Assembly (NCBI GenBank): GCA_963729525.1
Contig: CAVSOB010000010.1
Location: 162,860-226,859 of the forward strand
Origin: an uncultured Acidobacteriota bacterium
GTDB lineage: Bacteria; Acidobacteriota; Terriglobia; Acidiferrales; UBA7541
Reading direction: 5' to 3'
DNA length: 64,000 nucleotides
Shown: piece after piece, positions 1 through 64,000 of the stretch
How positions within the stretch are numbered: position 1 is the first letter of the stretch
Layout: the number at the start of each line of letters is the position of its first letter
Made by a program: the position numbers and the translations under genes
The notes under the pieces: model-generated
Seen by the model: only the letters and a program-made list of their open reading frames with translations
The model's database searches: none
Told to the model about the DNA's origin: nothing

Positions 1-2388
1 ATCGCGATGGAACTGCTCGAAGGCCAAACGCTGAAGCATCGAATTGGGGAGAAGCCGCTTGCATTCGACCAAGTGCTCGACCTCGGAATCCAGATTGCCG
101 ATGCGCTCGACGCCGCGCATGCAAAAGGCATCGTTCATCGCGACATCAAGCCCGCCAATATTTTTGTCACCAGACGCGGCCAAGCCAAGGTGCTCGATTT
201 TGGCCTGGCCAAACTCGCTCCCGAGCGCGTGGGTATCGGTGCTAGTTCTTCTGCAATGCCCACGATCGCAGCCGAAGCACTCCTCACCAGCCCGGGAACT
301 GCGGTCGGGACGGTTGCCTACATGTCGCCCGAGCAGGTGCGCGGTGAAGAACTCGACGCGCGCTCGGACCTCTTCAGCTTCGGTACAGTGCTCTACGAAA
401 TGGCCACTGGGCGGCAGGCTTTCACCGGCAACACCTCGGGTGTGATCACCGAAGCCATCCTCAACCGCTCGCCCGCACCTCCCACGCGCGTGAATCCCGA
501 TCTGCCGGGAGAATTCGAAATCATTCTCGCGAAGGCGCTCGAAAAAGATCGCGAAATGCGTTGCCAGACGGCCGCGGAGCTGCGCGCCGATTTGAAGCGT
601 CTGAAACGGCAATCGGAATCCGGCCGCTCCGGAAGCGGTTCCGGTTTCTCATCTTCAGCTGTGCAAGTGTCGCCGTCAGCATCGTCAGCACCCGCATCGA
701 TCGGCGCCCCTAAGCGTGCCTGGACGATAGCGGCCATCGCAGCCGCTGCAGCTCTCGCCGCCGGGCTTGCCGGAGGACTTTTCCTCGCGAAGCGCCAAGC
801 TCCCTCATCTCAACCGGCCTATCACCAGGTCACCTTCCGCCGAGGCACTGTCTATTCCGCCCGCTTTGGCCCCGATGGCCAGACAATCTATTTCAGCGCC
901 GCGTGGGACGGAAATCCCGTCGACATTTATTCCACGCGTGCCGGCAGTCCCGAGTACGCCTCTCTGGGAAATTCCGGATCCCGGGTCATGGGAGTCTCTT
1001 CGACCGGTGAGATGGCTGTACTGCTTCACAGCCGCTCCGGAGTCTTTTCGCAGTTCGGCACTCTGGCGCGGATGCCACTCGCGGGCGGAGCACCCCGCGA
1101 AATCCTCGATCAGGTAAATTGGGCCGACTGGTCTCCGGACGGTTCCAATCTCACAATCGTTCGCGCGCAAGCCGGCTTTTATCAGCTCGAATACCCGATC
1201 GGCAAAGTGCTGTACAAAACTCCCGGCTGGATCGGCGACCCGCGAATTTCTGCCAAGGGCGACCGCATCGCGTTTATCGACCATCCCATTCCACAGGACG
1301 ATGGCGGCACGATCAATGTGATCGATCTGAAGGGAACGGTGACGAAACTAACCGACACATTCATCAGCGCCGATGGGCTCGTGTGGTCGCCGCGCGGCGA
1401 TGAAATCTGGTTCACGGCCACATACGAGGGCCTTTCCCGGGCGATCTTTGCCGTGGATCTCTCGGCGCACAGTCGCTTGCTCGCACGCGTCCCCGGCACG
1501 CTTACAATCTTCGACGTGGCCCGCGATGGCCGCGTCTTGCTCATTCGCGATGCCAATCGGCAGGAGGTAAAGGCCTTCATCAACGGTGATATGCGCGGTC
1601 GGGAACTCTCCTGGTTCGATTTCTCCCTCCCTGCCGGAATTAGCGACGACGGAAAAACCCTTCTGTTTGCGGAAGTCGGGGAGGCGGGCGGAGCTACCTA
1701 CAGCATTTACATTCGCGGCACGGACGGCTCACCCGCCATTCGCCTAGGTGAAGGAAATCCTCAGGCTCTCTCTCCGGACGGCGCATGGGTTCTGGCTTTG
1801 ACTCACAAGACGCCCGCTCAATTGTTTCTCCTTCCCACCAAGGCAGGCGAGCCTCGTAATGCCACAAACGATTCGATCAATCATGTTGCTGGCGGCTTCA
1901 CTCCCGACGGGAAACAGATTGTCTTCGCCGGAAACGAGCCGAACAAGGGCGTTCGCCTCTACATCCAGGATCTCGTAGGCGGCAAACCAAGAGCCATCAG
2001 CCCGGAAGGAGGCGGACTTCCGGTGATCTTCGTCTCTCCGGACGGAAAATTTGTCCAGGGAGTGGATGCGGAAGGCCGACGTATTCTCTATCCTGTTGAG
2101 GGAGGCGACCCGCACCCGATTCCCGGTATTCAACCCGGCGAGTCCTTGGTTGGCTTCTCAGCTGACTCCAAATCGGTTTTCGTCCACAATTTTGCCGGAT
2201 TGCCCAGCATCGTCGTCCGCGTGGACCTCGGCACGGGCAAACGCACGGAATGGAAACAGCTTGCTCCTGCGGACGCCGCGGGCGTGGACGCCATTGGTGG
2301 CATCGGCATCACCCCCGACGGAAAGTCCTACGTCTATGCTTATCCACGAACTCTTTCGGATTTGTATGTTGTGGAAGGATTGAAGTGA
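1..2388 (+). CDS. Ser/Thr protein kinase (5' end lies outside the window) fused to a TolB-like beta-propeller region
   Basis: The frame is open from nt 1. Kinase subdomains are present: [25 protein letters not shown] segment ([21 protein letters not shown]) follows, then repeated SPDG/TPDG beta-propeller motifs typical of the TolB/WD40-like periplasmic domain. Confidence 0.85.
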
Positions 2389-2404
2389 CAATTCGCCCAG
2401 GATT

Positions 2405-2437
2405 GTCATCCTGAGGAGCAACGCGACGAAGGATCTC
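2405..2437 (+). repeat. Dispersed intergenic repeat, copy 1 (GTCATCCTGAG...GAAGGATCTC family, longer centre)
   Basis: gtcatcctgaggagcaacgcgacgaaggatctc sits between the convergent 3' ends of the kinase gene and efp. It shares both arms, GTCATCCTGA and GAAGGATCTC, with the other copies. Confidence 0.8.
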
Positions 2438-2445
2438 CCCTCAGC

Positions 2446-3012
2446 TCATTGCACGCGCTGAATGTAGCGGGCCTCCGATGTATCGACCTTCACCTTATCG
2501 CCGGTTCCCACAAACGGCGGCACGTTGATTACAAGCCCAGTTTCGAGTTTCGCCGGTTTCATCACGGAGCTGGCGGTCGCCTTCTGAATGCTGGGCTCAG
2601 TTTCAACCACGGTGAGATCCACCGTATCCGGAATCAGCACGCCGATGGGCTTCTCGTCGTAATACTCGATTTTCACGGGCATATTCGCGATCAAATAATC
2701 CTTCGTATCGCCCACGATGTCGTTCTGCAGCGACAGTTGCTCGTAGTTTTCCGTGTTCATGAAGTGGTGGCCATCGCCGTCGCTATAGAGGTATTGGAAT
2801 TCGATCTCATCCACGATCACTTTTTCGACGAATTCCTCAGCGCGGAACCGGTAGTCGGTCATCGACCCCGTGCGTAGGTTGCGCATCTTCGTCTGCATGG
2901 CAGCGCGCTTGTTGCCGGGCGTGCGGTGATCCACGCTGTATACGTGATATAGGTCGCCCTCGTGCTGGATGATCATGCCTGCGCGCAGTTGGGTGGCTTT
3001 TAAGGCGCTCAT
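2446..3012 (-). CDS. efp: Elongation factor P
   Basis: 188-aa product, MSALKATQLRAGMIIQHEGDLYHVYSVDHRTPGNKRAAMQTKMRNLRTG..., is a full-length EF-P-like sequence. I chose the ATG at 3012 rather than the ORF-track upstream extension. Confidence 0.95.
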   Translation of the reverse strand: MSALKATQLRAGMIIQHEGDLYHVYSVDHRTPGNKRAAMQTKMRNLRTGSMTDYRFRAEEFVEKVIVDEIEFQYLYSDGDGHHFMNTENYEQLSLQNDIVGDTKDYLIANMPVKIEYYDEKPIGVLIPDTVDLTVVETEPSIQKATASSVMKPAKLETGLVINVPPFVGTGDKVKVDTSEARYIQRVQ

Positions 3013-3269
3013 CGGATACTCCTGAATTCGCTGGGTGTTTCCTGCAGAGTCGCAAGCAGTGGCGCCTGCCAAGCAAGAAATTCACGCTATGACGAAACAC
3101 CAATTATAGCGGCCCTTCGCGCATCGGGTCAAACATCTAGAAAACGTTTTAGGCCATAAAAATCGCAGGAATCCAACGCTTGCGGCTCGCGTCAAACGAC
3201 ATAGCGGCCTGGCGTGAGCGGAATTTCAGCCCGGCAAGTTCGCTCGACTCGAACGAGGCATCAATAACC

Positions 3270-3926
3270 ATGGCTCGCAGAAAGCACCTGAACTCAATCC
3301 TGGCAATCGCGCTCGCACTGGCGTCCTACGGCTTCCTGAAAAATGTCGCACATCGCGCTGCTGCCTCCGCGATTCCCAACGCTCGAACCGAAGTCTCGCG
3401 CCTCGCCGAAGAGATGCAATGGAAGCCGGGCATGACGATCGCGGATATCGGCGCCGGAGACGGAAGCTACAGTTTCGCCGCTGAGAAAATCGTAGGCGCA
3501 TCGGGCCACGTCTACGCCACGGAGATTGACGCCACCAAGCTAGCCGCGCTTCGCGACGAAGTTGCCAAGCAAAAACTAGCCAATGTCACGATCGTGGAAA
3601 GCGCAGCCGACGACACCAAGCTCCCCACCGGCAGCTGCGACGCGATTTTTCTACGCCGCGTCTATCACCACATCACCGCGCCCGAAGCCTTCGACAAAAA
3701 TCTCCTGCGCTCGCTGAAGCCCGGCGCGCGCCTCGCCATCATCGACTTCGCGCCGGACAGCAGCCTGCCTCCAGTCGAAGGGGTACCCGCAAATCGCGGC
3801 GGCCACGGCATCCCGAAGAAAATCATGGTCGACGAATTAACCGGGGCAGGATTTCGCATAGAGAAAACAATCGATCACTGGTCAGGCAACGACTACTGCG
3901 TAATTTTCAAGAAACCCGTCGAATAA
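3270..3926 (+). CDS. Class I SAM-dependent methyltransferase with N-terminal membrane anchor or signal
   Basis: Motif I IADIGAGDGSYS, plus IFLRRVYHH and ARLAIIDF. A hydrophobic N-terminus follows the ATG at 3270 (MARRKHLNSILAIALALASYGFL). The upstream TTG extension has no support. Confidence 0.8.
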   Translation: MARRKHLNSILAIALALASYGFLKNVAHRAAASAIPNARTEVSRLAEEMQWKPGMTIADIGAGDGSYSFAAEKIVGASGHVYATEIDATKLAALRDEVAKQKLANVTIVESAADDTKLPTGSCDAIFLRRVYHHITAPEAFDKNLLRSLKPGARLAIIDFAPDSSLPPVEGVPANRGGHGIPKKIMVDELTGAGFRIEKTIDHWSGNDYCVIFKKPVE

Positions 3927-3942
3927 CTCGCGAAGGCGACGG

Positions 3943-5307
3943 TTACGGCAGCGTCTGCGGATGCTCGCGGCCTTCCGCCATCACTTTTTCCACTTCATCC
4001 GCATTCCGCGGCAGCTTCTCCGTCATCACGCGGTGACCGTCCGCTGTAACGAGCACATCATCCTCAATCCGCACGCCTAGGTTTTCGTCGCGAATGTAGA
4101 TGCCGGGCTCGATCGTAATTGTCATCCCCGCCTTCAGCGGCTGCCGAAAATCCGTCGGATCGTGAACGTTCAACCCCAAGCCGTGCCCAAGCCCATGCAT
4201 AAAATATTTCCCGAGCGGCTTGCCGTCCTTATCCTTGCCGTGCGTGTTGATGTAATCAGCCGCGATGGTATGCAAGCTACCCGGGCCGCCGTACATAGAC
4301 ACACCCGGCTTCACGGCCGCAATCGCCGCATTCTGCGCCCCAAGCACGACGTCGTAAATTTCGCGCTGCCTCGCCGTAAATTTTCCGCTCGCCGGCAGCG
4401 TGCGCGTGATATCGGCGTCGTAGCCGCCATACTCGCCGGCCACGTCAATCACCACCACGTCGCCATCCTTGATCTGATTATCGAGAGCGTCGTAGTGCAG
4501 CACAGTGGAGAAAAATCCCGCGCCCACGATGGGCGAATACGCTTCGCGCGAGCACCCTTCCCATTTGTGAATTTCTTCCATCTTCGCGGCCACTTGATAC
4601 TCCATCAGCCCCGGCTTCATCATTTTCATCGCCGCGAATTGCGCATCCACTGAAGCATCCACCGCCTTTTGCAGCAGCTCGAGCTCTCCCGCCGATTTCA
4701 CCATCCGCATTGCCGTCAGAGTCGGTTGCAGGTCTTCGATTTCCGACTGCGGCGGCAGCGCATCCTTCAACCACTCATGCCAGGTGTGAAGCTGCGGGTA
4801 GCCGTTCTCCAGACCTTTCGGCAACAGCGCATAAAATTTTGGATTCGTCTTTGCCAGCGCAGCCAAATCGCCGCGCAGTTCCGCAAACGGCCTAACTGCT
4901 TGAAACCCCGTCTTCTCCGCAACTCCCGGATCGTTCGGCCCCAAATTCGCGACGCTCCAAATTGCCTCGCGCGGATCCCGCGGCGGCAGATACAAAATTT
5001 CTGTCGGTCGGCTGGAGGATTTCGCTGCTGCCGAGTCCGGAATTAGAACGAGCGCCGCATCCGGTTCGTTGTAGCCAGTAAGGTAGTAGAAATCTTCATC
5101 CTGGAAAAACACCGCCACTTCGCCCGCATCATTCCGGCTCGTATAACCAAAAAGCACCACGGGGCCATCCACTTCGCTGCGCAATTTCGCCCGCCGCCCC
5201 TGATACTCCGCGGCCGGCTGCGGAAACCGCGCCTGCACCAGCACAGCCACAAACGACAATGCCAGCGCCGAGAGCATGCCGCGAAGCACGAGCATCCGAA
5301 ATCTCAT
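3943..5307 (-). CDS. pepP: Xaa-Pro aminopeptidase (M24B family), secreted
   Basis: AMP_N-like N-terminal half. Metal ligand motifs DVVVIDVAGEYGGYDADITRT, HGLGHGLGLNVHD and IEPGIY..IRIEDDV. Signal-peptide-like start. Confidence 0.85.
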   Translation of the reverse strand: MRFRMLVLRGMLSALALSFVAVLVQARFPQPAAEYQGRRAKLRSEVDGPVVLFGYTSRNDAGEVAVFFQDEDFYYLTGYNEPDAALVLIPDSAAAKSSSRPTEILYLPPRDPREAIWSVANLGPNDPGVAEKTGFQAVRPFAELRGDLAALAKTNPKFYALLPKGLENGYPQLHTWHEWLKDALPPQSEIEDLQPTLTAMRMVKSAGELELLQKAVDASVDAQFAAMKMMKPGLMEYQVAAKMEEIHKWEGCSREAYSPIVGAGFFSTVLHYDALDNQIKDGDVVVIDVAGEYGGYDADITRTLPASGKFTARQREIYDVVLGAQNAAIAAVKPGVSMYGGPGSLHTIAADYINTHGKDKDGKPLGKYFMHGLGHGLGLNVHDPTDFRQPLKAGMTITIEPGIYIRDENLGVRIEDDVLVTADGHRVMTEKLPRNADEVEKVMAEGREHPQTLP

Positions 5308-5397
5308 ACAAGTTCCTCCGATGCTAGTAGACGAGCCGCGACGATAAAAGGGGTAGGCTAAATTCGCTAGTGGGTTCGCGCTCTAACTCTCATGCGT

Positions 5398-5424
5398 GTC
5401 ATCCTGAACGAAGTGAAGGATCTC
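5398..5424 (+). repeat. Dispersed intergenic repeat, copy 2
   Basis: gtcatcctgaacgaagtgaaggatctc, located just downstream of the 3' end of the GT2 gene. Confidence 0.8.
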
Positions 5425-5455
5425 AGCGTTAAATTCCATCCTGAGCCCCGCGAAC

Positions 5456-7102
5456 CTAAAATCCCGGCGCCCCCGTCGAAGCCGGCCGCACTTCGCCAGC
5501 CTCCACGCCAAACCGCCACCGGTCAATATATGTCTGCCCGAGCGACATCAACCCCGTATACAAATACCCCCAGACAAACAGCAGCAGAAACGGAACCGTA
5601 GCGTAATTTTCCATCTCGATCGCATACACCACCGCCGCCGCAAAATAGAGACCGAGAAAAACTTCGGCCCACGGCATCCATCCCGCCTTCTTCCGATACT
5701 TTTTTTTCGCCCACGCATCCGAGCCGTGCGCGCCCGCTTCCACGCGATACTTCGGCGTGCGCACGAATTCCGATTTCACTCCGAAAATCGCTTCCAGCAC
5801 ATCCACCGCATTACGCACGGAAAGTCCGATGCCCACGGCCATGATGAACGGCAAATAAAGAAACGTCCGCTTCCACGTCTTCGGGAAAATCGCCCGCTCC
5901 GCCGCCAGATAAAATGACGAAATCGAGCAAGTCGACGCGATAAACAGCGGCAGGTCGATCACCAGCACCTGAAACCACCCCTGATAAAAACGCACAATCA
6001 TCGCCGGCAGCAAAATCATCGAGAGCAGCACCATCAGCGGATAGCTGATGTTGGCGGTCAGATGAAAGAACGCCTCCGCCTTCACCGCGCCTGAAGCATT
6101 CGATCGCATCACGCGCGGCATGATTTTCTTCGCCGTCTGCATCAGGCCCTTCGCCCAGCGCGCTTGCTGGGATTTGAACGCATTCATCTCCACCGGCAAT
6201 TCCGATGGACACTCGATGTCCGGCAAATAAATAAACTGCCAGCCGCGAAGCTGCGCGCGATAAGAAAGGTCGGTATCCTCCGTCAACGTGTCGTGCTGCC
6301 ACCCGCCCGCATCGTCAATCGCCACGCGCCGCCAGATGCCGGCCGTGCCATTGAAATTGAAGAACAGCCCGGTGCGAAAGCGCGCCGAATGCTCGATAAC
6401 GAAATGCCCGTCGAGCAGCACCGCTTCCACTTCCGTAAGCTTCGAATAGTTTCGGTTGATGTAGCTCCAGCGCGTCTGCACCATTGCCAGCTTTTCGTCG
6501 GCAAAATACGGCACCGTGTTGCGCAGAAAGTCCGCTGGCGGAATGAAATCCGCATCGAAAATGGCGACATGCTCGCCGCGCGCCACCTTTAACCCCTCCT
6601 GCAGGGCACCAGCTTTGAATCCCTCGCGGTTGTCGCGATGAATGTAGGAAATCGGCAGGCCCAGCTGCTGATAACGTTCCACGCAATTGCGCGCCACTTC
6701 CTGCGTCTCGTCGGTTGAATCGTCGAGCACCTGAATATCCAGCAGCTCGCGCGGATAATCGAACTGCGCCACCGCGTCCACCAGCCGCTCGATCACGTAG
6801 CGTTCGTTGTAAATCGGCAGCTGCACTGTGACCCGCGGCCACTCGCTGACTTCCGGCGGAGGCGGCGCAATTCGTTTGCGATTCTTGAAAAAGTAATAGA
6901 CGAGGACGTAGCGATGGATTCCGTACATCGCCAAAATCACCATCACCACGAAGTACGGCGCCATCACCGCCAGATCGAACGAATTCAGCTGGTAAAGCCC
7001 TTTGAACGGGTTCGACAGCGGATCGGTATTCCGACGCCAATAATCCGACACAGGATTCGCGATGGGCGCGAACCAACTCGCAATCGTGTACACCAACGTC
7101 AA
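5456..7102 (-). CDS. Processive family-2 glycosyltransferase (cellulose/hyaluronan-synthase-like membrane GT2)
   Basis: Motifs VLDDSTDET, FDADF, TEDTDLS and QQARWAKG (QxxRW) lie between N- and C-terminal TM helices. Confidence 0.85.
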   Translation of the reverse strand: MTLVYTIASWFAPIANPVSDYWRRNTDPLSNPFKGLYQLNSFDLAVMAPYFVVMVILAMYGIHRYVLVYYFFKNRKRIAPPPPEVSEWPRVTVQLPIYNERYVIERLVDAVAQFDYPRELLDIQVLDDSTDETQEVARNCVERYQQLGLPISYIHRDNREGFKAGALQEGLKVARGEHVAIFDADFIPPADFLRNTVPYFADEKLAMVQTRWSYINRNYSKLTEVEAVLLDGHFVIEHSARFRTGLFFNFNGTAGIWRRVAIDDAGGWQHDTLTEDTDLSYRAQLRGWQFIYLPDIECPSELPVEMNAFKSQQARWAKGLMQTAKKIMPRVMRSNASGAVKAEAFFHLTANISYPLMVLLSMILLPAMIVRFYQGWFQVLVIDLPLFIASTCSISSFYLAAERAIFPKTWKRTFLYLPFIMAVGIGLSVRNAVDVLEAIFGVKSEFVRTPKYRVEAGAHGSDAWAKKKYRKKAGWMPWAEVFLGLYFAAAVVYAIEMENYATVPFLLLFVWGYLYTGLMSLGQTYIDRWRFGVEAGEVRPASTGAPGF

Positions 7103-7295
7103 GCTGCACCTGCTTCTAAAGGGATGATTATCTGATCTGCTTGGTTAATTTGAGCTGCCTCGCGACGCACCCCGCAACAAATATGCGAAAGAGGCCTTAG
7201 CCCCTGAAGCCCCCAAATCGAAATCCTCGCGAATACCCATCCCTAAACGATTGATCATGCTGCGTTTCCCGGGAGGGACGGGCGAGCAATTCCAA

Positions 7296-7323
7296 TTTAT
7301 ACGACGAGGCGAAACCCTGTCAA
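7296..7323 (-). promoter_or_regulatory. Candidate sigma70-type promoter for the GT2 gene
   Basis: On the minus strand: TTGACA (7323-7318), a 16-nt spacer, then TATAAA (7301-7296). It lies about 190 nt upstream of the GT2 start. Confidence 0.45.
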
Positions 7324-7361
7324 CGAATCGTTAAGCGGAGCCAGCCGCCGCCTCCGTCGTT

Positions 7362-7492
7362 GCCCTTTCGTACCGCTGGCTTCCAGCCGGCGCCTTTGAT
7401 TCCGCTGTCGCCATTTCCGCTGTAGCGCGGGCATCCTGCCGGCTCTTTTGACTCTGTCGCAGCCGTTTCGTACCGCTGGCTTCCGTCCGGCG
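7362..7492. repeat. Cluster of three REP-like GC-rich units
   Basis: Units at 7362-7392 and 7462-7492 match at 28 of 31 positions (gccNtttcgtaccgctggcttccNNccggcg), exactly 100 bp apart. A related unit lies at 7410-7443 (gccatttccgctgtagcgcgggcatcctgccggc). Each contains a short hairpin (GCTGG-ctt-CCAGC; GGCA-tcc-TGCC). Confidence 0.6.
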
Positions 7493-7513
7493 ACTCAAGG
7501 TAGCACGAGAGCC

Positions 7514-8269
7514 TTATTCGGATTCCTCGCTGCCAGATCGGCAACCTGGTAAATGTCCGAGTTGTGCCTGCGTTGGCTGGCCGGCCCGCAGTTCGATCAC
7601 CAAGCGAGCGTTGTCGGAGCGAATCCCGACCGGCCCGTCGAAGGCAAGCGCATCGGGCCCTACTGAGCCTTCCCACACGAGCGAGTTGTCGGCGTAAACC
7701 TTCATCTCGGAGCCGTTCATTTCCGCGCGAAGTATATGCGTCGCTCCGGCACGCAAAACGGGAATCGGAAAGCTGCGGCGTGGCTTAATATTCCGGTATC
7801 CGTGGTTACCGCACTCAGCGCTGGTATGCTGGCCAGAGTTGCTTTTGACGGACACAACAAGCTTCGATTCCGGCTCCATGCGCCACATCGCATAAACCAG
7901 GTTGCAAGCGTCTTGCGCCCGTAACTTGAGGCCGAACTGGCGGCGCACTTCTCCAGACCCTAGGCGCGTCTCATCCGCTGTTGAGCCGAGATAGATGAAA
8001 TGTGCCTCGACAAGTTGTGGTGTGAAAGCGTTTACGTACGCGCGCATCTTCGGGACACTCACGGATAGCCGGCCCCCAGGCAGTTCCTCAATCGTTCCTT
8101 CCGTAACACAAAGATTCGGGCGCGAAACAGGCATTAGCTTGCTTGCTGAAGGGTTTGAGGTTGCGCTGATGCTCAACGCACCCAGGAACAGGAAAGCCCT
8201 CGTGTAGAGATACCGTCGTACTGGCATCCGGTGAATCAGGGGCATGCTACTCTTGTGACTTGACATCAT
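7514..8269 (-). CDS. Hypothetical secreted protein
   Basis: Long ORF with a signal-like segment (MPVRRYLYTRAFLFLGALSISA). I recognise no motif. The true start may be the internal ATG at 8227, because the ATG at 8269 overlaps the divergent DedA start codon by 2 nt. Confidence 0.55.
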   Translation of the reverse strand: MMSSHKSSMPLIHRMPVRRYLYTRAFLFLGALSISATSNPSASKLMPVSRPNLCVTEGTIEELPGGRLSVSVPKMRAYVNAFTPQLVEAHFIYLGSTADETRLGSGEVRRQFGLKLRAQDACNLVYAMWRMEPESKLVVSVKSNSGQHTSAECGNHGYRNIKPRRSFPIPVLRAGATHILRAEMNGSEMKVYADNSLVWEGSVGPDALAFDGPVGIRSDNARLVIELRAGQPTQAQLGHLPGCRSGSEESE

Positions 8270-9242
8270 GAATGACCTCCTTGCCCTAGTTAGCCGCCAC
8301 GGTTACATCATCATTTTTCTCATTGTTTTGGCGGAAGCCCTCGGAATTCCGGTGCCGGCTGCACTGGCGCTGGTCACAGGCGGAGCCGCTGTGGCATCGG
8401 GTGTCCTAAGCGCGCCGGCGGCAGCGCTTACCGCCGTGACGGCGATGCTGGTCGGAGACTCGCTGCTCTACGTACTTGGAAACCGCATGGGATGGAGGTT
8501 GTTGGGTTTTCTCTGCCGAGTCTCCATGGACCCCGAAACGTGTATCCTGCGAGCTGCGGAGTCGTTCTTCAAGCGCGGCCGGGCGACGCTCATGTTCGCT
8601 AAGTTCATCCCAGGATTTAATTCGATGGCCCCTCCTCTCGCCGGAAGTATGAAAATGCCATTCATGCAGTTTCTGGGACTAGACTTCCTCGGCGCCACCG
8701 CCTATGCGCTCGTATATGGCGGGATTGGATTTATCTTCCGCGATTTCGTCGCGACCATCGCGCACGGGTTTCAAGCGGCGGCGCACGCAGTCGAGGTCGC
8801 GGTAATCGTCGCCGCGATTGCATTCACCGCTTATCGTGTCTTCCTGTATTGGAAGCACCGGGTTTATCGCATCGTTCCACGGATACAGGTCGCCGAACTG
8901 GCGGCGAAGCTGAAGACTCAATATCCAGAAAAGATTCTGCTGGCCGATGTGCGCAGCCACGGCTACTACGATCCTGGTGCCCGCCGCATTCGAGGGTCGA
9001 TTCGACTGGAGCCGAACAATCTCACAGAAGAAGTCAAAACTCTTCCCAAGGCTAAAGACATCTACCTGTACTGCACTTGACCGCGCGAAGAGACGAGCGC
9101 CCGTGTGGCGTTCTTGCTGCGAGAGCAAGGATTCAACACGTTTGTCATCGTTGGCGGCTTGGTGGCTTGGCGCAAAGCCGGGAATCCGTTGGAGCCGGTG
9201 CCCGAGACCGACCTGGTGCATCTCCCCACCTTCAGCCGATAG
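8268..9242 (+). CDS. DedA-family membrane protein fused to a rhodanese domain; candidate selenoprotein with in-frame TGA (Sec) at 9078-9080
   Basis: The ORF track stops at 9080 after ...KDIYLYCT. The same frame continues as PREETSARVAFLLREQGFNTFVIVGGLVAWRKAGNPLEPV... to a TAG at 9240-9242, which is the missing C-terminal half of the rhodanese fold. The TGA lies in the active-site loop (C-T-U-P-R-E-E). Confidence 0.6.
9084..9121 (+). promoter_or_regulatory. Candidate bacterial SECIS hairpin
   Basis: Upper stem GAGCGCC (9095-9101) pairs with GGCGTTC (9107-9113): 7 bp including one G.U. Apical loop is CGUGU, with G at loop position 2. Lower helix CGCG (9084-9087) pairs with UGCG (9118-9121). 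The loop starts 21 nt after the UGA. Confidence 0.45.
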
Positions 9243-9335
9243 TCATTACGACTGTTACGGCGGTTAAAGCTGACTCGACTGCTTGTGCGATGCGATTGAT
9301 TTCATTTCGTCAGGAACAATCGCGGGGCTTCGCGG

Positions 9336-10061
9336 TCAGGCGTCCATTTGTTGGGCCAGGTCGACTATGGTCGAGGAGACCACGTCAAAATCTCCCGGCT
9401 TCGCTTTATCGGGGACGCCTACGGGACCGTTGCCGTATTCATCAGGGCGATAGATGAATCCTGTGCGGAGACCTTGGCTGCGGGCAGCCTGCAAATCGTA
9501 GACGTGCGCAGCGCACATCATCACCTCCTCGGGCTTCAGGTCGAGATAGTCGTAAGCCGAGACGTATACTTCGCGGTCTGGCTTGTAATGCCGCACCAGT
9601 TCGGCGCCGAGGATGGCGTCCCATTGGAAGCCGCGCAATCTGGCCAGGTGAGTCATCAGGGCGATATTGCCGTTGGAAAGCGGCGCGATCAGGTACTTCT
9701 TTTTTATTCGCGCGAGGCCCTCGACGGAATCGGGCCAAGGTTTGAGCCGGCGCCAGACGTGAGTCCAGAAAACTTTTTCTTCTTCGGTGAGCCCTTCAAT
9801 TTTGAATTCATCGAGGAGTTCTTCGAGGATCACGCGGTGCAAATCGTCGAGCCTAGTCCAGGGGATTTCGCCTTTGCGTACTTTGTCCATCGCCGGTTTG
9901 TAGCCGAGGCGCCAACGATCGGCGAAGGCGACCCAGTCGAGGCGGAGGTTTTTGGCCTTGCCCCAGCCCACGCCCTCGGCGATTACCGAGCCGCGCCAAT
10001 CCACAACCGTGCCAAATATATCGAAGACGAGTGCTTTCACGCTGGCTAGTTCGGGTTTCAT
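9336..10061 (-). CDS. Haloacid dehalogenase type II / HAD-superfamily hydrolase
   Basis: 241-aa product from the ATG at 10061, MKPELASVKALVFDIFGTVVDW (DxxGT motif), plus SNGN and a C-terminal HAD core. The upstream 151-aa extension in the ORF track is a P/S/T/R low-complexity shadow. Confidence 0.85.
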   Translation of the reverse strand: MKPELASVKALVFDIFGTVVDWRGSVIAEGVGWGKAKNLRLDWVAFADRWRLGYKPAMDKVRKGEIPWTRLDDLHRVILEELLDEFKIEGLTEEEKVFWTHVWRRLKPWPDSVEGLARIKKKYLIAPLSNGNIALMTHLARLRGFQWDAILGAELVRHYKPDREVYVSAYDYLDLKPEEVMMCAAHVYDLQAARSQGLRTGFIYRPDEYGNGPVGVPDKAKPGDFDVVSSTIVDLAQQMDA

Positions 10062-10260
10062 TTGCAGTGGTTCTCTGCGGGTAGCTACGCTACTGGAAGG
10101 CGATCCTAAAGGCAAAAGCAAAAGAGTTCGATGCACGCGGAGGAGCAGGGAGGCGACGGCGCGGACTACGACGATGTCGGCACCGCTCATGCGAAGAACG
10201 AGCTGGCGCCCGACGAGATGATTTTCATTTGGCCCGTGAGTGTTCGTGATTGAACCAAGA

Positions 10261-10872
10261 TTACTTGCGGGTGCAGAGGAATTTGGCGAGGGAGATGTGT
10301 GGAAGGATTGCGAGTTGGGCGGCGAGAGCGCGCGGGGCGTATTGTGCGGCTTGCTGAGTGAGGCGGGAGATCGCGGCGGGGTCGAGTGGCAACGCGTAGA
10401 TATCGGCTCTGTGCGCGTAGGAGTATTCGCGGTAAGTAGGCGCTTGTGGGCGACTGAGGTCGATAAGCGCGTCCCAGAGGCTGCGCGTGCGGAAGAAGCG
10501 TTTGCGGGATGCATCGGTGCGGCGGAGACGTAACATGTGGCGCGGCGGAGTGCCGGCGGATTCTAGGATTACCTCGGTGCAATTTTCTTGGCGGAAAGGC
10601 CTGGAGGGATCAGCGTCGGGATAGGCGGAGAGGAGAGTTGCGAGCTCGGCTGGGACCGCGTCGATTGCGTCCCACCAGTAGCGGTAGGAATTGAAGACGA
10701 TAGTGCCGCAGTGCAGGATTTGCTCGACGCGGTGCGGATCTTTTCCTGTGACGCTGACGATCATGTCGATGAGTTCGGCTGGGCGAAAGGTTTGGCGGAC
10801 GAGTGGGCGGACGCTGATGAATTGGGCGTCGTCTTCGGAGTATTTGACGGGGATTTGGGCGGGGAGGGGCAT
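10261..10872 (-). CDS. Hypothetical protein
   Basis: 203-aa ORF with normal composition and no recognisable motif. Confidence 0.55.
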   Translation of the reverse strand: MPLPAQIPVKYSEDDAQFISVRPLVRQTFRPAELIDMIVSVTGKDPHRVEQILHCGTIVFNSYRYWWDAIDAVPAELATLLSAYPDADPSRPFRQENCTEVILESAGTPPRHMLRLRRTDASRKRFFRTRSLWDALIDLSRPQAPTYREYSYAHRADIYALPLDPAAISRLTQQAAQYAPRALAAQLAILPHISLAKFLCTRK

Positions 10873-11018
10873 GGGGCTAGCTTAGGGAAAAGCGGGCCGC
10901 GTGGGAAGCGGGCGGAGGCGGGAGTGGCGCAAAGGCCGCCGACGAGGGAGGCGTCGTCGTGGCTGCCCACGTCCCATGCGGGTTGCACGTTGCGTGTTGA
11001 GTGAATGAGATGAAGGCC

Positions 11019-11045
11019 GAGATCCTTCGCTGCGCTCAGGATGAC
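11019..11045 (-). repeat. Dispersed intergenic repeat, copy 3 (inverted orientation)
   Basis: gagatccttcgctgcgctcaggatgac is the reverse complement of GTCATCCTGAGCGCAGCGAAGGATCTC. It lies downstream of the yqeY-like gene. Confidence 0.85.
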
Positions 11046-11073
11046 AGCGGTAAGCGACGAGTTGGGGAAGAAG

Positions 11074-11529
11074 CTAGGATTTTCGGGTTAGGCGGTCGCG
11101 GACTTTGTCGCTTAGGGCTTTGCCATCGATGGATTTGCCTTCCAGGCGGGCGCGGGCGGCTTTGATTACGGCGCCCATGTGCTTGAGTGAGTCGGCGCTG
11201 AGTTCGTCGATGGCTTCTTGGATGGCGCGGTGAAGTTCGTCGTCGGTGGGGGCGGCCGGTAGATATTGTTCGATGAAGGCGATTTCCTTTTTTTCTTTTT
11301 CGGCGAGATCGAATCGGCCGCCTTTAGTGAATTGTTCGGCGGATTCGTGGCGCTGCTTGACGAGGGTTTGCAGCACCTGAAGGGATTCAAGGTCGTCGAG
11401 CGGGCGCATCTTTTCGATTTCTTTGTGTTTCAGCGCGGATTTGACCATGCGGAGGACGCTGAGGCGGAGCTCGTCCTTTTCCTTCATGGCAGCGGTGAGA
11501 TCGGATTGGATGCGGTCGATGTAGGACAT
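11074..11529 (-). CDS. yqeY: GatB/YqeY domain protein
   Basis: MSYIDRIQSDLTAAMKEKDELRLSVLRMVKSALKHKEIEK... is the typical YqeY N-terminus; 151 aa. Confidence 0.9.
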   Translation of the reverse strand: MSYIDRIQSDLTAAMKEKDELRLSVLRMVKSALKHKEIEKMRPLDDLESLQVLQTLVKQRHESAEQFTKGGRFDLAEKEKKEIAFIEQYLPAAPTDDELHRAIQEAIDELSADSLKHMGAVIKAARARLEGKSIDGKALSDKVRDRLTRKS

Positions 11530-11862
11530 TTTCTCCTCGGGTTGTTGGAAAGAATAGCATACGAGATGCGGAGGTGAGTGAGTCCGCGTGGTTCGTTTGT
11601 GGTGGGTGCGCGGCCGAGAGTTGAACCGTGGGTGGGCGTCGCGTAAATGAATGGCGCAGGGAGCCGGCCGTGGGGCGGGCGTCGCGGGCGCGTCTTAGAC
11701 GCGCCCCTACTGGGACGTGTGAGGAAAGGTTGCGGCTTGCCTCGACTGGAGTCTGGTGCTAAGTTGCCCGCACATTTGGATGCCAAATTGGACGGTCGTT
11801 TGTGATTGAGCGCGTCGATGGCGGCTCTGCTGATTGGCGCGCGGATTTTGTGGAGGTGAGGC

Positions 11863-14073
11863 TTGGCGATTGCGAATAAGGCGTGGAGTTCGACGGCGCC
11901 GCCGGGGGAGTTTCGGCCGTATGTGCCGGCGGAGGAGTCGCTCGCTGAGTTCACTTTGCGCGCGGTGGTGCTGGGGGCGTTGTTCGGGTTGCTGTTTGGT
12001 GCGGTGACCGTTTATGTGGGGTTGCGGGCCGGGTTGACGGTGTCGGCGTCGATTCCGATTGCTGTTCTGTCGATCAGTATTTTGCGGGCGTTTGGACGGT
12101 CGACGATTCTCGAAAACAATATCGTGCAGACGACCGGGTCGGCGGGAGAATCGCTCGCAGCGGGCGTAATGTTCACGATCCCGGCGCTGATTTTTTTGGG
12201 ATTCGGATCGGAGTTTACGTTCTGGCGAATTTTTCCGCTGGCGCTGCTGGGCGGATGGCTCGGCGTGTTGTTCATGATTCCGCTGCGGCGGCAATTGATT
12301 GTGAAAGAACACGGCAATCTGACTTTTCCGGAGGGGACGGCTTGCGCGGACGTGCTGGTGGCGGGAGAGCGCGGCGGATCGTTTGCGGGGCGCGTGTTCT
12401 GGGGCTTGGGGCTTGGCGGCGTGTATACGTTTTTCATGAACACGATTCAGGCATGGAACGGGCAGCCGGAAGCGCGGCCGAAGTGGTTTCCGGGCGCATC
12501 ATTTCGGGCGACGATCACTTCGGAATATCTCGGCGTGGGTTTTATTATCGGGCCCCGGGTGGCGGGAATTCTTTTTGCCGGCGGCGTGATTTCGTGGTTG
12601 CTGGTGATGCCTGCGATTCAATTTTTCGGGCAACTGGCGGGGAACACTCCGATTTATCCCTCGACGATTCCGATTCCACAAATGACGCCGGACGATATGT
12701 GGCGGCAGTACATCCGTCCGATGGGAGCGGGGGCGGTGGCGGCGGCTGGTTTGATCACGCTGCTGCGGACGCTGCCGACAATTATTTCGGCGTTGCGCGC
12801 CGGGTTGAAGGACGTGCGGGCGGAAGGCGCGGGGGGTGAGGCGGCGGAGAAGAGCCGCTTGGAGCGTGATATTTCGCTGCGGACTGTGCTGATCGGGTCG
12901 CTCGTGATCGTGGTGCTGATGTGGATCATGCTGACGTTTGAGCCGATGAAGGGCGCGAGCACGACGTGGTATCAGAATTTGCTGGCGGGAGTTTTCGTGG
13001 TGGTATTCGGATTTTTGTTCGTTACGGTGGCGGCGCGAATCAGCGGGCTGCTCGGTAATTCGTCGAATCCGGTGAGCGGGATGAGCATTGCGACGTTGAT
13101 GGCGACGTGCGCGATATTTTTTGTGGCGGGATGGACGGCGCCGAACTACGCCGTGCTGGCGTTGATCATTGGCGGTGTGGTGTGCACGGCGGCGGCGATT
13201 GCTGGTGCGACGTCGCAGGATTTGAAGACGGGATTTCTGGTGGGGTCGACGCCGGTGAAACAGCAGTGGGGATTGCTGGTGGGCGTGACGGTGTCCACGA
13301 TTGCGATCGGTGCGACGCTGAATTTGATGAATACCGGTTTGCAGAAGTACATCCCGACGCAGATTCCGGTGAACGTGCAGGAATTGCCGACAGGCGTGAA
13401 GGTGGAACGCGAGTCGTTCACATACCTAGGGAAATCTTACGAGCTGATTAACGCGCTTGGGTCGCGGACAATTCCCGATGGCGAATATTTGTACGATCCC
13501 GGGACGAAACAGATTGAAGTGCAATGGGTGCAGGGGATCGGCAGCGATAAGGCTCCGGCGCCGCAGGCGCGGTTGATGGCGACGGTTATTAACGGGATTT
13601 TGAATCAGCGACTGCCGTGGCGGTTGGTGTTGATGGGCGTGGCGCTGGTGCTGGCGGTGGAAATTCTTGGGGTGCGCTCGCTGGCGTTTGCGGTGGGAGC
13701 TTACCTTTCGATTGGAACGACGGCGACGATGTTTGCGGGCGGGATCGTGAGATGGATGGTGGAGGCGAGTTCGAAGGAATCGAAGGATGAGGGTGAAGCG
13801 AGTCCTGGGGCGCTCTATTCGAGTGGTCTGATTGCGGCGGGCGGAGTGTTTGGATTGCTGGGAATCGTGATTGCGTTGCTGCAGGATCCGGAAATCTCGA
13901 CGCGCGTGCCGCAGTGGCTGACGTCGGTTTTGAGATTACCGTGGCGGCCGGATTTGTTTGCGTTTGGACCGAAGTGGCTGGGATCGCTGGCGACGAGCAA
14001 TATTTTCGGGCTGGTGATGTTCTTGCTGCTGGCAGCGTCGCTATTCTATTTTGCGCGGAAGAAGCTCAGTTAA
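11863..14073 (+). CDS. OPT-family oligopeptide transporter
   Basis: 736-aa polytopic membrane protein with an OPT-like N-terminus (EFTLRAVVLGALFGLLFGAVTVYVGLRAGLTVSASIPIAVLS) and Gly-rich TM segments throughout. The TTG start from the ORF track was not verified. Confidence 0.85.
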   Translation: MAIANKAWSSTAPPGEFRPYVPAEESLAEFTLRAVVLGALFGLLFGAVTVYVGLRAGLTVSASIPIAVLSISILRAFGRSTILENNIVQTTGSAGESLAAGVMFTIPALIFLGFGSEFTFWRIFPLALLGGWLGVLFMIPLRRQLIVKEHGNLTFPEGTACADVLVAGERGGSFAGRVFWGLGLGGVYTFFMNTIQAWNGQPEARPKWFPGASFRATITSEYLGVGFIIGPRVAGILFAGGVISWLLVMPAIQFFGQLAGNTPIYPSTIPIPQMTPDDMWRQYIRPMGAGAVAAAGLITLLRTLPTIISALRAGLKDVRAEGAGGEAAEKSRLERDISLRTVLIGSLVIVVLMWIMLTFEPMKGASTTWYQNLLAGVFVVVFGFLFVTVAARISGLLGNSSNPVSGMSIATLMATCAIFFVAGWTAPNYAVLALIIGGVVCTAAAIAGATSQDLKTGFLVGSTPVKQQWGLLVGVTVSTIAIGATLNLMNTGLQKYIPTQIPVNVQELPTGVKVERESFTYLGKSYELINALGSRTIPDGEYLYDPGTKQIEVQWVQGIGSDKAPAPQARLMATVINGILNQRLPWRLVLMGVALVLAVEILGVRSLAFAVGAYLSIGTTATMFAGGIVRWMVEASSKESKDEGEASPGALYSSGLIAAGGVFGLLGIVIALLQDPEISTRVPQWLTSVLRLPWRPDLFAFGPKWLGSLATSNIFGLVMFLLLAASLFYFARKKLS

Positions 14074-14127
14074 TTCGCGAGAGACCGGACTCGCCGAAAC
14101 GATTTCAGCCGAGTAAGGCAGCAAATT

Positions 14128-14147
14128 GGGGCGATTGCGGTCGCCCC
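14128..14147. terminator. GC hairpin between convergent genes
   Basis: GGGGCGA-ttgcgg-TCGCCCC, a 7-bp stem. There is no clear U-tract on either strand. Confidence 0.3.
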
Positions 14148-14168
14148 TATTGCCTTGACTCAAACAGA

Positions 14169-14606
14169 TCAAGGATTGCTTGATTTTGCCGAGGCTGAGA
14201 CTTCAGAGTTTGGCTTCATAGCCACTACTGTGTAAGTCATGGTTTTATTGTTGTCGCTATCTGCGACTTTCAGGATCATGTGGTCTTTCTTAATCTTGAA
14301 GACAATCTCCTTACCGACTGGCAGGACTGCGGGATGTTTGGTGTCGGTTGGGCGGATGTGATATTCCATCTGGTCGGTTACGACCATATATTGCGGACAC
14401 AATTTTTCATCGCTGTTCACATGAGTGATGCCGGCAGATCCCCAAGGAGTACCCAGGCCTGTCACGCCTTTTTCTTTAGCCCCGCACGGCACGGCTTCCA
14501 TTTTCTCGAGCATGGCGCGCTCAGTTTTTTTCTTGTCGCCGCCGGCGTTCGCGGGGATGGCGGACAATAAGATCAGGCCTGCGATCAGAGACGCTCTAAC
14601 TTTCAT
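14169..14606 (-). CDS. Hypothetical secreted protein
   Basis: Signal peptide MKVRASLIAGLILLSAIPANA; 145 aa; no recognisable motif. Confidence 0.6.
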   Translation of the reverse strand: MKVRASLIAGLILLSAIPANAGGDKKKTERAMLEKMEAVPCGAKEKGVTGLGTPWGSAGITHVNSDEKLCPQYMVVTDQMEYHIRPTDTKHPAVLPVGKEIVFKIKKDHMILKVADSDNNKTMTYTVVAMKPNSEVSASAKSSNP

Positions 14607-14731
14607 AAGTCCTCCTCAAAACTGCTTGTCCGTCGCGAGGCGGGGCTGATGTGAACTCGCTTACGATTCGATCCGAGCCCCGAAGATTGGAAGGCCGGCG
14701 AAGGCCCTCCAATCCCCAAGGGGTAATCACG

Positions 14732-16258
14732 TTACTGCTTCGGCTTAGTCGGGTCCGTGGCTGGCTTAGATCCGGTGGCCGGCGTCGTCATTTGCGCGGC
14801 GCCGCTGTAACTTCCGTTTTTGTTGGTCGTGTTGAATTGCTGTGAAGCCTTGACGAACGACTCGGGGTTTTGCATCAAGCCCTGTCGCACGTCGGGATGC
14901 TGGTTGAGGTAGTCCTTCAGCTCAGGATGGACCTCCATGTACTCTTCGTTCTTCACAAGAGACGGGTCCTTCGAGAGTTGCTCGTTGATGCTGGAATGAT
15001 CGCCGAGGAATTCCCCGAAGTGCCTGTGAGGTTCGCCCGCTTCGCCGCTACGCATTCGGTACTCGTTTTGATCGTAACGGGCTTCCTGCTGCATGAAGGC
15101 ATTGGGATTCTGCTTGATCGCTGTGCGCACTCCCGGGTGCTGCTGCAAGTAGGATTGCAGCGAAGGATGGTTCTTCACGAACTCGTCGTTGTTTACGAGT
15201 GATGGGTCTTTCCGGATTTGTTCTGCAGTCTCACGGTGGCTATCGAGGTAACGATCGAAGCTCGCTAGTTCGTCACGATGGGCGTCGCGGTCGCGATCGT
15301 CCGCGTCATGGTGATTGTAGCGGTAGTCATTGTCGTGGCGCGCGTCGTTATCCCGTCGAGCATCACTGTCGCGAGTGTTATCGGCGCGAGCGTCACGGTC
15401 ACGGGCATCGTTATCCGCGCGAGCAGCGCGGCTATCGTTGTCGGCTTTTGCATCACGGTCGCGATTATCGTTGTCGGTTCGAGCGTCACGATCGCGGGCG
15501 TTGTTATCTTGCCGAGCATCGCGGTCGCGGTTATCGTTGTCGGCTTTCGCATCACGGTCGCGATTATCGTTATCCGCACGGGCATCGCGGTCGCGTGCGT
15601 CGTTGTCCTTTCGAGCATCAGAGTCGCGAGCGTCGTTATCCCGACGAGCGTCACGATCGCGAGCGTCGTTATCCCGCCGCGCATATCGATCATTATCCGC
15701 ACGCGTGAAAGCGTCCGGGTCCTTCTTTTCAGCTTCCCGGAATTCCGGATGTTGCTGCAGGTAGGTTTGCAGCTCGGGATGAGCATTTACATATTTTGCA
15801 TCGTTGATCAGCTTAGGATCCCTGCGAAGCTGCTCGGCGATCTCGCGATGGCTGTCCAGGAAACCATTGAAGCGGACCCACTCGTCGCGCATGCGGTCTT
15901 CCTGACGATCATAACGGGCTTCCCGGTGCATGAATGCGTTTGGATTTTCTTTCAGCTCCTCGCGAACAGCGGGGTGTTGCTGCATGAAGGATTGCAGCGC
16001 GGGATGATTCTTGACGAACTGATCGTTATTCACGAGCGAAGGATTTTGTCGAACTTGTTCGGAAATCTCGCGGTGGGAATCGAGGAACTGATCGAATTGG
16101 GCAAGTTCCTGCCGGGTGATGTCGTTGTTTTGCGCCGGCTGAGAATTTTGAGACTGGGCCGGTGAGGCGTGAAGGACGGCCGGGACACCGAGCGAGATCA
16201 GGGCGGCCAGCATGGGCGTTGCCGGCCAGCCCTTAGTGTGCCAATTTCTTTTTTTCAT
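14732..16258 (-). CDS. Secreted repeat protein: four ~65-aa helical modules flanking an Asp/Arg 11-aa tandem-repeat core
   Basis: Signal peptide present. Four modules share F(D/N)xFLDSHREIAEQLRxDPSLVNNxxFVKNHPxLQxYLQQHPxVR..NPNAF (residues about 50-117, 124-186, 328-396, 411-470). The central residues about 187-328 are DNDARDRDARx units. Confidence 0.75.
   Translation of the reverse strand: MKKRNWHTKGWPATPMLAALISLGVPAVLHASPAQSQNSQPAQNNDITRQELAQFDQFLDSHREISEQVRQNPSLVNNDQFVKNHPALQSFMQQHPAVREELKENPNAFMHREARYDRQEDRMRDEWVRFNGFLDSHREIAEQLRRDPKLINDAKYVNAHPELQTYLQQHPEFREAEKKDPDAFTRADNDRYARRDNDARDRDARRDNDARDSDARKDNDARDRDARADNDNRDRDAKADNDNRDRDARQDNNARDRDARTDNDNRDRDAKADNDSRAARADNDARDRDARADNTRDSDARRDNDARHDNDYRYNHHDADDRDRDAHRDELASFDRYLDSHRETAEQIRKDPSLVNNDEFVKNHPSLQSYLQQHPGVRTAIKQNPNAFMQQEARYDQNEYRMRSGEAGEPHRHFGEFLGDHSSINEQLSKDPSLVKNEEYMEVHPELKDYLNQHPDVRQGLMQNPESFVKASQQFNTTNKNGSYSGAAQMTTPATGSKPATDPTKPKQ
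15275..15700 (-). repeat. About 11 tandem 33-nt coding repeats (DNDARDRDARx)
   Basis: The protein-level period is 11 aa: DNDARDRDARR/DNDARDSDARK/DNDARDRDARA/DNDNRDRDAKA... The repeats are imperfect at DNA level and in frame within the CDS. Confidence 0.8.
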
Positions 16259-16604
16259 AACATATCTCCTTGTGCGTGGAAGGTGAATATGTCACCCGCG
16301 GTTAGAAGTGCACGCTCGGTGCCAAAGCGCCTAAGGTAAAGTGAACGCGCCAATGAATCAGCGACTTGGAGGAAATGCGGGGAGGCCGCTCACCGGCGCA
16401 AAGTGGAAATTCGACATGCTGGGGACAAAATTGTTATACGGGAAATATAGTACGAAAAATGATGCATATACCGTTTTAGCGCTGGTTTTAGTGCTTACGG
16501 TTCTTATGCGTGCGCGAAATCGCAGAGGGTGAGAGCGCAACAGAGCCAAATAGATTTCAAGGAAGAGACAACAACGCGAAGAACTTACGCAGAATCCTGA
16601 CGCC

Positions 16605-16638
16605 CGGTTTACCGATGCCAAACGCTTTCGGTAAACCG
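16605..16638. terminator. 10-bp-stem hairpin downstream of the 16669-17637 gene
   Basis: CGGTTTACCG, a 14-nt loop, then CGGTAAACCG. A T6 run follows on the plus strand only after a 10-nt gap, so this is not a canonical intrinsic terminator. Confidence 0.3.
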
Positions 16639-16668
16639 AGCCCGTCGCTTTTTTGCTGTGACCTCGAG

Positions 16669-17637
16669 TTAACGCCGGCCTGAGAGGCGGCCGACGTGAA
16701 CCGGGCTGTGATGCCGTGGTGCTGGTGAAGACGTGACTTTCTTAAACGGAATGTCGGTGCCAGAAATCCCCGAGCACGCGCCTGCGAGTCCGTCGTAGGT
16801 CGTGAAGAGGCCACCGTTGGGGAGAGTTTTGCCGTTGGCGTCGGTGTTGCTCGCAATGAAGGCGACGACATTGCCGGTGCTGTCGGAAGCGATAACTTCC
16901 AGCAAGTCTCCAGACGCGAGACTTGGCGCAAAAGTGTTTGCGAGAGGAGTGCCGATGGTGAGCGTCGAGAAGCAGAGGTTGGCATTTTTCGCAGCAGTGA
17001 CAGTTCCGGTGACATTAAAGCTGGAATCAGTCTTGAGGGTCATCGACACGCTAGCGGGGGGGGCATTTGAATTCTCGAAGGAACCTACATAAGTGCCGTT
17101 GACCGTCGAAAACAGGGTGGCTGTAAATTGACCCGAATCGTTGTTCATGCAGACGCCGGTGGAGCGAAATGTACCGGAGAATTGGTCTGCGTCGAAGCTA
17201 GGATTCCCAGTGAACGTGATCGTGGCGCCATTATCGAGGACGACGGTGAAAATGGCCTGGTAGAAGCCGAAGATGTCGTAGCCGGTGACGTTGGCGCTCA
17301 CCACGCCGCCTGAGGCTGAGCAGCTGGAGTTCGTAAAGGTATTCGGAAGAACGGTGGTGAGACCTGTGGCGATTCCGAATTCGCTCGTCAGCGTCCAGTC
17401 AGTGGTGATGACGAGCGGGTTGTAGCAGTTTGGATTCGAATCATTGGGATTATCGACATTCTGCCCATTGCAAGGGTAAGGATTGCCGTTCACATCTGAC
17501 AATGGGAACGCGTTGGGCGCGGATTCTTTGGTGGTGACGATCGTCCATTGCTGCGGGGTCTTCTCGATTTGCGCGGAGGCGGCGAGTGTGGTGAGGAAAA
17601 AAGCCGCGATAAGCATTCCGACTCGACTGAATTTCAT
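16669..17637 (-). CDS. Hypothetical secreted protein
   Basis: ATG at 17637 is preceded by AAGGAAG. Signal peptide MKFSRVGMLIAAFFLTTLAASAQ. Thr/Ser/Asn/Gly-rich, beta-rich composition. Confidence 0.65.
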   Translation of the reverse strand: MKFSRVGMLIAAFFLTTLAASAQIEKTPQQWTIVTTKESAPNAFPLSDVNGNPYPCNGQNVDNPNDSNPNCYNPLVITTDWTLTSEFGIATGLTTVLPNTFTNSSCSASGGVVSANVTGYDIFGFYQAIFTVVLDNGATITFTGNPSFDADQFSGTFRSTGVCMNNDSGQFTATLFSTVNGTYVGSFENSNAPPASVSMTLKTDSSFNVTGTVTAAKNANLCFSTLTIGTPLANTFAPSLASGDLLEVIASDSTGNVVAFIASNTDANGKTLPNGGLFTTYDGLAGACSGISGTDIPFKKVTSSPAPRHHSPVHVGRLSGRR

Positions 17638-18002
17638 GTGTGATTCTTCCTTAGGCTGCTTGATTGAACCGCTTTGCGTCACCTGCTGCTTGCGTGACAA
17701 TTGAATTGTGAGGATGCCTGCCGTGACCCGAAATGACGCACCCGGTCTACCGAGGTGGAACTGCGCGACTTCTCGTGGTTAGGTCGGCAGTACTAGGAAG
17801 CGATTGGCGAGCGATTGATCTTGGTCAGGAGGAACATTGCCGAACAATAGCTTTCGAGTAACTAGCGAGTCAGAGGATAAATGTAGCAGTTAGTGGAAGT
17901 TAGCATGGGCTTGGGCTTTGCAGCCGGTAGCGCTGGCGTTTCCAACGGAGCGAATTGATATAGTATTCGTGTGCTTTAAACTTGGGCATCGCCAAAGGAA
18001 GC

Positions 18003-20147
18003 ATGATGCAGAAGATTTTTTCGCGGAGGGCGCTGTTCAGTTCGCTGGGGATCGGCTCGATCGCGCTTGCAAGCATGCTGACGCTGGCGGCCGAAAAATT
18101 CGCTTCACCCCCGGTGCCACCGACGGCGAAACGGATTCCAAACGTGACTGAGGTGAATGGACACAAGCTCGTGGACAACTACTACTGGCTGCGCGACAAG
18201 ACGAATCCGGAAGTGAAGGCGTATCTAGAATCCGAGAACGCCTATACCGACGCGGTGATGAAACCTACTGAACCTTTACAAAAGAAGCTTTACGACGAAA
18301 TGCTAGGCCGGATTAAAGAGACGGACGTGGAGGTTCCGTATAAAAAAGGCGACTACTTCTATTACACGCGGACGGAGGCCGGCAAGCAGTATCCCATCCG
18401 CTGCCGAAGAAAAGGCAGCATGGAAGCGCCCGAAGAGGTGCTGCTGGATGTGAATGAACTGGCGAAGGGCCAGATCTTCATGTCGCTCGGTGAGTTCGAA
18501 GTGAGCGATAACGGCAACCTGCTCGCTTACAGTACGGATAACACCGGCTTCCGCCAGTATGTGCTCGCGGTAAAAGATCTGCGGACTGGGGAGACACTGG
18601 CGGACCATGCGGAGAGGGTCGGGTCGGTGGCATGGGCGAACGACAACAAGACATTTTTCTATACGATCGAGGATGCGCAAACCAAACGCCAATATCGAAT
18701 GTACCGGCATACCGCGGGAACTACGGGCGCGGATACTCTGGTGTATGAAGAGAAGGATGAGCGATTCAGCGTCCACGTGGCCAAGTCGCGCAGCAAGGCT
18801 TATGTCTTTTTGGTTTCGGCGAGCCATACCACCAGCGAGGCTCGGTATATTTCTGCCGACCAGCCGGCGGCCGAATGGAAGGTGATGGAACCGCGCAAAC
18901 AAGATGTGGAGTATTACCCGGACCATAACGGAGATTTTTTCTATCTACGCGCGAACGATACGGGGCGGAATTTTCGTCTGGTGAAGGCGCCTGTGACAGA
19001 TCCGCGCCGCGCGAATTGGCAAGAAGTGGTGCCGCAGCGGGCGGACGTGATGTTGAGAGATGTCGACTTTTTCAAAGACTATTACGTTTCCTATGAAAGG
19101 CAGGATGGCTTGCCGCAGATCCGCGTGACCGATCTGCACAGCGGGAAATCGCGACGGATCGAGTTTCCCGAACCCGCTTACCTGAGCTATGGGTATATCA
19201 ACGCCGAGTACGACACCAACAAAATTCGCTATGGCTACCAGTCCTTCGTTACGCCGCCATCGGTTTTTGAGTACGACATGACGAGCGGCGCTTCCGTGTT
19301 GCTCAAGCAAAAGGAGGTGCCTGGGTATGACCGCGAGCGTTATCGAGTGGAACGGATCTATGCCACGGCGTCTGACGGCGTGAAGATTCCGATCTCGATC
19401 GTGCATTTGAAAGGCGAGAAACTCGATGGAAAAGGGCCGCTGTATCTCACGGGCTACGGGTCCTATGGCTATGCGTATGACATCAGCTTCAACTCGAACA
19501 TATTCAGCATGGTGGATCGCGGCGTAGTGTTTTCAGTGGCGCATATTCGCGGCGGAGGGGAGATGGGCAAGGCGTGGCACGATGCCGGCCGCATGATGAA
19601 CAAGAAAAATACTTTTGCGGATTTCATCGCGTCTGCCGAGTACTTGCTGGCGCAGGGATATGGTTCGAAGGACCGGTTAGTGATCGAAGGGAGAAGCGCG
19701 GGCGGGCTGCTGATGGGCGTGGTGCTTAATATGCGTCCGGATTTGTTTCACGCGGCGCTCGTCGGGGTTCCGTTTGTCGACGTGATAAATACGATGTTGG
19801 ACGAATCGTTGCCGCTGACGGTGGGGGAATTTGAAGAGTGGGGCAATCCGAAGGAAAAGGCTGTGTTCGAGTACATGATTACGTATTCGCCGTACGACAA
19901 CATTGAGCCGAAGGCTTACCCGAACATGCTGGTGAAGACATCGTTCAATGACAGCCAGGTGATGTATTGGGAGCCGGCGAAGTATGTTGCGAAGATGCGT
20001 GCTGTGCGCACCGACCACAATACTTTGCTTCTGAAGACTAATATGAGTCCGGCGGGGCACGGCGGGGCGTCTGGGCGATACGACCGCTTGAAGGAAACTG
20101 CGTTCGATTATGCATATTTCCTCACGCAGATGGGAATTAACAACTGA
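18003..20147 (+). CDS. ptrB: S9A serine peptidase (oligopeptidase B / prolyl oligopeptidase family)
   Basis: VDNYYWLRDKTNPEVKAYLESENAYT N-terminal propeller signature and catalytic GRSAGGLLMG. The ATG at 18003 has an AAAGGAAG RBS, followed by a signal-like segment. Confidence 0.8.
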   Translation: MMQKIFSRRALFSSLGIGSIALASMLTLAAEKFASPPVPPTAKRIPNVTEVNGHKLVDNYYWLRDKTNPEVKAYLESENAYTDAVMKPTEPLQKKLYDEMLGRIKETDVEVPYKKGDYFYYTRTEAGKQYPIRCRRKGSMEAPEEVLLDVNELAKGQIFMSLGEFEVSDNGNLLAYSTDNTGFRQYVLAVKDLRTGETLADHAERVGSVAWANDNKTFFYTIEDAQTKRQYRMYRHTAGTTGADTLVYEEKDERFSVHVAKSRSKAYVFLVSASHTTSEARYISADQPAAEWKVMEPRKQDVEYYPDHNGDFFYLRANDTGRNFRLVKAPVTDPRRANWQEVVPQRADVMLRDVDFFKDYYVSYERQDGLPQIRVTDLHSGKSRRIEFPEPAYLSYGYINAEYDTNKIRYGYQSFVTPPSVFEYDMTSGASVLLKQKEVPGYDRERYRVERIYATASDGVKIPISIVHLKGEKLDGKGPLYLTGYGSYGYAYDISFNSNIFSMVDRGVVFSVAHIRGGGEMGKAWHDAGRMMNKKNTFADFIASAEYLLAQGYGSKDRLVIEGRSAGGLLMGVVLNMRPDLFHAALVGVPFVDVINTMLDESLPLTVGEFEEWGNPKEKAVFEYMITYSPYDNIEPKAYPNMLVKTSFNDSQVMYWEPAKYVAKMRAVRTDHNTLLLKTNMSPAGHGGASGRYDRLKETAFDYAYFLTQMGINN

Positions 20148-20231
20148 CGCTTTTGCTGCTCGGAATATGCCCGTGCCCATCGTTTTCGTGGCTTTGACTC
20201 GGGTAGGCTGACGCTTTAGACTTAATGAACT

Positions 20232-21017
20232 GTGAGCCCTGTTTTCCGCCGCGGATATGGTCACCGGTTTGACCTGACTGAGTATTTCCCGCCTGCCATC
20301 AAGACGATCTGCATCGCGTGCGTTTCGGTGTTTGTGCTGCAGGAACTATCGGCGCTGCTTTTTGGACCGGCCGGGGCGGAATTCTGGACCAAGACGTTCG
20401 GTCTTATTCCATATGCGGCCGTGTTCGGATTCCGCGTATGGCAGCCTTTCACCTATCTCTTTCTGCATGCAAACGTGCTGCACATTCTGTTCAACCTTCT
20501 TTATCTGGCGATGTTTGGGGCCGATCTGGAGCGGATGTGGGGCGCGCGGAAATTCTATACGTATTTCTTCGTGTGTGGCGTAGGCGCCGGACTTATCAAC
20601 GTGGTTGTTAAGCTGATTATCGATCCCCACGGGAAAGGCACCGCGATCTGGCCGCCAACAATTGGGGCGTCGGGTGCGATTTATGGAATTCTTCTGGCAT
20701 GTGCGGTACTGATGCCGCACAGGCAGGTGTGGGTGTTTCCGCTGCCCGTGACGGTTTCGATGCGAATTTTTGTGGCAGTGATGGGAGCGCTGGAGTTCTT
20801 CGCGACCATTGGAGCCAGCGGCGATAATGTGAGCCACGTGTGCCACCTGGGCGGGATGCTCGTCGGATATATCTATCTGCGGCGCGGTTCGTATTTATAT
20901 GGATTTCGCAATTCGGTATCGGACTGGCAGCGGCGGCGGTTGAAGAAAAAGTTCGAAGTGTATGTGCGGGAGCACCGGGATAAGCCGCCGTCGAATCCCG
21001 ATAATTGGGTGAATTAG
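20232..21017 (+). CDS. Rhomboid-family intramembrane serine protease
   Basis: Motifs HANVLHILFNLLYL, GASGAIYGIL and HLGGMLVGY within a polytopic protein. Confidence 0.85.
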   Translation: MSPVFRRGYGHRFDLTEYFPPAIKTICIACVSVFVLQELSALLFGPAGAEFWTKTFGLIPYAAVFGFRVWQPFTYLFLHANVLHILFNLLYLAMFGADLERMWGARKFYTYFFVCGVGAGLINVVVKLIIDPHGKGTAIWPPTIGASGAIYGILLACAVLMPHRQVWVFPLPVTVSMRIFVAVMGALEFFATIGASGDNVSHVCHLGGMLVGYIYLRRGSYLYGFRNSVSDWQRRRLKKKFEVYVREHRDKPPSNPDNWVN

Positions 21018-21039
21018 CGCTCGCGATTGGAGGCGAAGC

Positions 21040-22011
21040 CTAGAAGCTCGATGCGACGGCGCGCCGCAGGACATCCGGAGCGATATTTGCGCCGCTGACG
21101 AGAAGCGCCACGTTTCTACCTGTAAATTCCTTGCCTGATCTCAGCAATGCTGCTGTGGAGGCTGCCCCCGCGGGTTCCGCGACCGTGTGCTCGTTGAGGA
21201 GTAGAAAAGCTATGGCGCGCAGCATATCATCTTCGGAAACGAGACGGATATCGTCGACGAGCGCCGTGAGCTGCCGGACGTTGTCTTCCGTGGTTGTGAA
21301 GGCCGCGAGCCCGTCGGCGATTGTCTCTGTGAAGTCCGTACTGAGCGAACGGTGTTGCTTCCACGATTCATAGTAGGCCGGGGCCCGTTCTGCTTGCACG
21401 CCGATGATGCGCACCGTCGGACGAATTTGTTTCGCAGCGTAGGCGATTCCACGAATTAAATTGCTGTCCCCGACGGGAACCACGATAACACCGGTTGACG
21501 GCGCCTGTTCGAGAATCTCGCAGGCGATTGTAGCGGCACCGGCAGCGATATAGGGATCGTCCACATCCACAATGAGGGGCCAGCCGCTTTCCTTTGAGAA
21601 TTTCGCGGCTTGCTCGCGGCTCTTTTCGAGGTCCTGTCCCACTTCGACAATCTCCGCACCCAGGTTTGCGATCCTGTCGCGTTTCACGGGATTGGGATTT
21701 TCAGGGAGATAAATGCGCGACCTAAGATTCATCTGCTGAGCTGCGAATGCGATGGCGGCTCCATGATTTCCAGTGCTGCTGGTGACGACGCCCGCGAAAC
21801 TGGATTCTTGCAAGCGACGAGCGACGGCGTTGAGCGCGCCACGGACTTTGAATGTGCCGGTAGGATTTTCAATTTCGAGTTTCAGCCAAATCTGCGCGCC
21901 GGAAGATCTTTCGAGCGACTCGGCCCGGACTAGTCGCGTAGGCGCGAGGGACTTTGCGAGGAATTTGCGCGCGTCGAGGACATCCGACATCTGAAAGCTG
22001 CTGGCAGGCAC
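21040..22011 (-). CDS. PLP-dependent threonine/serine dehydratase family enzyme
   Basis: PLP-lysine motif NPTGTFKVRGALN and glycine loop SSTGNHGAA; 323 aa. Confidence 0.8.
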   Translation of the reverse strand: MPASSFQMSDVLDARKFLAKSLAPTRLVRAESLERSSGAQIWLKLEIENPTGTFKVRGALNAVARRLQESSFAGVVTSSTGNHGAAIAFAAQQMNLRSRIYLPENPNPVKRDRIANLGAEIVEVGQDLEKSREQAAKFSKESGWPLIVDVDDPYIAAGAATIACEILEQAPSTGVIVVPVGDSNLIRGIAYAAKQIRPTVRIIGVQAERAPAYYESWKQHRSLSTDFTETIADGLAAFTTTEDNVRQLTALVDDIRLVSEDDMLRAIAFLLLNEHTVAEPAGAASTAALLRSGKEFTGRNVALLVSGANIAPDVLRRAVASSF

Positions 22012-22020
22012 GGGAGTACG

Positions 22021-23439
22021 TTAGCAGCCTATACGGACCAGACGCATCAGGTTTGTGGAGCCGCGGGTGCCGAGCGGCGTGCCGGCAATCACGCCGACGA
22101 TGTCGCCATTCTTGACGAGATTTTCCTGCTTCAAGCGACGCTCGGCAGTCTTTGCGAGCTTATCAATATCGTGCACACGTTCGATGCTGCGAGGGAGCAC
22201 GCCCCAGAAGAGGCTCATCTTGCGACGCGTATCCTGATTTGGCGAAAAAGCAATGATGGCAGCGCGCGGGCGGTACTTGGATACGAGTCGCGCAGAGCCG
22301 CCGGTTTCCGTGAAGACGGCGATGGCTTTCATTTTCAATTCTTCCGCAGCATGGCAGATGGCTTCTGCAATCGTTTCGCTGATGAGCAGATCGCCGATAT
22401 GCGCCGGGCGCAGCGATTCGGTGGCGTTAGCTTCGGCCTCGCGAATGATGCGGTCCATCATGAGAACGGACTCGAGGGGGTAGCGGCCGGCGGCCGTTTC
22501 GCCGGAGAGCATGAGGGCGTCGCTGCCGTCAAAAATGGCGTTGGCAACGTCGGAGGCTTCGGCGCGAGTGGGACGCGGATTTTCCTGCATCGAATCGAGC
22601 ATCTGCGTGGCGGTGATCACGGGAACCAGCGCGTCGCGGGCCTGCATGATGATCTTCTTCTGCACCACCGGCACCTTTTCCGGGCTCATCTCGACGCCGA
22701 GATCACCGCGAGCAACCATCACACAATCGGCGACGGCAAGAATTTCCGCGAGATTGTCGATGGCTTCCGGTTTCTCGAGTTTGGCGATGATCGGAATGTC
22801 TTTGCCGGCGCGGCGGATCGCCGATTTGGCGGCGCGGATATCAGCAGCCGTGCGCACGAAGCTTTGCGCCACGTAATTCACACCGAGCGTCAAGGCGAAA
22901 GCGAGATCGCGCCGGTCCTTGGGCGTTAGCGACGGAATTTTAAGTTTCACACCCGGGAGGTTGATCCCCTGATGCTCGCGAAGTTCGCCGCCATTTTCCA
23001 CCTGGCAAATCACCGTTTCACCGCGCGTGGAAAGCACGCGCATGGCAATGTTGCCGTCGCTCACAAGGATTCTGTCGCCTTTGTGGACAGAATGCGGGAG
23101 CGCGCGAAATGTGGTGCTGACCCCTTCGGAGGCGCCGGTCACTTTTTTCGTTGTGATCGTGAATTTCTGCCCAAAGTGCAACTGAACGGGAACGCCTCGC
23201 TCAAGGGTGCCGGTGCGAATTTTTGGCCCCTGCAAATCGGCCATGACGGCAACGGATTTTTCGTAGTGCTCGGAAGCGCGCCGAACCGCTGCGACGCGGG
23301 CGGCGTGTTCTTCAGGTGTCCCGTGAGAAAAATTCAGGCGGGCGACATCCATACCGGCGCCGACAAGGCTGTCGATCAATTCGGGTGTGGAGCTGCTGGG
23401 TCCCAGCGTGCAAACAATTTTGGCCCTTCGTTCTGTCAT
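22021..23439 (-). CDS. pyk: Pyruvate kinase
   Basis: MTERRAKIVCTLGPSS..., ARLNFSHG, MVARGDLGVE, ATQMLDSM; full length. I chose the ATG at 23439. Confidence 0.95.
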   Translation of the reverse strand: MTERRAKIVCTLGPSSSTPELIDSLVGAGMDVARLNFSHGTPEEHAARVAAVRRASEHYEKSVAVMADLQGPKIRTGTLERGVPVQLHFGQKFTITTKKVTGASEGVSTTFRALPHSVHKGDRILVSDGNIAMRVLSTRGETVICQVENGGELREHQGINLPGVKLKIPSLTPKDRRDLAFALTLGVNYVAQSFVRTAADIRAAKSAIRRAGKDIPIIAKLEKPEAIDNLAEILAVADCVMVARGDLGVEMSPEKVPVVQKKIIMQARDALVPVITATQMLDSMQENPRPTRAEASDVANAIFDGSDALMLSGETAAGRYPLESVLMMDRIIREAEANATESLRPAHIGDLLISETIAEAICHAAEELKMKAIAVFTETGGSARLVSKYRPRAAIIAFSPNQDTRRKMSLFWGVLPRSIERVHDIDKLAKTAERRLKQENLVKNGDIVGVIAGTPLGTRGSTNLMRLVRIGC

Positions 23440-23443
23440 GGAG

Positions 23444-24931
23444 TCATCGCGAAACTGCAAAATCGGTGACGATCATGTAAAGAAAATCGACTCCCTTGCG
23501 GAAAGAATCGAGTGGAATGCGCTCATCGTCCGCGTGCATTCGGAGGAAATCGTTTTCAGTGAGTGGAAATGGCATCAGACCGTAGGCCTGAACGCTGCGC
23601 ATCCTCAGCGGATAGGAATCGGTGGCACCGGGCGACATAAAAGGAATCGCGACAGCACCGGGAAATTGCTGTTTCGTGGCACGCTTTATTTCATCATAGA
23701 GTTCGGTGGTAAGCGATGACGACGGTGCGGCCTCGCCCGCCCCGGGCAGTATCTCGAATCGAATCTGCGGGTCGTTTACGAGTTGCGTGAGTTTGGCAAT
23801 GAGCGCGGAGGCCATATTGCCGGGCAGGAGGCGAATATTAATCGTGGCGCGCGCCTCTGAAGGAATCACGTTTGGGCGAATTCCCGCCTGCAACATTGTG
23901 GGCGAAATTGTGTCGCGCATCATCGCATTCCAGAGCAGGTTTTCGTTCGATAGATAGCGCGCTGCGTGCTCTCCGCGGTCGGACGTCTCGAGCGAGCGCA
24001 GCCACTTGGCGGTTTCTTCATCCTCCACTTGCGCGAGGCCTTCGAAATAGCCGCGCGTGACGGAGTTCAATTGCACAGGCGTTTCGTAGGTTCCGATTTT
24101 TGCGATAGCGGCGGCCAGATGCGTCACTGGATTGTCTTTTCGTGGCAGCGAAGCATGACCGGAAACGCCGGTCGCAATTACGTCGACGCTGACGGAGACT
24201 TTTTCGCTGGCTTGCACGGCCATGTATTGCACTTTGCCGTCTTTCAGGACGTTGTAGCCACCTTCATTGAGGGCGTAGCCGGCCGCAATCTTGTCCCAAT
24301 ATTTTTCGACGGCCACTTTCATTCCGTTTACGCCGCCAGCTTCCTCGTCGCCTTCTGCAAGGTAAATCACATCGCGATTTAGACGAGCACTCGAGCGCTT
24401 CAACGAGACGAACGCAGCGAGATTCGCAATCGCCATCGCTTTGTCGTCGATGGCACCGCGGCCATAGAGATAACCGTCCTTCACGACGGCGCCGAAGGGA
24501 TCGACGGTCCATTTTGTTTTGTCGACACCGACGACGTCGAGATGGGCCATCAACAAAAGAGCGCGCGCCGGATCGGGCACGGCTGCGGCAGATAGGCGAG
24601 CCACAAGGAATCCGCGGCCGGGCGTAGTCTCGATAATCTGTGCGGTAATGCCTTCGTGCTGAAGAATGTCTGCGACGTACTTTGCCGCGACGAGTTCGTT
24701 GCCGGGTGGATTGGTCGTATTGATGCGGATCAAACCCTCCAGCCATCCGAGCGCGTCACTTTCAAGCTTGGAGAGATCGGATGACTGCGGAGGAGTGGTT
24801 TGCCGCGATTGCGGCTGGATTGGAACCGCGTGCGAAGCGGACTGCCTACGAGTCTGGGCCGAGCTTGCCGTTGCGAAAATGACGATGCAGGTGAGCGTGA
24901 GCAAGGAGATTCGAGCGGCCGTCCGCGCCAT
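23444..24931 (-). CDS. M20-family metallopeptidase (ArgE/DapE/CPG2-like), secreted
   Basis: Motifs LLMAHLDVV, GRGAIDDK and YLAEGDEEAGG. Signal peptide from the ATG at 24931 (MARTAARISLLTLTCIVIFATASSAQ). The stop lies 4 nt upstream of the pyk start, suggesting an operon. Confidence 0.85.
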   Translation of the reverse strand: MARTAARISLLTLTCIVIFATASSAQTRRQSASHAVPIQPQSRQTTPPQSSDLSKLESDALGWLEGLIRINTTNPPGNELVAAKYVADILQHEGITAQIIETTPGRGFLVARLSAAAVPDPARALLLMAHLDVVGVDKTKWTVDPFGAVVKDGYLYGRGAIDDKAMAIANLAAFVSLKRSSARLNRDVIYLAEGDEEAGGVNGMKVAVEKYWDKIAAGYALNEGGYNVLKDGKVQYMAVQASEKVSVSVDVIATGVSGHASLPRKDNPVTHLAAAIAKIGTYETPVQLNSVTRGYFEGLAQVEDEETAKWLRSLETSDRGEHAARYLSNENLLWNAMMRDTISPTMLQAGIRPNVIPSEARATINIRLLPGNMASALIAKLTQLVNDPQIRFEILPGAGEAAPSSSLTTELYDEIKRATKQQFPGAVAIPFMSPGATDSYPLRMRSVQAYGLMPFPLTENDFLRMHADDERIPLDSFRKGVDFLYMIVTDFAVSR

Positions 24932-25137
24932 CCAATTGCCTCCGAATGAGTTTGAAAACGCCAAGCAAACAGGGCTTGCAGCCACAGGGTGATGCCGGTG
25001 CAACTGAGACGCGAGCGAATTATCTTAGCATGTCGGCCGAATGCCTTCGGGAAGCCGCTGAGGATCGGTTTTCTGAATTGCAATTGACCATCCAAGTAAG
25101 CCCATGGCAGCATCCTACGTACCTGCGAGGGACCGGT

Positions 25138-26244
25138 ATGCGACGGAAGGAATCTGTGCGTTGGTTGCTGGTGGCGGGATTGGTTGTGACTCTGGGCGTG
25201 CCGCCGGGAGCGTGGACGGCGCGCGCTGAGCAGCAAGAAGGTCCAGCGAAACCGCCGCCCGCGCAACCAGAACCTCCGAAGCCGCCTACCGGCCAGCAGA
25301 ACGGCCCGCAAGCTCAGGCGCCCGCGCCGCAGGTGGCGATTGCGGTTGAGTCGAATGTGGTGAACATCGACGCAGTCGTAACCGACCACGAGGGCAATAT
25401 CGTAACGGGATTGAAGAAGGAGAATTTCCGGATTCTCGACGATGGCCAACCCCAGCAGGTGACGAACTTTGCTCCCACCGAAGCGCCGATTACAGTCGTA
25501 ATCCTGCTGGAATTCAGCGCGAGTTACTGGGGATATTTTGGATATAAGGGAGAGAGTTGGGCTTGGGGTTTCCTCCAGGGCTTGGGCCCCAAGGACTGGG
25601 TGGCGTTCAAGACTTTCGACATCAAAACCGAAGTGACGGTGGATTTCACGCAAAACAAGCAGGAAATTAGGCAAGCGATCGCGGGCTTGTTCGTTCCCGG
25701 ATTTCACGAGGCGTGTTTGTTTGACGCTGTGATCGAGACGCTCGACCAGCTCAACAGCGTGAAAGGCAAGAAGGCAATTCTGCTTCTCGCTACTGGCTAC
25801 GATACGTTCAGCAAGCATACTCTGGATCAGACATATCACCGGCTCAAGGAAGCCGACGTGCCGATTTTTGCGGTCGGCATGGGTGAGGAGATTGATTTGC
25901 GCAGTCGGAACGGCGGAGGGGTGGGCTATTTGCAGGCGAAGAATCAATTGACACAATTCGGGCAGATGACCGGCGGCTACTCTTGGTTTCCGCGGTTTCA
26001 GGGCGAAATGCCGGAAATATTTAATCAGGTGGCGGCGTTTCTGCGGAGCCAGTATTCGATGGGATTTTCGCCAACTGCGCCTGCGGACGGAAAGTTTCAT
26101 AAGCTAAAAGTGGAAGCAGTGGACACGAGTGGAAATTTGCTGGAACTGCCCGACAAGAAGGGCAAGATGAAGAAAGTGAACGTCTACGCGCGAAATGGTT
26201 ATACGCCGAAGGTGCAGGCTGGAACCGGCGGCGGTAGCCAGTAA
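25138..26244 (+). CDS. VWA-domain protein of the Acidobacteria-typical VWFA-related family
   Basis: From the ATG at 25138 there is a signal/TM segment, then VNIDAVVTDHEGNIVTGLKKENFRILDDGQPQQVTNF, the characteristic N-terminal block of the TIGR03436-like family. This is memory-based recognition. Confidence 0.8.
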   Translation: MRRKESVRWLLVAGLVVTLGVPPGAWTARAEQQEGPAKPPPAQPEPPKPPTGQQNGPQAQAPAPQVAIAVESNVVNIDAVVTDHEGNIVTGLKKENFRILDDGQPQQVTNFAPTEAPITVVILLEFSASYWGYFGYKGESWAWGFLQGLGPKDWVAFKTFDIKTEVTVDFTQNKQEIRQAIAGLFVPGFHEACLFDAVIETLDQLNSVKGKKAILLLATGYDTFSKHTLDQTYHRLKEADVPIFAVGMGEEIDLRSRNGGGVGYLQAKNQLTQFGQMTGGYSWFPRFQGEMPEIFNQVAAFLRSQYSMGFSPTAPADGKFHKLKVEAVDTSGNLLELPDKKGKMKKVNVYARNGYTPKVQAGTGGGSQ

Positions 26245-26254
26245 GAAACGATCC

Positions 26255-27271
26255 TCAATAGCCGCGATTCAGATCGACACGATTCAAGAGTTCTTCTCCG
26301 GCGAACCAACGCTCTAGATTTTCCATCAACAGATCTGTTTGGCGCTCCCACAGATGCTCGCTCACGGCGCTCATGTGTGGCGTGATGAACGCATTATCAA
26401 GCTTCCAAAGAGGATTCTCAGGCGGCAGCGGTTCTTGCGAGGCTACGTCCAGCGCGGCCCCCGCGATTTTACGTTGCTCGAGCGCGGAAATAAGCGCGGG
26501 TTCGTCCACTAGTGTTCCGCGCGATACATTCAGGAAATAGGCCGAGGGTTTCATGAGCGCGAATTCGCGTGCTCCGATCATTTTGCGTGTTTCAGGTGTT
26601 TCGGGTGCGGCCAGAACTACAAAATCCGCCTGAGGCAGCGCCTCCTCCAATTTCGAGGCCGGGAAAGCTTGCTCGGCCAAGCCTTCTGCTGCGCGGCCGG
26701 AACGCGTGACAGCCCATAGGCGCATCCCGAGCGGCCGGACGACTTTTGCCACTTCGCGGCCAATTGCGCCGAACCCGATGAAAAGCAGAATTTGTCCGCG
26801 GAGTTCACGGAGACGCACCGGCGCCTTCCAAAGCTCTTGCTGCGCCCAACGCGATTGTTGCTGGTAGCGGAAGCAATCGGGAAAACGGCGCGCGAGGGCG
26901 ATGAGGGTGCCGAGAACGTGCTCGGCCATCGGGATGCGGTGAACGCCGCTCGCATTTGTTACCTCGATGCCACTCTTCTGCAGCGCGGGATACATCAGCT
27001 GGCCAACCCCGGCGGCGGTCGAGTGAAGCCATTTGAGTTTTCGCGCGAGTGCAAATTGTTCGGGGCGCAGGGAGAATCCGACGAAAATGTCGCTGTCGGG
27101 AATTTCATCGAGTATGCGGTCGTAGCGCGGAAGATGAACCACCCGTATTTCCGGCCAGCGCGCGCGAATCCGCTCCGGCATTTCAGGTGGCGGATTCCAC
27201 AGCGCGAATGCGTGCCACACGCAAATCAGTAATTTTGTCTCTGCAGGCAATGTGCGGGGGGGAGTCGTCAC
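26255..27271 (-). CDS. D-isomer-specific 2-hydroxyacid dehydrogenase
   Basis: NAD-binding GFGAIGREVAKVV, plus the catalytic region NVSRG..VDE and ITPHMSA. Confidence 0.85.
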   Translation of the reverse strand: MTTPPRTLPAETKLLICVWHAFALWNPPPEMPERIRARWPEIRVVHLPRYDRILDEIPDSDIFVGFSLRPEQFALARKLKWLHSTAAGVGQLMYPALQKSGIEVTNASGVHRIPMAEHVLGTLIALARRFPDCFRYQQQSRWAQQELWKAPVRLRELRGQILLFIGFGAIGREVAKVVRPLGMRLWAVTRSGRAAEGLAEQAFPASKLEEALPQADFVVLAAPETPETRKMIGAREFALMKPSAYFLNVSRGTLVDEPALISALEQRKIAGAALDVASQEPLPPENPLWKLDNAFITPHMSAVSEHLWERQTDLLMENLERWFAGEELLNRVDLNRGY

Positions 27272-27330
27272 GCGCAGCGTCCGGCAGCGCGGCTAAGCCA
27301 CACGAAGACCGTGGGGAGAAGCCCTGAGTT

Positions 27331-27357
27331 GAGATTCTTCGCTGCGCTCAGGATGAC
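27331..27357 (-). repeat. Dispersed intergenic repeat, copy 4 (flanks the 3' side of the GIY-YIG remnant)
   Basis: gagattcttcgctgcgctcaggatgac. Confidence 0.85.
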
Positions 27358-27364
27358 AGCACTG

Positions 27365-27700
27365 TCAATTCGTAGCCTCGAGTAGATGATCTGGGATATA
27401 GCCATCCGACAGGTCTTTCCATTCTGGATTTTTCGACTTGATTGAACTGATCTTCTTTTTGCGCAAAAGCCCCTGAGCTGTTTCTCCCGCATGATCGCTA
27501 AACCAATACCGCCGAATTGTTCGAAGTAAACTAACCGAGTGACATTGTACCTGTGCGTGAAACCGGGAATTTTCTTTTGCTTGTGCTGGACGACTCGCTT
27601 CAAGAGATTGTTTGTTACGCCTACGTAGAGAGTTCGCGTGCGGCTGGCCATAATGTAGACGAGTATCCGCTTGCTCGAGCCATCGAAAACGCTTGGATGC
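27365..27700 (-). pseudogene. GIY-YIG nuclease family gene, frameshifted and lacking a usable start
   Basis: Frame A reads (KRILVYI)MASRTRTLYVGVTNNLLKRVVQHKQKKIPGFTHRYNVTRLVYFEQFGGIGLAIMREKQLRG. The homology continues in another frame as LLRKKKISSIKSKNPEWKDLSDGYIPDHLLEATN*. The shift occurs at the C/G run 27470-27473. The first beta-strand, ILVYI, lies upstream of the only ATG, with an in-frame TGA 16 codons further up. Confidence 0.6.
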
Positions 27701-27721
27701 CCTCAGATCTCCCCAGGAACT

Positions 27722-27746
27722 GTCATTCTGAGCGAAACGAAGAATC
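27722..27746 (+). repeat. Dispersed intergenic repeat, copy 5 (flanks the 5' side of the GIY-YIG remnant)
   Basis: gtcattctgagcgaaacgaagaatc. The arms ATTCT and AGAAT carry a compensatory change relative to ATCCT and AGGAT in the other copies. Confidence 0.8.
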
Positions 27747-27790
27747 CCAACTGTCCGTCCTCCTTGCAATTCGAACGTACAGGAAGAACT

Positions 27791-29362
27791 TCATTTGCTT
27801 CCCAGCTTCCGCAAATCCCGGCCGGTCATTTCAGGCGGCGACGGCAGGCTGAGAACGCCGAGCAGTGTGGGCGCAATGTCGCGAAGCGAACCGTCGGGGC
27901 TGAGTTGCAAGCGGCCATCTTCCGTGACGAGAATGAAAGGCACGGGATTCGTCGTGTGATACGTGTGGGGGCCGCCCGTGACGGGGTCGATCATCGTTTC
28001 CGCGTTGCCGTGATCGGCGGTGATGATCCACGCGCCGCCTCGAGGACGCAAAGCCTGGAAAATTCCGCCGAGACAAGCATCCACCGTTTCGCAAGCCTTA
28101 ATCGCCGCTTCGAGCTTGCCCGAATGGCCGACCATGTCCGCATTCGCGAAATTCATAATGATCGCGTCGAAATCGCCTTTTTCGACTGCTTGCACGACTG
28201 CATCCGCAACACCCGCCGCAGACATTTCCGGTTTGAGATCGTAGGTGGGCACCTTCGGCGATGGCACGAGCACGCGTTCTTCGCCGCCGAACGGTTTCTC
28301 GACGCCGCCATTGAAAAAATATGTGACGTGCGCGTATTTTTCGGTCTCAGCCACGCGAAGATTCTTGTACTGCATTTCGGCAAACACATTAGCCAAAATG
28401 TGTTCGATCTTCTCGGGCCCGATAATGTACTGGAGCCAGGGCCAGGTTTTTTCATACTGCGTCATCGCGACAAATTTCAGACTCTTCGGGCGCGCAGGAT
28501 CCTGAAATTTATCGAAGCCGGGCTCGACGAGCGCACGCGTGATCTGGCGCGCGCGATCAGCGCGGAAATTGAAGAAAATGATGGCGTCGTTGTCGCGAAT
28601 CAATCCGCGCGGGGCTGCCGGCCTTCCTGGGGCACCTTCTGTAGTGATCACAACGGGCACGATGAACTCGTCAGTGACGCCCTTCTCATAACTCGTCCGA
28701 ACGGCCGTAATTGGGTCGTCGAATTTCGCTTCGGTATCACCGTGCACCATCGCGCGATACGCCTTCTCGACGCGCTCCCAGCGATGGTCCCGATCCATCG
28801 CATAGTAGCGCCCTATTACCGTCGCGATCTGTCCCACACCATACTCGCGCATCTTCTGCTCGAGCTGGCGCAGAAAATCGATGCCGCTGTTGGGGGGCGT
28901 GTCACGCCCGTCCATAAAGCAGTGAACGAAAACGCGCTCGACTTTGTTTTCGCGAGCCATCCGAAGCAGCGCAAAAAGATGCTCGATATGCGAGTGAACA
29001 CCGCCATCGCTCACGAGCCCGATGAGATGAAGTTGGCGCTCACGGCCGCGCTGCATCGCTTCGAGCAGCAGGGGCTGGCGGAAAAGTTCGCCGCTCGCGA
29101 TAAGCGCGTCGACACGCGTGATGTCCATATGCACGATGCGTCCGGCGCCCATATTCAAATGCCCCACCTCGCTATTGCCCATCTGCCCTTCAGGCAATCC
29201 GACAAATGGGCCAGAGGTGTGAATCAATGTGTTCGGAAAGTCCGCAATGAGCCGGTCGTAATTCGGCTTACGCGCAAGGGCGACGGCATTTCCTTTCCTA
29301 TCGGCGCGGAAACCCCAGCCATCAAGTATGGTAAGAACGATTGGTTTCGGTCGTTTAGCCAT
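27791..29362 (-). CDS. gpmI: 2,3-bisphosphoglycerate-independent phosphoglycerate mutase
   Basis: [17 protein letters not shown]..., [35 protein letters not shown]; full length, 523 aa. Confidence 0.95.
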
Positions 29363-29550
29363 GTTCGCGGAGTTAGGCTAGCATGGGAAAGAATGAATGC
29401 AAGGGGCGGGCACAGCGCTCAGGATTTTTCTGACTGCTTACGGAGAGCGCCCTCCGTGCGTCTAAGCGACGCAGCGGGAACCAAGGTGCGAACGTGACGA
29501 TGTGATTCAGTAAGAGTGCGGGCTCAGCAATTTCTATTCAGGAGATTCCA

Positions 29551-30615
29551 ATGAGTAGAGTTCGACATACCGCTTTGCTTCTGGGCGTTTTACTGGTCGC
29601 CGTAGCGAGTCGCGCCCAATCGGCCATCGACGACCTGCCGCGGCCGAGCCAGCACGCCGAGGTGGTACAGCGGATCGGCGTGACCAACATTACGATCAAC
29701 TACTCGCGTCCGCTCGTGAATGGCCGCAAAGTTTTTGGAGGCCTCGAAGCTTACGGAAAAGTATGGCGAGCCGGCGCAAATGAGAACACGACGATCGCGT
29801 TCAGCGATCCCGTCACGATCGAGGGGAAACCGCTGGACGCCGGTACCTATGGCCTGCACATGATTCCGGGCGAAAACGAATGGACGGTTATTTTCTCCAA
29901 AGCGAATAGTTCCTGGGGAAGCTTCACCTATGACCAGAAGGAAGACGCATTGCGCGTCACCGTGAAACCGCAGGCGTCTGACTTCCACGAAGCGCTCACA
30001 TACGAATTCGACGATCTCAAGTCCGACTCTTCCGTTATCACGATGCGCTGGGACAAGGTCGCAGTGCCATTCAAAGTGGCGGTCAACGTGAATGAAGTGG
30101 TCGAGCAGAATATGCGCAAGCATCTCCGGGGCCTGGCGCAATACACCTGGGATGGATGGAATGACGCGGCCGATTATCTCGTGAACGCCAAGATAGATTT
30201 GGAGGAAGCGCTTGCGTACACCGACAAATCAATTGCCGTAGAAGAGCGATACGAAAACCTGATGACCAAGTCGCAGGTTTTGGATCTGCTCGGGCGCAAA
30301 GAAGAAGCGGCGAAATTTCGCACAGAAGCCCTAGCCAGGGCCAATGCAACTCAATCGTACACATATGCCCGCCAGCTCCAACGCGCGAAGAAGCTGGATG
30401 AAGCCTGGGCCGCGTACCGTGCCAATGAGAAGAAGTTTCCGAATGACTGGATCAGCCATTTCGGAATGGCGCGAGTTTATAGCGCGCAGGGCGACTATGA
30501 CAACGCGCTGAAAGAAGCGAAGATCGCATTAGCCGGTGCGCCCGCCGACGGAACAAAGGACTTCGTCGAGGGGCAAATCCGGAGGCTCGAAGCCAAACAA
30601 GACATCAACATATAG
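29551..30615 (+). CDS. DUF2911-domain protein with C-terminal TPR-like repeats, secreted
   Basis: Signal peptide, then QRIGVTNITINYSRPLVNGRKVFGGL..YGKVWRAGANENTTIAFSDPV..GTYGLHMIP, which is DUF2911-like by memory. The C-terminus is a helical repeat. Confidence 0.7.
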   Translation: MSRVRHTALLLGVLLVAVASRAQSAIDDLPRPSQHAEVVQRIGVTNITINYSRPLVNGRKVFGGLEAYGKVWRAGANENTTIAFSDPVTIEGKPLDAGTYGLHMIPGENEWTVIFSKANSSWGSFTYDQKEDALRVTVKPQASDFHEALTYEFDDLKSDSSVITMRWDKVAVPFKVAVNVNEVVEQNMRKHLRGLAQYTWDGWNDAADYLVNAKIDLEEALAYTDKSIAVEERYENLMTKSQVLDLLGRKEEAAKFRTEALARANATQSYTYARQLQRAKKLDEAWAAYRANEKKFPNDWISHFGMARVYSAQGDYDNALKEAKIALAGAPADGTKDFVEGQIRRLEAKQDINI

Positions 30616-30646
30616 AACTTTTTGTAGGGGCTTAGGCGGCAGCGTA

Positions 30647-31930
30647 TTAGGCGGACGACGCGAGTTCGCGCATCGCCACCAGCAGGCGGTCTACTTCTTC
30701 GGCGGTGTTGTAGTGCACCAGGCCGATGCGAAGCAGGCCGCCTGTTTTCTCTACGCCAAGACGTTCGGTAAGATTTAAAGCGTAGTAGTTGCCGTCCCAC
30801 GTAAAGATCCCACGATCCCCGAGAAATTTCGCGCAGGCTAGCGGCGTTAGATCTTTCACGCGTACGGCCACCGTCGGGCATCGCTCGTCGAATCGCGCGA
30901 GATCTGAAATTCCGTAAAATCGCACGCCGGGAATTTCGAGCAAGCCCGCAACCATGCGAGTCGCGAGTGCCATTTCATGCTGGCGGATCGCTCGATACGC
31001 GCTAACGAGAGCCGAGCGGCGATCTTCCAGCGTCGCCGGATCTGCATGCCGGCCTAAATCCGCAAGGTAATCAATCGCAGCGGCCACGCCTGCCAATCCC
31101 TCGTGAATTTGCGTGCCGGTTTCCCAGCGGTCGGGCAAATAGGCCGGAGCGGGGCGAACCTTGTACGGTTGGAATCGCAGGAGGAGCTCACGCTTCCCGT
31201 AAATGCTGCCCGTGTGCGGCCCAAAAAATTTATACGGCGAGCAGGCCAGAAAATCGCAATCTAGCGCGCGAACGTCAATCAAGCCATGCGGCGCGTAGTG
31301 AACGGCGTCAATAAACGCGAGCGCGCCAGCTTCATGAGCGAGGCGAACAATTTCGACCACCGGATTGATGGTGCCGACGGCGTTCGAGGCGTATCCAGCG
31401 GCCACGAGTTTCGTGCGCCTCGTGATTTTTCGGCGCAGGTCATCCATGTCGAGCGTGCAATCGGAATCGCGTATGTCCACCTGGCGTATCACGATGCCGA
31501 TGTCTTCAAGAGCACGCCACGGAGCCACGTTGCCGTCATGGTCCAGCGTGGTAACCACGATCTCGTCGCCTGGTCTTAAGTCGCGGCCAATTCCGCGCGC
31601 GAGAGCAAAAGTAAGCGTCGTCATGTTGGGGCCGAAAAACACTTCGTCGGACGTGCAATGGAAAAGATCCGCCATAGCTCCGCGCGCGGCTGCGATCACC
31701 TCGTCCGTTCGGCGGCTCGTCAGGAACTGGCCCACGTTGTTCGCGTTCGAGGTCTCAAAGTATTTGCGAAAAGCGTCGATCACGCGCTGCGGCACCTGAG
31801 TGCCCGCAGGAGCATCAAGAAATGCGGCGGGATGGCCGCCTACTGTGAGCTTCAACGACGGAAATTGCGCTCGCACCCAGTTGGTGTCGAGCGGGGCGGG
31901 CGGCGCCTGTTGTGCTTTCGATGCGTTCAT
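30647..31930 (-). CDS. Class V aminotransferase-fold PLP enzyme (cysteine desulfurase-like)
   Basis: Motifs FIDAVHYAPH and CSPYKFFGPHTG (PLP lysine); 427 aa. Confidence 0.8.
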   Translation of the reverse strand: MNASKAQQAPPAPLDTNWVRAQFPSLKLTVGGHPAAFLDAPAGTQVPQRVIDAFRKYFETSNANNVGQFLTSRRTDEVIAAARGAMADLFHCTSDEVFFGPNMTTLTFALARGIGRDLRPGDEIVVTTLDHDGNVAPWRALEDIGIVIRQVDIRDSDCTLDMDDLRRKITRRTKLVAAGYASNAVGTINPVVEIVRLAHEAGALAFIDAVHYAPHGLIDVRALDCDFLACSPYKFFGPHTGSIYGKRELLLRFQPYKVRPAPAYLPDRWETGTQIHEGLAGVAAAIDYLADLGRHADPATLEDRRSALVSAYRAIRQHEMALATRMVAGLLEIPGVRFYGISDLARFDERCPTVAVRVKDLTPLACAKFLGDRGIFTWDGNYYALNLTERLGVEKTGGLLRIGLVHYNTAEEVDRLLVAMRELASSA

Positions 31931-31945
31931 TTAGGCGCTCGTAGT

Positions 31946-32962
31946 TTACGACGGGTTCGCCACAGCGCGAATGAAATCGCCCAGCAGCCCATAGGCCGTG
32001 GCGATCACGGTGGCTTTGTGTTCGATGATCGAAAGACCGAAAACATCCATGTCGAAACGCACGGCCGAAGTAGTGCCGTCGAGTAGCGCAAGCGGATCGG
32101 TGAGGGGCAGTTGCTCGGGTTTGACGCTGGCGCGGACGCCGCTCGCAGTGCGTTCTGCCCGGCAAATCAATTTATAACGCATTCCGGAATCGCGCGCGCC
32201 GCGCACTTCTTCTGGCGAGAGATTGCGGATGCCGGTGCGGTCAATCTGGTCGAGCTTGATATCTACGCCCATCAGCACGATGATGAGCGCCGCCACTTTG
32301 ACGGTGGCGTCCCAGCCGTCGAGATCGTCGGAAGGATCGGTTTCCGCGACGCCAATTTCCTGAGCCTTTTTCACCGCCTGGTCGAGCGTCAGTCCCTTCT
32401 CCATTTCTGTGAGAACCACGTTGGTGGTCGCGTTCAACACGCCCCGAAACCCGCGCAGATCGACTGCAGGCAGCGAATACGGAAACATCGAGAAAATAGG
32501 CGTGCCATCCATCACCGTGGATTCAAAAAGAAATTTGCGGCCTTTGGCTTTTGCCAGATCGCGAAGCTCTCGATAGGCGTGGACGATCGGGCCTTTGTTG
32601 GCGCTGATCGCATGCGCGCCGGATTCGAGGGCTGCTTTCAAATGGTCGGTCGCGGGCTGGCCGCTACGCCAATCGAGCGACGATGCCTCAAAGAAAACCT
32701 GCGGATCGGCAGTCGCAAGCCACTGGTGAAGGCTCTGAGGCGTTTTCCAAGCAGGAAACGCAGGAAATTGATGTGAGAGCAGCGCCTCGGGATCGAGAGC
32801 GTTGCAATCGGCGATCCACCCGATCCGCCGCGACGCAATTCCCGTTATGCGCCAGTCGATTTCGTATTTGTCGCGAAGCTCGGCACGTTTCGCAAGAAGC
32901 AGGCGCACGAATTCCCTGCCCACATTTCCGAACCCCATCATTGCCAGATTGAATGTGCGAAT
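31946..32962 (-). CDS. hom: Homoserine dehydrogenase; start codon uncertain, possibly ATT at 32962
   Basis: Contains MMGFGNVGREF (GxGxxG) and a C-terminal catalytic region. The first ATG (32941) would delete Rossmann strand beta1 (IRTFNLAMMG). An in-frame ATT at 32962-32960 lies 6 nt after GAAGGAG. Confidence 0.8.
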   Translation of the reverse strand: MRTFNLAMMGFGNVGREFVRLLLAKRAELRDKYEIDWRITGIASRRIGWIADCNALDPEALLSHQFPAFPAWKTPQSLHQWLATADPQVFFEASSLDWRSGQPATDHLKAALESGAHAISANKGPIVHAYRELRDLAKAKGRKFLFESTVMDGTPIFSMFPYSLPAVDLRGFRGVLNATTNVVLTEMEKGLTLDQAVKKAQEIGVAETDPSDDLDGWDATVKVAALIIVLMGVDIKLDQIDRTGIRNLSPEEVRGARDSGMRYKLICRAERTASGVRASVKPEQLPLTDPLALLDGTTSAVRFDMDVFGLSIIEHKATVIATAYGLLGDFIRAVANPS

Positions 32963-32984
32963 GGCCGGCTCCTTCGCCGCGTGT

Positions 32985-34304
<1,320 letters not shown>

Positions 34305-34333
34305 TCAGCGTCCCCAACGCGGCGCGCCGAATC

Positions 34334-34864
34334 CTATGCTTTTGTGCCTTGGCGATTCAAGTGCTGCAAGAGTTTTCTGCCGCGAGCGCGCATCGCTGGC
34401 GTTCCCACTTCGGCGAGTTCCCGCAGCAGGGGGAGTACCTTCCCCCGAAGTTGCGGGTCCGTGCTCGCCAGCGTCGCGAGTCCCTGCATTGCGAAAGTTT
34501 TGACAATGCTGCTGCGATCGCGCAAGTAGTCAAAGAGAATATTTACGGCCACCGCGCGCTCTTTTGAAGTCAGCTTTAGCCGCGGAATCATAAGCGCCGC
34601 ATGCCACCGCACCTCCTGCTGATCGCTGCCGCCGGCGATCGTGAAAAGATTCTTCTTGTGCGGCTGGAGAAGGTCCGGCCGTCGCGCGGTCACTTTTTCG
34701 GCCACGTCTGCAGCACGCATCCGCACAATCGCATCGCCGCTCGCCATTCCCTCAAACAAATAACGAAAAAGCGACGGCCGGTGCAGTATCTCTTCAACGA
34801 TCTCGTTCGAGCGCCCGATCGAGCGACGATCTCCCCAGGAAAGTTTCTTCAGGATGGTATTCAT
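34334..34864 (-). CDS. Hypothetical helical-repeat (HEAT/ARM-like) protein
   Basis: 176-aa product from the ATG at 34864, with alpha-helical repeat character (VRMRAADVAEKV, VRWHAALMI, IVKTFAMQGL). It sits between glgC and eno on the same strand. Confidence 0.55.
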   Translation of the reverse strand: MNTILKKLSWGDRRSIGRSNEIVEEILHRPSLFRYLFEGMASGDAIVRMRAADVAEKVTARRPDLLQPHKKNLFTIAGGSDQQEVRWHAALMIPRLKLTSKERAVAVNILFDYLRDRSSIVKTFAMQGLATLASTDPQLRGKVLPLLRELAEVGTPAMRARGRKLLQHLNRQGTKA

Positions 34865-34913
34865 GAAAAGAGAGATGGTTGCCGGAAAATTAGCAGAATC
34901 CGTCGCGCGCCAG

Positions 34914-36146
34914 CTACTCCGGCTCTTCCAGCATCGATTCAGGACGGACCACCACCACAACGCCATTTTCGCTTACAGAATAGCGAGCGCGATCGGCCTC
35001 AAGGTCATAGCCGATCACCGTGCCCTCAGGAATGCTCACGTGCCGGTCTATGATCGCGCGCCGAATGCGTGAGCTGCGTCCCACATTCACGTGGTTGAAA
35101 ATGATCGAATCTTCCACTTCGCTATAGCTGTTCACGCGCACGTCATAGCCCAAAATGCACCGCTCCACTCGCCCTCCGGAAATAATCGATCCGCCGCAGA
35201 CCATCGAATCCACCGCTGTCCCCATGCGCTCCGGATCGGCAAACACGAATTTCGCCGGCGGATACTGCTGCTGCCAGGTATGCAGCGGCCAGCTCTTGTC
35301 GTAAAGATTGAAAACCGGCGACACCGACACGAGGTCCATGTTCGCCTCATGGTACGCGTCGATCGTTCCCACGTCCCGCCAGTAAGATGTTTCTTTTTTG
35401 TTCTCGTCCTGAAAGTTATATGCGAAAACGTGGTACTTGCTGATGATGCGCGGAATCACGTCCTTGCCGAAATCGTGCGACGAGGTGGGATCCTCCGCAT
35501 CTGCGATCAACATCGGCACGAGCAGCTGCGTATTAAAAAGATACACGCCCATCGAAGCGTTCACTTTGCCCGGATGAACCGCCGAAGCCTTCGGGTGCGC
35601 AGGCTTTTCTTCGAACCCAACGATGCGCCAGTTCTTGTCCGTTTCGATCACGCCAAACCGTTTCGCCGCCTCCGCAATATCCATTTCGATCGTGGCCACC
35701 GTTACGTCCGCGCCGGCCTCAACATGCTGGTCGAGCATCTTCTGATAATTCATTTTGTAAATGTGATCGCCCGACAAAATGAAGACGTAGTTCGACTGCT
35801 CGCTGCCGATCGAGTAGATGTTCTGATAAACGGCGTCCGCTGTGCCGAGATACCAGTGCTGCGAGACGCGCATTTGCGGTGGCAGGACTTCGATGAATTC
35901 GCCAAGCCCCATCAGCACAGACCATCCGCGGCGTACGTGCCGATTCAAGCTCAAAGCTTTGTACTGCGTGAGCACGAATACTCTGCGGAGCTCGCTATTT
36001 AGGCAATTCGAAAGCGTTATATCGATGATGCGGTACACGCCGCCGAACGGAACCGCCGGTTTGGCGCGATCTCGGGTAAGTGGCCAAAGCCGTTCGCCCT
36101 GCCCGCCCGCCAGCAGGACGCCGAGCACGTTGCGCATCGCAGGCAT
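34914..36146 (-). CDS. glgC: Glucose-1-phosphate adenylyltransferase
   Basis: Motifs VLGVLLAGGQGERLWPLTRDRAKPAVPFGG and WYLGTADAV, plus C-terminal left-handed beta-helix repeats. The ATG at 36146 has a GAGGA RBS 7 nt upstream; an alternative ATG lies at 36182. Confidence 0.9.
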   Translation of the reverse strand: MPAMRNVLGVLLAGGQGERLWPLTRDRAKPAVPFGGVYRIIDITLSNCLNSELRRVFVLTQYKALSLNRHVRRGWSVLMGLGEFIEVLPPQMRVSQHWYLGTADAVYQNIYSIGSEQSNYVFILSGDHIYKMNYQKMLDQHVEAGADVTVATIEMDIAEAAKRFGVIETDKNWRIVGFEEKPAHPKASAVHPGKVNASMGVYLFNTQLLVPMLIADAEDPTSSHDFGKDVIPRIISKYHVFAYNFQDENKKETSYWRDVGTIDAYHEANMDLVSVSPVFNLYDKSWPLHTWQQQYPPAKFVFADPERMGTAVDSMVCGGSIISGGRVERCILGYDVRVNSYSEVEDSIIFNHVNVGRSSRIRRAIIDRHVSIPEGTVIGYDLEADRARYSVSENGVVVVVRPESMLEEPE

Positions 36147-36330
36147 CGAGAAATCCTCGAACAAATTCAGCCGCAGATTCATTCTACAGCAAGAATTTTT
36201 CACCGCATGGAAATCTCGCCTCACTGCGTCGCAATCGCCGCACAACCAAGGTTCGCAACCTATGCAATTGCGATAACCATTTACGGTCTGGTTACATAAC
36301 GGCCGCTCCCGCGCCTTATACAATTTAAAC

Positions 36331-36359
36331 CTTGACTTGCGCGGTAGCCTTGGATAGAA
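36331..36359 (+). promoter_or_regulatory. Candidate promoter for rpsU
   Basis: TTGACT (36331-36336), 17 nt, then TAGAAG. The -10 element is weak. Confidence 0.3.
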
Positions 36360-36453
36360 GTTGCTGATTGCCGGCTCCCCTAGGAACCGGTTACACTGGT
36401 GTGAATCCAGCAAGACAAACTCAAACATCCATTAGGGACGGGGGTGAATACGC

Positions 36454-36651
36454 GTGGCAGAAGTTGTCATTCAAGAGGGCGAATCTTTGGAGAATGCTCT
36501 CCGCCGCTTCAAGAGAAAGGTGCAGTCGGAAGACATCATCAAAGAGATCAAAAAGCACAGCTACTACATGAAGCCGGGGGAGAAGCGTCGCGCCAAGGAA
36601 GCACTCTCGCGTAAGCGTCTCCGCAAGAAGCAACGTCGTGAGCAGGATTAG
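36454..36651 (+). CDS. rpsU: 30S ribosomal protein S21
   Basis: MAEVVIQEGESLENALRRFKRKVQSEDIIKEIKKHSYYMKPGEKRR...; GTG start with a GGGGGTG RBS. Confidence 0.95.
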   Translation: MAEVVIQEGESLENALRRFKRKVQSEDIIKEIKKHSYYMKPGEKRRAKEALSRKRLRKKQRREQD

Positions 36652-36789
36652 GCGAACATCAATTGGGCCCATTTAAGCAGTTCGTGCCGGACGGAAAGCG
36701 GGAATCGTCGCGTTCGCGATTGTTCCTTGCCCAACGTCCGGCGTGAGTTGCTCGCTGCCAGTCCTCTCCCAGCACGGTGGAGCAGCGCA

Positions 36790-37110
36790 ATGGAATACCA
36801 CGATAAGGTCCTGAAGTGCGCGGAATGCAACGCCGAGTTCGTTTTCACGGCCGGCGAACAGATGTTTTTCTCCGACAAGGGCTTCAAAAACGAGCCCAAG
36901 CGGTGCAAAACCTGCAAAGCAAACCGGGCGCAGGGCAACGGCTCAAGTTCGACGAATGTTCAGCGCGTCGAAACCAAAACCGTTTGCTCGCAGTGCGGTA
37001 AAGAAACGACAGTTCCTTTCAAGCCCACCCAGGGACGTCCCGTCTACTGCCGCGAATGCTTCCAGCAGCGGCGTGCGATGGGCGCATCTCAGGCGGGCGC
37101 CACGGCCTAG
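36790..37110 (+). CDS. Double CxxC...CxxC zinc-ribbon protein
   Basis: From the ATG at 36790: CAECNAEFVFTAGEQMFFSDKGFKNEPKRCKTC and CSQCGKETTVPFKPTQGRPVYCRECF, two CxxC-x17/18-CxxC units. Confidence 0.75.
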   Translation: MEYHDKVLKCAECNAEFVFTAGEQMFFSDKGFKNEPKRCKTCKANRAQGNGSSSTNVQRVETKTVCSQCGKETTVPFKPTQGRPVYCRECFQQRRAMGASQAGATA

Positions 37111-37261
37111 CAGTCGAAGCAGCGGGAACTGGGGCGAACCAGGCTGTAACCCTGCGGGGGCGGGGCGGGCCGAGTAGGGACTCGGGGCGTCCGGGGTTCT
37201 CTCTCCAAATTAACCGCAATCACACGCACAAAATCGCAAACCCAACCGAAATGCAGGGTAG

Positions 37262-37287
37262 CCACGACGACGTCTTTTTCGTCGTGG
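37262..37287. terminator. 9-bp-stem hairpin between convergent genes
   Basis: CCACGACGA-cgtctttt-TCGTCGTGG, followed by ggcTTTcaTTTc on the plus strand. Confidence 0.4.
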
Positions 37288-37366
37288 GGCTTTCATTTCG
37301 GCCTTCCCCGTAAGGGCGTTTTGAGCGTTCACTCCTCGCTGGCCTCAGCATCGCGCACCACCAGTT

Positions 37367-37393
37367 GTCATCCCGAGCAAAGCGAGGAATCTC
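37367..37393 (+). repeat. Dispersed intergenic repeat, copy 6
   Basis: gtcatcccgagcaaagcgaggaatctc, between the convergent 3' ends of the zinc-ribbon and DinB genes. Confidence 0.75.
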
Positions 37394-37473
37394 AGCTCAG
37401 CGTCTATTTTACTCGCGCCGCCATCATCAGGCAGTCCTTCGAGGACCACCCCGCACCGCCTTCCGAACGCCCG

Positions 37474-38046
37474 TCACCGAACCTTCAGCGGATATTGCTT
37501 CGTCACCGGCGGCACGATGCCGTTCAATCGCAGATACACCACCAGCTGGCCAAAATGATCCGTGATATGCCACAGCGCGGCCATCGCCATGCCGAGTTTC
37601 GTGTTCGGCCCTGCGTAAGGTCCCTCCACGCGGTCGAGCACGTTCTGCGGCGTAATCGTGGCGAGCACCTTGTCGCCATACGCGAACGAATCGCGCAGGT
37701 ATTGCAGCAGTTCATCCTTCGTCTTGGCCTTTGACGGTCCGCCCTTCTCGCAATGCTCTGGCGGAGTCCTCCCCTCAATCTCATTGAAAAATGCAAACTG
37801 CGCGCATGCCACGTGTTTCACCTGCTCCCCAAACGACCGCACTCCCTCAAAATTTCCCTGACTAGGAATAAACGAATACTTCTCCTCAGGCATCGCTTCC
37901 ACCACGCCAAGAAATCCCCTCTCCGCCCAGCCCAGTGAGAAGCCAACGCTCTCCGATATGCTCTTCGGAATTTCATCCTTCTGCGCATGGGCGGCCGGAA
38001 CCAAAAGAATCACCACAGCGAAAGTAAAAAGAGCAACGAACTTCAT
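37474..38046 (-). CDS. DinB-family protein, secreted
   Basis: Signal peptide MKFVALFTFAVVILLVPAAHAQ and a DinB-like C-terminal block, WHITDHFGQLVVYLRLNGIVPP. Confidence 0.75.
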   Translation of the reverse strand: MKFVALFTFAVVILLVPAAHAQKDEIPKSISESVGFSLGWAERGFLGVVEAMPEEKYSFIPSQGNFEGVRSFGEQVKHVACAQFAFFNEIEGRTPPEHCEKGGPSKAKTKDELLQYLRDSFAYGDKVLATITPQNVLDRVEGPYAGPNTKLGMAMAALWHITDHFGQLVVYLRLNGIVPPVTKQYPLKVR

Positions 38047-38179
38047 GGCATCCTCCCATTACGCGAATTTCGAATTTTGATCCCTTGCTCGCTCATCGTA
38101 TGCCCTCCCTGGCCCACATACAACGGGGCGCAGCAGTGCGGTACACTCTGGCCCTCAACCCGGTCTCAGAGGTGATGCG

Positions 38180-39220
38180 ATGACCCGACTTCTGTTTGCG
38201 CTGATGGTTCTACAAGGCCTCGCAGCCACGATTGCAGGGCAGGACACGCCCGGCACTTCCACCATGTTCGATGCCGGCCGCGCGTTTCTTGCGACGCTGA
38301 ATCCGGCGCAGAAGTCAAAAGCCGTCTTCCCATTCAATTCCGATGAGAGATTTCGCTGGTTTTACACCCCGGTACCCAGGAAGGGCATTCCCCTCAAAGA
38401 ATTGAACGCGACGCAGCAGAAGGCGGCAATGGCTCTGCTGCGTGCCGGCCTCAGCGAGCAAGGCTACACGAAGGCGGAAACGATCCGAAAGCTTGAAGAC
38501 GTGCTGCGCGAACTGGAACAGGGCAATGGTCCGACCCGCGATCCTGACCTGTACTTCTTTACCTTTTTCGGAGAGCCCTCCGACACCGGCGCCTGGGGCT
38601 GGCGCTACGAAGGGCATCACTGTTCGCAGAACTGGACGATCCTCAATGGCAAGTCGATCGGCAGCAGCCCGCAGTTTTTTGGCGCGAATCCCGCCGAGGT
38701 GCGCGAAGGGCCCATGAAAGGGACGCGCGTACTCAAAGCCGAGGAGGATCTGGGTCGCTCGCTGGCGAAATCTTTCACCGCCGAGCAACGCGCAGAAGCG
38801 TTCCTGAGTTCTTCCGCGCCGAACGATATTGTCACCTCAAACCAACGCAACGCCGCCATCCGGGAAGACAAAGGCATCGCCTACAGCAAGCTCAGCAAAG
38901 ATCAGCAGGGCGCACTCCTGGCCCTGATCGAGGAATACCTGGGGGCGCAACCCCACGCGCAGGCACGCGAGCGGCTCGAGAAAATCCGCCAGGCGGGCTT
39001 CGACCACATCAAATTCGCTTGGATGGGCGGCTTGGAGAAAGGCGAAGGCCACTATTACCGCGTGCAAGGCAGCACTTTTTTGATCGAGTACGACAACACC
39101 CAGGACAACGCCAATCACATTCACTGCGTCTGGCGCGACTTCAATGGCGACTGGGGCCAAGACCTGCTAGCAGAACACTACCGGAATTCAACACATCATC
39201 AGCACGCCTTTCACGAATAG
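38180..39220 (+). CDS. DUF3500-domain protein, secreted
   Basis: Motifs WGWRYEGHHCSQNWTI and HYYRVQGSTFLIEYDNTQDNANHIHCVWRD are DUF3500-like by memory. Confidence 0.75.
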   Translation: MTRLLFALMVLQGLAATIAGQDTPGTSTMFDAGRAFLATLNPAQKSKAVFPFNSDERFRWFYTPVPRKGIPLKELNATQQKAAMALLRAGLSEQGYTKAETIRKLEDVLRELEQGNGPTRDPDLYFFTFFGEPSDTGAWGWRYEGHHCSQNWTILNGKSIGSSPQFFGANPAEVREGPMKGTRVLKAEEDLGRSLAKSFTAEQRAEAFLSSSAPNDIVTSNQRNAAIREDKGIAYSKLSKDQQGALLALIEEYLGAQPHAQARERLEKIRQAGFDHIKFAWMGGLEKGEGHYYRVQGSTFLIEYDNTQDNANHIHCVWRDFNGDWGQDLLAEHYRNSTHHQHAFHE

Positions 39221-39396
39221 GTATCGATAATCCCTTTCCCTGACAACCGAGCGCATTGACGCGTTTATCGAACGCTCGCCAGGGATAACACGCAGAATTA
39301 ATACGTTCAAATCACAAGGCAGGGAGAAGAAAGGAGAGAGGCGCTCGGTAACCTCACAAGCGCCTCCTCTACTGCGTCAACGTAAACCGTACCTCA

Positions 39397-39411
39397 CTGG
39401 ATCACCTCCTT
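39397..39411 (+). other. Exact 15-nt copy of the 16S rRNA 3' terminus (CTGGATCACCTCCTT); equivalently a perfect extended SD on the minus strand
   Basis: Read directly from the sequence. The upstream 25 nt (gtcaacgtaaaccgtacctca) loosely resemble the region before 16S helix 45. No other rRNA-like sequence is nearby. Confidence 0.7.
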
Positions 39412-39633
39412 CTCGGCAGGAACGCCGATGTCGACAAGAATGTCGAATGATCTGAGTATAACCCGGGGTCGGAGAGATGTCGGAAAGTAATTCTTAAGGC
39501 TTGCGTTTAACGCGCGAAAGCCAGTTACCGATAAATCGCTGGATCTGAGAAACCAACTCGCAGGGCACTCGGATGGCGCGAAGGGCGGTTCTCTTTCCGT
39601 CTCGCAGACCGCCTTTTGGCAACATTTAGTTAC

Positions 39634-39662
39634 TTGACAACTAGTTACCAGTATATTATCAT
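39634..39662 (+). promoter_or_regulatory. Near-consensus sigma70-type promoter in an ORF-free region
   Basis: TTGACA (39634-39639), 17 nt, then TATCAT (39657-39662). The -35 is flanked by direct TAGTTAC repeats at 39627-39633 and 39642-39648. Confidence 0.5.
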
Positions 39663-39668
39663 GAGTCG

Positions 39669-39857
39669 TGATTGTTATTCAAAACTCGGCCCGTCGCGCG
39701 CAGTTGGACGGAGGTCGCTCCTCGCGCCTCCTAACCCCCCGATTTGCACAGCTCGATGCCAAATTTCTAATCGCGAATCTGGAATTAGAGATCCGCGCAA
39801 CTCCCACAAGACAAACGAGGCCCTTGAAGTCTAATCGCAAATATTTTGCGGTTTTTT
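39669..39857 (+). ncRNA. Candidate ~190-nt small RNA (promoter- and terminator-delimited)
   Basis: It starts about 7 nt after the -10 and ends at an intrinsic terminator. It contains the hairpin GGAGGuCGC-UCCUC-GCGCCUCC (39710-39731) followed by a C6 run. No credible ORF or RBS is present. Confidence 0.35.
39833..39857 (+). terminator. Rho-independent terminator
   Basis: AATCGCAAA-tat-TTTGCGGTT, 9 bp including one G.U, running into a T6 tract (39852-39857). Confidence 0.5.
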
Positions 39858-40161
39858 CCCCTGACGTACGAAGGATTCATCCCGCTCCGATGCCCTGCCC
39901 CGCTACCGGTTCTCGGACTGCCCGCCCTCTCTGCTCTAATAGCAACAGTCGAATTACAGAAAAAGAGTTAAGTCGCAGAAAAGAAAGAAGAAAGCAAAAT
40001 TCTAATAGCAACAAAATCGCGGTTTCCGGCAACTACGCCACGCAGGCTTTTTCCCTACACAGATCCGCAGCGGCGCATCGACGTCAGATGATTTCGGCCA
40101 GCGCGCCATTATCCTCGGCGCCCAACCTCGCTATAATAGACTTCCCTATGCGAGGACGTTC

Positions 40162-42648
40162 ATGAGCCGGCAGCAAGCAGTCATCGAATCCGCTGCGCCA
40201 ACCGAGACCCAGGCGCGCGTCTGGGATGCGTTCCGCCGCTGGGGCTATCTTCAGGCGAATCTTGACCCTTTGGGTGATCTAAAGCCTGTCAATCTTCCCG
40301 AGCTCGCCATTTCAGGCCCGGATGCCGAAGCAGCGCGCAAGATCTATTGCGGCACAATCGGCGTCGAGTTTATGCACATCCCCGATCTTGAACGTCGCCG
40401 CTGGATCGAAGAACGCATGGAATCGGGGGCGCCCGCGTCAACACCGGACCAGAAAGCGATTCTCGATCGCCTCGTTCGCGCGGAAATTTTCGAACAGGTT
40501 CTGCAGACACGCTATCTCGGCACGAAACGGTATTCACTCGAAGGCGAAGCGGCGCTTCTGCCGCTCCTTGACGCGATCCTCAATGCGGCGTCAGGGCATG
40601 ACGCGCAGCAGGCCGTCCTGGCGATGAGCCATCGCGGCCGGCTCAACGTAATGGTGCACATCGTCGGCCGTCCGGCTGCAGAAGTTTTCGCGAAATTCGA
40701 AGATGTAGACCCGCGCAGCGTTCTCGGTGGCGGCGACGTGAAATATCACATCGGCGCAACGGGCGAATTTCGCGCAGCAAATGGCCGGAACATCGGAATT
40801 CATCTGGCATCGAATCCGAGCCACCTCGAAGCGGTAGATCCGGTGGCGGTCGGCCGCGCGCGCGCCAAGCAAACGCGTATCGGTAAAGATGGCGCGCAGG
40901 CGATCGTTCCGGTCATCATGCACGGCGACGCTGCATTCGCCGGGCAGGGAATCTGGGCCGAAACGCTCAACATGGCCGGCGTCGAAGGTTTCAACGTGGG
41001 CGGCTCGGTTCACATCATCGTCAACAATCTGATTGGCTTCACCACCGTGCCGCGCGAATCGCATTCCTCGCGTTTTTCATCGGATCTCAGCAAACGCCTG
41101 CCGATTCCGATTTTCCACGTAAATGCGGAAGACCCGGAGGCGGTGGCGCGCGTCGGTCGCATCGCGCTCGACTATCGCTATGCATTTGCCTCCCCGGTCG
41201 TCGTGGATCTGATCGGCTACCGCAAACATGGCCACAGCGAAGTGGACGATCCGACGATCACCCAGCCGCTGGGCTACAAGAAAATTCAGGCGCATCAGCC
41301 GCTCTGGCAAATTTACGCGCAAAAAATCGGTGTCGATGCCGAACCGATTGTCGAAAAAGTGCGCCAGGAACTTGACGCGGCGCAAAAAGAAGCCGAAGAA
41401 CTCGAGAAGAATCCGCCGATGCGCAAATTACCCGCGTATTGGGATACCTATCGCGGCGGACGTTACAACCCAACGCTCGAAGTCGACACGGGAGTTTCCG
41501 CGGCGGAATTGACCGCGACCGGCGAAGCGCTCGCAAGCTATCCGGATGGATTTCACATCCATCCGAAAGTTAAAAAGCTGCTCGAACAGCGTCTCGAAAT
41601 GGCCCGCGGCAAGCGTCCGCTCGATTTCGGTATGGCGGAAGCCCTGGCGTTCGGAACGCTACTGAAGCAGGGAACTCCGGTGCGCCTCAGCGGACAGGAC
41701 AGCAAGCGCGGTACCTTCAACCAGCGCCATGCGGCCCTGATCGATATCGAAAACGAACAAGAATTTATTCCCCTTCAGCACCTGGCGCCCGGCCAGGCGT
41801 TTTTTGAAGCCTACAATTCAACTTTGTCCGAAGCCTCCGTACTCGGCTTCGAATACGGCTTCAGTCGCGACTATCCCGAAGCGCTGGTCTTATGGGAAGC
41901 GCAGTTCGGCGATTTCGCGAACGGCGCGCAGATCATCATCGATCAGTTCATCGCGGCGGGTGAAGACAAGTGGAATCTGCTCTCGGGTGTTGTGCTGCTG
42001 CTGCCGCACGGATACGAAGGGCAGGGTCCGGAACATTCCAGCGCGCGCATCGAAAGATTTCTGCAGCTCGCCGCGCGCGACAATATTCAAATCTGTCAGC
42101 CGTCCACGGCCGCGCAATATTTTCATCTGCTGCGCCGGCAAGCGATGCGCGCGTGGCGCAAGCCGCTCGTCATCTTCACACCCAAGAGCATGTTGCGCAC
42201 GCCCGCTTCGTCATCTTCGCTGGCGGAGCTTTCAGCAGCGCGGTTCCGTCCCGTGATTCCCGACAGCGGAAATGGAAGCGCGACGCGCGTCCTGCTGTGC
42301 ACAGGAAAAATCGGCCATGAACTCGAAGCGGAAAGAACACGCCGGAAGGACGACTCGACTGCGATCGTTTTTCTCGAGCAGCTCTACCCGTTCCCCGAGG
42401 CCGAGCTAGCCGCCGAAATGGACAGGCACGCAAACGCCCGCGAATTCGTCTGGGCGCAGGAAGAACCGGCTAACATGGGCGCGCTGGCGTTCATGCTGCC
42501 GCGCCTCGAACGTCTCGCGCGTGGCCGCTCGGTGCGCTCGGTAAAACGTTCTGCGAGCGCGAGCCCTGCGACTGGCTCGCACAAAGCGCACGAGATGGAA
42601 CAAAGAACTCTTCTCACCGTCGCGTTCGCGAATCCCACAAGCAAATAA
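40162..42648 (+). CDS. sucA: 2-oxoglutarate dehydrogenase E1 component
   Basis: 828-aa full-length E1o-like sequence (RWGYLQANLDPLG, HRGRLNV, GDAAFAGQG, LLLPHGYEGQGPEHSS). GAGGA RBS, with a TATAAT at 40132-40137. Confidence 0.93.
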   Translation: MSRQQAVIESAAPTETQARVWDAFRRWGYLQANLDPLGDLKPVNLPELAISGPDAEAARKIYCGTIGVEFMHIPDLERRRWIEERMESGAPASTPDQKAILDRLVRAEIFEQVLQTRYLGTKRYSLEGEAALLPLLDAILNAASGHDAQQAVLAMSHRGRLNVMVHIVGRPAAEVFAKFEDVDPRSVLGGGDVKYHIGATGEFRAANGRNIGIHLASNPSHLEAVDPVAVGRARAKQTRIGKDGAQAIVPVIMHGDAAFAGQGIWAETLNMAGVEGFNVGGSVHIIVNNLIGFTTVPRESHSSRFSSDLSKRLPIPIFHVNAEDPEAVARVGRIALDYRYAFASPVVVDLIGYRKHGHSEVDDPTITQPLGYKKIQAHQPLWQIYAQKIGVDAEPIVEKVRQELDAAQKEAEELEKNPPMRKLPAYWDTYRGGRYNPTLEVDTGVSAAELTATGEALASYPDGFHIHPKVKKLLEQRLEMARGKRPLDFGMAEALAFGTLLKQGTPVRLSGQDSKRGTFNQRHAALIDIENEQEFIPLQHLAPGQAFFEAYNSTLSEASVLGFEYGFSRDYPEALVLWEAQFGDFANGAQIIIDQFIAAGEDKWNLLSGVVLLLPHGYEGQGPEHSSARIERFLQLAARDNIQICQPSTAAQYFHLLRRQAMRAWRKPLVIFTPKSMLRTPASSSSLAELSAARFRPVIPDSGNGSATRVLLCTGKIGHELEAERTRRKDDSTAIVFLEQLYPFPEAELAAEMDRHANAREFVWAQEEPANMGALAFMLPRLERLARGRSVRSVKRSASASPATGSHKAHEMEQRTLLTVAFANPTSK

Positions 42649-42712
42649 ATATTGCGCGCGAAATGATTCGTGGCTTCCGCGAAATGACGATTAACGCGGA
42701 CGCAACGATGTT

Positions 42713-43732
42713 CTACTTCCGAGAAATGATAAAGCTCTGCGGTCCGGGCGTCGCGCGCAATTCGTTCGACGAAAAACCCGCATTCCGGAACATGCGTTCG
42801 TACTCGGACATAGGATACGAATCGCCGGCACGCGTCGAGGCCAGCATGATCAAGCTGAAGCCCGCCGCAGTCGCGGGCGTAACACGATCTTCGTTCGGCA
42901 CAAACTCGACGGTGAACGCCCGGCCATTCGGCGCGAGCGCCGCATGCACCTTGCGCAGCAGCTTTTCAATCGTGGGCGGATCAAAGTGGTGCAGGAAGCC
43001 AGTGAGCAACACGAGATCGTAGCCCGATCCGAAATCCACCTCGAAGGCATTTCCCGGAATCGCGTGATAGCGCGAGTCAACCTTCGCAGCGCGCGCATTT
43101 TCTTTCGCCACTTCCAGCACGCTCGGCCAATCGACAGCGAATATTTCCGCATTGGGATTGTGCCGCGCGATGGTAACGCCGTAGACGCCGTGTCCCGCCG
43201 CGATATCCAGCACTTTCCATTTCTCGCCCGCGTCCGCGTTGACAGTCTTCGCGACGCCTTCGGCAACGGGCCTTTGCATCGCAGCCATCGAGCGGGCGAA
43301 CTCGATCCAGATGGGATTGTTCGCCTCGGTGGTGCCTCGGTCCTCCTGAAGCGAGCCGCCCTTGCGGACCACAGCCGTCAAGTCCTTGAACCGGTCGATC
43401 ATTTCGGGCGCCGTGACAAATCCTGCAATTGAGCCAATGTATGCGGGCGAGCGGCGATCCAGGAATGTCGCCGCATCGGGCGCGAGCGTGTACTTGTGAT
43501 CCTGCTTCGCAAGAAAACCAATGATGGTGAGATAGTCGCATAGTGTTCGCATGCCGCGTTCCGACGCGTGGCAGCGCCTTGCTAGCGCTGCGGCGGTATT
43601 TGCTCCTTCGCCGATTGCGGTAAAGACGTCGAGTTCGAGTCCGGTTTTCAGCGCCGCCGTCTTTTGGTAGGCGTTAAAGGTGTCAAAAATCCTTTCCGGA
43701 TTGGGTTGCGAATGCCCAGTTGGCGTAGCCAT
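42713..43732 (-). CDS. SAM-dependent O-methyltransferase (family 2, with N-terminal dimerisation/winged-helix domain)
   Basis: SAM motif KVLDIAAGHGVYG, with the N-terminal block LELDVFTAIGEG and a C-terminal family-2 OMT layout. Confidence 0.8.
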   Translation of the reverse strand: MATPTGHSQPNPERIFDTFNAYQKTAALKTGLELDVFTAIGEGANTAAALARRCHASERGMRTLCDYLTIIGFLAKQDHKYTLAPDAATFLDRRSPAYIGSIAGFVTAPEMIDRFKDLTAVVRKGGSLQEDRGTTEANNPIWIEFARSMAAMQRPVAEGVAKTVNADAGEKWKVLDIAAGHGVYGVTIARHNPNAEIFAVDWPSVLEVAKENARAAKVDSRYHAIPGNAFEVDFGSGYDLVLLTGFLHHFDPPTIEKLLRKVHAALAPNGRAFTVEFVPNEDRVTPATAAGFSLIMLASTRAGDSYPMSEYERMFRNAGFSSNELRATPGPQSFIISRK

Positions 43733-43912
43733 GATTCCTCCCGCTTGCTTATTTCGCGAACGTCGATGAGTTTGTAATCAAGCGTTATTCTCTCGCGATG
43801 CCGCGCCGAAGTGCAAATGCGAACCTTACACGTTCGTTTTGCAATTCTCACACTCACGCGGATCGTGGCTTGTATGAGCGAATCGCTCCGCCCTGCCGTT
43901 AGTTACGCTTCG

Positions 43913-43942
43913 TTGACTTGCGCTGCGCAGCGGCCATAAGAT
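43913..43942 (+). promoter_or_regulatory. Candidate promoter with an embedded 12-bp perfect palindrome
   Basis: TTGACT (43913-43918), 18 nt, then TAAGAT (43937-43942). The spacer contains CGCTGCGCAGCG (43921-43932). Confidence 0.35.
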
Positions 43943-43978
43943 GACGCGCAGCCGGTTTTGACCCGGCCCACGCCTCCC

Positions 43979-46900
43979 ATGAAAGCGCCCCTACCCGAAA
44001 ATGAAGCGGCGCGCCTCGAATCGCTCCACCGCTATGCAATTCTCGATACGCTGCCGGAGCAGGAGTTCGACGATCTCTCGCGCCTGGCTGCGTTGATCTG
44101 CGGGACGCCGATCGCACTCGTAAGTCTGGTTGACGAGAATCGCCAGTGGTTCAAGGCGAAGGTGGGAATCGAGGAGTCGGAGACGCCGCGCGACATCGCG
44201 TTCTGCGCGCACGCGATTCACATGTCCAACGTCATGGTGGTCCCTGACGCGCTTGCCGACGAACGTTTCCGCTCGAATCCGCTCGTCACCGGGAATCCGA
44301 ACGTCCGGTTTTACGCCGGCGCGCCGCTTCTCACGCCGGAAGGGTACGCGCTCGGCACGCTGTGCGTGGTCGACCGGGTACCGCGGGAACTCTCGGCAGA
44401 TCAACTCGAGGCATTGAAGGCGCTCAGCCGGCTGGTGGTGAATGAACTGGAATTGCGGCGCAGCGTCGCCGATCTTTCCAAGGCTGTTCGCGAGCGCCGG
44501 CTGGTGGAAGGTGAGCTCGACCAACTCTTCCATCTCTCGTCGGACCTTTTTTGTATCGCGGGATTCGACGGATATTTCAAACGCCTGAACCCATCGTGGG
44601 AACAGACGCTGGGGATTTCCAGAAAAGAGCTTCTTTCGCAGCCGTATATCGAATTCGTTCACCCTGACGATCGCGAAACTACACTCAAGGAATCCGAGAA
44701 AATCGCAGATGGAGCGGCGATATTTTCTTTCGAGAATCGCTTCCGCTGCGATGACGGCACGTATATCTGGCTGCTTTGGAATGCGACACCCAGCAGCGAC
44801 CAAAACCTAATTTTCGCGGTGGCGCGCGACATTACTCTTCGCAAGCGCGCTGAGCGGCGACTGGCGGTGGGCTACACACTGACGCGGATTTTGGCCGAAG
44901 CAGAAAACCTTGGCGCAGCGTCGCCGCTTATTTTGCGCACGATTTGTGAAGGCCTTGGCTGGGAGATGGGCGCTTTCTGGCGGTTGGACGAACTCGCGCA
45001 TGTCCTGCGCTGCGTCGATCTCTGGCATATGCCGGGCCAGGAATTTCCCGGCTTCGAGAGAGCTACGCGCGAACTCACATTCCGGCGGGGCGAAAGTCTG
45101 CCGGGACTCGTTTGGGAGACGGGTCAGGCCAAATGGGTTACCGATGTGCCGGAGCGGGAGAACTTTCCTCGAATCAAAGTCGCGAGAAGCGAGGGCTTGA
45201 ATTCAGGGTTTGCTTTTCCGATACGAATTGACGATCGAGTGGTGGGCGTCGTCGAATTCGTGAGCAGGGAGATCCGGACACACGAACCTGAATTGCTGGA
45301 GATGTTCGATTCGATCGGCAGCCAAATCGGCCAGTTCATGGAGCGGCGGCGTGCGGAGAGCGAGTTAAAACTGTACGCCGATTACCTGGAGGCAGCGCGA
45401 CTCGCGCAGGAGGCGGATGCGCGGCGGCTGGCACTGCTCGTTCATGAGTTGGAAATTGCCAAGGCCCGAGCGGAGGAGGCCACGCGCTCGAAGAGCGAGT
45501 TTCTGGCGAATATGAGCCACGAGATACGCACGCCGATGAACGCCGTAATCGGGATGACGGAATTGGCTCTCGACACGAAGCTGACGTCCCAGCAGCGCGA
45601 ATATCTAGTGACGGTTAAAAACTCCGCGGGTTCGCTTCTGAACCTGATTAACGACATATTGGATTTCTCGAAGGCAGAAGCCAAGAAGCTCGAACTCGAT
45701 CGGGTGGATTTTGTGCTGCGGGACATGCTGGAGGATACGCTGCGAGCTTTGGCTATCCGCGCGCAGCAGAAAGGACTCGAGTTGGCCTGTCATGTAGCGG
45801 CCGAAGTGCCCGACGTTCTGGCTGGTGATGCGGAACGGCTGCGCCGCATCGTCGTGAATCTGGTAGGAAACGCGATCAAATTTACGGAAAGCGGCGAAGT
45901 GGTTCTGAATGCGAGCGTGGAATCCAGAACGAATGAAAACGTGGTTCTACATTTCTCCGTGACAGACACAGGCATCGGAATCCCCCGGGAAAAACAGAAA
46001 GCAATTTTCGAGGCGTTTGCGCAAGGCGACGCCTCGACCACTCGAAAGTATGGAGGCACCGGGCTCGGCCTTTCGATTTCGTCGCAACTCTCGGAACTGA
46101 TGGGCGGCCGCATCTGGCTGGAGAGCGAACCCGGCCGAGGAAGCACATTTCATTTCACGGTGCGCCTGGGATTGCAGAGGTCTGCGACCAGCGAGCAACT
46201 GCCGGTGCCCGTGAAACTGCTCGCTCTTCCCGTGCTGGTGGTGGACGACAATTCTACAAGCCGCCAGATCCTCGAAGAGATGCTGACGAACTGGAAGATG
46301 AAACCAGTCGCTGCAGCGAGCGGTCGAGCGGCGCTCGAGGCGCTCAAGCACGCGCAGAAAAAGGGCGAACCGTTTCGACTTGTTCTGGCCGACGGACACA
46401 TGCCTGGGATGGATGGATTCGATCTTTCAGCGAGCGTGCATAAGGATTCGCGACTTCGTGGAGTGACGATTATCCTTTTGACCTTTGCGGGTCACCGCGA
46501 AGATCAAGCACGCGCGAAAAGCGTGGGCGCGGCAGCCGCTGTGACCAAACCAGTGAAGCAATCGGAATTGTGGGACGCAATCGTCACCGCATTGCACGTT
46601 CCAAGCCCACAGAAGAGACGACCATCCGCGGCGCGAAGCGTGGCGCGCGGCTCGCACCGGAGATTGCGGGTGCTGGTGGCGGAAGACAATCCCGTGAACC
46701 AGGAGTTGGTGTTGCATCTGTTGGAGCGTAGAGGACATTCGGCAATCGTCGCGGAGAACGGCAAGCAAGCGATCGCAGCACTCGAAAAACACAAATTCGA
46801 TCTGGTGGTGATGGACGTTCAGATGCCGGAAATGGGAGGCATCGAAGCAACCGAAGAAATTCGAAGAAAAGAAAAAAGTAATGGTGGCCACGTGCCAATT

Positions 46901-47461
46901 TTCGCGATGACGGCCCATGCGATGCCCGGCGATCGTGAGAGATGCCTCGCGGCGGGGATGGACGGGTACATTCCGAAACCGATTGACCCAAAATCGTTCG
47001 CGCAAATCATCGAAAGCGGCGTATCGCCCTCGGCAACGGCACCTGGACATAATGAAAAACCGTTGGATCAGGCAAAAGCTGATGGAGCCGTCGACGCACA
47101 AAAGCTCGTCGAGCGATTCGGCGGCAATCGAAAACTAATGCGATCTTTGATCGAAGCGTTCCGGCACGACTGTCCCAAGATGATGACAAAAATCCGAGGG
47201 GCTCTCTCCGCACGCGATGCGCGGGCCCTGGCGGAAGCGGCTCACGCGTTGAAAGGGTCGGTGGGAAACTTCGGGGCTTCGAGCGCCTTCGAAACAGCTC
47301 GGGAGATTGAAAAAAGCGGCCGAGAGGGTAAACTCGACGGCGCCTGGGAGCTCTACGCCACCCTGGAAGACGACCTTGCAGGGCTCTTGCCGGCACTGCA
47401 GTCTGCCGCCAATCCGAAGGGTGTGAAGGCTCGAGTTAAAAGGAAGGCGAGCGGGGCCTGA
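43979..47461 (+). CDS. Hybrid sensor histidine kinase: GAF-PAS-GAF-HisKA-HATPase-REC-REC-Hpt
   Basis: H-box SHEIRTPMNAVIG; N/G boxes NLVGNAIKFT, DTGIGI, GGTGLGLSIS; two receivers (LADGHMPGMDG; DLVVMDVQMPEMGG); Hpt motif HALKGSVGNFG. Confidence 0.9.
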   Translation: MKAPLPENEAARLESLHRYAILDTLPEQEFDDLSRLAALICGTPIALVSLVDENRQWFKAKVGIEESETPRDIAFCAHAIHMSNVMVVPDALADERFRSNPLVTGNPNVRFYAGAPLLTPEGYALGTLCVVDRVPRELSADQLEALKALSRLVVNELELRRSVADLSKAVRERRLVEGELDQLFHLSSDLFCIAGFDGYFKRLNPSWEQTLGISRKELLSQPYIEFVHPDDRETTLKESEKIADGAAIFSFENRFRCDDGTYIWLLWNATPSSDQNLIFAVARDITLRKRAERRLAVGYTLTRILAEAENLGAASPLILRTICEGLGWEMGAFWRLDELAHVLRCVDLWHMPGQEFPGFERATRELTFRRGESLPGLVWETGQAKWVTDVPERENFPRIKVARSEGLNSGFAFPIRIDDRVVGVVEFVSREIRTHEPELLEMFDSIGSQIGQFMERRRAESELKLYADYLEAARLAQEADARRLALLVHELEIAKARAEEATRSKSEFLANMSHEIRTPMNAVIGMTELALDTKLTSQQREYLVTVKNSAGSLLNLINDILDFSKAEAKKLELDRVDFVLRDMLEDTLRALAIRAQQKGLELACHVAAEVPDVLAGDAERLRRIVVNLVGNAIKFTESGEVVLNASVESRTNENVVLHFSVTDTGIGIPREKQKAIFEAFAQGDASTTRKYGGTGLGLSISSQLSELMGGRIWLESEPGRGSTFHFTVRLGLQRSATSEQLPVPVKLLALPVLVVDDNSTSRQILEEMLTNWKMKPVAAASGRAALEALKHAQKKGEPFRLVLADGHMPGMDGFDLSASVHKDSRLRGVTIILLTFAGHREDQARAKSVGAAAAVTKPVKQSELWDAIVTALHVPSPQKRRPSAARSVARGSHRRLRVLVAEDNPVNQELVLHLLERRGHSAIVAENGKQAIAALEKHKFDLVVMDVQMPEMGGIEATEEIRRKEKSNGGHVPIFAMTAHAMPGDRERCLAAGMDGYIPKPIDPKSFAQIIESGVSPSATAPGHNEKPLDQAKADGAVDAQKLVERFGGNRKLMRSLIEAFRHDCPKMMTKIRGALSARDARALAEAAHALKGSVGNFGASSAFETAREIEKSGREGKLDGAWELYATLEDDLAGLLPALQSAANPKGVKARVKRKASGA

Positions 47462-47500
47462 CGTCACCCATCGCCTGCATCATGTACCGCGGAGGAAACG

Positions 47501-48367
47501 ATGACGCGCATCCTTGTCGCTGATGACGACCGCACAACGCGCCTGCTCCTGACCGAAATTCTGCGCGGTGGGAAATATACTGTGGTGGCCGTTCCTGACG
47601 GTGCGGCCGCGCTGAAGAAGTTAAAAGAGGATAAGTTCGATCTGGCGCTGCTCGACGTGTGGATGCCCAAGAAAAACGGCCTGGAAGTTTTGTCAGCGCT
47701 GCGGAAGAGCAACAAGAAGCCAAAAGTGATCGTGATGACCTCCGACGACACACCCGAAACCCTCCTGAGCGCCATCCGCGAGGAAGCGTACCAATACGTA
47801 GCCAAGCCGATCGAACCGAGATCGCTGTTGGTGCTGGTACGGGAGACGCTTGCAAAAACATCGAAGACTTTGCCGATCGAAGTGATTTCCGCGCGACCCA
47901 CGTGGGTGGAACTCTCTGTGCCGTGTTCTCTCGAAGCGGCCGAGCGTATTGAAGCATTCATGTCGCACATGAAGGCAGGCTTGTCTGAAGAAGTGCAACG
48001 CTCCGTGGGCCAAGCGTTTCACGAGCTGCTGCTGAACGCTGTGGAATGGGGCGGAAAGCTGGACCCGAGCCGCAAGGTGCGCATTTCATATCTGCGGGGC
48101 AACCGGATGGTGCTGTACCGGATTGCGGACCCGGGGCCAGGATTTAAGTTTGCGGAGCTCCAGCACGCAGCAATTACCCATCGAGCCGACGAGCCAACGA
48201 AACATGACGAAGTGCGCCAGCAGAAAGGTTTGCGTCCCGGGGGATTTGGATTGCTGCTGGCAAAGGCGAATGTGGACGATCTGCTCTACAACGAAGCGCA
48301 AAACGAAGTCGTGTTCGTGAAGTATCTCGATGAAGAGGGTTCTGCGAAGCAGGAAGCCGCGAGCTAG
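47501..48367 (+). CDS. Response-regulator receiver fused to an RsbW/SpoIIAB-like HATPase domain
   Basis: REC: ILVADDD, DLALLDVWMPKKNG. C-terminal: ELLLNAVEWGG, ADPGPGF, GFGLLLAK. It lies 39 nt downstream of the hybrid kinase on the same strand. Confidence 0.8.
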   Translation: MTRILVADDDRTTRLLLTEILRGGKYTVVAVPDGAAALKKLKEDKFDLALLDVWMPKKNGLEVLSALRKSNKKPKVIVMTSDDTPETLLSAIREEAYQYVAKPIEPRSLLVLVRETLAKTSKTLPIEVISARPTWVELSVPCSLEAAERIEAFMSHMKAGLSEEVQRSVGQAFHELLLNAVEWGGKLDPSRKVRISYLRGNRMVLYRIADPGPGFKFAELQHAAITHRADEPTKHDEVRQQKGLRPGGFGLLLAKANVDDLLYNEAQNEVVFVKYLDEEGSAKQEAAS

Positions 48368-48443
48368 ATCACGGCGGCGGAACCCGATTGACGATCCATC
48401 GCGGCCCGTATACGATGGCTGCCGTTTCAGACGGAGGAGACTG

Positions 48444-48644
48444 ATGAAGAAGAAGAACAAATTGTTGAACGAAGCGGCGGAAAAAATCGGCACCGCGATG
48501 GGCAAGGCCAACCGCACCGCGCACAAAGTGGCGAAGGCGGGTGTGCTGGCGAAGAAAGAGCTCGAGGACATCTCGAAGCAGGTGGAGTCGCTCAAGAAGC
48601 AGCTGCAGAAGACGACGAAGCGCTTACGAAAAGCTCTGGCTTAG
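48444..48644 (+). CDS. Small Lys-rich coiled-coil protein (hypothetical)
   Basis: The ATG at 48444 is preceded by GGAGGA. 66-aa product MKKKNKLLNEAAEKIG...QVESLKKQLQKTTKRLRKALA. Confidence 0.5.
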   Translation: MKKKNKLLNEAAEKIGTAMGKANRTAHKVAKAGVLAKKELEDISKQVESLKKQLQKTTKRLRKALA

Positions 48645-48679
48645 GCTTCCCGATTTCGCGCTCAAGTGGGGCTTGCTGT

Positions 48680-49513
48680 TCAGCTCGCCTTGCGCGACTT
48701 CTTCTGCTTTTCGCTGGCTTTCGGCACGGCGCGCAATAACGCTTTCCTTGCCGGTTCGGCCGAGAGGCTTTTCTTCAGCGCCGACATCAAATCCGGAACG
48801 TTTTCACGTTTGGCGCGCGGCATTACCGTCAGTTTCTTACCGTGGGCTTTCGCTTCAATCAGTTTTTCCAATTCCTGCTGATAGGTGTCTGAATACTGAT
48901 CGGGATTGAAGGATTCCGCGAGCGTTTCAATCAACTGCATTGCGAGCTTGGATTCCGCCGGCTTCAACTCCGCCTGATTCGGCTTGGCATTTTCGGCTAT
49001 CGCTCGAATTTCATTTTTATAGAACATGGTGTGAAGCGTGAAACCGCTGTCACGAGCACGGATGATGACGATATTTTCGCGTCCGTGCATGGTGACCTTT
49101 GCGACTCCTGAGTAACCGGTTTTGCGCATCGCGTCGAGCAGCAGGTTGTAGGCTCTCACGCCGCCTTCGCCCGGCTCCGCATAATAAGAGCTATCGAAAT
49201 AAACCGGATCGATTTCCTCCGCTTTCACGAAACTCAGAATCTCCATCGTCTGAGCGGACTCGGGCTCGATTTCTTCGAGCTCCTGTTTCGTGAACATTAG
49301 ATACTGATCCTTCTCGTATTCGTAGCCCTTTTCAATTTCCGAGCGGTCAACGAATTTTTCACAGGTTGGGCAATAGGTGGGCTGCTTGATGCGCGTGTGG
49401 CACACGGAGTGAAGCTGATTGAAGCTAATTCGTTCGGACCGAGCAGCCGGCGTCAGTTGAATTGGAATGGAGACCATCCCGAATGTGAGAAAACCCTTCC
49501 AGGTTGCGGCCAT
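48680..49513 (-). CDS. ku: Ku protein (NHEJ DNA end-binding)
   Basis: MAATWKGFLTFGMVSIPIQLTPAARSERISFNQLH... is the typical bacterial Ku N-terminus, with a basic C-terminal tail. Confidence 0.9.
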   Translation of the reverse strand: MAATWKGFLTFGMVSIPIQLTPAARSERISFNQLHSVCHTRIKQPTYCPTCEKFVDRSEIEKGYEYEKDQYLMFTKQELEEIEPESAQTMEILSFVKAEEIDPVYFDSSYYAEPGEGGVRAYNLLLDAMRKTGYSGVAKVTMHGRENIVIIRARDSGFTLHTMFYKNEIRAIAENAKPNQAELKPAESKLAMQLIETLAESFNPDQYSDTYQQELEKLIEAKAHGKKLTVMPRAKRENVPDLMSALKKSLSAEPARKALLRAVPKASEKQKKSRKAS

Positions 49514-49798
49514 CGTACCCCTCCGACGGAAGGAGCCAATCATACACTCGGTTGCCGCCAAGCTCGCATCGAATGCTCGCGGTATAACCAGGCGGTTAAG
49601 GGCGAAGAAAAAGCGAAGCCGCGAGGAATGGCTAGTCGTCCGAGGCATTCGCGGGGCTGGAGAATCTGCGTAGGCAACTTGAAAGCAAGTCCAGCATTCA
49701 CATGTTTGAAGGGCGTCCTTACCAGCACCGGCGTGGAAACCCCTTGATTGACAGGACTGGTGGGGCTAGGCATAGTATTTGACGGGGTTATCTCTCTT

Positions 49799-50992
49799 AT
49801 GGGTGTCACAGTCCGCAGGGCGAAGGACTGGGCGGGCAAGCCTGTTTCAATAGGGTTTTTATTGGCGTTTTTGTGCCTACAGGTTGCGAACGGCCAGGGG
49901 CAGGAGACGACGCAGCAAGGGAACGACACGTCTCAACCGGCTCAAGATGAAACACTGCAACCAAACCACAAAACTCAACAGGCCCAAGAAGAAACAACGC
50001 AGCAAACGAACGACAGGATCCAACAACTTTCTCAAATCGCAAAGCCGACTCTGACGGATATTCCGATCGGGGCCGGCGATGTGATTCATATCGATGTGTT
50101 TGACGTTCCGGAGCTTTCGCGCGACGTCCGCGTGAGCAGCACCGGAAACATAGCCCTCCCTCTGGTTCACGAGCGAATTCGCGTGGCGGGCGTAACACCA
50201 TTCCAACTCGAACAAACGATTCAAGAAAAGCTGATCGAGAGCGGGTTGGTATCGCGTCCGCAAGTGTCGGTATTCGTCAAAGAGCAAAACAGTCAGCCCG
50301 TAACGATCCTGGGAGCGGTCGGGCACCCAATGACGACACAATTGCTGCGTCCGACGACCCTGCTTGAGGTTCTAGCGAATGCGGGAGGAATCTCGGACAA
50401 TGCGGGAACCGTTATCTTGATCACCCGCAAAACTCAGCAGGAGATGATACGGCCTGTCTCCGAAACTTCGGGCGCCAACTCCGATTCGGGAACGCAAACA
50501 ATCAGGATTCAGCTGCAAGATCTACTGGACACCGGGAATACGGCGTTCAACATTCAAGTATTCGGCGGCGATGTTATCGAAGTGCCTAAAGCCGGAATTA
50601 TCTATGTGTTGGGTGGCGGAGTCTCGCAGCCAGGCGGTTATACGATACAGAGCCATGGAGAACCGCCTACGGTGTTGAAGGCAGTTGCGCTAGCGCATGG
50701 CTTGGGGGGGTTCGCAAAGCCGAATGACGCCGTAATTTACCGGATCAATCCGAAGACGGGTGAACGCGAAGCGATCCCCGTTCATATCAAGAAGATTGAA
50801 AAGAACACCTCCGAAGACGTCGCGATGAAATCGAACGACATTCTGTACGTTCCGGACAGTCTGGCCAAGAAGGTTGCCGTGCGAGGACTGGAAGCGGCAG
50901 TCAGTATCGGGAGTGGTCTCTTAATTTATCGTTCGACTTTGAACGGAGGCGGCAGCAGCACCAATAACAATAATCCTCCGCCGGCTCAATAG
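49799..50992 (+). CDS. Polysaccharide export protein (Wza-like: Poly_export plus SLBB)
   Basis: Motif IGAGDVIHIDVFDVPELSRDVRVSSTGNIALPLV plus SLBB-like repeats. The start is uncertain (ATG 49799 or TTG 49748). Confidence 0.8.
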   Translation: MGVTVRRAKDWAGKPVSIGFLLAFLCLQVANGQGQETTQQGNDTSQPAQDETLQPNHKTQQAQEETTQQTNDRIQQLSQIAKPTLTDIPIGAGDVIHIDVFDVPELSRDVRVSSTGNIALPLVHERIRVAGVTPFQLEQTIQEKLIESGLVSRPQVSVFVKEQNSQPVTILGAVGHPMTTQLLRPTTLLEVLANAGGISDNAGTVILITRKTQQEMIRPVSETSGANSDSGTQTIRIQLQDLLDTGNTAFNIQVFGGDVIEVPKAGIIYVLGGGVSQPGGYTIQSHGEPPTVLKAVALAHGLGGFAKPNDAVIYRINPKTGEREAIPVHIKKIEKNTSEDVAMKSNDILYVPDSLAKKVAVRGLEAAVSIGSGLLIYRSTLNGGGSSTNNNNPPPAQ

Positions 50993-51018
50993 TCTCAATA
51001 AAGGACTGTCTTCACCAA

Positions 51019-53319
51019 ATGGAAGAAGCATCCAGGCTGGTTGCGCGCGACCGGAAAGCGGTTGATTCGCTCACGGTGATTCCTGCTCCTTCGGTTCTTC
51101 CGTGGGAGCAGATGCCGAGGGAGCCGCATCTCCTCGACTATGTGATTATTTTGCGCAAGCACCAGTGGCTGATCCTCACCTTTCTCGTAACGGTGGTGAC
51201 GGTGGTTACGATTGCTTCGTTCAAGATGAAGCCGGTGTACCAGGCGGCGGCGCGTGTGGAAGTGGATCGTGAATCGCAGAGCGTGTTGCCATTCCAGGGG
51301 CCGAGTTCTTACGACGAAATCATGGATATGGAGAATTACCTGGAGACGCAGGCGAAAATTCTTGGGAGTGAGACTCTGGCTCTGCAAACGATTAAATCGA
51401 TGGACCTGGGGCGTTATCCGGAATTCGGCGGAGTGGCAAATTCACTGGTGTGGACACACGGGAATACATCGCAAACGCGTCCTGAAATCCTGGGCGCATT
51501 TCTTGGCCGATTAAGCGTACGGCGAGTGCCGAACAGCCGCCTGATCGAGGTGGGGTTCGAAGCGGAAGACCCGCACCTCGCAGCGCAGGTGGTGAATGCG
51601 CATTTGCAGAACTTCATCGAACAAAATTTTCGCAGCAAGTACGATGCGACGACGCAGGCTTCCAGCTGGCTTTCCGGCGAACTCGAGGAATTGCGGATTA
51701 AGGTAGAGAAGTCCGAAGACGCGCGAATCGCTTACGAGCGGCAAAATCAAATCTGGCGAACCAATGAAAAGCAGGACATCACTACCGAAAAGCTCGGTGA
51801 CCTGAATAAGGCGGTGACCGACGGCCAGACACAGTTGGCGGAGAAGGAAGCGCTCTATCGCATGGCCGTATCGGGAAACGTGGACGCGCTACCGGCGGCG
51901 CAGGGCAATCCTGTAATCCAAGAACTGCTCAGACATAAGGCCGAATTGAATGAGCAGTATCTGGTGGCCGTCGATCAATATGGGCCGAACTTCCCGAAGG
52001 TGCTGAGACTCGCAGCCCAGCAGAAGGAAGTGGAGGAGAATCTGGACAAAGCGAGAAAGACGCTCATTGAGACGGTGGAGCAGGATTACAACACCGCGCG
52101 AAGTCGCGTCGAGATCCTGCAGCAAAATCTGGACAAACAAAAGGCCGAAGCGAACGACATGGCCGAAAAGCTCGTCCAGTATCAGATTCTTCAGCACGAT
52201 GCGGATTCGAACAAGCAGCTTTACGACGGTTTGCTTCAAAAATTGAAGGAAGCTGGTATTACCGCAGGCTTGAAATCGAGCAATATTCGAATCGTCGACC
52301 CCGCGCTGACTCCTTCGAGCCCGTCGAGGCCGCAAAGGGCGCGCAATATTCTGCTCGCGGTGTTGGTGGGGCTCGTTGGCGGCGCTGGGCTCGCGCTCTT
52401 CCGCGAATACTTGGACAATACGATCAAGTCTCCGGACGACATCGAATCGCTCGCTGGACTGCCTTCGCTGGCCGTGGTGCCTACGCTTCCGGGCCTGAAT
52501 GGAAATTACAGCCGCCGGGCGAAAGGAGAAGCCGCCATTCAATCGGCATCCAGTCCTCGGGTCGAGCTGCTTTCGTACGTTCAGCCGAAATCGCAAATTT
52601 CTGAGGCTTTCCGTGCGCTGAGGACTTCGCTGCTGCTTTCACAAGCAGATCACCCGCCGCAGGTGATTCTGGTAACAAGCGCTCTCCCGCGCGAGGGGAA
52701 AACAACTGCGGCAGTGAATCTCGCTGTCACGCTGGCCCAGTTGGGCGATCGCACCCTGCTGATGGATTCCGACCTGCGGAAGCCGGGCGTGCGTCGGGCG
52801 TTGAACCTCACGATCGGGAAAGAAGTGGGGCTGAGCTCTTACCTTGCGGGTGTTTCGACGCTCGATGAGGTCCTATATCCTCACCCGACGATCAACAATC
52901 TCGAGGCGCTAACGACAGGACCTGTGCCACCCAGTCCCGCGGACCTTCTCTCGTCCCACCGGATGCGCGAAGCGATCGCGGAGCTTCGGTTGCGTTTTAA
53001 ATTTATCGTGATTGACTCGCCGCCGGTGATGGCGGCCACGGATGCGGTGATTCTCTCGGCGCTCACGGACGGCGTTCTGCTCGTCGTCCGGAGCGGAGAA
53101 ACCCCCAAGGAAGCTTTCACTCGCACCCGCGATCTGTTGACGGCAGTGAAGAGCCGTCTGCTCGGCGTCGTACTCAATGCCGTGGATTCGAGCGCGCCCG
53201 ATTATTACTATTCGTATCGCTACTATCCATACGCGTATGGGTATGGTTACGGCGAAGATGTGGCAAAAACAAAAACGTCCCGGTTCCCAGCCAATCCGGA
53301 CGATACAAGCGACACCTAG
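51019..53319 (+). CDS. Polysaccharide co-polymerase / tyrosine autokinase (Wzc/GumC family)
   Basis: Wzz-type N-terminus with a TM segment and a long coiled coil. Walker A is ALPREGKTT. The C-terminal Tyr cluster is DYYYSYRYYPYAYGYGYG. Confidence 0.9.
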   Translation: MEEASRLVARDRKAVDSLTVIPAPSVLPWEQMPREPHLLDYVIILRKHQWLILTFLVTVVTVVTIASFKMKPVYQAAARVEVDRESQSVLPFQGPSSYDEIMDMENYLETQAKILGSETLALQTIKSMDLGRYPEFGGVANSLVWTHGNTSQTRPEILGAFLGRLSVRRVPNSRLIEVGFEAEDPHLAAQVVNAHLQNFIEQNFRSKYDATTQASSWLSGELEELRIKVEKSEDARIAYERQNQIWRTNEKQDITTEKLGDLNKAVTDGQTQLAEKEALYRMAVSGNVDALPAAQGNPVIQELLRHKAELNEQYLVAVDQYGPNFPKVLRLAAQQKEVEENLDKARKTLIETVEQDYNTARSRVEILQQNLDKQKAEANDMAEKLVQYQILQHDADSNKQLYDGLLQKLKEAGITAGLKSSNIRIVDPALTPSSPSRPQRARNILLAVLVGLVGGAGLALFREYLDNTIKSPDDIESLAGLPSLAVVPTLPGLNGNYSRRAKGEAAIQSASSPRVELLSYVQPKSQISEAFRALRTSLLLSQADHPPQVILVTSALPREGKTTAAVNLAVTLAQLGDRTLLMDSDLRKPGVRRALNLTIGKEVGLSSYLAGVSTLDEVLYPHPTINNLEALTTGPVPPSPADLLSSHRMREAIAELRLRFKFIVIDSPPVMAATDAVILSALTDGVLLVVRSGETPKEAFTRTRDLLTAVKSRLLGVVLNAVDSSAPDYYYSYRYYPYAYGYGYGEDVAKTKTSRFPANPDDTSDT

Positions 53320-53335
53320 AGGACGGAGTAATCAC

Positions 53336-54358
53336 ATGCGCTATCTCATTACGGGCGGGGCTGGTTTTATCGGTTCACATCTGTCTGAGACTCTTCTGGA
53401 AAAGGGCTCAGAGGTATTTATCCTCGATGATCTTTCGACAGGAAGCGTCGAAAACATCCGTCATTTGAAGTCGAACAACCGCTTCCACCATTTCTTCGAT
53501 TCTATCCAGAATAAGCATCTCCTAGCGGAACTCGTGGACGAGTCCGACGTGGTGATTCATCTTGCCGCGGCTGTGGGCGTGCGTCTGATCGTCGAGAGTC
53601 CCGTGCGAACTCTCGAAACGAATATTCACGGAACGCAGTCCGTATTGGATGCTGCGTCAAAAAAGAAAAAGCTCGTGTTTATCGCTTCTACGTCTGAGGT
53701 CTACGGCAAGAGTGACAAAGTTCCGTTCCGCGAAGATGCCGATCTCGTGCTGGGACCTACAACGAAGGCTCGCTGGAGTTATGCGGCTTCGAAAGCGCTG
53801 GATGAATTTCTCGCGCTCTCGTACTGGAAGGAACGCAAGCAGCCCGTGAAGATTGCACGATTTTTCAATACGGTCGGGCCGCGCCAAACGGGACGCTATG
53901 GAATGGTGGTTCCGAACTTCGTTCAACAGGCGCTTGCCGGTAAGCCGATTACGGTATTCGGCAGCGGAAAGCAGTCTCGATGCTTTTGCGATGTTCGCGA
54001 TTGCGTCGAGTCGTTGATTCGTCTTTTGGCCAACGACCACTGCGTCGGCGAGGTGGTGAACATTGGAACCGACGAAGAGATCTCGATCGAAGGGCTGGCA
54101 CAAGTCGTAAAGGAACGCACCGGAAGCGACTCGCCGATTACTTACATCCCGTACGATCGCGCCTATGAACCTGGATTTGAGGACATGCCCCGACGTATTC
54201 CCTCTCTCGAAAAACTCGAAAGCCTCACCGGCTTCCGGCCGGCGACACCGCTGGTTGAAATTGTGGATCGCGTGATCGCGCATTCGAAGAAGCGCAACGC
54301 GGCGAGGGTGATGCCGGCAAGGGACGAATTGGCTGCGGCTCAGGCTGCATCCGACTGA
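53336..54358 (+). CDS. NAD-dependent epimerase/dehydratase (extended SDR; UDP-sugar decarboxylase/4-epimerase-like)
   Basis: MRYLITGGAGFIGSHL and the YAASKAL (YxxxK) motif. It starts 17 nt after the Wzc stop. Confidence 0.88.
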   Translation: MRYLITGGAGFIGSHLSETLLEKGSEVFILDDLSTGSVENIRHLKSNNRFHHFFDSIQNKHLLAELVDESDVVIHLAAAVGVRLIVESPVRTLETNIHGTQSVLDAASKKKKLVFIASTSEVYGKSDKVPFREDADLVLGPTTKARWSYAASKALDEFLALSYWKERKQPVKIARFFNTVGPRQTGRYGMVVPNFVQQALAGKPITVFGSGKQSRCFCDVRDCVESLIRLLANDHCVGEVVNIGTDEEISIEGLAQVVKERTGSDSPITYIPYDRAYEPGFEDMPRRIPSLEKLESLTGFRPATPLVEIVDRVIAHSKKRNAARVMPARDELAAAQAASD

Positions 54359-54431
54359 AGGGATCGAATTGCGTTTGCAGCCTGAGCAAGCTCTAGAAGC
54401 CTACCGCGTTCATTGCGACCATGTGCTGGAG

Positions 54432-54779
54432 CTACTTCGAGAAGCTGGCCACGGCGGCGGCTTCGCTATCGTAGGTGTCGAAGACAGTCATGAGCTTCGT
54501 GACCTGCAGCACTTCCTTGAACTTCGAGCCCAGGTTGGCGAGCTTCAGGACAGCGCCCTGCGAGCGGGCGCTGTGGAATGTGGCTACGAGGGTGCCCAGA
54601 CCGGCGCTATCGATGTAGCCGACGTTGGCCAGGTTGAGCACGATTTTCTTTTTGCCGGCTGCGAGGAGGCTCTTCACCTTCTCGCGAAACGCATTGCTTT
54701 CTTCGCCGAGCACGATGCGCCCTTCGATCTCGAGCACAGTAACGCCATCCATTTCTCGATCCGTCATTCTGAGTGCCAC
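54432..54779 (-). CDS. STAS-domain anti-sigma-factor antagonist (SpoIIAA/RsbV-like)
   Basis: 115 aa; LNLANVGYIDSAGLGTLV carries the conserved phosphorylatable Ser context (DSAG). Confidence 0.85.
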   Translation of the reverse strand: MALRMTDREMDGVTVLEIEGRIVLGEESNAFREKVKSLLAAGKKKIVLNLANVGYIDSAGLGTLVATFHSARSQGAVLKLANLGSKFKEVLQVTKLMTVFDTYDSEAAAVASFSK

Positions 54780-54882
54780 GTTCGCGCCTCCTGGATTCTG
54801 TCAGCTGGTATTTGAATTTGGTAACCGGAGAAATCGCCGCTGAGCGCGGCGAGGATTCTCGCTAAATCTTCCTCAGCAAAAC

Positions 54883-55086
54883 TCAGTAAAAATCCGAACA
54901 GGACATGTAGTACCCGCAAGATGAGCAGACCAGCTTGCAGCTCCGTGGCTCGAGCCGGGCCGAGCAGCGCGGACAGAAGGCGGATGAAAACTCCGAAATC
55001 TCAACCGCCCGATGCGCGTCTGCCGGTTTCGCATCCGCTGCGGTTGCCGCTTGCGACAACGGCGAAACCGAGTGTTTATGAGCCAT
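54883..55086 (-). CDS. Small zinc-ribbon protein (hypothetical)
   Basis: [26 protein letters not shown] (CxxC...CxxC). I chose the ATG at 55086; the RBS is weak. Confidence 0.4.
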
Positions 55087-55331
55087 ATCCGGACACCCTT
55101 CGGACGGACGTTTATAGCACATCCAGCGTACCGGGAAAAGCAACGTAAATCGTTATTTCCGGGGGGAACGAAATGCTTTCGCTAGACGCGAGCCTAGGCT
55201 TTGGTGTAGACACCGCAGGCAAGGATTTTGTGCCAGCGAAGCGAGCGGGATTGTCCTGCCCCGTTGCTTAGAAACGTGCAACCGTGGCAATGGTGCGGGC
55301 GTCTCATATTATGGAAGAAGGGAAGGCAGCC

Positions 55332-56222
55332 ATGAAAATGCAAGGCAGATTCGGGCTGGCTACCGCGGTCCTGCTGGTAATACCCACCTTTGCTCAAGCA
55401 CAACGTGCGACGGGAAGTTTTCGAGCGGCTCCCAGTGCGCCTGCGAGTGCGCCGGCTGTGCATAGCACAGCGGTGCGAGCACATACTGGAACTCGAACGA
55501 ATAGCACACGGGCGTCAAGAACATCGTCGGCTACCCCGTCGGCCGCTGAATCGAGCCTTGGCGCGAACAATTTTGGGCCGAACAATTTTGGATCTCTAGG
55601 CGTTGGCATAGATCCACTCTCGGCGCAGCTCCTTGACCCCCTTGCGAGCCTTGGCTTTGGATTCGACTTCGCGCACGCAGTCGCGATCCGCGACGCGGAA
55701 CTTAAGGCTTTTATCGATCCTGCAACGCAGCAGAGGCTTGCGCTTGCAGAGCGACGTTTCTCGAAATCGCCGCACCCCACTAATGGATTTTTCTTCCTAG
55801 ACGGCGGTGGCGCCCACGTGCTTCCCGTTGATGCGGGCAATGGCGTGAATCCTGATGCTGATACGCAAGCAGCGCAAGATCAAAATCAAGACCAGGGGCG
55901 AAATGGGCAGGGAGCGCCGGCAGAGCGGGAGCAATCGGGATCGCAGCAAGGATCACAACAGGGGTACGAGCGGCCTATCATAATCCTTCAGCAGCCTGCG
56001 GAATCGAAGGAACAGTCTGATCTGCCGGATGAAGGCGAGTTCACGCTGATCTTGCGAAGCGGCCAGGAAATCGAGGCCGTGGCGTTTACGCGTGTCGGCG
56101 ATAGGATCGTGTACATCACTACTGGAGGCGGGCGCCGCACCGTTGCGGTGCGCGAGGTTGACGTTGACGCGACAGTGCGTTTGAACCAGGAGCGCGGGAC
56201 GCCGCTGCAGATTCCGCTTTGA
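55332..56222 (+). CDS. Hypothetical secreted protein
   Basis: The ATG at 55332 follows GGGAAGG. Signal peptide MKMQGRFGLATAVLLVIPTFAQA. The middle is low-complexity and the C-terminus is a small beta-rich domain. Confidence 0.55.
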   Translation: MKMQGRFGLATAVLLVIPTFAQAQRATGSFRAAPSAPASAPAVHSTAVRAHTGTRTNSTRASRTSSATPSAAESSLGANNFGPNNFGSLGVGIDPLSAQLLDPLASLGFGFDFAHAVAIRDAELKAFIDPATQQRLALAERRFSKSPHPTNGFFFLDGGGAHVLPVDAGNGVNPDADTQAAQDQNQDQGRNGQGAPAEREQSGSQQGSQQGYERPIIILQQPAESKEQSDLPDEGEFTLILRSGQEIEAVAFTRVGDRIVYITTGGGRRTVAVREVDVDATVRLNQERGTPLQIPL

Positions 56223-56377
56223 TTTCCAATTAGCATAAACCGCCAAAGAGTGCATCGTTGCATACTGCTCGTTCGAGCTCGGCGTGCCGTGCCGCCGACA
56301 AAAGAACCGGATTTCTGAGCATCTAGCCAACATAGGCGCAGGCTGAAGCCTACGCTACTTAATGGCGACGGCGACTG

Positions 56378-57334
56378 CTACTCGGTGCGGCGGGCTGGGG
56401 CTGGCTCAGGCATCAGGGGGCCGGCTTCGGCTGGGAGGCCGGCGCGTTCTAGTTGTACCGTGGTGTGCGAAATATGAAAATTGCGGGATAGGACTTCGCA
56501 GATGCGGCTGAGGATTTTCTCGCTGTCTTCCATGTGCATGTCGGGGATGCGCGCGTGGCAGGAGAGCGCGTGGAGATCAGTACCCAGCGTCCAGATGTGA
56601 ATATCGTGGACTTCCTGTACGCCTTCGACCTTCAGGATGGCACCGGCGACGTCCTTCAAGTCAATGCTGCGCGGCAATCCTTCGAGCAGGATGTGAGTGC
56701 TCTCGCGCAGTATCCCGGTTCCCGTCCAGAGCACCATGGCGCCGATGGCGATGCCGATGACCGGATCAATCCAGTTCGCGCCGGTGCGGCGAATCACGAT
56801 CGCGCCGGCGATGATGGCGATGTTGGAGAGCGCGTCACCAAGATTGTGAATCCATACGGCTCGGATGTTCAGGTCGCGTCGGCCGCTGTGGAGCGAGAAC
56901 GTGATGCCGCTATTGATCACCAGCGCAAGAACCGAAACCCAGAGCATCACGCCCGACTCGACTGCCACGGGCACGCGGAGCCGCAGAATCGACTCGTAAA
57001 TAAGAAAGAGGGCGACAATCGAAAGCAGCATCGAATTGATAAAGGCTGCGAGTATTCCGGCGCGGTGATAGCCGTAGGTTTTTTCGGGGGTCGGGGGACG
57101 CATGGCCCAGCGCGCGGCCAGCCATGAAATCACCATCGTGGGCACGTCAGTGAGGTTATGAAGGGCGTCGCTGATCAGGGCGATAGAATGTGCCGCGTAT
57201 CCGGCGACAAGTTCCGTGGCGACAAGAACGAACGTGGCGAGGACCGCTGTGCCGAGGATGAGGGTCATCCCCTGGCTTGCGTCGATGCGCATGTGCGAGT
57301 GGCTGTGCGAGCCACCGTGCGAATGGACGTGCAT
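56378..57334 (-). CDS. Cation diffusion facilitator transporter (CzcD/ZitB-like)
   Basis: His-rich N-terminus MHVHSHGGSHSHSH; motifs SDALHNLTDV and HNLGDALSN; C-terminal cytoplasmic domain. Confidence 0.9.
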   Translation of the reverse strand: MHVHSHGGSHSHSHMRIDASQGMTLILGTAVLATFVLVATELVAGYAAHSIALISDALHNLTDVPTMVISWLAARWAMRPPTPEKTYGYHRAGILAAFINSMLLSIVALFLIYESILRLRVPVAVESGVMLWVSVLALVINSGITFSLHSGRRDLNIRAVWIHNLGDALSNIAIIAGAIVIRRTGANWIDPVIGIAIGAMVLWTGTGILRESTHILLEGLPRSIDLKDVAGAILKVEGVQEVHDIHIWTLGTDLHALSCHARIPDMHMEDSEKILSRICEVLSRNFHISHTTVQLERAGLPAEAGPLMPEPAPARRTE

Positions 57335-57591
57335 CTCCTGGATTCTACTCGCACAGCAGTCCCGGGAACCATCTTTCGCCTACCGGGATGTCGCGAAAGT
57401 TCCGGCCGATGGGCCGAAATCGCAACTGGCATGGAGCGAAATTCAAGCGCAACGTGGATAGCTTCCGGGAACGAACACCTGCGGGAAACTCAATTGACTT
57501 GGCGCGCTGCCACCGCCTACCATGAGCATCATCCTCGAAGCTTTGGGACTCTCAGGGGGCGCGGGCGGCGCGCGGGAAGCTTCGCCCAGCG

Positions 57592-58785
57592 ATGACGCAC
57601 AACGCAGCCAAGCTGGTCTTCTGGGGAGTGCGCGGCTCGACGCCTACGCTTGAGCGCGATACTTGGCGCTACGGCGGAAACACGCCCTGCCTGGAGCTAA
57701 CGTCGCCCGAAGGCACGCGGTTCATCCTCGACTGCGGAACCGGGATGAGGATGCTCGGGAATCTTTGGACGGAAACGCATGGTGAGCGCGGCGTTCATGC
57801 GCATGTCTTGGTGACACACTATCACTGGGACCACATTCAGGGCCTGCCGTTCTTTCGACCTCTTTTTGAATCGCAGAACAAATTTAACTTCTATAGCTTT
57901 CAATCAGAGTACTTGGGTCCCGACAGCCTGCGGAAAGTGCTCGAAGCGCAGCTTGCGAGCCCTTATTTTCCGGTGGACGTAAGCACGATGACAGCTGGCC
58001 GGACGTTTCACGAAGTAACCTCCGGGCTAAAATGGGAGATTGGCGGAACGAAGATTACTGCCGGATGGCTGAACCATCCGCAGGGCTGCCTGGGCTACCG
58101 GCTGGAGACTTCCGGAGGCTCGATCGTTTACGCGACCGACAACGAACCGGGCGTCGCCGAATTTGACAAGAATCTGAGAGAACTGGCGCACGGCGCGGAC
58201 GTCTTGGTTTACGATGCGCAATATTCACCGGAACAGCTCGCCACGGAAAGGCGCGGTTGGGGACATTCGAGCTGGCTCGAAGGCGTAAAAATCGCGCGAG
58301 AGTGCAAAGTCCGGAACCTGATTCTCTTTCATCACGATCCGGATTCAACTGACAAGACTATCGACGGCTTTCTTTCCGCTGCCCGCCACGAATTCCCGGC
58401 CACCTGGGCGGCTACGGAAGGGATGACCGTGTCTCTCAGCGAGCGCGGAATTCACGTGGGGCTGCCGAAGTCGCGCGTTGGACAGCGGCGCCGGATACGG
58501 TTTGCGGCGACAGTGAGCGGCCAGGGAGAAGATGGCGCGAATTTCGAAGAGAAGGCGACGGTGCGCGACATCAGCCTGCAGGGAGCTTATCTGACGCTCA
58601 AGAGCCGGCCGAAGCTGCAGTCGGAATTGCGAGTGGTGATCGAAGCCGCCGGTGATGATAAACGGTCGAGCGTGCTATCGCTGCGGGGTACCGTGATTCA
58701 CTTCGATCCGGGGCGTGAGAAAGGCAGCAACGGCGTGGGCGTGGTGTTCATCGAAGAGCCCGAAACGGCTCATCCCAATGACTAG
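57592..58785 (+). CDS. MBL-fold metallo-hydrolase fused to a C-terminal PilZ domain
   Basis: HxHxDH motif VTHYHWDHIQG. The C-terminal region has the PilZ signatures RRRIR (RxxxR) and DISLQG (DxSxxG) about 25 residues apart. Confidence 0.8.
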   Translation: MTHNAAKLVFWGVRGSTPTLERDTWRYGGNTPCLELTSPEGTRFILDCGTGMRMLGNLWTETHGERGVHAHVLVTHYHWDHIQGLPFFRPLFESQNKFNFYSFQSEYLGPDSLRKVLEAQLASPYFPVDVSTMTAGRTFHEVTSGLKWEIGGTKITAGWLNHPQGCLGYRLETSGGSIVYATDNEPGVAEFDKNLRELAHGADVLVYDAQYSPEQLATERRGWGHSSWLEGVKIARECKVRNLILFHHDPDSTDKTIDGFLSAARHEFPATWAATEGMTVSLSERGIHVGLPKSRVGQRRRIRFAATVSGQGEDGANFEEKATVRDISLQGAYLTLKSRPKLQSELRVVIEAAGDDKRSSVLSLRGTVIHFDPGREKGSNGVGVVFIEEPETAHPND

Positions 58786-58819
58786 AAGTTCCTTTTGTTC
58801 CTTCGTCCGCGCCAACCTT

Positions 58820-59074
58820 TCAGGACTTTTCCGTTAACGCTGCAATCTGCGAATCCAGATCGGCTAATGCGCTATTGAGTTGATCTCGATGGCGGGGATT
58901 CTGGCTTAGCTGCAGATCTTTTTCGACTCGCGAGCGGGAGAGCAACAGTACCTCCCGTTTTCGGCGCGATTCGAGTTGTTCGGTAGTCAGTTGCGTTTTC
59001 GTGTTTTTTCCCTTCTTTTGATGATGTTCCTGGACCTGTTCCTCGACTGACTTGCTTTCCCATCCTCTGGCCAT
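58820..59074 (-). CDS. Small charged hypothetical protein
   Basis: 84-aa product MARGWESKSVEEQV.... It lies 72 nt downstream of lhr on the same strand. Confidence 0.5.
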   Translation of the reverse strand: MARGWESKSVEEQVQEHHQKKGKNTKTQLTTEQLESRRKREVLLLSRSRVEKDLQLSQNPRHRDQLNSALADLDSQIAALTEKS

Positions 59075-59146
59075 GCGAGCATTCTATGATGGCAGTGCTA
59101 TCTGAGTTTGATTTTTCTTAACGGATGTTTCATTAGGCCGGGCGGG

Positions 59147-62100
59147 CTAGCCGGCTTGGGCAATCGAATCGATTTCGATTGAGTCGCGGCGTGGCGCTTC
59201 GACGGCGACACCATCGCGGAAGGCTACGAAACGGCCTGAAATCGCAGGCACGCGTTCGCCGGGAACGATGATTCCGACGAGATTGAGCGGGTCGGCAGCG
59301 GAAATCGTGATCGTCTCTCCGGATGATTGTTGATCGCGGGTGGCTCGCAATGACTCCACAGCCACCGGCAACGCGAATTGTTCGCCGAGGAAGCCGCTGA
59401 CAAATCTCCCGCCACGAATTTCTCCTCGATCTTCGAGACGGCGGAGGGCCAACAACACTTCTCGCCAGCGCGGAAGAATGGCTTCGCGCGTGAGCACTTC
59501 GCGGAACACCACTCCATAACGATTGAGCAACATCTTGCACGTCGCTTCGAGCGCGGCGGTGCGATCGTCTGCTTCGATTGGATACAGAAGCGACCAGCGG
59601 CCGGCGCTGTGACGCGGGCGCGTAGTGCGTCCATGACCCTGGCCGCTGCGGCGCTTGGGATCGATCAGGGCGCGAAGATTATCGAAGCCGTCGGCGGTGA
59701 TGATTCCGGCTGCGACGAGCTCCCACAGGGCGGATTCGACTTCGGATTTCAGCTTAGCAGTGCCGCGGACGATGTCCGGGAAGAAGGACGCGCCGCGCTG
59801 TTTCAGGAATTGCAGGACTTCGGCCGCGCCCCGGCTTAAGCCTTTTGCGGTGTCCTCGCCCTCTTCTGTGCGCCGTGGCATCATCCATTCGGATTCTTCG
59901 CGGATAAAAAAGGTGATGGGCGCAACACTTGTTGGAATCACGCGGCGTGTGCCTTCGCGGGAGTCGTCGAGCAACGCAGGATGAGGCGAAAGGCGTCCCC
60001 AACCGACAGCGCCGGTGAGGCAGAGCTGGTCGAGGACCTTTGGATCGTAGTTCGCGACGCGACGGCCGAGGATCTGGCGCTCCCAGGCGTTGGCCGGGGC
60101 CTCATAACCCTGAAGCTGGCGTAAAGCCTCGAGCGTGCCGCGCTCGCCAAGCAGCTGCGTGGACGGAGCAACGTGCTGCCAGCGCAGCAGCCAACGCATG
60201 AATTGCGCCGCATTGACGGGTTGGATTTCGTTGCGCAGTCTGCCTAGGGTGAGGCGGTGAATTCGCGCGAGGAGACGGCGATCGCACCATTCGGTTTCGG
60301 GCGTCGAAGGATCGGTGAATTTTCCGCGCAACACGGCGCCGCTGGCTTCGAGCCGCAACAGCCACTTATCAATGTCGTTAGGCGGGATGCCGAGCGCATT
60401 GCCAAGTTGGTTGGAAGTGACCGGACCGGTATGCTGTATCCAGCCGGTGACGAGGGCGAAGGTCGCGTCGTCTTTCGACGGAGTGGCCGCTTCGACGTCG
60501 GCTGCCGGAATTTCGAAATGGGCCGCCGGAAAAATCGCGGAGAACGATTTTGCCTTCTCGGCCGCCACCCAGTAAGTTTGGTCTTGGGTTGTAGCGCGCG
60601 CGGCACGGCCTTGCGCTACGAGCTGATCGAAGAATGATTGCCACGTGCCGGATTCTTCGGCTGTGAGCTGAAATATTTTTGAGTTGCCTTCGTGTGCCTC
60701 TGGGAATGCAATCAAGGTGAGCAGGCCATCGTGCAGCTCGTCGGCGTTGCGTGCGTCGAGCCGAGCTTCTTCGCGCACTTCCGCTATTGCAGCCGGATCA
60801 AGCCCACCGACTTCGGACAGGACTGCTTCGGGCAGCACGCGGCGCATCTCGACCGCGCGGGCGCGGCGCTCTTCGAGCGGGGCATCGTCGAGATAGGCGA
60901 AGGGATTTGCATTGAGGATCTCGTGTGAGAATTGCGATGGAACCGGCGTGTCGACCGCCACGCACCGAATGCTGCCGTCCAGAATGTTGGCGAGAACCTG
61001 TTTCAGGCCGTCGATATCCATCGCTTCGGTGAGCGCGTCTTTCATCACTTCACGCACCAGCGGATGATCGGGTATTCGCAGCTCCCCATCGAGATTTTCC
61101 GGGCACGCGGCGGCATCGGGAAAAACTGCCGCTAGCAGGTCGTCCGCGCGCATTCGCTGAATTTGGGGCGGGACTTTCTTGCCGCCCTGAAAGCGGAGAA
61201 GCATCAGAGCGCGGTTTGCGTCCCAGCGCCAGCGCGCCGTAAAAATGGGAGACGCAAGGACCGCTTGCTCAACCACGCGGTCTAGAGATGCCGGATGCAG
61301 AAATCGAAAAACGTCAGCCAACGGAAAACTGTGCTGCTCGGCAAGCGAGATGTTAAGGCCGTTATCGGTGGCCGCAGCTTGTAGCTCGAGATTGAATGAG
61401 CGGCAGAAGCGTTTGCGCAGCGCGAGGCCCCAGGCCTTATTGATACGGCCGCCGAACGGAGCGTGGATCACGAGCTGCATGCCGCCGCTCTCGTCGAAGA
61501 AACGCTCGGCGACGATCGTTTGTTGCGTTGGCACCGTGCCGAGGACCGCGCGGCCAGCGACCATATATTCGACGATTTGCTCCGCACCCGCATCATCGAG
61601 GCAGCACTGTGCTTTTAGCCATTCGAGCGCGAGCTGTGCTGGTGGAAGATTCTTCACCTGAACGCCTGGCGGAACATCCCGCGTCCGTTCGTCAATTTGC
61701 GCCCGCAGGTCGGCAACCTGCGCGGAGAGTTCCGCGGTACGAGCCGGAGCTTCGCCGCGCCAGAAAGGAACGGTGGGGGCAGCGCCGTGCGCGTCTTCAA
61801 CGATCACTCGACCCATCTGCACGCGCCGAATGCGCCAGGAGGTATTGCCGAGCAGCATGATGTCGCCATGCAGACTTTCGACAGCGAAGTCTTCGTCAAC
61901 AGTGCCTACCATAGTGCCTTCGGGCTCCGCGACAACGGTGTAAAGTGCGTTATCGGGAATCGCGCCTCCGCTCGTGATTGCCGCAAGTCGGCTGCCACGC
62001 CGGCCGCGCACGCGTCCGTTAACGCGGTCACGATGCAGGTATGTGCCATAACGTCCCCGGCGCGCGGCGATACCTTCTGAAAGCATTTCGATGACTGTGT

Positions 62101-63475
62101 CGAATTCGGCGCGCGCGAGATTGCGGTAAGGGTACGCGCGACGAACGCGCTCGAAGAGGCCGTCTTCTTGCCAATCCTCAGCAGAGCACATTGCGACGAT
62201 TTGCTGCGCGAGGACGTCCTGAGGCGCGTCGGGAATTTCAATGCTGTCGAGATCGCCCTGCCGGATCGCGCGAACGAGCGCAGCACATTCGATAAGCTCG
62301 TCGCGGGTGGAAGCGAAGATGCGCCCCCTCGGAATTGCACCGCGCCAGTGGCCAGCGCGGCCGATGCGCTGCAGGGCAGTGGCGATCGAACGTGTGGAGC
62401 CGATCTGACACACGAGATCGACGGCGCCGATATCGATACCAAGCTCCAGCGAAGCGGTGGCGACCAGGGCTCGAATTTCCCCGGATTTCAGCTTGTTTTC
62501 GGCAGCGAGCCGGAGCTTGCGCGAGAGGCTGCCGTGATGCGTAGCGACAGCGTCTTTGCCAAGGCGTTCTTCGAGATGATGGGCAACCCGTTCCGCGAGG
62601 CGGCGCGTGTTGACAAAAACGAGTGTCGAGCGGTGATTGCGAACTAGTTCAGCAACGCGATTGTAAATCTCGTCCCACATTTCATGCGAGGCGACGGGGC
62701 CGAGTTCGCTGGCCGGAACCTCGATTGCGAGATCGAGCGCGCGTTGATGACCGATCTGTATGATCACGGGATCGGGACGGCCGCTGCCGGTAAGAAAATG
62801 CGCTATTAGCTCGATCGGTTTTTGCGTGGCAGAGAGGCCGATTCGCACTGGCGGATGATGGGCAAGTACTTCGAGGCGTTCAAGTGACAGCGCGAGATGC
62901 GAGCCGCGCTTGTCGTCGGCAACGGCATGAATTTCGTCGACAATTACAGTTTCGACAGATTTGAGGATTTCGCGGCTCTTGGCTGCGGTGAGCAAAATGT
63001 ACAGGGATTCGGGCGTCGTAACGAGAATGTGCGGCGGGCGCTCGAGCATTTTGCGGCGCTCATGCATCAGGGTGTCGCCAGTCCGGACTGCGGTGCGAAT
63101 CTCGGGCATCAAAAAGCCGCGTTCGGCTGCGAGTTGCAAAATCTCGCCCAGCGGAATCTCGAGGTTTTTCTGAATATCGTTGCCCAGCGCTTTGAGCGGT
63201 GAGACGTAAAGAACTTCGAGACGGTCAGTTAACTGACCTGCGAGCGCCTTGCGGACCAGGTGATCGATGCAGGCCAGAAATGCAGCGAGTGTTTTGCCTG
63301 AGCCGGTGGGCGCCGATATGAGCGTCGTTTTTCCGGCGAGGATGTGCGGCCAGCCCTGCTCCTGCGGCTCGGTGGGCGTGCCAAGGCGGCGGAGAAACCA
63401 CTCGCGAACGAGCGGGTGAGCCCAATCGAGAGACGCGAATGGCGCGGCTGCGGATTCTGTAATAGCAGGACTCAT
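59147..63475 (-). CDS. lhr: Lhr-family ATP-dependent DEAD/DEAH-box helicase (large helicase-related)
   Basis: 1442 aa. Walker A is APTGSGKT, with DEIH and SATQ, an Lhr-type C-terminal extension and a DEAD-associated region. Confidence 0.9.
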   Translation of the reverse strand: MSPAITESAAAPFASLDWAHPLVREWFLRRLGTPTEPQEQGWPHILAGKTTLISAPTGSGKTLAAFLACIDHLVRKALAGQLTDRLEVLYVSPLKALGNDIQKNLEIPLGEILQLAAERGFLMPEIRTAVRTGDTLMHERRKMLERPPHILVTTPESLYILLTAAKSREILKSVETVIVDEIHAVADDKRGSHLALSLERLEVLAHHPPVRIGLSATQKPIELIAHFLTGSGRPDPVIIQIGHQRALDLAIEVPASELGPVASHEMWDEIYNRVAELVRNHRSTLVFVNTRRLAERVAHHLEERLGKDAVATHHGSLSRKLRLAAENKLKSGEIRALVATASLELGIDIGAVDLVCQIGSTRSIATALQRIGRAGHWRGAIPRGRIFASTRDELIECAALVRAIRQGDLDSIEIPDAPQDVLAQQIVAMCSAEDWQEDGLFERVRRAYPYRNLARAEFDTVIEMLSEGIAARRGRYGTYLHRDRVNGRVRGRRGSRLAAITSGGAIPDNALYTVVAEPEGTMVGTVDEDFAVESLHGDIMLLGNTSWRIRRVQMGRVIVEDAHGAAPTVPFWRGEAPARTAELSAQVADLRAQIDERTRDVPPGVQVKNLPPAQLALEWLKAQCCLDDAGAEQIVEYMVAGRAVLGTVPTQQTIVAERFFDESGGMQLVIHAPFGGRINKAWGLALRKRFCRSFNLELQAAATDNGLNISLAEQHSFPLADVFRFLHPASLDRVVEQAVLASPIFTARWRWDANRALMLLRFQGGKKVPPQIQRMRADDLLAAVFPDAAACPENLDGELRIPDHPLVREVMKDALTEAMDIDGLKQVLANILDGSIRCVAVDTPVPSQFSHEILNANPFAYLDDAPLEERRARAVEMRRVLPEAVLSEVGGLDPAAIAEVREEARLDARNADELHDGLLTLIAFPEAHEGNSKIFQLTAEESGTWQSFFDQLVAQGRAARATTQDQTYWVAAEKAKSFSAIFPAAHFEIPAADVEAATPSKDDATFALVTGWIQHTGPVTSNQLGNALGIPPNDIDKWLLRLEASGAVLRGKFTDPSTPETEWCDRRLLARIHRLTLGRLRNEIQPVNAAQFMRWLLRWQHVAPSTQLLGERGTLEALRQLQGYEAPANAWERQILGRRVANYDPKVLDQLCLTGAVGWGRLSPHPALLDDSREGTRRVIPTSVAPITFFIREESEWMMPRRTEEGEDTAKGLSRGAAEVLQFLKQRGASFFPDIVRGTAKLKSEVESALWELVAAGIITADGFDNLRALIDPKRRSGQGHGRTTRPRHSAGRWSLLYPIEADDRTAALEATCKMLLNRYGVVFREVLTREAILPRWREVLLALRRLEDRGEIRGGRFVSGFLGEQFALPVAVESLRATRDQQSSGETITISAADPLNLVGIIVPGERVPAISGRFVAFRDGVAVEAPRRDSIEIDSIAQAG

Positions 63476-63756
63476 AGAAGAGAACTCGATGCCACCGTGA
63501 GAGAACTGAAGTTTATTGCTGCCGGCGAACTCCTAGAATACTCTTTGCTGACGGCGATGTCATCTTTGTGAAGAAGCTTAGCGAGTGGACTAGGAAGATC
63601 CGGTCATATCTAACGATTTGAAAACGCCACAACGCATTGAAAATAGAAGACGAAGTCGAGTTTAATCGCCATTACACTAGGCCTTGCCGCACGTACCTTG
63701 ACAAGCCGATTCGCGGCCAACAGCTCGCTTGTGTTCGACCTAGAGGAATACCTAAA

Positions 63757-64000
63757 TTGAATGAAAAAACATCTCGCCGCATTCGCATCGAATCGGCCAT
63801 CGCCGCTCCGATATCTATACTCGCGTTGGTCGCGGTCTTATCTCTGGCTGCTCTTTCATCGCGCTCAGCTGCCGCACCGCCGCAATCGGACGACGCCGCT
63901 GCGATCCTCACTCTTCTCAACGATCAAACGGCGGCTTGGAATCGGGGCGATGTCCAGGGCTTTATGAACGGCTATTGGAATTCGGACCAGACCGAATTTG
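63757..64000 (+). CDS. SnoaL/NTF2-like (DUF4440-like) protein, 3' end outside the window
   Basis: This is not in the ORF track because the window holds no stop codon. TTG at 63757 lies 9 nt after AGAGGA. The product has a signal-like segment AAPISILALVAVLSLAAL, then ILTLLNDQTAAWNRGDVQGFMNGYWNSDQTEF. The listed ORF 63761-63967 is in a different frame. Confidence 0.55.
   Translation, partial: MNEKTSRRIRIESAIAAPISILALVAVLSLAALSSRSAAAPPQSDDAAAILTLLNDQTAAWNRGDVQGFMNGYWNSDQTEF

Follow-up and report, generated by a model that had tools for sequence, protein, structure and literature searches.

A probable membrane selenoprotein of Acidobacteriota combining a DedA domain with a rhodanese domain and an in-frame UGA at its catalytic column

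The stretch of DNA analysed here (64,000 nucleotides, in the following referred to as the window) very probably contains, at 8268-9242 on the + strand, a single gene for a 324-residue membrane selenoprotein, in which UGA 9078-9080 would encode selenocysteine (Sec) by means of a hairpin serving as SECIS element. The first-pass annotation had proposed a Sec-UGA in the rhodanese loop of a DedA fusion together with a SECIS, and this proposal is supported by the alignment of the codon with Cys, by its presence in 52 loci, by selection on the downstream frame and by a frozen hairpin. The features of the gene and its product are as follows.

8268-9242, + strand: predicted complete selenoprotein gene, 324 codons, with Sec as codon 271 and TAG 9240-9242 as the true stop
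8388-8729, + strand: DedA/VTT membrane domain, residues 41-154 (Pfam PF09335 VTT_dom, 41.1 bits against a cutoff of 33.9)
8784-8855, + strand: last transmembrane helix, residues 173-196 (helix in the AF2 model of P0001; hydropathy maximum 2.02)
8907-9176, + strand: rhodanese domain, residues 214-303 (Pfam PF00581, 34.6 bits, spanning codon 271)
9072-9074, + strand: TGC codon of Cys269, the vicinal Cys of C-x-U (invariant in alignment A2 and present in all Sec forms)
9078-9080, + strand: putative Sec-UGA, codon 271, at the start of the active-site loop U-P-R-E-E-T-S (TGA in 52 loci, TGC or TGT in relatives)

The called ORF (8268-9080, + strand) starts with ATG 8268 and closes at TGA 9078-9080 after TAC TGC ACT. 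Past this triplet the frame reads PREETSARVAFLLREQGFNTFVIVGGLVAWRKAGNPLEPVPETDLVHLPTFSR, which amounts to 53 codons before TAG 9240-9242 and equals the length claimed before; the C-terminal peptides of the read-through product include AGNPLEPVPETDLVHLPTFSR, and 324-residue homologues share with it the C-terminal end HLPTFSR followed by the stop. Since TGA is an ordinary stop in the window, where it terminates 11 of the 36 long ORFs, a genome-wide reassignment of TGA was rejected. The Sec form is represented by dozens of 90%-identity clusters across ENA, JGI, NCBI and Logan, and none of the NCBIfam selenoprotein models captures it. All public copies seen here are cut short at 267-278 residues and bear only the label "VTT domain-containing protein" or "DedA", and the catalytic half of the Sec-type DedA-rhodanese is therefore invisible in current databases. 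The gene stands alone, with a GT2 glycosyltransferase, an ORF of unknown function and a HAD hydrolase as neighbours on the opposite strand, and relatives of the third TGA-bearing clade (see below) have different neighbour genes; the gene neighbourhood in the window and around the relatives gave no clue to function.

The PF09335 score lies above the gathering threshold and assigns the N-terminal part to the DedA/VTT family. NCBIfam DedA/UptA matches were weak, and because the scores for the UptA-type undecaprenyl-phosphate flippases NF052605 and NF052604 (41.1 and 31.4 bits) fall far under the cutoffs of 300 and 250 bits, a flippase function cannot be assumed for the DedA half on grounds of homology. 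A basic linker (WKHRVYRIVPR) joins the last transmembrane helix to the rhodanese domain, and residues 195-212 hold 4 K/R against 1 D/E. The rhodanese match exceeds its cutoff (34.6 against 22.2 bits) for the read-through product only and runs across codon 271, which agrees with the earlier placement of the TGA inside a rhodanese fold; the domain is complete only with the TGA read through. The catalytic column and the fold are in agreement with this assignment: the AF2 model (P0001) shows a strand (264-268), a loop (269-274), a helix (275-286), a second strand (290-294) and a second helix (297-303), and the Foldseek matches for this part are rhodanese domains only.

The position of the codon relative to the catalytic residue had to be corrected. 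The TGA had been placed two residues past the canonical catalytic Cys, but the catalytic Cys of GlpE (Cys65) and that of 6MXV both align with the second Cys of C-x-C, i.e. with the TGA column itself. GlpE and 6MXV were used for this comparison because Alr3790, the closest solved structure by sequence, is devoid of both Cys residues and thus useless for locating the catalytic residue. The Sec of the catalogued selenoprotein TKB26178.1 aligns with codon 271 as well. As judged from these alignments, codon 271 is the canonical catalytic Cys column and Cys269 an extra, vicinal Cys. The motif Y-C-[ST]-C-P, which had been given for Cys-containing relatives, was right with regard to the Cys, whereas the Pro is found in the closest relatives only. 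Indeed, a Cys aligns with the TGA in 75 of the 76 full-length homologues of the first search, which read YCTC, YCSC or YCAC, and CxC was found in 104 of the 105 full-length homologues of the second search.

At the nucleotide level, codon 271 is TGA in 52 loci, which belong to at least three clades (the third comprises L086-L088), and TAA or TAG never takes its place. The TGA is kept at 64%, 61%, 57% and 33% protein identity. Carriers of the TGA form include ENA ERZ25039605 contig_92382 and the MAGs CAWCKP01, CAWCVQ01, CAVYVI01, CAVTMR01, CAVZMQ01 and CAVRLD01; CAWFGM01 and CAWBQE01 are examples of MAGs with the Cys form alone. In the first set of loci the codon is TGA in 49 and TGC in 25, and the in-frame UGA thus aligns with TGC or TGT at the same codon, as required of a selenoprotein. 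The complete full-length relatives carry Cys at codon 271 with the exception of one Trp (P0079) and one Ser (TCA, L041). Conversely, 43 of the 44 "short" homologues of the first search end at YCT, and all 14 complete short proteins of the second search end in LYC[TS]. Cys-type relatives were found in Acidobacteriota, Verrucomicrobia and Nitrospirales, the close ones being 66-80% identical to the window protein. Within the DedA-rhodanese family, Sec and Cys have replaced each other repeatedly.

Directly downstream of the UGA, two alternative structures of the mRNA have to be considered.

9095-9113, + strand: candidate SECIS apical hairpin, stem 9095-9101 with 9107-9113, loop CGUGU 9102-9106, universally conserved core 9097-9111
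9081-9087, + strand: 5' arm of a competing helix, pairing with 9102-9108 in the minimum free energy (MFE) structure of the single sequence

The hairpin (5' arm GAGCGCC 9095-9101, 3' arm GGCGUUC 9107-9113) was compared with the bSECIS model, which demands a loop of 3-9 nt with G at loop position 1 or 2, a stem of at least 4 bp, a spacing of 16-37 nt and a free energy of at most -7.5 kcal/mol (PMC13188914). It has a 5-nt loop CGUGU, a 7-bp stem, a spacing of 21 nt between UGA and loop and a free energy of -9.7 kcal/mol, all within these limits, and our computation reproduced the loop and the spacing that had been described before as lying inside the published range. Under the same constraints, 5.1% of the 1,793 TGA triplets of the window have a bulge-free hairpin. 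Since the MFE fold of 9078-9130 favours another helix and its z-score against shuffled sequences is -0.16, single-sequence thermodynamics was dropped as evidence; the hairpin is mildly unusual on the single sequence, and its significance comes from the comparison with relatives. Searches against the Rfam SECIS models gave no match, neither for the whole window at the gathering threshold nor for 9040-9180 at E ≤ 10, which is uninformative because the bacterial SECIS models of Rfam are lineage-specific.

The comparison with relatives revealed a strong constraint on the RNA. Over 38 distinct Sec forms, only 5 of 190 codons are changed at codons +6 to +10 (AGC GCC CGU GUG GCG), whereas other four-fold codons in the Sec forms have a synonymous entropy of 1.1-1.8 bits. 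Cys forms with the same SARVA peptide differ from the Sec forms in 4 of 15 codons (Fisher p = 0.002). The 15-nt hairpin core (GCGCC/CGUGU/GGCG) is thus nearly frozen at synonymous sites in Sec forms and drifts in Cys forms. Codon preference contributes something to this pattern, since one Cys form (L094) has the identical 15 nt. The apical 5 bp are paired in 100% of 34 distinct sequences, including changes from G-C to G-U and from C-G to U-G, and the RNAalifold consensus yields the apical hairpin. Only one pair shows true compensatory covariation (alignment pair 18-36, seen as GU, CG, GC and AU), the hairpin region being otherwise too invariant. Of the 38-nt hairpin with a 7-bp upper stem delineated in the first-pass annotation, the apical 5-7 bp stood up to this analysis, but 19 of 34 sequences lack pair 19-35, and no covariation was seen for the lower stem in the relatives; the universally conserved part is the apical 5 bp plus the loop only.

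The competing helix (alignment columns 4-10 with 25-31) is 93-95% paired in the relatives and fits the data nearly as well as the hairpin 9095-9113. We ranked it lower as a functional element because it starts 1 nt past the UGA and hence inside the mRNA channel of the ribosome, is devoid of compensatory changes and has two of its pairs broken in clade 3. The ribosome would be expected to melt it at the very moment of decoding.

Next to Sec insertion, we considered that the UGA is read through by a near-cognate tRNA (Trp or Cys) or by another kind of suppression, aided by the UGA-C context and the hairpin. UGA is followed by C in 31 of 35 sequences, and UGA-C is a poor termination context in bacteria. 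In addition, no Sec machinery was found: selA, selB, selD and tRNA-Sec are absent from the 64-kb window and from 902 kb of related loci, ARAGORN detected no tRNA-Sec in the window and 21 loci, and tblastn returned nothing in 845-902 kb of related DNA with E. coli SelD, SelA and SelB (approximate sequences), a Sec-containing SelD and the AhpD-like selenoprotein of O. riparius (taken from the deep-Sep supplement) as probes. However, the codon lies at the catalytic Cys column, which is also the column of the catalogued Sec form, the hairpin has the loop, the G and the spacing of a SelB-dependent SECIS, and inefficient near-cognate read-through would not keep TGA over TGC for so long in several clades. 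The phylum is moreover a known Sec user: Acidobacteria/Acidobacteriota are documented as such (PMC1794560), Occallatibacter riparius being one example (PMC12013277). We therefore regard read-through without Sec as improbable. When the window was scanned for further ORFs interrupted by TGA, 95 candidates emerged; the ten that were translated turned out to be adjacent same-frame genes or antisense frames, and no second selenoprotein gene was evident among these ten.

Even less probable is that the TGA is a genuine stop, so that the gene product would be a DedA protein of 270 residues ending in the degenerate remains of a rhodanese domain, the 53 downstream codons being a non-functional fossil. 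This corresponds to the annotation given by gene callers and public sources alike (267-278 residues, "VTT domain-containing protein") and to the normal use of TGA as a stop in the genome. However, in 48 of 49 loci no stop interrupts the 50 codons of frame 0 past the TGA, whereas stops occur in the other two frames in 46 and 44 of the 49 loci. The pN/pS ratio is 0.206 downstream of the TGA compared to 0.331 upstream, i.e. the downstream frame is under purifying selection, and a value of about 0.21 would be unexpected for a fossil. Across 33-96% identity the frame has the same end (PTFSR and stop) as the Cys homologues, and the interrupting codon is invariably TGA. Conserved coding past the UGA, as expected of a selenoprotein, is evident from the ratio, the open frame and the Cys-form C-terminus, and a genuine stop is already contradicted by these comparative data. 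Finally, a sequencing or assembly error with TGC or TGT as the true codon is next to negligible, although TGA is one base from both and odd isolated variants exist (the TCA in L041 and the Trp in P0079), as 52 loci, assembled independently of each other and drawn from many samples and projects (including ENA, JGI, NCBI and Logan), share this TGA.

For the preferred reading, decoding of UGA 9078-9080 as Sec, we propose the following sequence of events. The mRNA hairpin 9095-9113 (core GCGCC-CGUGU-GGCG, loop 21 nt past the UGA) would act as a bacterial SECIS and, while the ribosome pauses at the UGA, may bring SelB·GTP·Sec-tRNASec to it. The product would consist of an N-terminal polytopic DedA/VTT domain, a final transmembrane helix, the basic linker and a single C-terminal rhodanese domain, which is probably cytoplasmic according to the positive-inside rule. 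Sec271 would serve as the catalytic nucleophile, located in a loop of six residues (U-P-R-E-E-T) and preceded at a distance of two residues by Cys269 (C-x-U). We consider chalcogen transfer or a redox reaction at the membrane the most plausible activity. Sec271 could be loaded with a persulfide-type adduct (Se-S or Se-Se); alternatively, a selenenylsulfide between Sec271 and Cys269 could form and then be opened by a thiol reductant. Without selenium or without the machinery, translation would end after codon 270, and the product would be devoid of the catalytic residue as well as of two β-strands and two helices belonging to the rhodanese fold. The maintenance of Sec at the catalytic site by selection argues that the rhodanese half is a catalytically active redox or transfer centre rather than a regulatory appendage.

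These results do not overturn the current understanding but extend known categories, as a polytopic membrane fusion would join the rhodanese selenoproteins, kept by abundant soil Acidobacteriota (Acidoferrales/Terriglobales). With a SECIS core that stays the same over protein divergence down to 33% identity, and with repeated exchange of Sec and Cys, the family lends itself as a clean natural system to the study of SECIS constraint and of Sec/Cys turnover. More speculatively, and in our view rather unlikely, the Sec DedA-rhodanese could be a widespread, unrecognised membrane selenoenzyme of soil Acidobacteriota, in which a DedA transporter or scramblase is mechanistically coupled to a C-x-U chalcogen-transfer site. 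If so, it might act on selenite/selenide or sulfane sulfur on the inner side of the membrane, would represent a sixth, membrane-integral "form" of rhodanese selenoproteins, and could provide the molecular explanation that the long-known genetic connection between DedA and selenite (Ledgham et al. 2005) has lacked.

Among the known systems, the window hairpin resembles the E. coli fdhF-type bSECIS in being a stem-loop directly 3' of the UGA within the coding region, and it shares with the bSECIS a small loop with G and U at positions 2-3, an upper stem of 5-7 bp and a free energy below -7.5 kcal/mol; it has no sequence similarity to the Rfam SECIS models, and SelB binding is putative. With regard to the protein, YgaP of E. 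coli and the polysulfide-sulfur transferase Sud of Wolinella are single-domain rhodaneses at or near the membrane and structural matches to the model. YgaP, however, is anchored by two C-terminal helices and not by an N-terminal DedA domain, and both proteins use Cys and lack the C-x-C/U motif. The Cys-type DedA-rhodaneses (COG0586 DedA subfamily; e.g. PA1209 of P. aeruginosa), named "DedA family protein/thiosulfate sulfurtransferase GlpE" by NCBI, have the same two domains and the same C-x-C motif, but carry Cys at the catalytic column, and their hairpin nucleotides drift or are lost; the literature explicitly calls it unclear what such rhodanese fusions do among DedA proteins.

The best NCBIfam match of the window protein is NF041203 (rhodanese_LYCAU, "rhodanese-related (seleno)protein"; rhodanese-like selenoprotein "form 3" or COG0607 form 2; E = 9.3e-21), with a score of 73.8 bits against a cutoff of 115 bits. 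This type, of which TKB26178.1 is an example, was first predicted by Zhang & Gladyshev 2005 using bSECISearch. Both belong to the CxU class with the same Sec column: LYCAU aligns column for column with LYCTU (LYC-A-U-P-N-E-Y-TSAR-L-A in TKB26178.1, LYC-T-U-P-R-E-E-TSAR-V-A in the window), and the two proteins are 32% identical over 108 residues (pairwise E = 5e-17). In contrast to the stand-alone small rhodanese described by the profile (length 126), the rhodanese of the window is the C-terminal third of a 324-residue fusion; the reference proteins have about 126-150 residues and an N-terminal signal or anchor peptide without DedA, while the window protein is fused to a polytopic membrane domain and its rhodanese is probably on the cytoplasmic side. 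Rhodaneses had been put forward as a reported selenoprotein family, which the catalogued CxU rhodanese bears out, and the DedA-rhodanese fusion is known only in the Cys form. What is new here is the DedA fusion and not the Sec-rhodanese as such.

The gene under study (8268-9242, + strand) starts at ATG 8268, and reading of the sequence confirmed the ORF, the in-frame TGA and its continuation as described in the first-pass annotation: ...KDIYLYCT precedes TGA 9078-9080, and 53 further codons (PREETSARVAFLLREQGFNTFVIVGGLVAWRKAGNPLEPVPETDLVHLPTFSR) follow in the same frame up to TAG 9240-9242. In the read-through product, Pfam assigns two domains:

Residues 41-154, + strand: VTT/DedA domain
Residues 214-303, + strand: rhodanese domain, running across codon 271

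The Pfam rhodanese call is gone from the precomputed annotations of the 270-residue product. The AlphaFold2 model of P0001, an 80%-identical homologue with Cys at codon 271 (Cys form), has a mean pLDDT of 76 and comprises a strand (264-268), a loop (269-274), a helix (275-286), a strand (290-294), a helix (297-303) and a strand (308-310); judged from this layout, a stop at codon 270 would cut away about 40% of the rhodanese fold together with the catalytic residue. The Foldseek matches were, without exception, single rhodanese domains, including BH2092, Alr3790, 6MXV, Sud, YgaP and GlpE. The gene lies alone on the + strand, flanked by opposite-strand genes, in a window of 57% G+C, and the gene neighbourhoods here and at the relatives' loci gave no functional clue. 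Its start (8268) overlaps that of a divergent ORF on the - strand (7514..8269), and since the start codons overlap at 8265-8270, no space is left for an intergenic promoter. In some homologues the called protein is longer by 8 N-terminal residues (278 aa), and the called starts are provisional.

The first-pass annotation had expected Cys in relatives at the position of the TGA. Indeed, a protein search returned full-length homologues (about 324 aa; 66-80% identity with the window protein), of which 75 of 76 read Y-C-[TSA]-C, the lone exception carrying Trp at this position, and 'short' homologues of 270-291 aa (82-96% identical), which end exactly in ...YCT in 43 of 44 cases. A second search seeded with the protein of the distant locus L083 found C-x-C in 104/105 full-length relatives, including Verrucomicrobia and Nitrospirales, and two further 'truncated' groups (267 and 268 aa; Terriglobales and Acidoferrales), whose complete members all end in LYC[TS] (14/14); in the DNA of the 268-aa group the codon is again TGA, followed by PNEATSARVA.... 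A codon survey of species-representative genomes and metagenomes revealed TGA at the Sec position in 49 loci, which represent 35 distinct 120-nt segments, TGC in 25 and TCA in one, and neither TAA nor TAG among the surveyed loci. The distant TGA carriers L057 and L059 (64% identity), L070 and L071 (61%), L075 (57%) and L083 (33%) have a conserved open continuation to ...PTFSR* or ...PTFA*. In an approximate neighbour-joining tree, Sec forms occupy several deep branches and the Cys forms P0001, P0002, P0008 and P0044 are nested in the Sec clade of the window, a pattern which argues that Sec and Cys have been exchanged repeatedly in the DedA-rhodanese family. The TCA (Ser) belongs to L041 (1346-1348), although this locus is nested within the Sec clade, and the Trp, presumably encoded by TGG, to P0079, where it occupies the Cys column within a Cys clade; both are single-base variants of TGA or TGC and may reflect inactive alleles or errors in sequencing.

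The region past the TGA has the appearance of translated sequence. Over the 50 codons after it, frame 0 contains a stop in only one of 49 loci (L083, where the C-terminus is shorter), compared with 46/49 and 44/49 loci in frames +1 and +2, and pairwise pN/pS is 0.206 for these codons versus 0.331 for the 100 upstream codons. Among the window's 36 long non-overlapping ORFs, 11 end in TGA, which is thus an ordinary stop in this genome. Elsewhere on the + strand (43958-48365), a 1,167-codon ORF for a hybrid sensor histidine kinase stops at TGA 47459, and a response-regulator ORF starting MTRILVADDD comes next in that frame; this TGA was rejected as a Sec site, because two neighbouring genes share the frame.

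The SECIS-like hairpin proposed in the first-pass annotation stood in its apical part, located at 9095-9113 (GAGCGCC/CGUGU/GGCGUUC, -9.7 kcal/mol) with a UGA-to-loop spacing of 21 nt, but its lower stem (7-10 with 41-44 in the RNA alignment) is about 90% paired with no covariation, and pair 19-35 is often unpaired. Single-sequence evidence for the hairpin is weak: the MFE fold of 9078-9130 takes another helix (z = -0.16), and Rfam SECIS models matched neither the window nor the hairpin region. The hairpin is mildly unusual, as only 5.1% of the window's 1,793 TGA triplets have a bulge-free hairpin within the same loop, G, spacing and energy limits, taken from the bSECIS model quoted in PMC13188914 (a loop of 3-9 nt with G at its first or second position, usually followed by G or U, a stem of 4-16 bp, 16-37 nt of spacing and an MFE of -7.5 or lower).

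The comparison across relatives was decisive and points to a constraint on the hairpin codons at the RNA level. Codons +6 to +10 encode Ser-Ala-Arg-Val-Ala, all four- or six-fold degenerate, and the 35 distinct Sec-form sequences use AGC (35/35), GCC (34/35), CGU (32/35, others CGG), GUG (35/35) and GCG (35/35), while neighbouring Ala, Thr, Leu and Val codons have a synonymous entropy of 1.1-1.8 bits. The sole stem change is a C to U facing G, which keeps the pairing, and the CGU to CGG change lies within the loop. With the third Sec-form clade (L086-L088) included, 5/190 codons are off-consensus in Sec forms versus 4/15 in three Cys-form genes with an identical SARVA peptide (Fisher p = 0.002, ignoring phylogenetic non-independence); in two more Cys forms the amino acids are altered and the loop G or the stem is lost. 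The RNAalifold consensus is a 5-bp stem with a 5-nt loop, and each of the five apical pairs is formed in 100% of 34 distinct sequences, in which pair 18-36 occurs as G-U, C-G, G-C and A-U, and pair 19-35 is A-U in 15 and unpaired in 19. A competing helix (columns 4-10 with 25-31) is 93-95% paired without compensatory changes; in the window it corresponds to 7 bp (9081-9087 with 9102-9108), which form the minimum-energy fold of the sequence taken alone. As it starts 1 nt past the UGA, a ribosome with UGA in the A site would, given the established footprint size, unwind it, and it might hide the SECIS loop until the ribosome arrives. Around the UGA (window 9075-9081), the preceding Thr codon is ACT in 34/34 Sec forms with Thr there (ACC in L086), and the following base is C in 31/35 sequences and G in the remainder, which suggests that codon context at the recoding site is constrained as well as the hairpin. 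Among Cys forms, the 15-nt hairpin core is identical to Sec forms in L094 (P0025), carries one wobble-preserving change in L090 (P0001) and three synonymous changes in L093 (P0044), which looks as if a 'fossil SECIS' were decaying step by step once Sec had given way to Cys.

The catalytic column had been misplaced in the first-pass annotation, which set the TGA two residues after the catalytic Cys. In a profile-profile alignment of the family with E. coli GlpE, catalytic Cys65 falls on the second Cys of C-x-C, i.e. the Sec column, and the active-site Cys of both 6MXV domains (...YFYCGGGFRS...) does so in the hmmsearch alignment. The active-site loop is therefore U-P-R-E-E-T, and its six residues correspond to the sulfurtransferase-type length in the Bordo & Bork classification; Cys269 is an extra, invariant vicinal Cys.

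At the sequence level, the recoding signature, homology, catalytic position and conserved hairpin are established, and a genuine selenoprotein gene is strongly supported. Sec would be inserted at the UGA via SelB/SECIS, and the rhodanese domain probably faces the cytoplasm, since the basic stretch after the last TM helix (173-196, then WKHRVYRIVPR; 4 K/R vs 1 D/E) fits the positive-inside rule. There it may transfer chalcogen or carry out redox chemistry through Sec, Cys269 being the putative partner or resolving thiol. The DedA portion scores far under the UptA equivalog cutoffs, so that undecaprenyl-phosphate flipping cannot be assumed. Its second re-entrant-loop motif (window 8598-8624, residues 111-119, AKFIPGFNS) reads by eye as K...N, the second position lacking conservation in protein alignment A2; characterised UndP flippases have two conserved Arg in this motif (YghB R130, R136), and the DedA half is possibly no flippase of this canonical type.

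No tRNA-Sec was found in the window or the relatives' loci scanned, and SelA, SelB and SelD had no tblastn match in 902 kb (window and related loci), as expected from the small sample of each genome. Acidobacteria were recorded as Sec users in 2006 (3 families, 4 selenoproteins; PMC1794560), three selenoprotein genes are known from Occallatibacter riparius (PMC12013277) and Sec-type hydrogenases are present in Acidobacteriota; we infer Sec machinery in the source genome.

Public copies of the Sec form are all annotated as 'VTT domain-containing protein' or 'membrane protein DedA' of 267-278 residues, a truncation that is systematic across NCBI, JGI, ENA and Logan gene calls of a gene that is widespread among the Acidobacteriota of soils. 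Cys-type DedA-rhodanese fusions are documented (COG0586 subfamily, P. aeruginosa PA1209), the role of their rhodanese being called unclear. DedA, VTT and PF09335 go unmentioned in the table of the 2026 review cited next and in the deep-Sep paper with its supplements, and full-text searches joining DedA with selenoproteins returned nothing relevant; within the literature searched, a Sec-bearing DedA fusion is unreported. Of the five rhodanese selenoprotein 'forms' distinguished in a 2026 review of prokaryotic selenoproteomes, form 3 (NF041203, motif CxU, example TKB26178.1) is credited to Zhang & Gladyshev 2005 and appears in a 2022 review under COG0607 form 2. NF041203, 'rhodanese_LYCAU, rhodanese-related (seleno)protein', is the best NCBIfam match of the window protein (E = 9.3e-21), but the score of 73.8 bits is under the model's cutoff of 115 bits. 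The findings will interest selenoproteome and DedA specialists, extending known categories and overturning nothing. TKB26178.1 (sequence from the deep-Sep supplement) is 32% identical to the window protein over 108 residues with coinciding Sec columns (LYCAUPNEYTSARLA vs LYCTUPREETSARVA), but it has 150 residues and an N-terminal hydrophobic signal or anchor without a DedA domain. The window protein is of the known rhodanese CxU selenoprotein kind, but its membrane-fused architecture is new and not covered by the curated family model.

Follow-up and report, generated by a model that had tools for sequence, protein, structure and literature searches.

The closest working model for the element described here is the short mccA transcript of the microcin C operons of E. 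coli and H. pylori (PMC4231749, PMC6495379). This RNA is 105-107 nt long, carries seven codons behind a strong Shine-Dalgarno (SD) sequence, ends at an intrinsic terminator, and is ribosome-bound and exceptionally stable (PMC4231749). On the mccA ORF a ribosome goes through about 71 rounds of translation before it dissociates, but only 30 with an ORF extended to 11 codons and 6 with one of 15 codons, and ORFs of 2-8 codons are the range in which re-initiation on the same mRNA is reported (PMC6495379). Re-initiation without dissociation is also reported for ORFs of the toxic-minigene type (PMC2490762).

Two further systems are similar in the use of a strong SD, namely the six-codon mini-ORF in the LEE4 espADB leader of EHEC (as summarised in PMC8708949) and the 5' stabiliser STAB-SD of Bacillus thuringiensis cry3A (as summarised in PMC4113751). 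In these, with or without a tiny ORF, a 30S subunit or ribosome bound at the SD shields an RNA from RNases; the peptide is irrelevant to protection and what is protected in cis is a long gene. A small RNA of the Alphaproteobacteria, CC2171, which was detected by Northern blotting in Caulobacter and Methylorubrum (bioRxiv 10.1101/2022.01.24.477521), also needs to be considered.

The element analysed here lies in a window of 64,000 nucleotides, which is the whole stretch of DNA that was studied. It is an orphan minigene RNA that is conserved, carries a maximal ribosome-binding site and is undescribed so far; no publications on it were found. Where the genes alone are compared, its architecture is of the mccA type, with a short ORF, a strong SD and an intrinsic terminator. 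The two have in common a length of some 105-125 nt, a very efficient SD, an ORF of six or seven codons, a terminator that follows the stop codon by a few nucleotides, and conservation of the length of the peptide but not of its sequence. The differences are that the element has six codons instead of seven, starts with GUG or CUG and never with AUG, has an invariant SD of 13-15 nt, and encodes a C-terminal Asn in only 22% of copies. It is also followed neither by mccB nor by any other conserved gene, but stands as an orphan in an ever-different genomic context. By analogy, its mode of working would be closest to those of the mccA short transcript, the LEE4 mini-ORF and the STAB-SD. Unlike all three it is an orphan, and in contrast to the two protective elements it has nothing downstream to protect.

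The likeness to CC2171 is more limited. Both begin with a AAGGAGGUGAUCCAGUG module, end in a terminator and contain a conserved short ORF, but this ORF has 21-26 codons (MSHC...W...) in CC2171 against six in the element, and the phylum differs. CC2171 (RF01867) was the only Rfam match at E values up to 10 between positions 38500 and 40800, with 23.4 bits (E = 0.025). Membership was rejected, as the gathering score of this 159-position model is 75. The alignment covers only the 5' SD module and the terminator, about 87 central positions being replaced by 10 nt, and a second CC2171 match in the genome, at 30 bits and thus above the score of the element itself, is a plain terminator. No Rfam 15 family reached its gathering score in the element. 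Since the shared part is the form that any maximal SD must take, the likeness does not demonstrate common descent. A separate inspection of CC2171 at 118 loci of Alphaproteobacteria revealed a perfect complement to the 16S tail of 17 nt, followed by the ORF of 21-26 codons (M-S-H-C-...-W-...), in which all three stop codons are used. CC2171 is probably a small-protein mRNA.

Anatomy and strand of the element

The locus was singled out in an initial annotation for a 15-mer, CTGGATCACCTCCTT, on the plus strand at 39397-39411. Its identity to the 3' end of 16S rRNA is borne out over all 15 nt, and the expectation of about 1e-4 occurrences per 64 kb that was attached to it is arithmetically correct. 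A search of the 5.1-Mb genome (10 contigs) found two copies of the 15-mer, one at 39397-39411 and the other on a different contig, where it forms the genuine 3' end of 16S. The 12-mer and 13-mer occur at the same two places only, with 0.16-0.55 occurrences expected from base composition. The genome has a single 16S gene according to the SSU model, situated on another contig, and no Rfam family matched at gathering score anywhere in the window, in line with the earlier remark that the window holds no rRNA operon. The resemblance to 16S rRNA is confined to the 15-mer; the flanks diverge on both sides, from helix 45 upstream and from the spacer downstream.

Alignments of homologues reveal a fixed order on the minus strand: a promoter, one or two 5' hairpins, AAGGAGGUGAUCC, a six-codon ORF, a linker and an intrinsic terminator. 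Judged from the sequence, the element has a promoter and a terminator to itself and forms a closed unit of about 125 nt with predicted transcript ends. In the window its parts are as follows.

39478-39483, minus strand: -35-like hexamer CCGACA from the promoter scan, with a 17-nt spacer to TATACT
39455-39460, minus strand: -10 hexamer TATACT, from the promoter scan and its conserved position
39431-39446, minus strand: 5' hairpin P0 (UCGACA-UUCU-UGUCGA), from sequence and fold, clade A only
39414-39427, minus strand: 5' hairpin P1 (CGGCG-UUCC-UGCCG), ending 2-3 nt upstream of the SD
39397-39411, minus strand: hyper-Shine-Dalgarno AAGGAGGUGAUCC(AG), perfect complement of the organism's own 16S 3' tail
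39377-39397, minus strand: six-codon ORF GUG AGG UAC GGU UUA CGU UGA (fMet-Arg-Tyr-Gly-Leu-Arg, stop)
39368-39376, minus strand: variable linker from the stop codon to the terminator stem, with frequent indels and a length of about 9-14 nt in family members
39337-39367, minus strand: terminator hairpin GGAGGCGCUUG, loop UGAGGUUAC, CGAGCGCCUCU, with an 11-bp GC-rich stem
39322-39336, minus strand: U/C-rich terminator tail CUCCUUUCUUCUCCC, a terminator-like site; mostly CUCUUUUUU in homologues
39275-39321, minus strand: stretch behind the terminator with moderate conservation, consensus in clade A ..CCCGCCUGUnCGAAUUCCCnGUGAUUUGACGAAUU..

The putative promoter is of the sigma-70 type and is predicted to start transcription near 39448. 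In the clade to which the window copy belongs (clade A) the -10 hexamer is placed 48-50 nt upstream of the start of the SD in 83 of 106 copies, and the commonest -35-like hexamer at the same position is CTGACA (33/106). Copies of clade B and other clades have TATAAT at about -30 and sometimes TTGACG at -35. The RNA would end within 39322-39336. The stretch beyond the terminator retains 50-77% column identity over about 60 nt among 82 clade-A copies, despite differing flanking genes.

The hairpins are preserved by compensatory exchange. In P0 two-sided changes (GCGAC...GUCGC) and a U-G wobble maintain the pairing in homologues. P1 has five pairs with 98.7% of cells paired and two-sided changes in three of them, for example a G-C pair that has become A-U in 18 of 60 sequences. 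The terminator stem has 11 pairs, with 95-97% of cells paired and two-sided changes in six. Taken together, P1 and the terminator are 97% paired over 60 diverse sequences, with nine compensatory pairs, values that none of 500 shuffles attained. The hairpin formed by GAGGCGCT and AGCGCCTC, which had been noticed before, is thus real and is part of the 11-bp stem at 39367-39337 that precedes the U/C-rich tail. The 5' arm of this stem contains a second GGAGG, and UGUGA is retained in the loop region (at least 90% conserved); outside this motif the loop varies, also in length.

These features also fix the strand. Many of the helix pairs are G-U and would become A-C mismatches on the plus strand, and a U-tract is found 3' of the hairpin solely on the minus strand. 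Together with the position of the promoter, this identifies the minus strand as the RNA strand. A plus-strand reading based on the CCUC motifs is contradicted by the same G-U pairs, by the fixed distance of the minus-strand promoter and by the U-tract. It had also been proposed that the RNA acts as a mimic or titrant of the SD/anti-SD interaction; the RNA does have an extreme SD that pairs with the 16S tail, but it is not an anti-SD mimic. GCGCCTCCT does recur at 39724-39732 as described; there the 9-mer belongs to a different element, and its recurrence is treated as a coincidence.

The SD is far longer than those of ordinary genes. Complementarity to the 16S tail extends over 13 nt in essentially all intact copies and over 15 nt in the window copy, and the only perfect genomic partner of the 13-mer is the 16S tail. 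The predicted duplex energy with this tail is -32 kcal/mol for the window element and -27 kcal/mol for the CUG clade, compared to -10 kcal/mol for a plain GGAGG. Upstream of ordinary genes, represented by about 1,400 long ORFs of the same genome with crudely called start positions, complementarity amounts to at most 9 nt and mostly to 4-6 nt. No other site in the genome combines complementarity of at least 10 nt with a minigene. In the RNA of the window the SD is predicted to be masked by the CU-rich 3' tail, as in an mccA-like switch with the upstream SD region as a competitor for the CU-rich strand of the terminator; minimum-free-energy folds of 161 family members show such masking in only 12, and it was rejected as a family feature.

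Hyper-SD sequences are also found elsewhere in the phylum. Copies of AAGGAGGTGATCC outside 16S genes occur in 79 of 401 Acidobacteriota genomes, compared to about 8 matches of a reversed control pattern, and 13-nt SD heads across Acidobacteriota are thus about ten times commoner than the control pattern. Some of the AAGGAGGTGATCC sites precede other small ORFs of 14-28 codons.

Family, genomic context and reading frame

DNA searches in relatives recovered about 100-200 nt centred on the 15-mer at 71-93% identity, the remaining intergenic region being unconserved. A covariance model built from the alignment scored 100-120 bits in 185 of 301 genomes sampled from the order Candidatus Acidoferrales. 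All 185 carriers belong to one family and to 10 of the 34 genera of this sample, and most have a single copy; the element is therefore known from about 185 genomes of uncultured soil Acidobacteria. Outside this family no true match was found in a sample of 401 genomes of the phylum. The remaining matches scored at most 28 bits, appeared unrelated on inspection and were rejected as homologues. Scans with exact patterns gave at least 120 matches in species genomes and at least 120 in soil metagenomes (DNA contigs of at least 1 kb). The element is missing from part of the genomes of the same genus, and two of its copies are visibly decayed, one with a mutated and one with a deleted SD. This indicates that the element is dispensable, not essential.

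The flanking genes are not conserved. Clustering of 880 neighbouring ORFs from 121 loci gave no family present at more than 10 loci; by eye the representatives of the largest one resemble an ABC permease of the FtsX/MacB type, and the recurring families in general resemble large paralogous families that abound in these genomes (ABC permeases, SDRs, kinases). The downstream gene lies on the same strand at 53 of these loci and on the opposite strand at 59, and upstream genes are likewise divided about 50:50. In the window, the next gene along the strand of the element is a convergent DUF3500 gene and sucA lies behind the element, and a tblastn search with these neighbours detected neither DUF3500 nor SucA flanking the element in any other genome. 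With flanking genes that vary and lie in random orientation, the element is no leader.

The first of two mini-ORFs noted earlier (39397-39377, minus strand) was placed correctly, including the gap of 7 nt between GGAGG and GTG. Across the family the ORF follows the pattern GUG/CUG AGG UAY nnn nnn nnU stop. Among 167 distinct copies the start codon is GTG in 104, CTG in 60 (36%), TTG in 3 and ATG in none, and it is spaced 6-7 nt from GGAGG in all copies. Codon 2 is AGG in 167/167; the extraction pattern demanded AGG at this position, but copies retrieved without this requirement all carry it too. AGG makes up 4.7% of the Arg codons in the genome, and its occurrence here without synonyms suggests a constraint on the codon or its tRNA rather than on the amino acid. 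Codon 3 is TAC in 150 copies, TAT in 14 and another triplet in 3, which includes a synonymous Tyr change. The following three codons vary freely, with 13-19 different triplets each, except for a U as the last base of codon 6 in 163 of 167 copies, regardless of the amino acid. Codon 6 is CGT (Arg) in 85 copies, with Arg also ending the window peptide, and AAT (Asn) in 36.

Evidence for translation comes from codon 7, which is a stop in 166 of 167 copies (130 TGA, 21 TAA, 15 TAG), the only sense codon belonging to a degenerate copy. A tree for which the stop columns were masked shows at least 22 changes at this codon, 21 of them leading from stop to stop. TGA has nine single-base neighbours and just one of these is a stop codon, so that the pattern requires selection for termination, and conservation of the stop through so many changes implies that the frame is read by ribosomes. 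A role of the stop codon as an RNA pairing partner was rejected; none of the other alignment columns covaries with its bases. Indels are absent from the ORF and common in the linker behind it. By these comparative patterns the ORF qualifies as a genuine coding frame, with purifying selection on the start, the length of the frame and the stop.

The second mini-ORF (39357-39307) is present in the window but does not have these properties. Its frame begins at a conserved GUG in the terminator loop, behind the second GGAGG, and its length ranges from 9 to more than 60 codons across the family, in which loop indels shift the frame. As neither length nor frame is conserved, it was rejected as a coding unit. 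The earlier proposal of a ribosome-loading leader with mini-ORFs therefore holds in that the first ORF is real and strongly selected, but not for the second ORF and not for the function as leader, as the flanking genes differ.

Proposed ribosome engagement and alternative explanations

We lean, a little short of even confidence, towards a free-standing minigene RNA of which the selected output is ribosome engagement itself. In this mechanism a transcript of about 125 nt with hairpins at both ends would capture a ribosome through an unusually long helix between the perfect SD of 13-15 nt and the 16S 3' tail. The ribosome would initiate 6-7 nt further on, with GUG or CUG in place of AUG, read six codons and terminate. 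Because the ORF is only six codons long and the SD is so strong, the ribosome would most likely re-initiate without leaving and thus cycle on the RNA, which would shield the RNA and keep it ribosome-bound. The output could be the holding or gauging of a part of the ribosome pool or of a rare-tRNA pool, and the hexapeptide fMet-Arg-Tyr-x-x-x may be a by-product or perhaps a second output. In frame length and SD strength the element matches a reiterative minigene, with six codons, within the range of 2-8, and SD complementarity of 13-15 nt. What selection appears to target are the mechanics of such a cycle, i.e. the SD, the start context, AGG, the U before the stop, the length of the ORF and the stop itself, but not residues 4-6. 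It is this combination of constraints on translation mechanics with an unconstrained C-terminal half that favours ribosome engagement.

Several observations fit this reading less well. The start codon is CUG in 36% of copies, and CUG is a weak initiator in model bacteria. Over-long SDs are also known chiefly from model systems, and the behaviour in Acidobacteria is extrapolated from these. The Met-Arg-Tyr N-terminus and the synonymous Tyr change would suit a functional peptide equally well, and the invariance of AGG could reflect a motif at the RNA level, since GAGGU is itself SD-like. The element is dispensable, being absent from some genomes of the same genus and decayed in two copies. Finally, ribosome engagement does not account for the UGUGA motif in the loop or for the conserved stretch behind the terminator.

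The alternative that survives best, although we consider it rather unlikely, is that the hexapeptide is the selected product and that the hyper-SD and the short ORF merely maximise its yield, as in MccA, from which microcin C is made. An enzyme encoded elsewhere in the genome might modify fMet-Arg-Tyr-x-x-x, or the peptide might act in the ribosome tunnel, as is reported for the erythromycin-resistance pentapeptide encoded in 23S rRNA. The strict conservation of the length of the ORF and of its stop would be expected in this case, and so would Met-Arg-Tyr with its TAC/TAT change. Precursors of the McC type also retain length rather than sequence (PMC6495379). Over-production from a pentapeptide minigene of 23S rRNA makes E. 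coli erythromycin-resistant, as summarised in PMC5179076. Against a selected peptide speak the nearly complete freedom of residues 4-6, the exclusive use of AGG for Arg, which has no synonyms and points to the codon or tRNA, and the fixed U in the third position of codon 6 whatever the residue. There is also no biosynthetic or transport gene linked to the element. The C-terminal Asn is the residue modified by MccB, and such chemistry would be available to no more than the 36 of 167 copies that end in Asn. Neither mccB nor another ThiF/E1-like gene was found downstream, where no neighbour family recurs beyond 10 of 121 loci, and the ORFs downstream of the Asn-ending copies are mutually unrelated and by eye not ThiF-like. 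With the wrong C-terminal residue, Arg in the window peptide, and no mccB, a precursor gene of the microcin C type was rejected.

Distinctly unlikely, in our view, is a base-pairing regulatory small RNA that would act through its terminator loop (UGUGA...) or its CU-rich 3' part, with the ORF and the hyper-SD serving only to stabilise or gate the RNA. A free-standing unit from promoter to terminator with stable end hairpins has the form of such an RNA, the UGUGA of the loop region is at least 90% conserved, and a ribosome or 30S subunit on a strong SD can stabilise RNAs independently of the peptide, as described for STAB-SD (PMC4113751) and, in summary, for LEE4 (PMC8708949). However, the most conserved single-stranded segment is the SD-start region, of which the sole perfect partner in the genome is the 16S tail, and no target was identified. 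Outside UGUGA the loop varies in sequence and length, and stabilisation alone would not need an ORF of fixed length.

A natural minigene of the toxic type is a special case of ribosome engagement, and we consider it improbable. Either by tying up the rare tRNA-Arg(CCU) or by placing a burden on peptidyl-tRNA hydrolase, through drop-off of peptidyl-tRNA, it would throttle the translation of AGG-containing genes or growth. Toxic minigenes such as those of the phage lambda bar type, with early AGA/AGG (PMC2490762), share with the element a very short ORF, a strong SD and a rare Arg codon adjacent to the start, which in the element is an invariant AGG at codon 2. Start-adjacent AGA/AGG and minigenes of 3-8 codons inhibit protein synthesis with accumulation of peptidyl-tRNA, and short ORFs have the strongest effect (PMC2490762). 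A strong SD increases toxicity through re-initiation, as summarised in PMC8708949. However, the known cases are accidental or experimental and their toxicity was observed in Pth-limited E. coli systems, whereas the element is chromosomal and under purifying selection across a bacterial family. Moreover, the most toxic minigenes, those with two codons, are not the form conserved here, and the commonest stop is UGA, which is reported to be less toxic than UAA (PMC8708949).

A cis-acting leader-peptide attenuator of a flanking gene such as sucA or DUF3500 would have the classical layout of a short ORF followed by a terminator, but it is contradicted by the lack of synteny and the random orientation of neighbours described above, including the convergent DUF3500 gene and the position of sucA behind the element, and is very improbable. 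The remaining options are a match by chance, a 16S 3' end in decay, a chimera with an rRNA operon created in assembly, and a mimic of the anti-SD on the plus strand; their probability is negligible. The 15-nt identity that suggested them stops at 15 nt, the segment forms its own strongly conserved family, found in 185 genomes in non-rRNA contexts, and the strand evidence points to the minus strand.

Meaning for ribosome biology and gene annotation

With six codons the element would be one of the shortest genes that stand alone and are demonstrably under selection. The gene mccA, with seven codons, commonly serves as an example of the shortest genes. The element is not attached to a biosynthetic operon, and the constraints that are visible in it concern ribosome binding, start and stop, not the peptide. 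CC2171, which is catalogued as non-coding, has the same ribosome-gripping head and a conserved ORF, and 13-nt heads are about ten times as frequent in Acidobacteriota as the control pattern. Both results suggest that annotation overlooks more than this element, and that ribosome-gripping micro-genes may be systematically missed or mislabelled by gene callers and in catalogues of small RNAs.

The element also makes testable a long-discussed idea, namely that cells might hold or sense ribosomes by means of RNAs that bind the anti-SD tail. As the anti-SD is universal, the RNA is open to study in E. coli or in a cell-free system. In its boldest form, which we put forward as possible but doubtful, ribosome engagement would make the element a dedicated gene for ribosome parking, an orphan RNA that solely locks onto the 16S tail and lets a ribosome idle on a track of six codons. 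Together with CC2171 and several other small-ORF units of Acidobacteriota it would form a wider, unrecognised class of hyper-SD micro-genes, and by means of the element slow-growing soil Acidobacteria may buffer or gauge their free ribosomes or tRNA-Arg(CCU).

Extent and loss of the minigene

Sequence conservation in clade A, the window's own clade of copies of the element, continues past the intrinsic terminator of the minus-strand minigene RNA. In the window the stretch concerned is as follows.

39275-39321, minus strand: conserved post-terminator stretch, from the clade-A comparison

Among 82 clade-A copies, about 50-60 nt 3' of the terminator are 50-77% conserved, with the consensus ..CCCGCCTGTnCGAATTCCCnGTGATTTGACGAATT.., and this conservation persists despite differing flanking genes. 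This gives a conserved unit of about 210 bp, which exceeds the predicted length of the RNA. Two loci carry decayed copies of the element.

L218 (G051:C3:879625-879744): decayed copy
L220 (G287:C65:48254-48325): decayed copy

In one of them the SD is mutated to AAGAAAGTGATCC, the start is ATG and the terminator is weakened, and in the other the SD core is deleted. To judge from these two sequences, the six-codon minigene can evidently be lost.

Features at sucA

Two further features were found at sucA, the gene near the element, and the first of these recurs elsewhere in the same genome.

39627-39700, plus strand: near-consensus promoter with palindrome, upstream of sucA
C8:9401-9456 and C5:1683030-1683089: further copies of this promoter-palindrome repeat in the genome
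40609-40679, minus strand: weak Guanidine-II riboswitch match, antisense within the sucA coding region

The promoter consists of TTGACA and TATCAT separated by 17 nt, with the palindrome AACTAGTT inside the spacer, and is accompanied by a conserved start, ..ATGAGTCGTG...AAAACTCGG. Another of the three sites in the genome precedes an ORF that, judged by eye, resembles a 2-oxo-acid dehydrogenase E1 gene, and two relatives (L016, L021) likewise have the repeat ahead of sucA. The repeat may be a common operator or leader of sucA and the E1-like gene. The Guanidine-II match scores 19 bits (E = 0.67), where the gathering score is 32, and is most likely due to chance.

Hyper-SD sites outside the element

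The sole, sub-threshold Rfam match to the element, CC2171 (RF01867), is entered in Rfam as a small RNA whose function is unknown. At Alphaproteobacteria loci (L222-L341) it carries 17 nt that are perfectly complementary to the 16S tail, and 3' of this stretch 118 loci share a conserved 21-26-codon ORF, MSHC(H/L)xP...W..., ending in TGA (59), TAA (35) or TAG (24). CC2171 is probably a small-protein mRNA.

Within the phylum Acidobacteriota, AAGGAGGTGATCC occurs outside 16S in 79 of 401 genomes, against about 8 hits for the reversed control pattern. Some copies are intragenic, coding K-E-V-I, and some stand ahead of normal genes. Genome G315 has four sites with AAGGAGGTGATCCGCG, all on contig C1; instead of minigenes, these sites may be 16S genes in which the helix-45 strand is a variant. 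Several non-16S copies of AAGGAGGTGATCC are followed by other small ORFs, which are 14, 17-18, 22 or 28 codons long.

L489-L491 and L465-L467 (from the set L462-L491): AAGGAGGTGATCC ahead of small ORFs

Because of these, hyper-SD micro-genes seem to be a recurrent theme.
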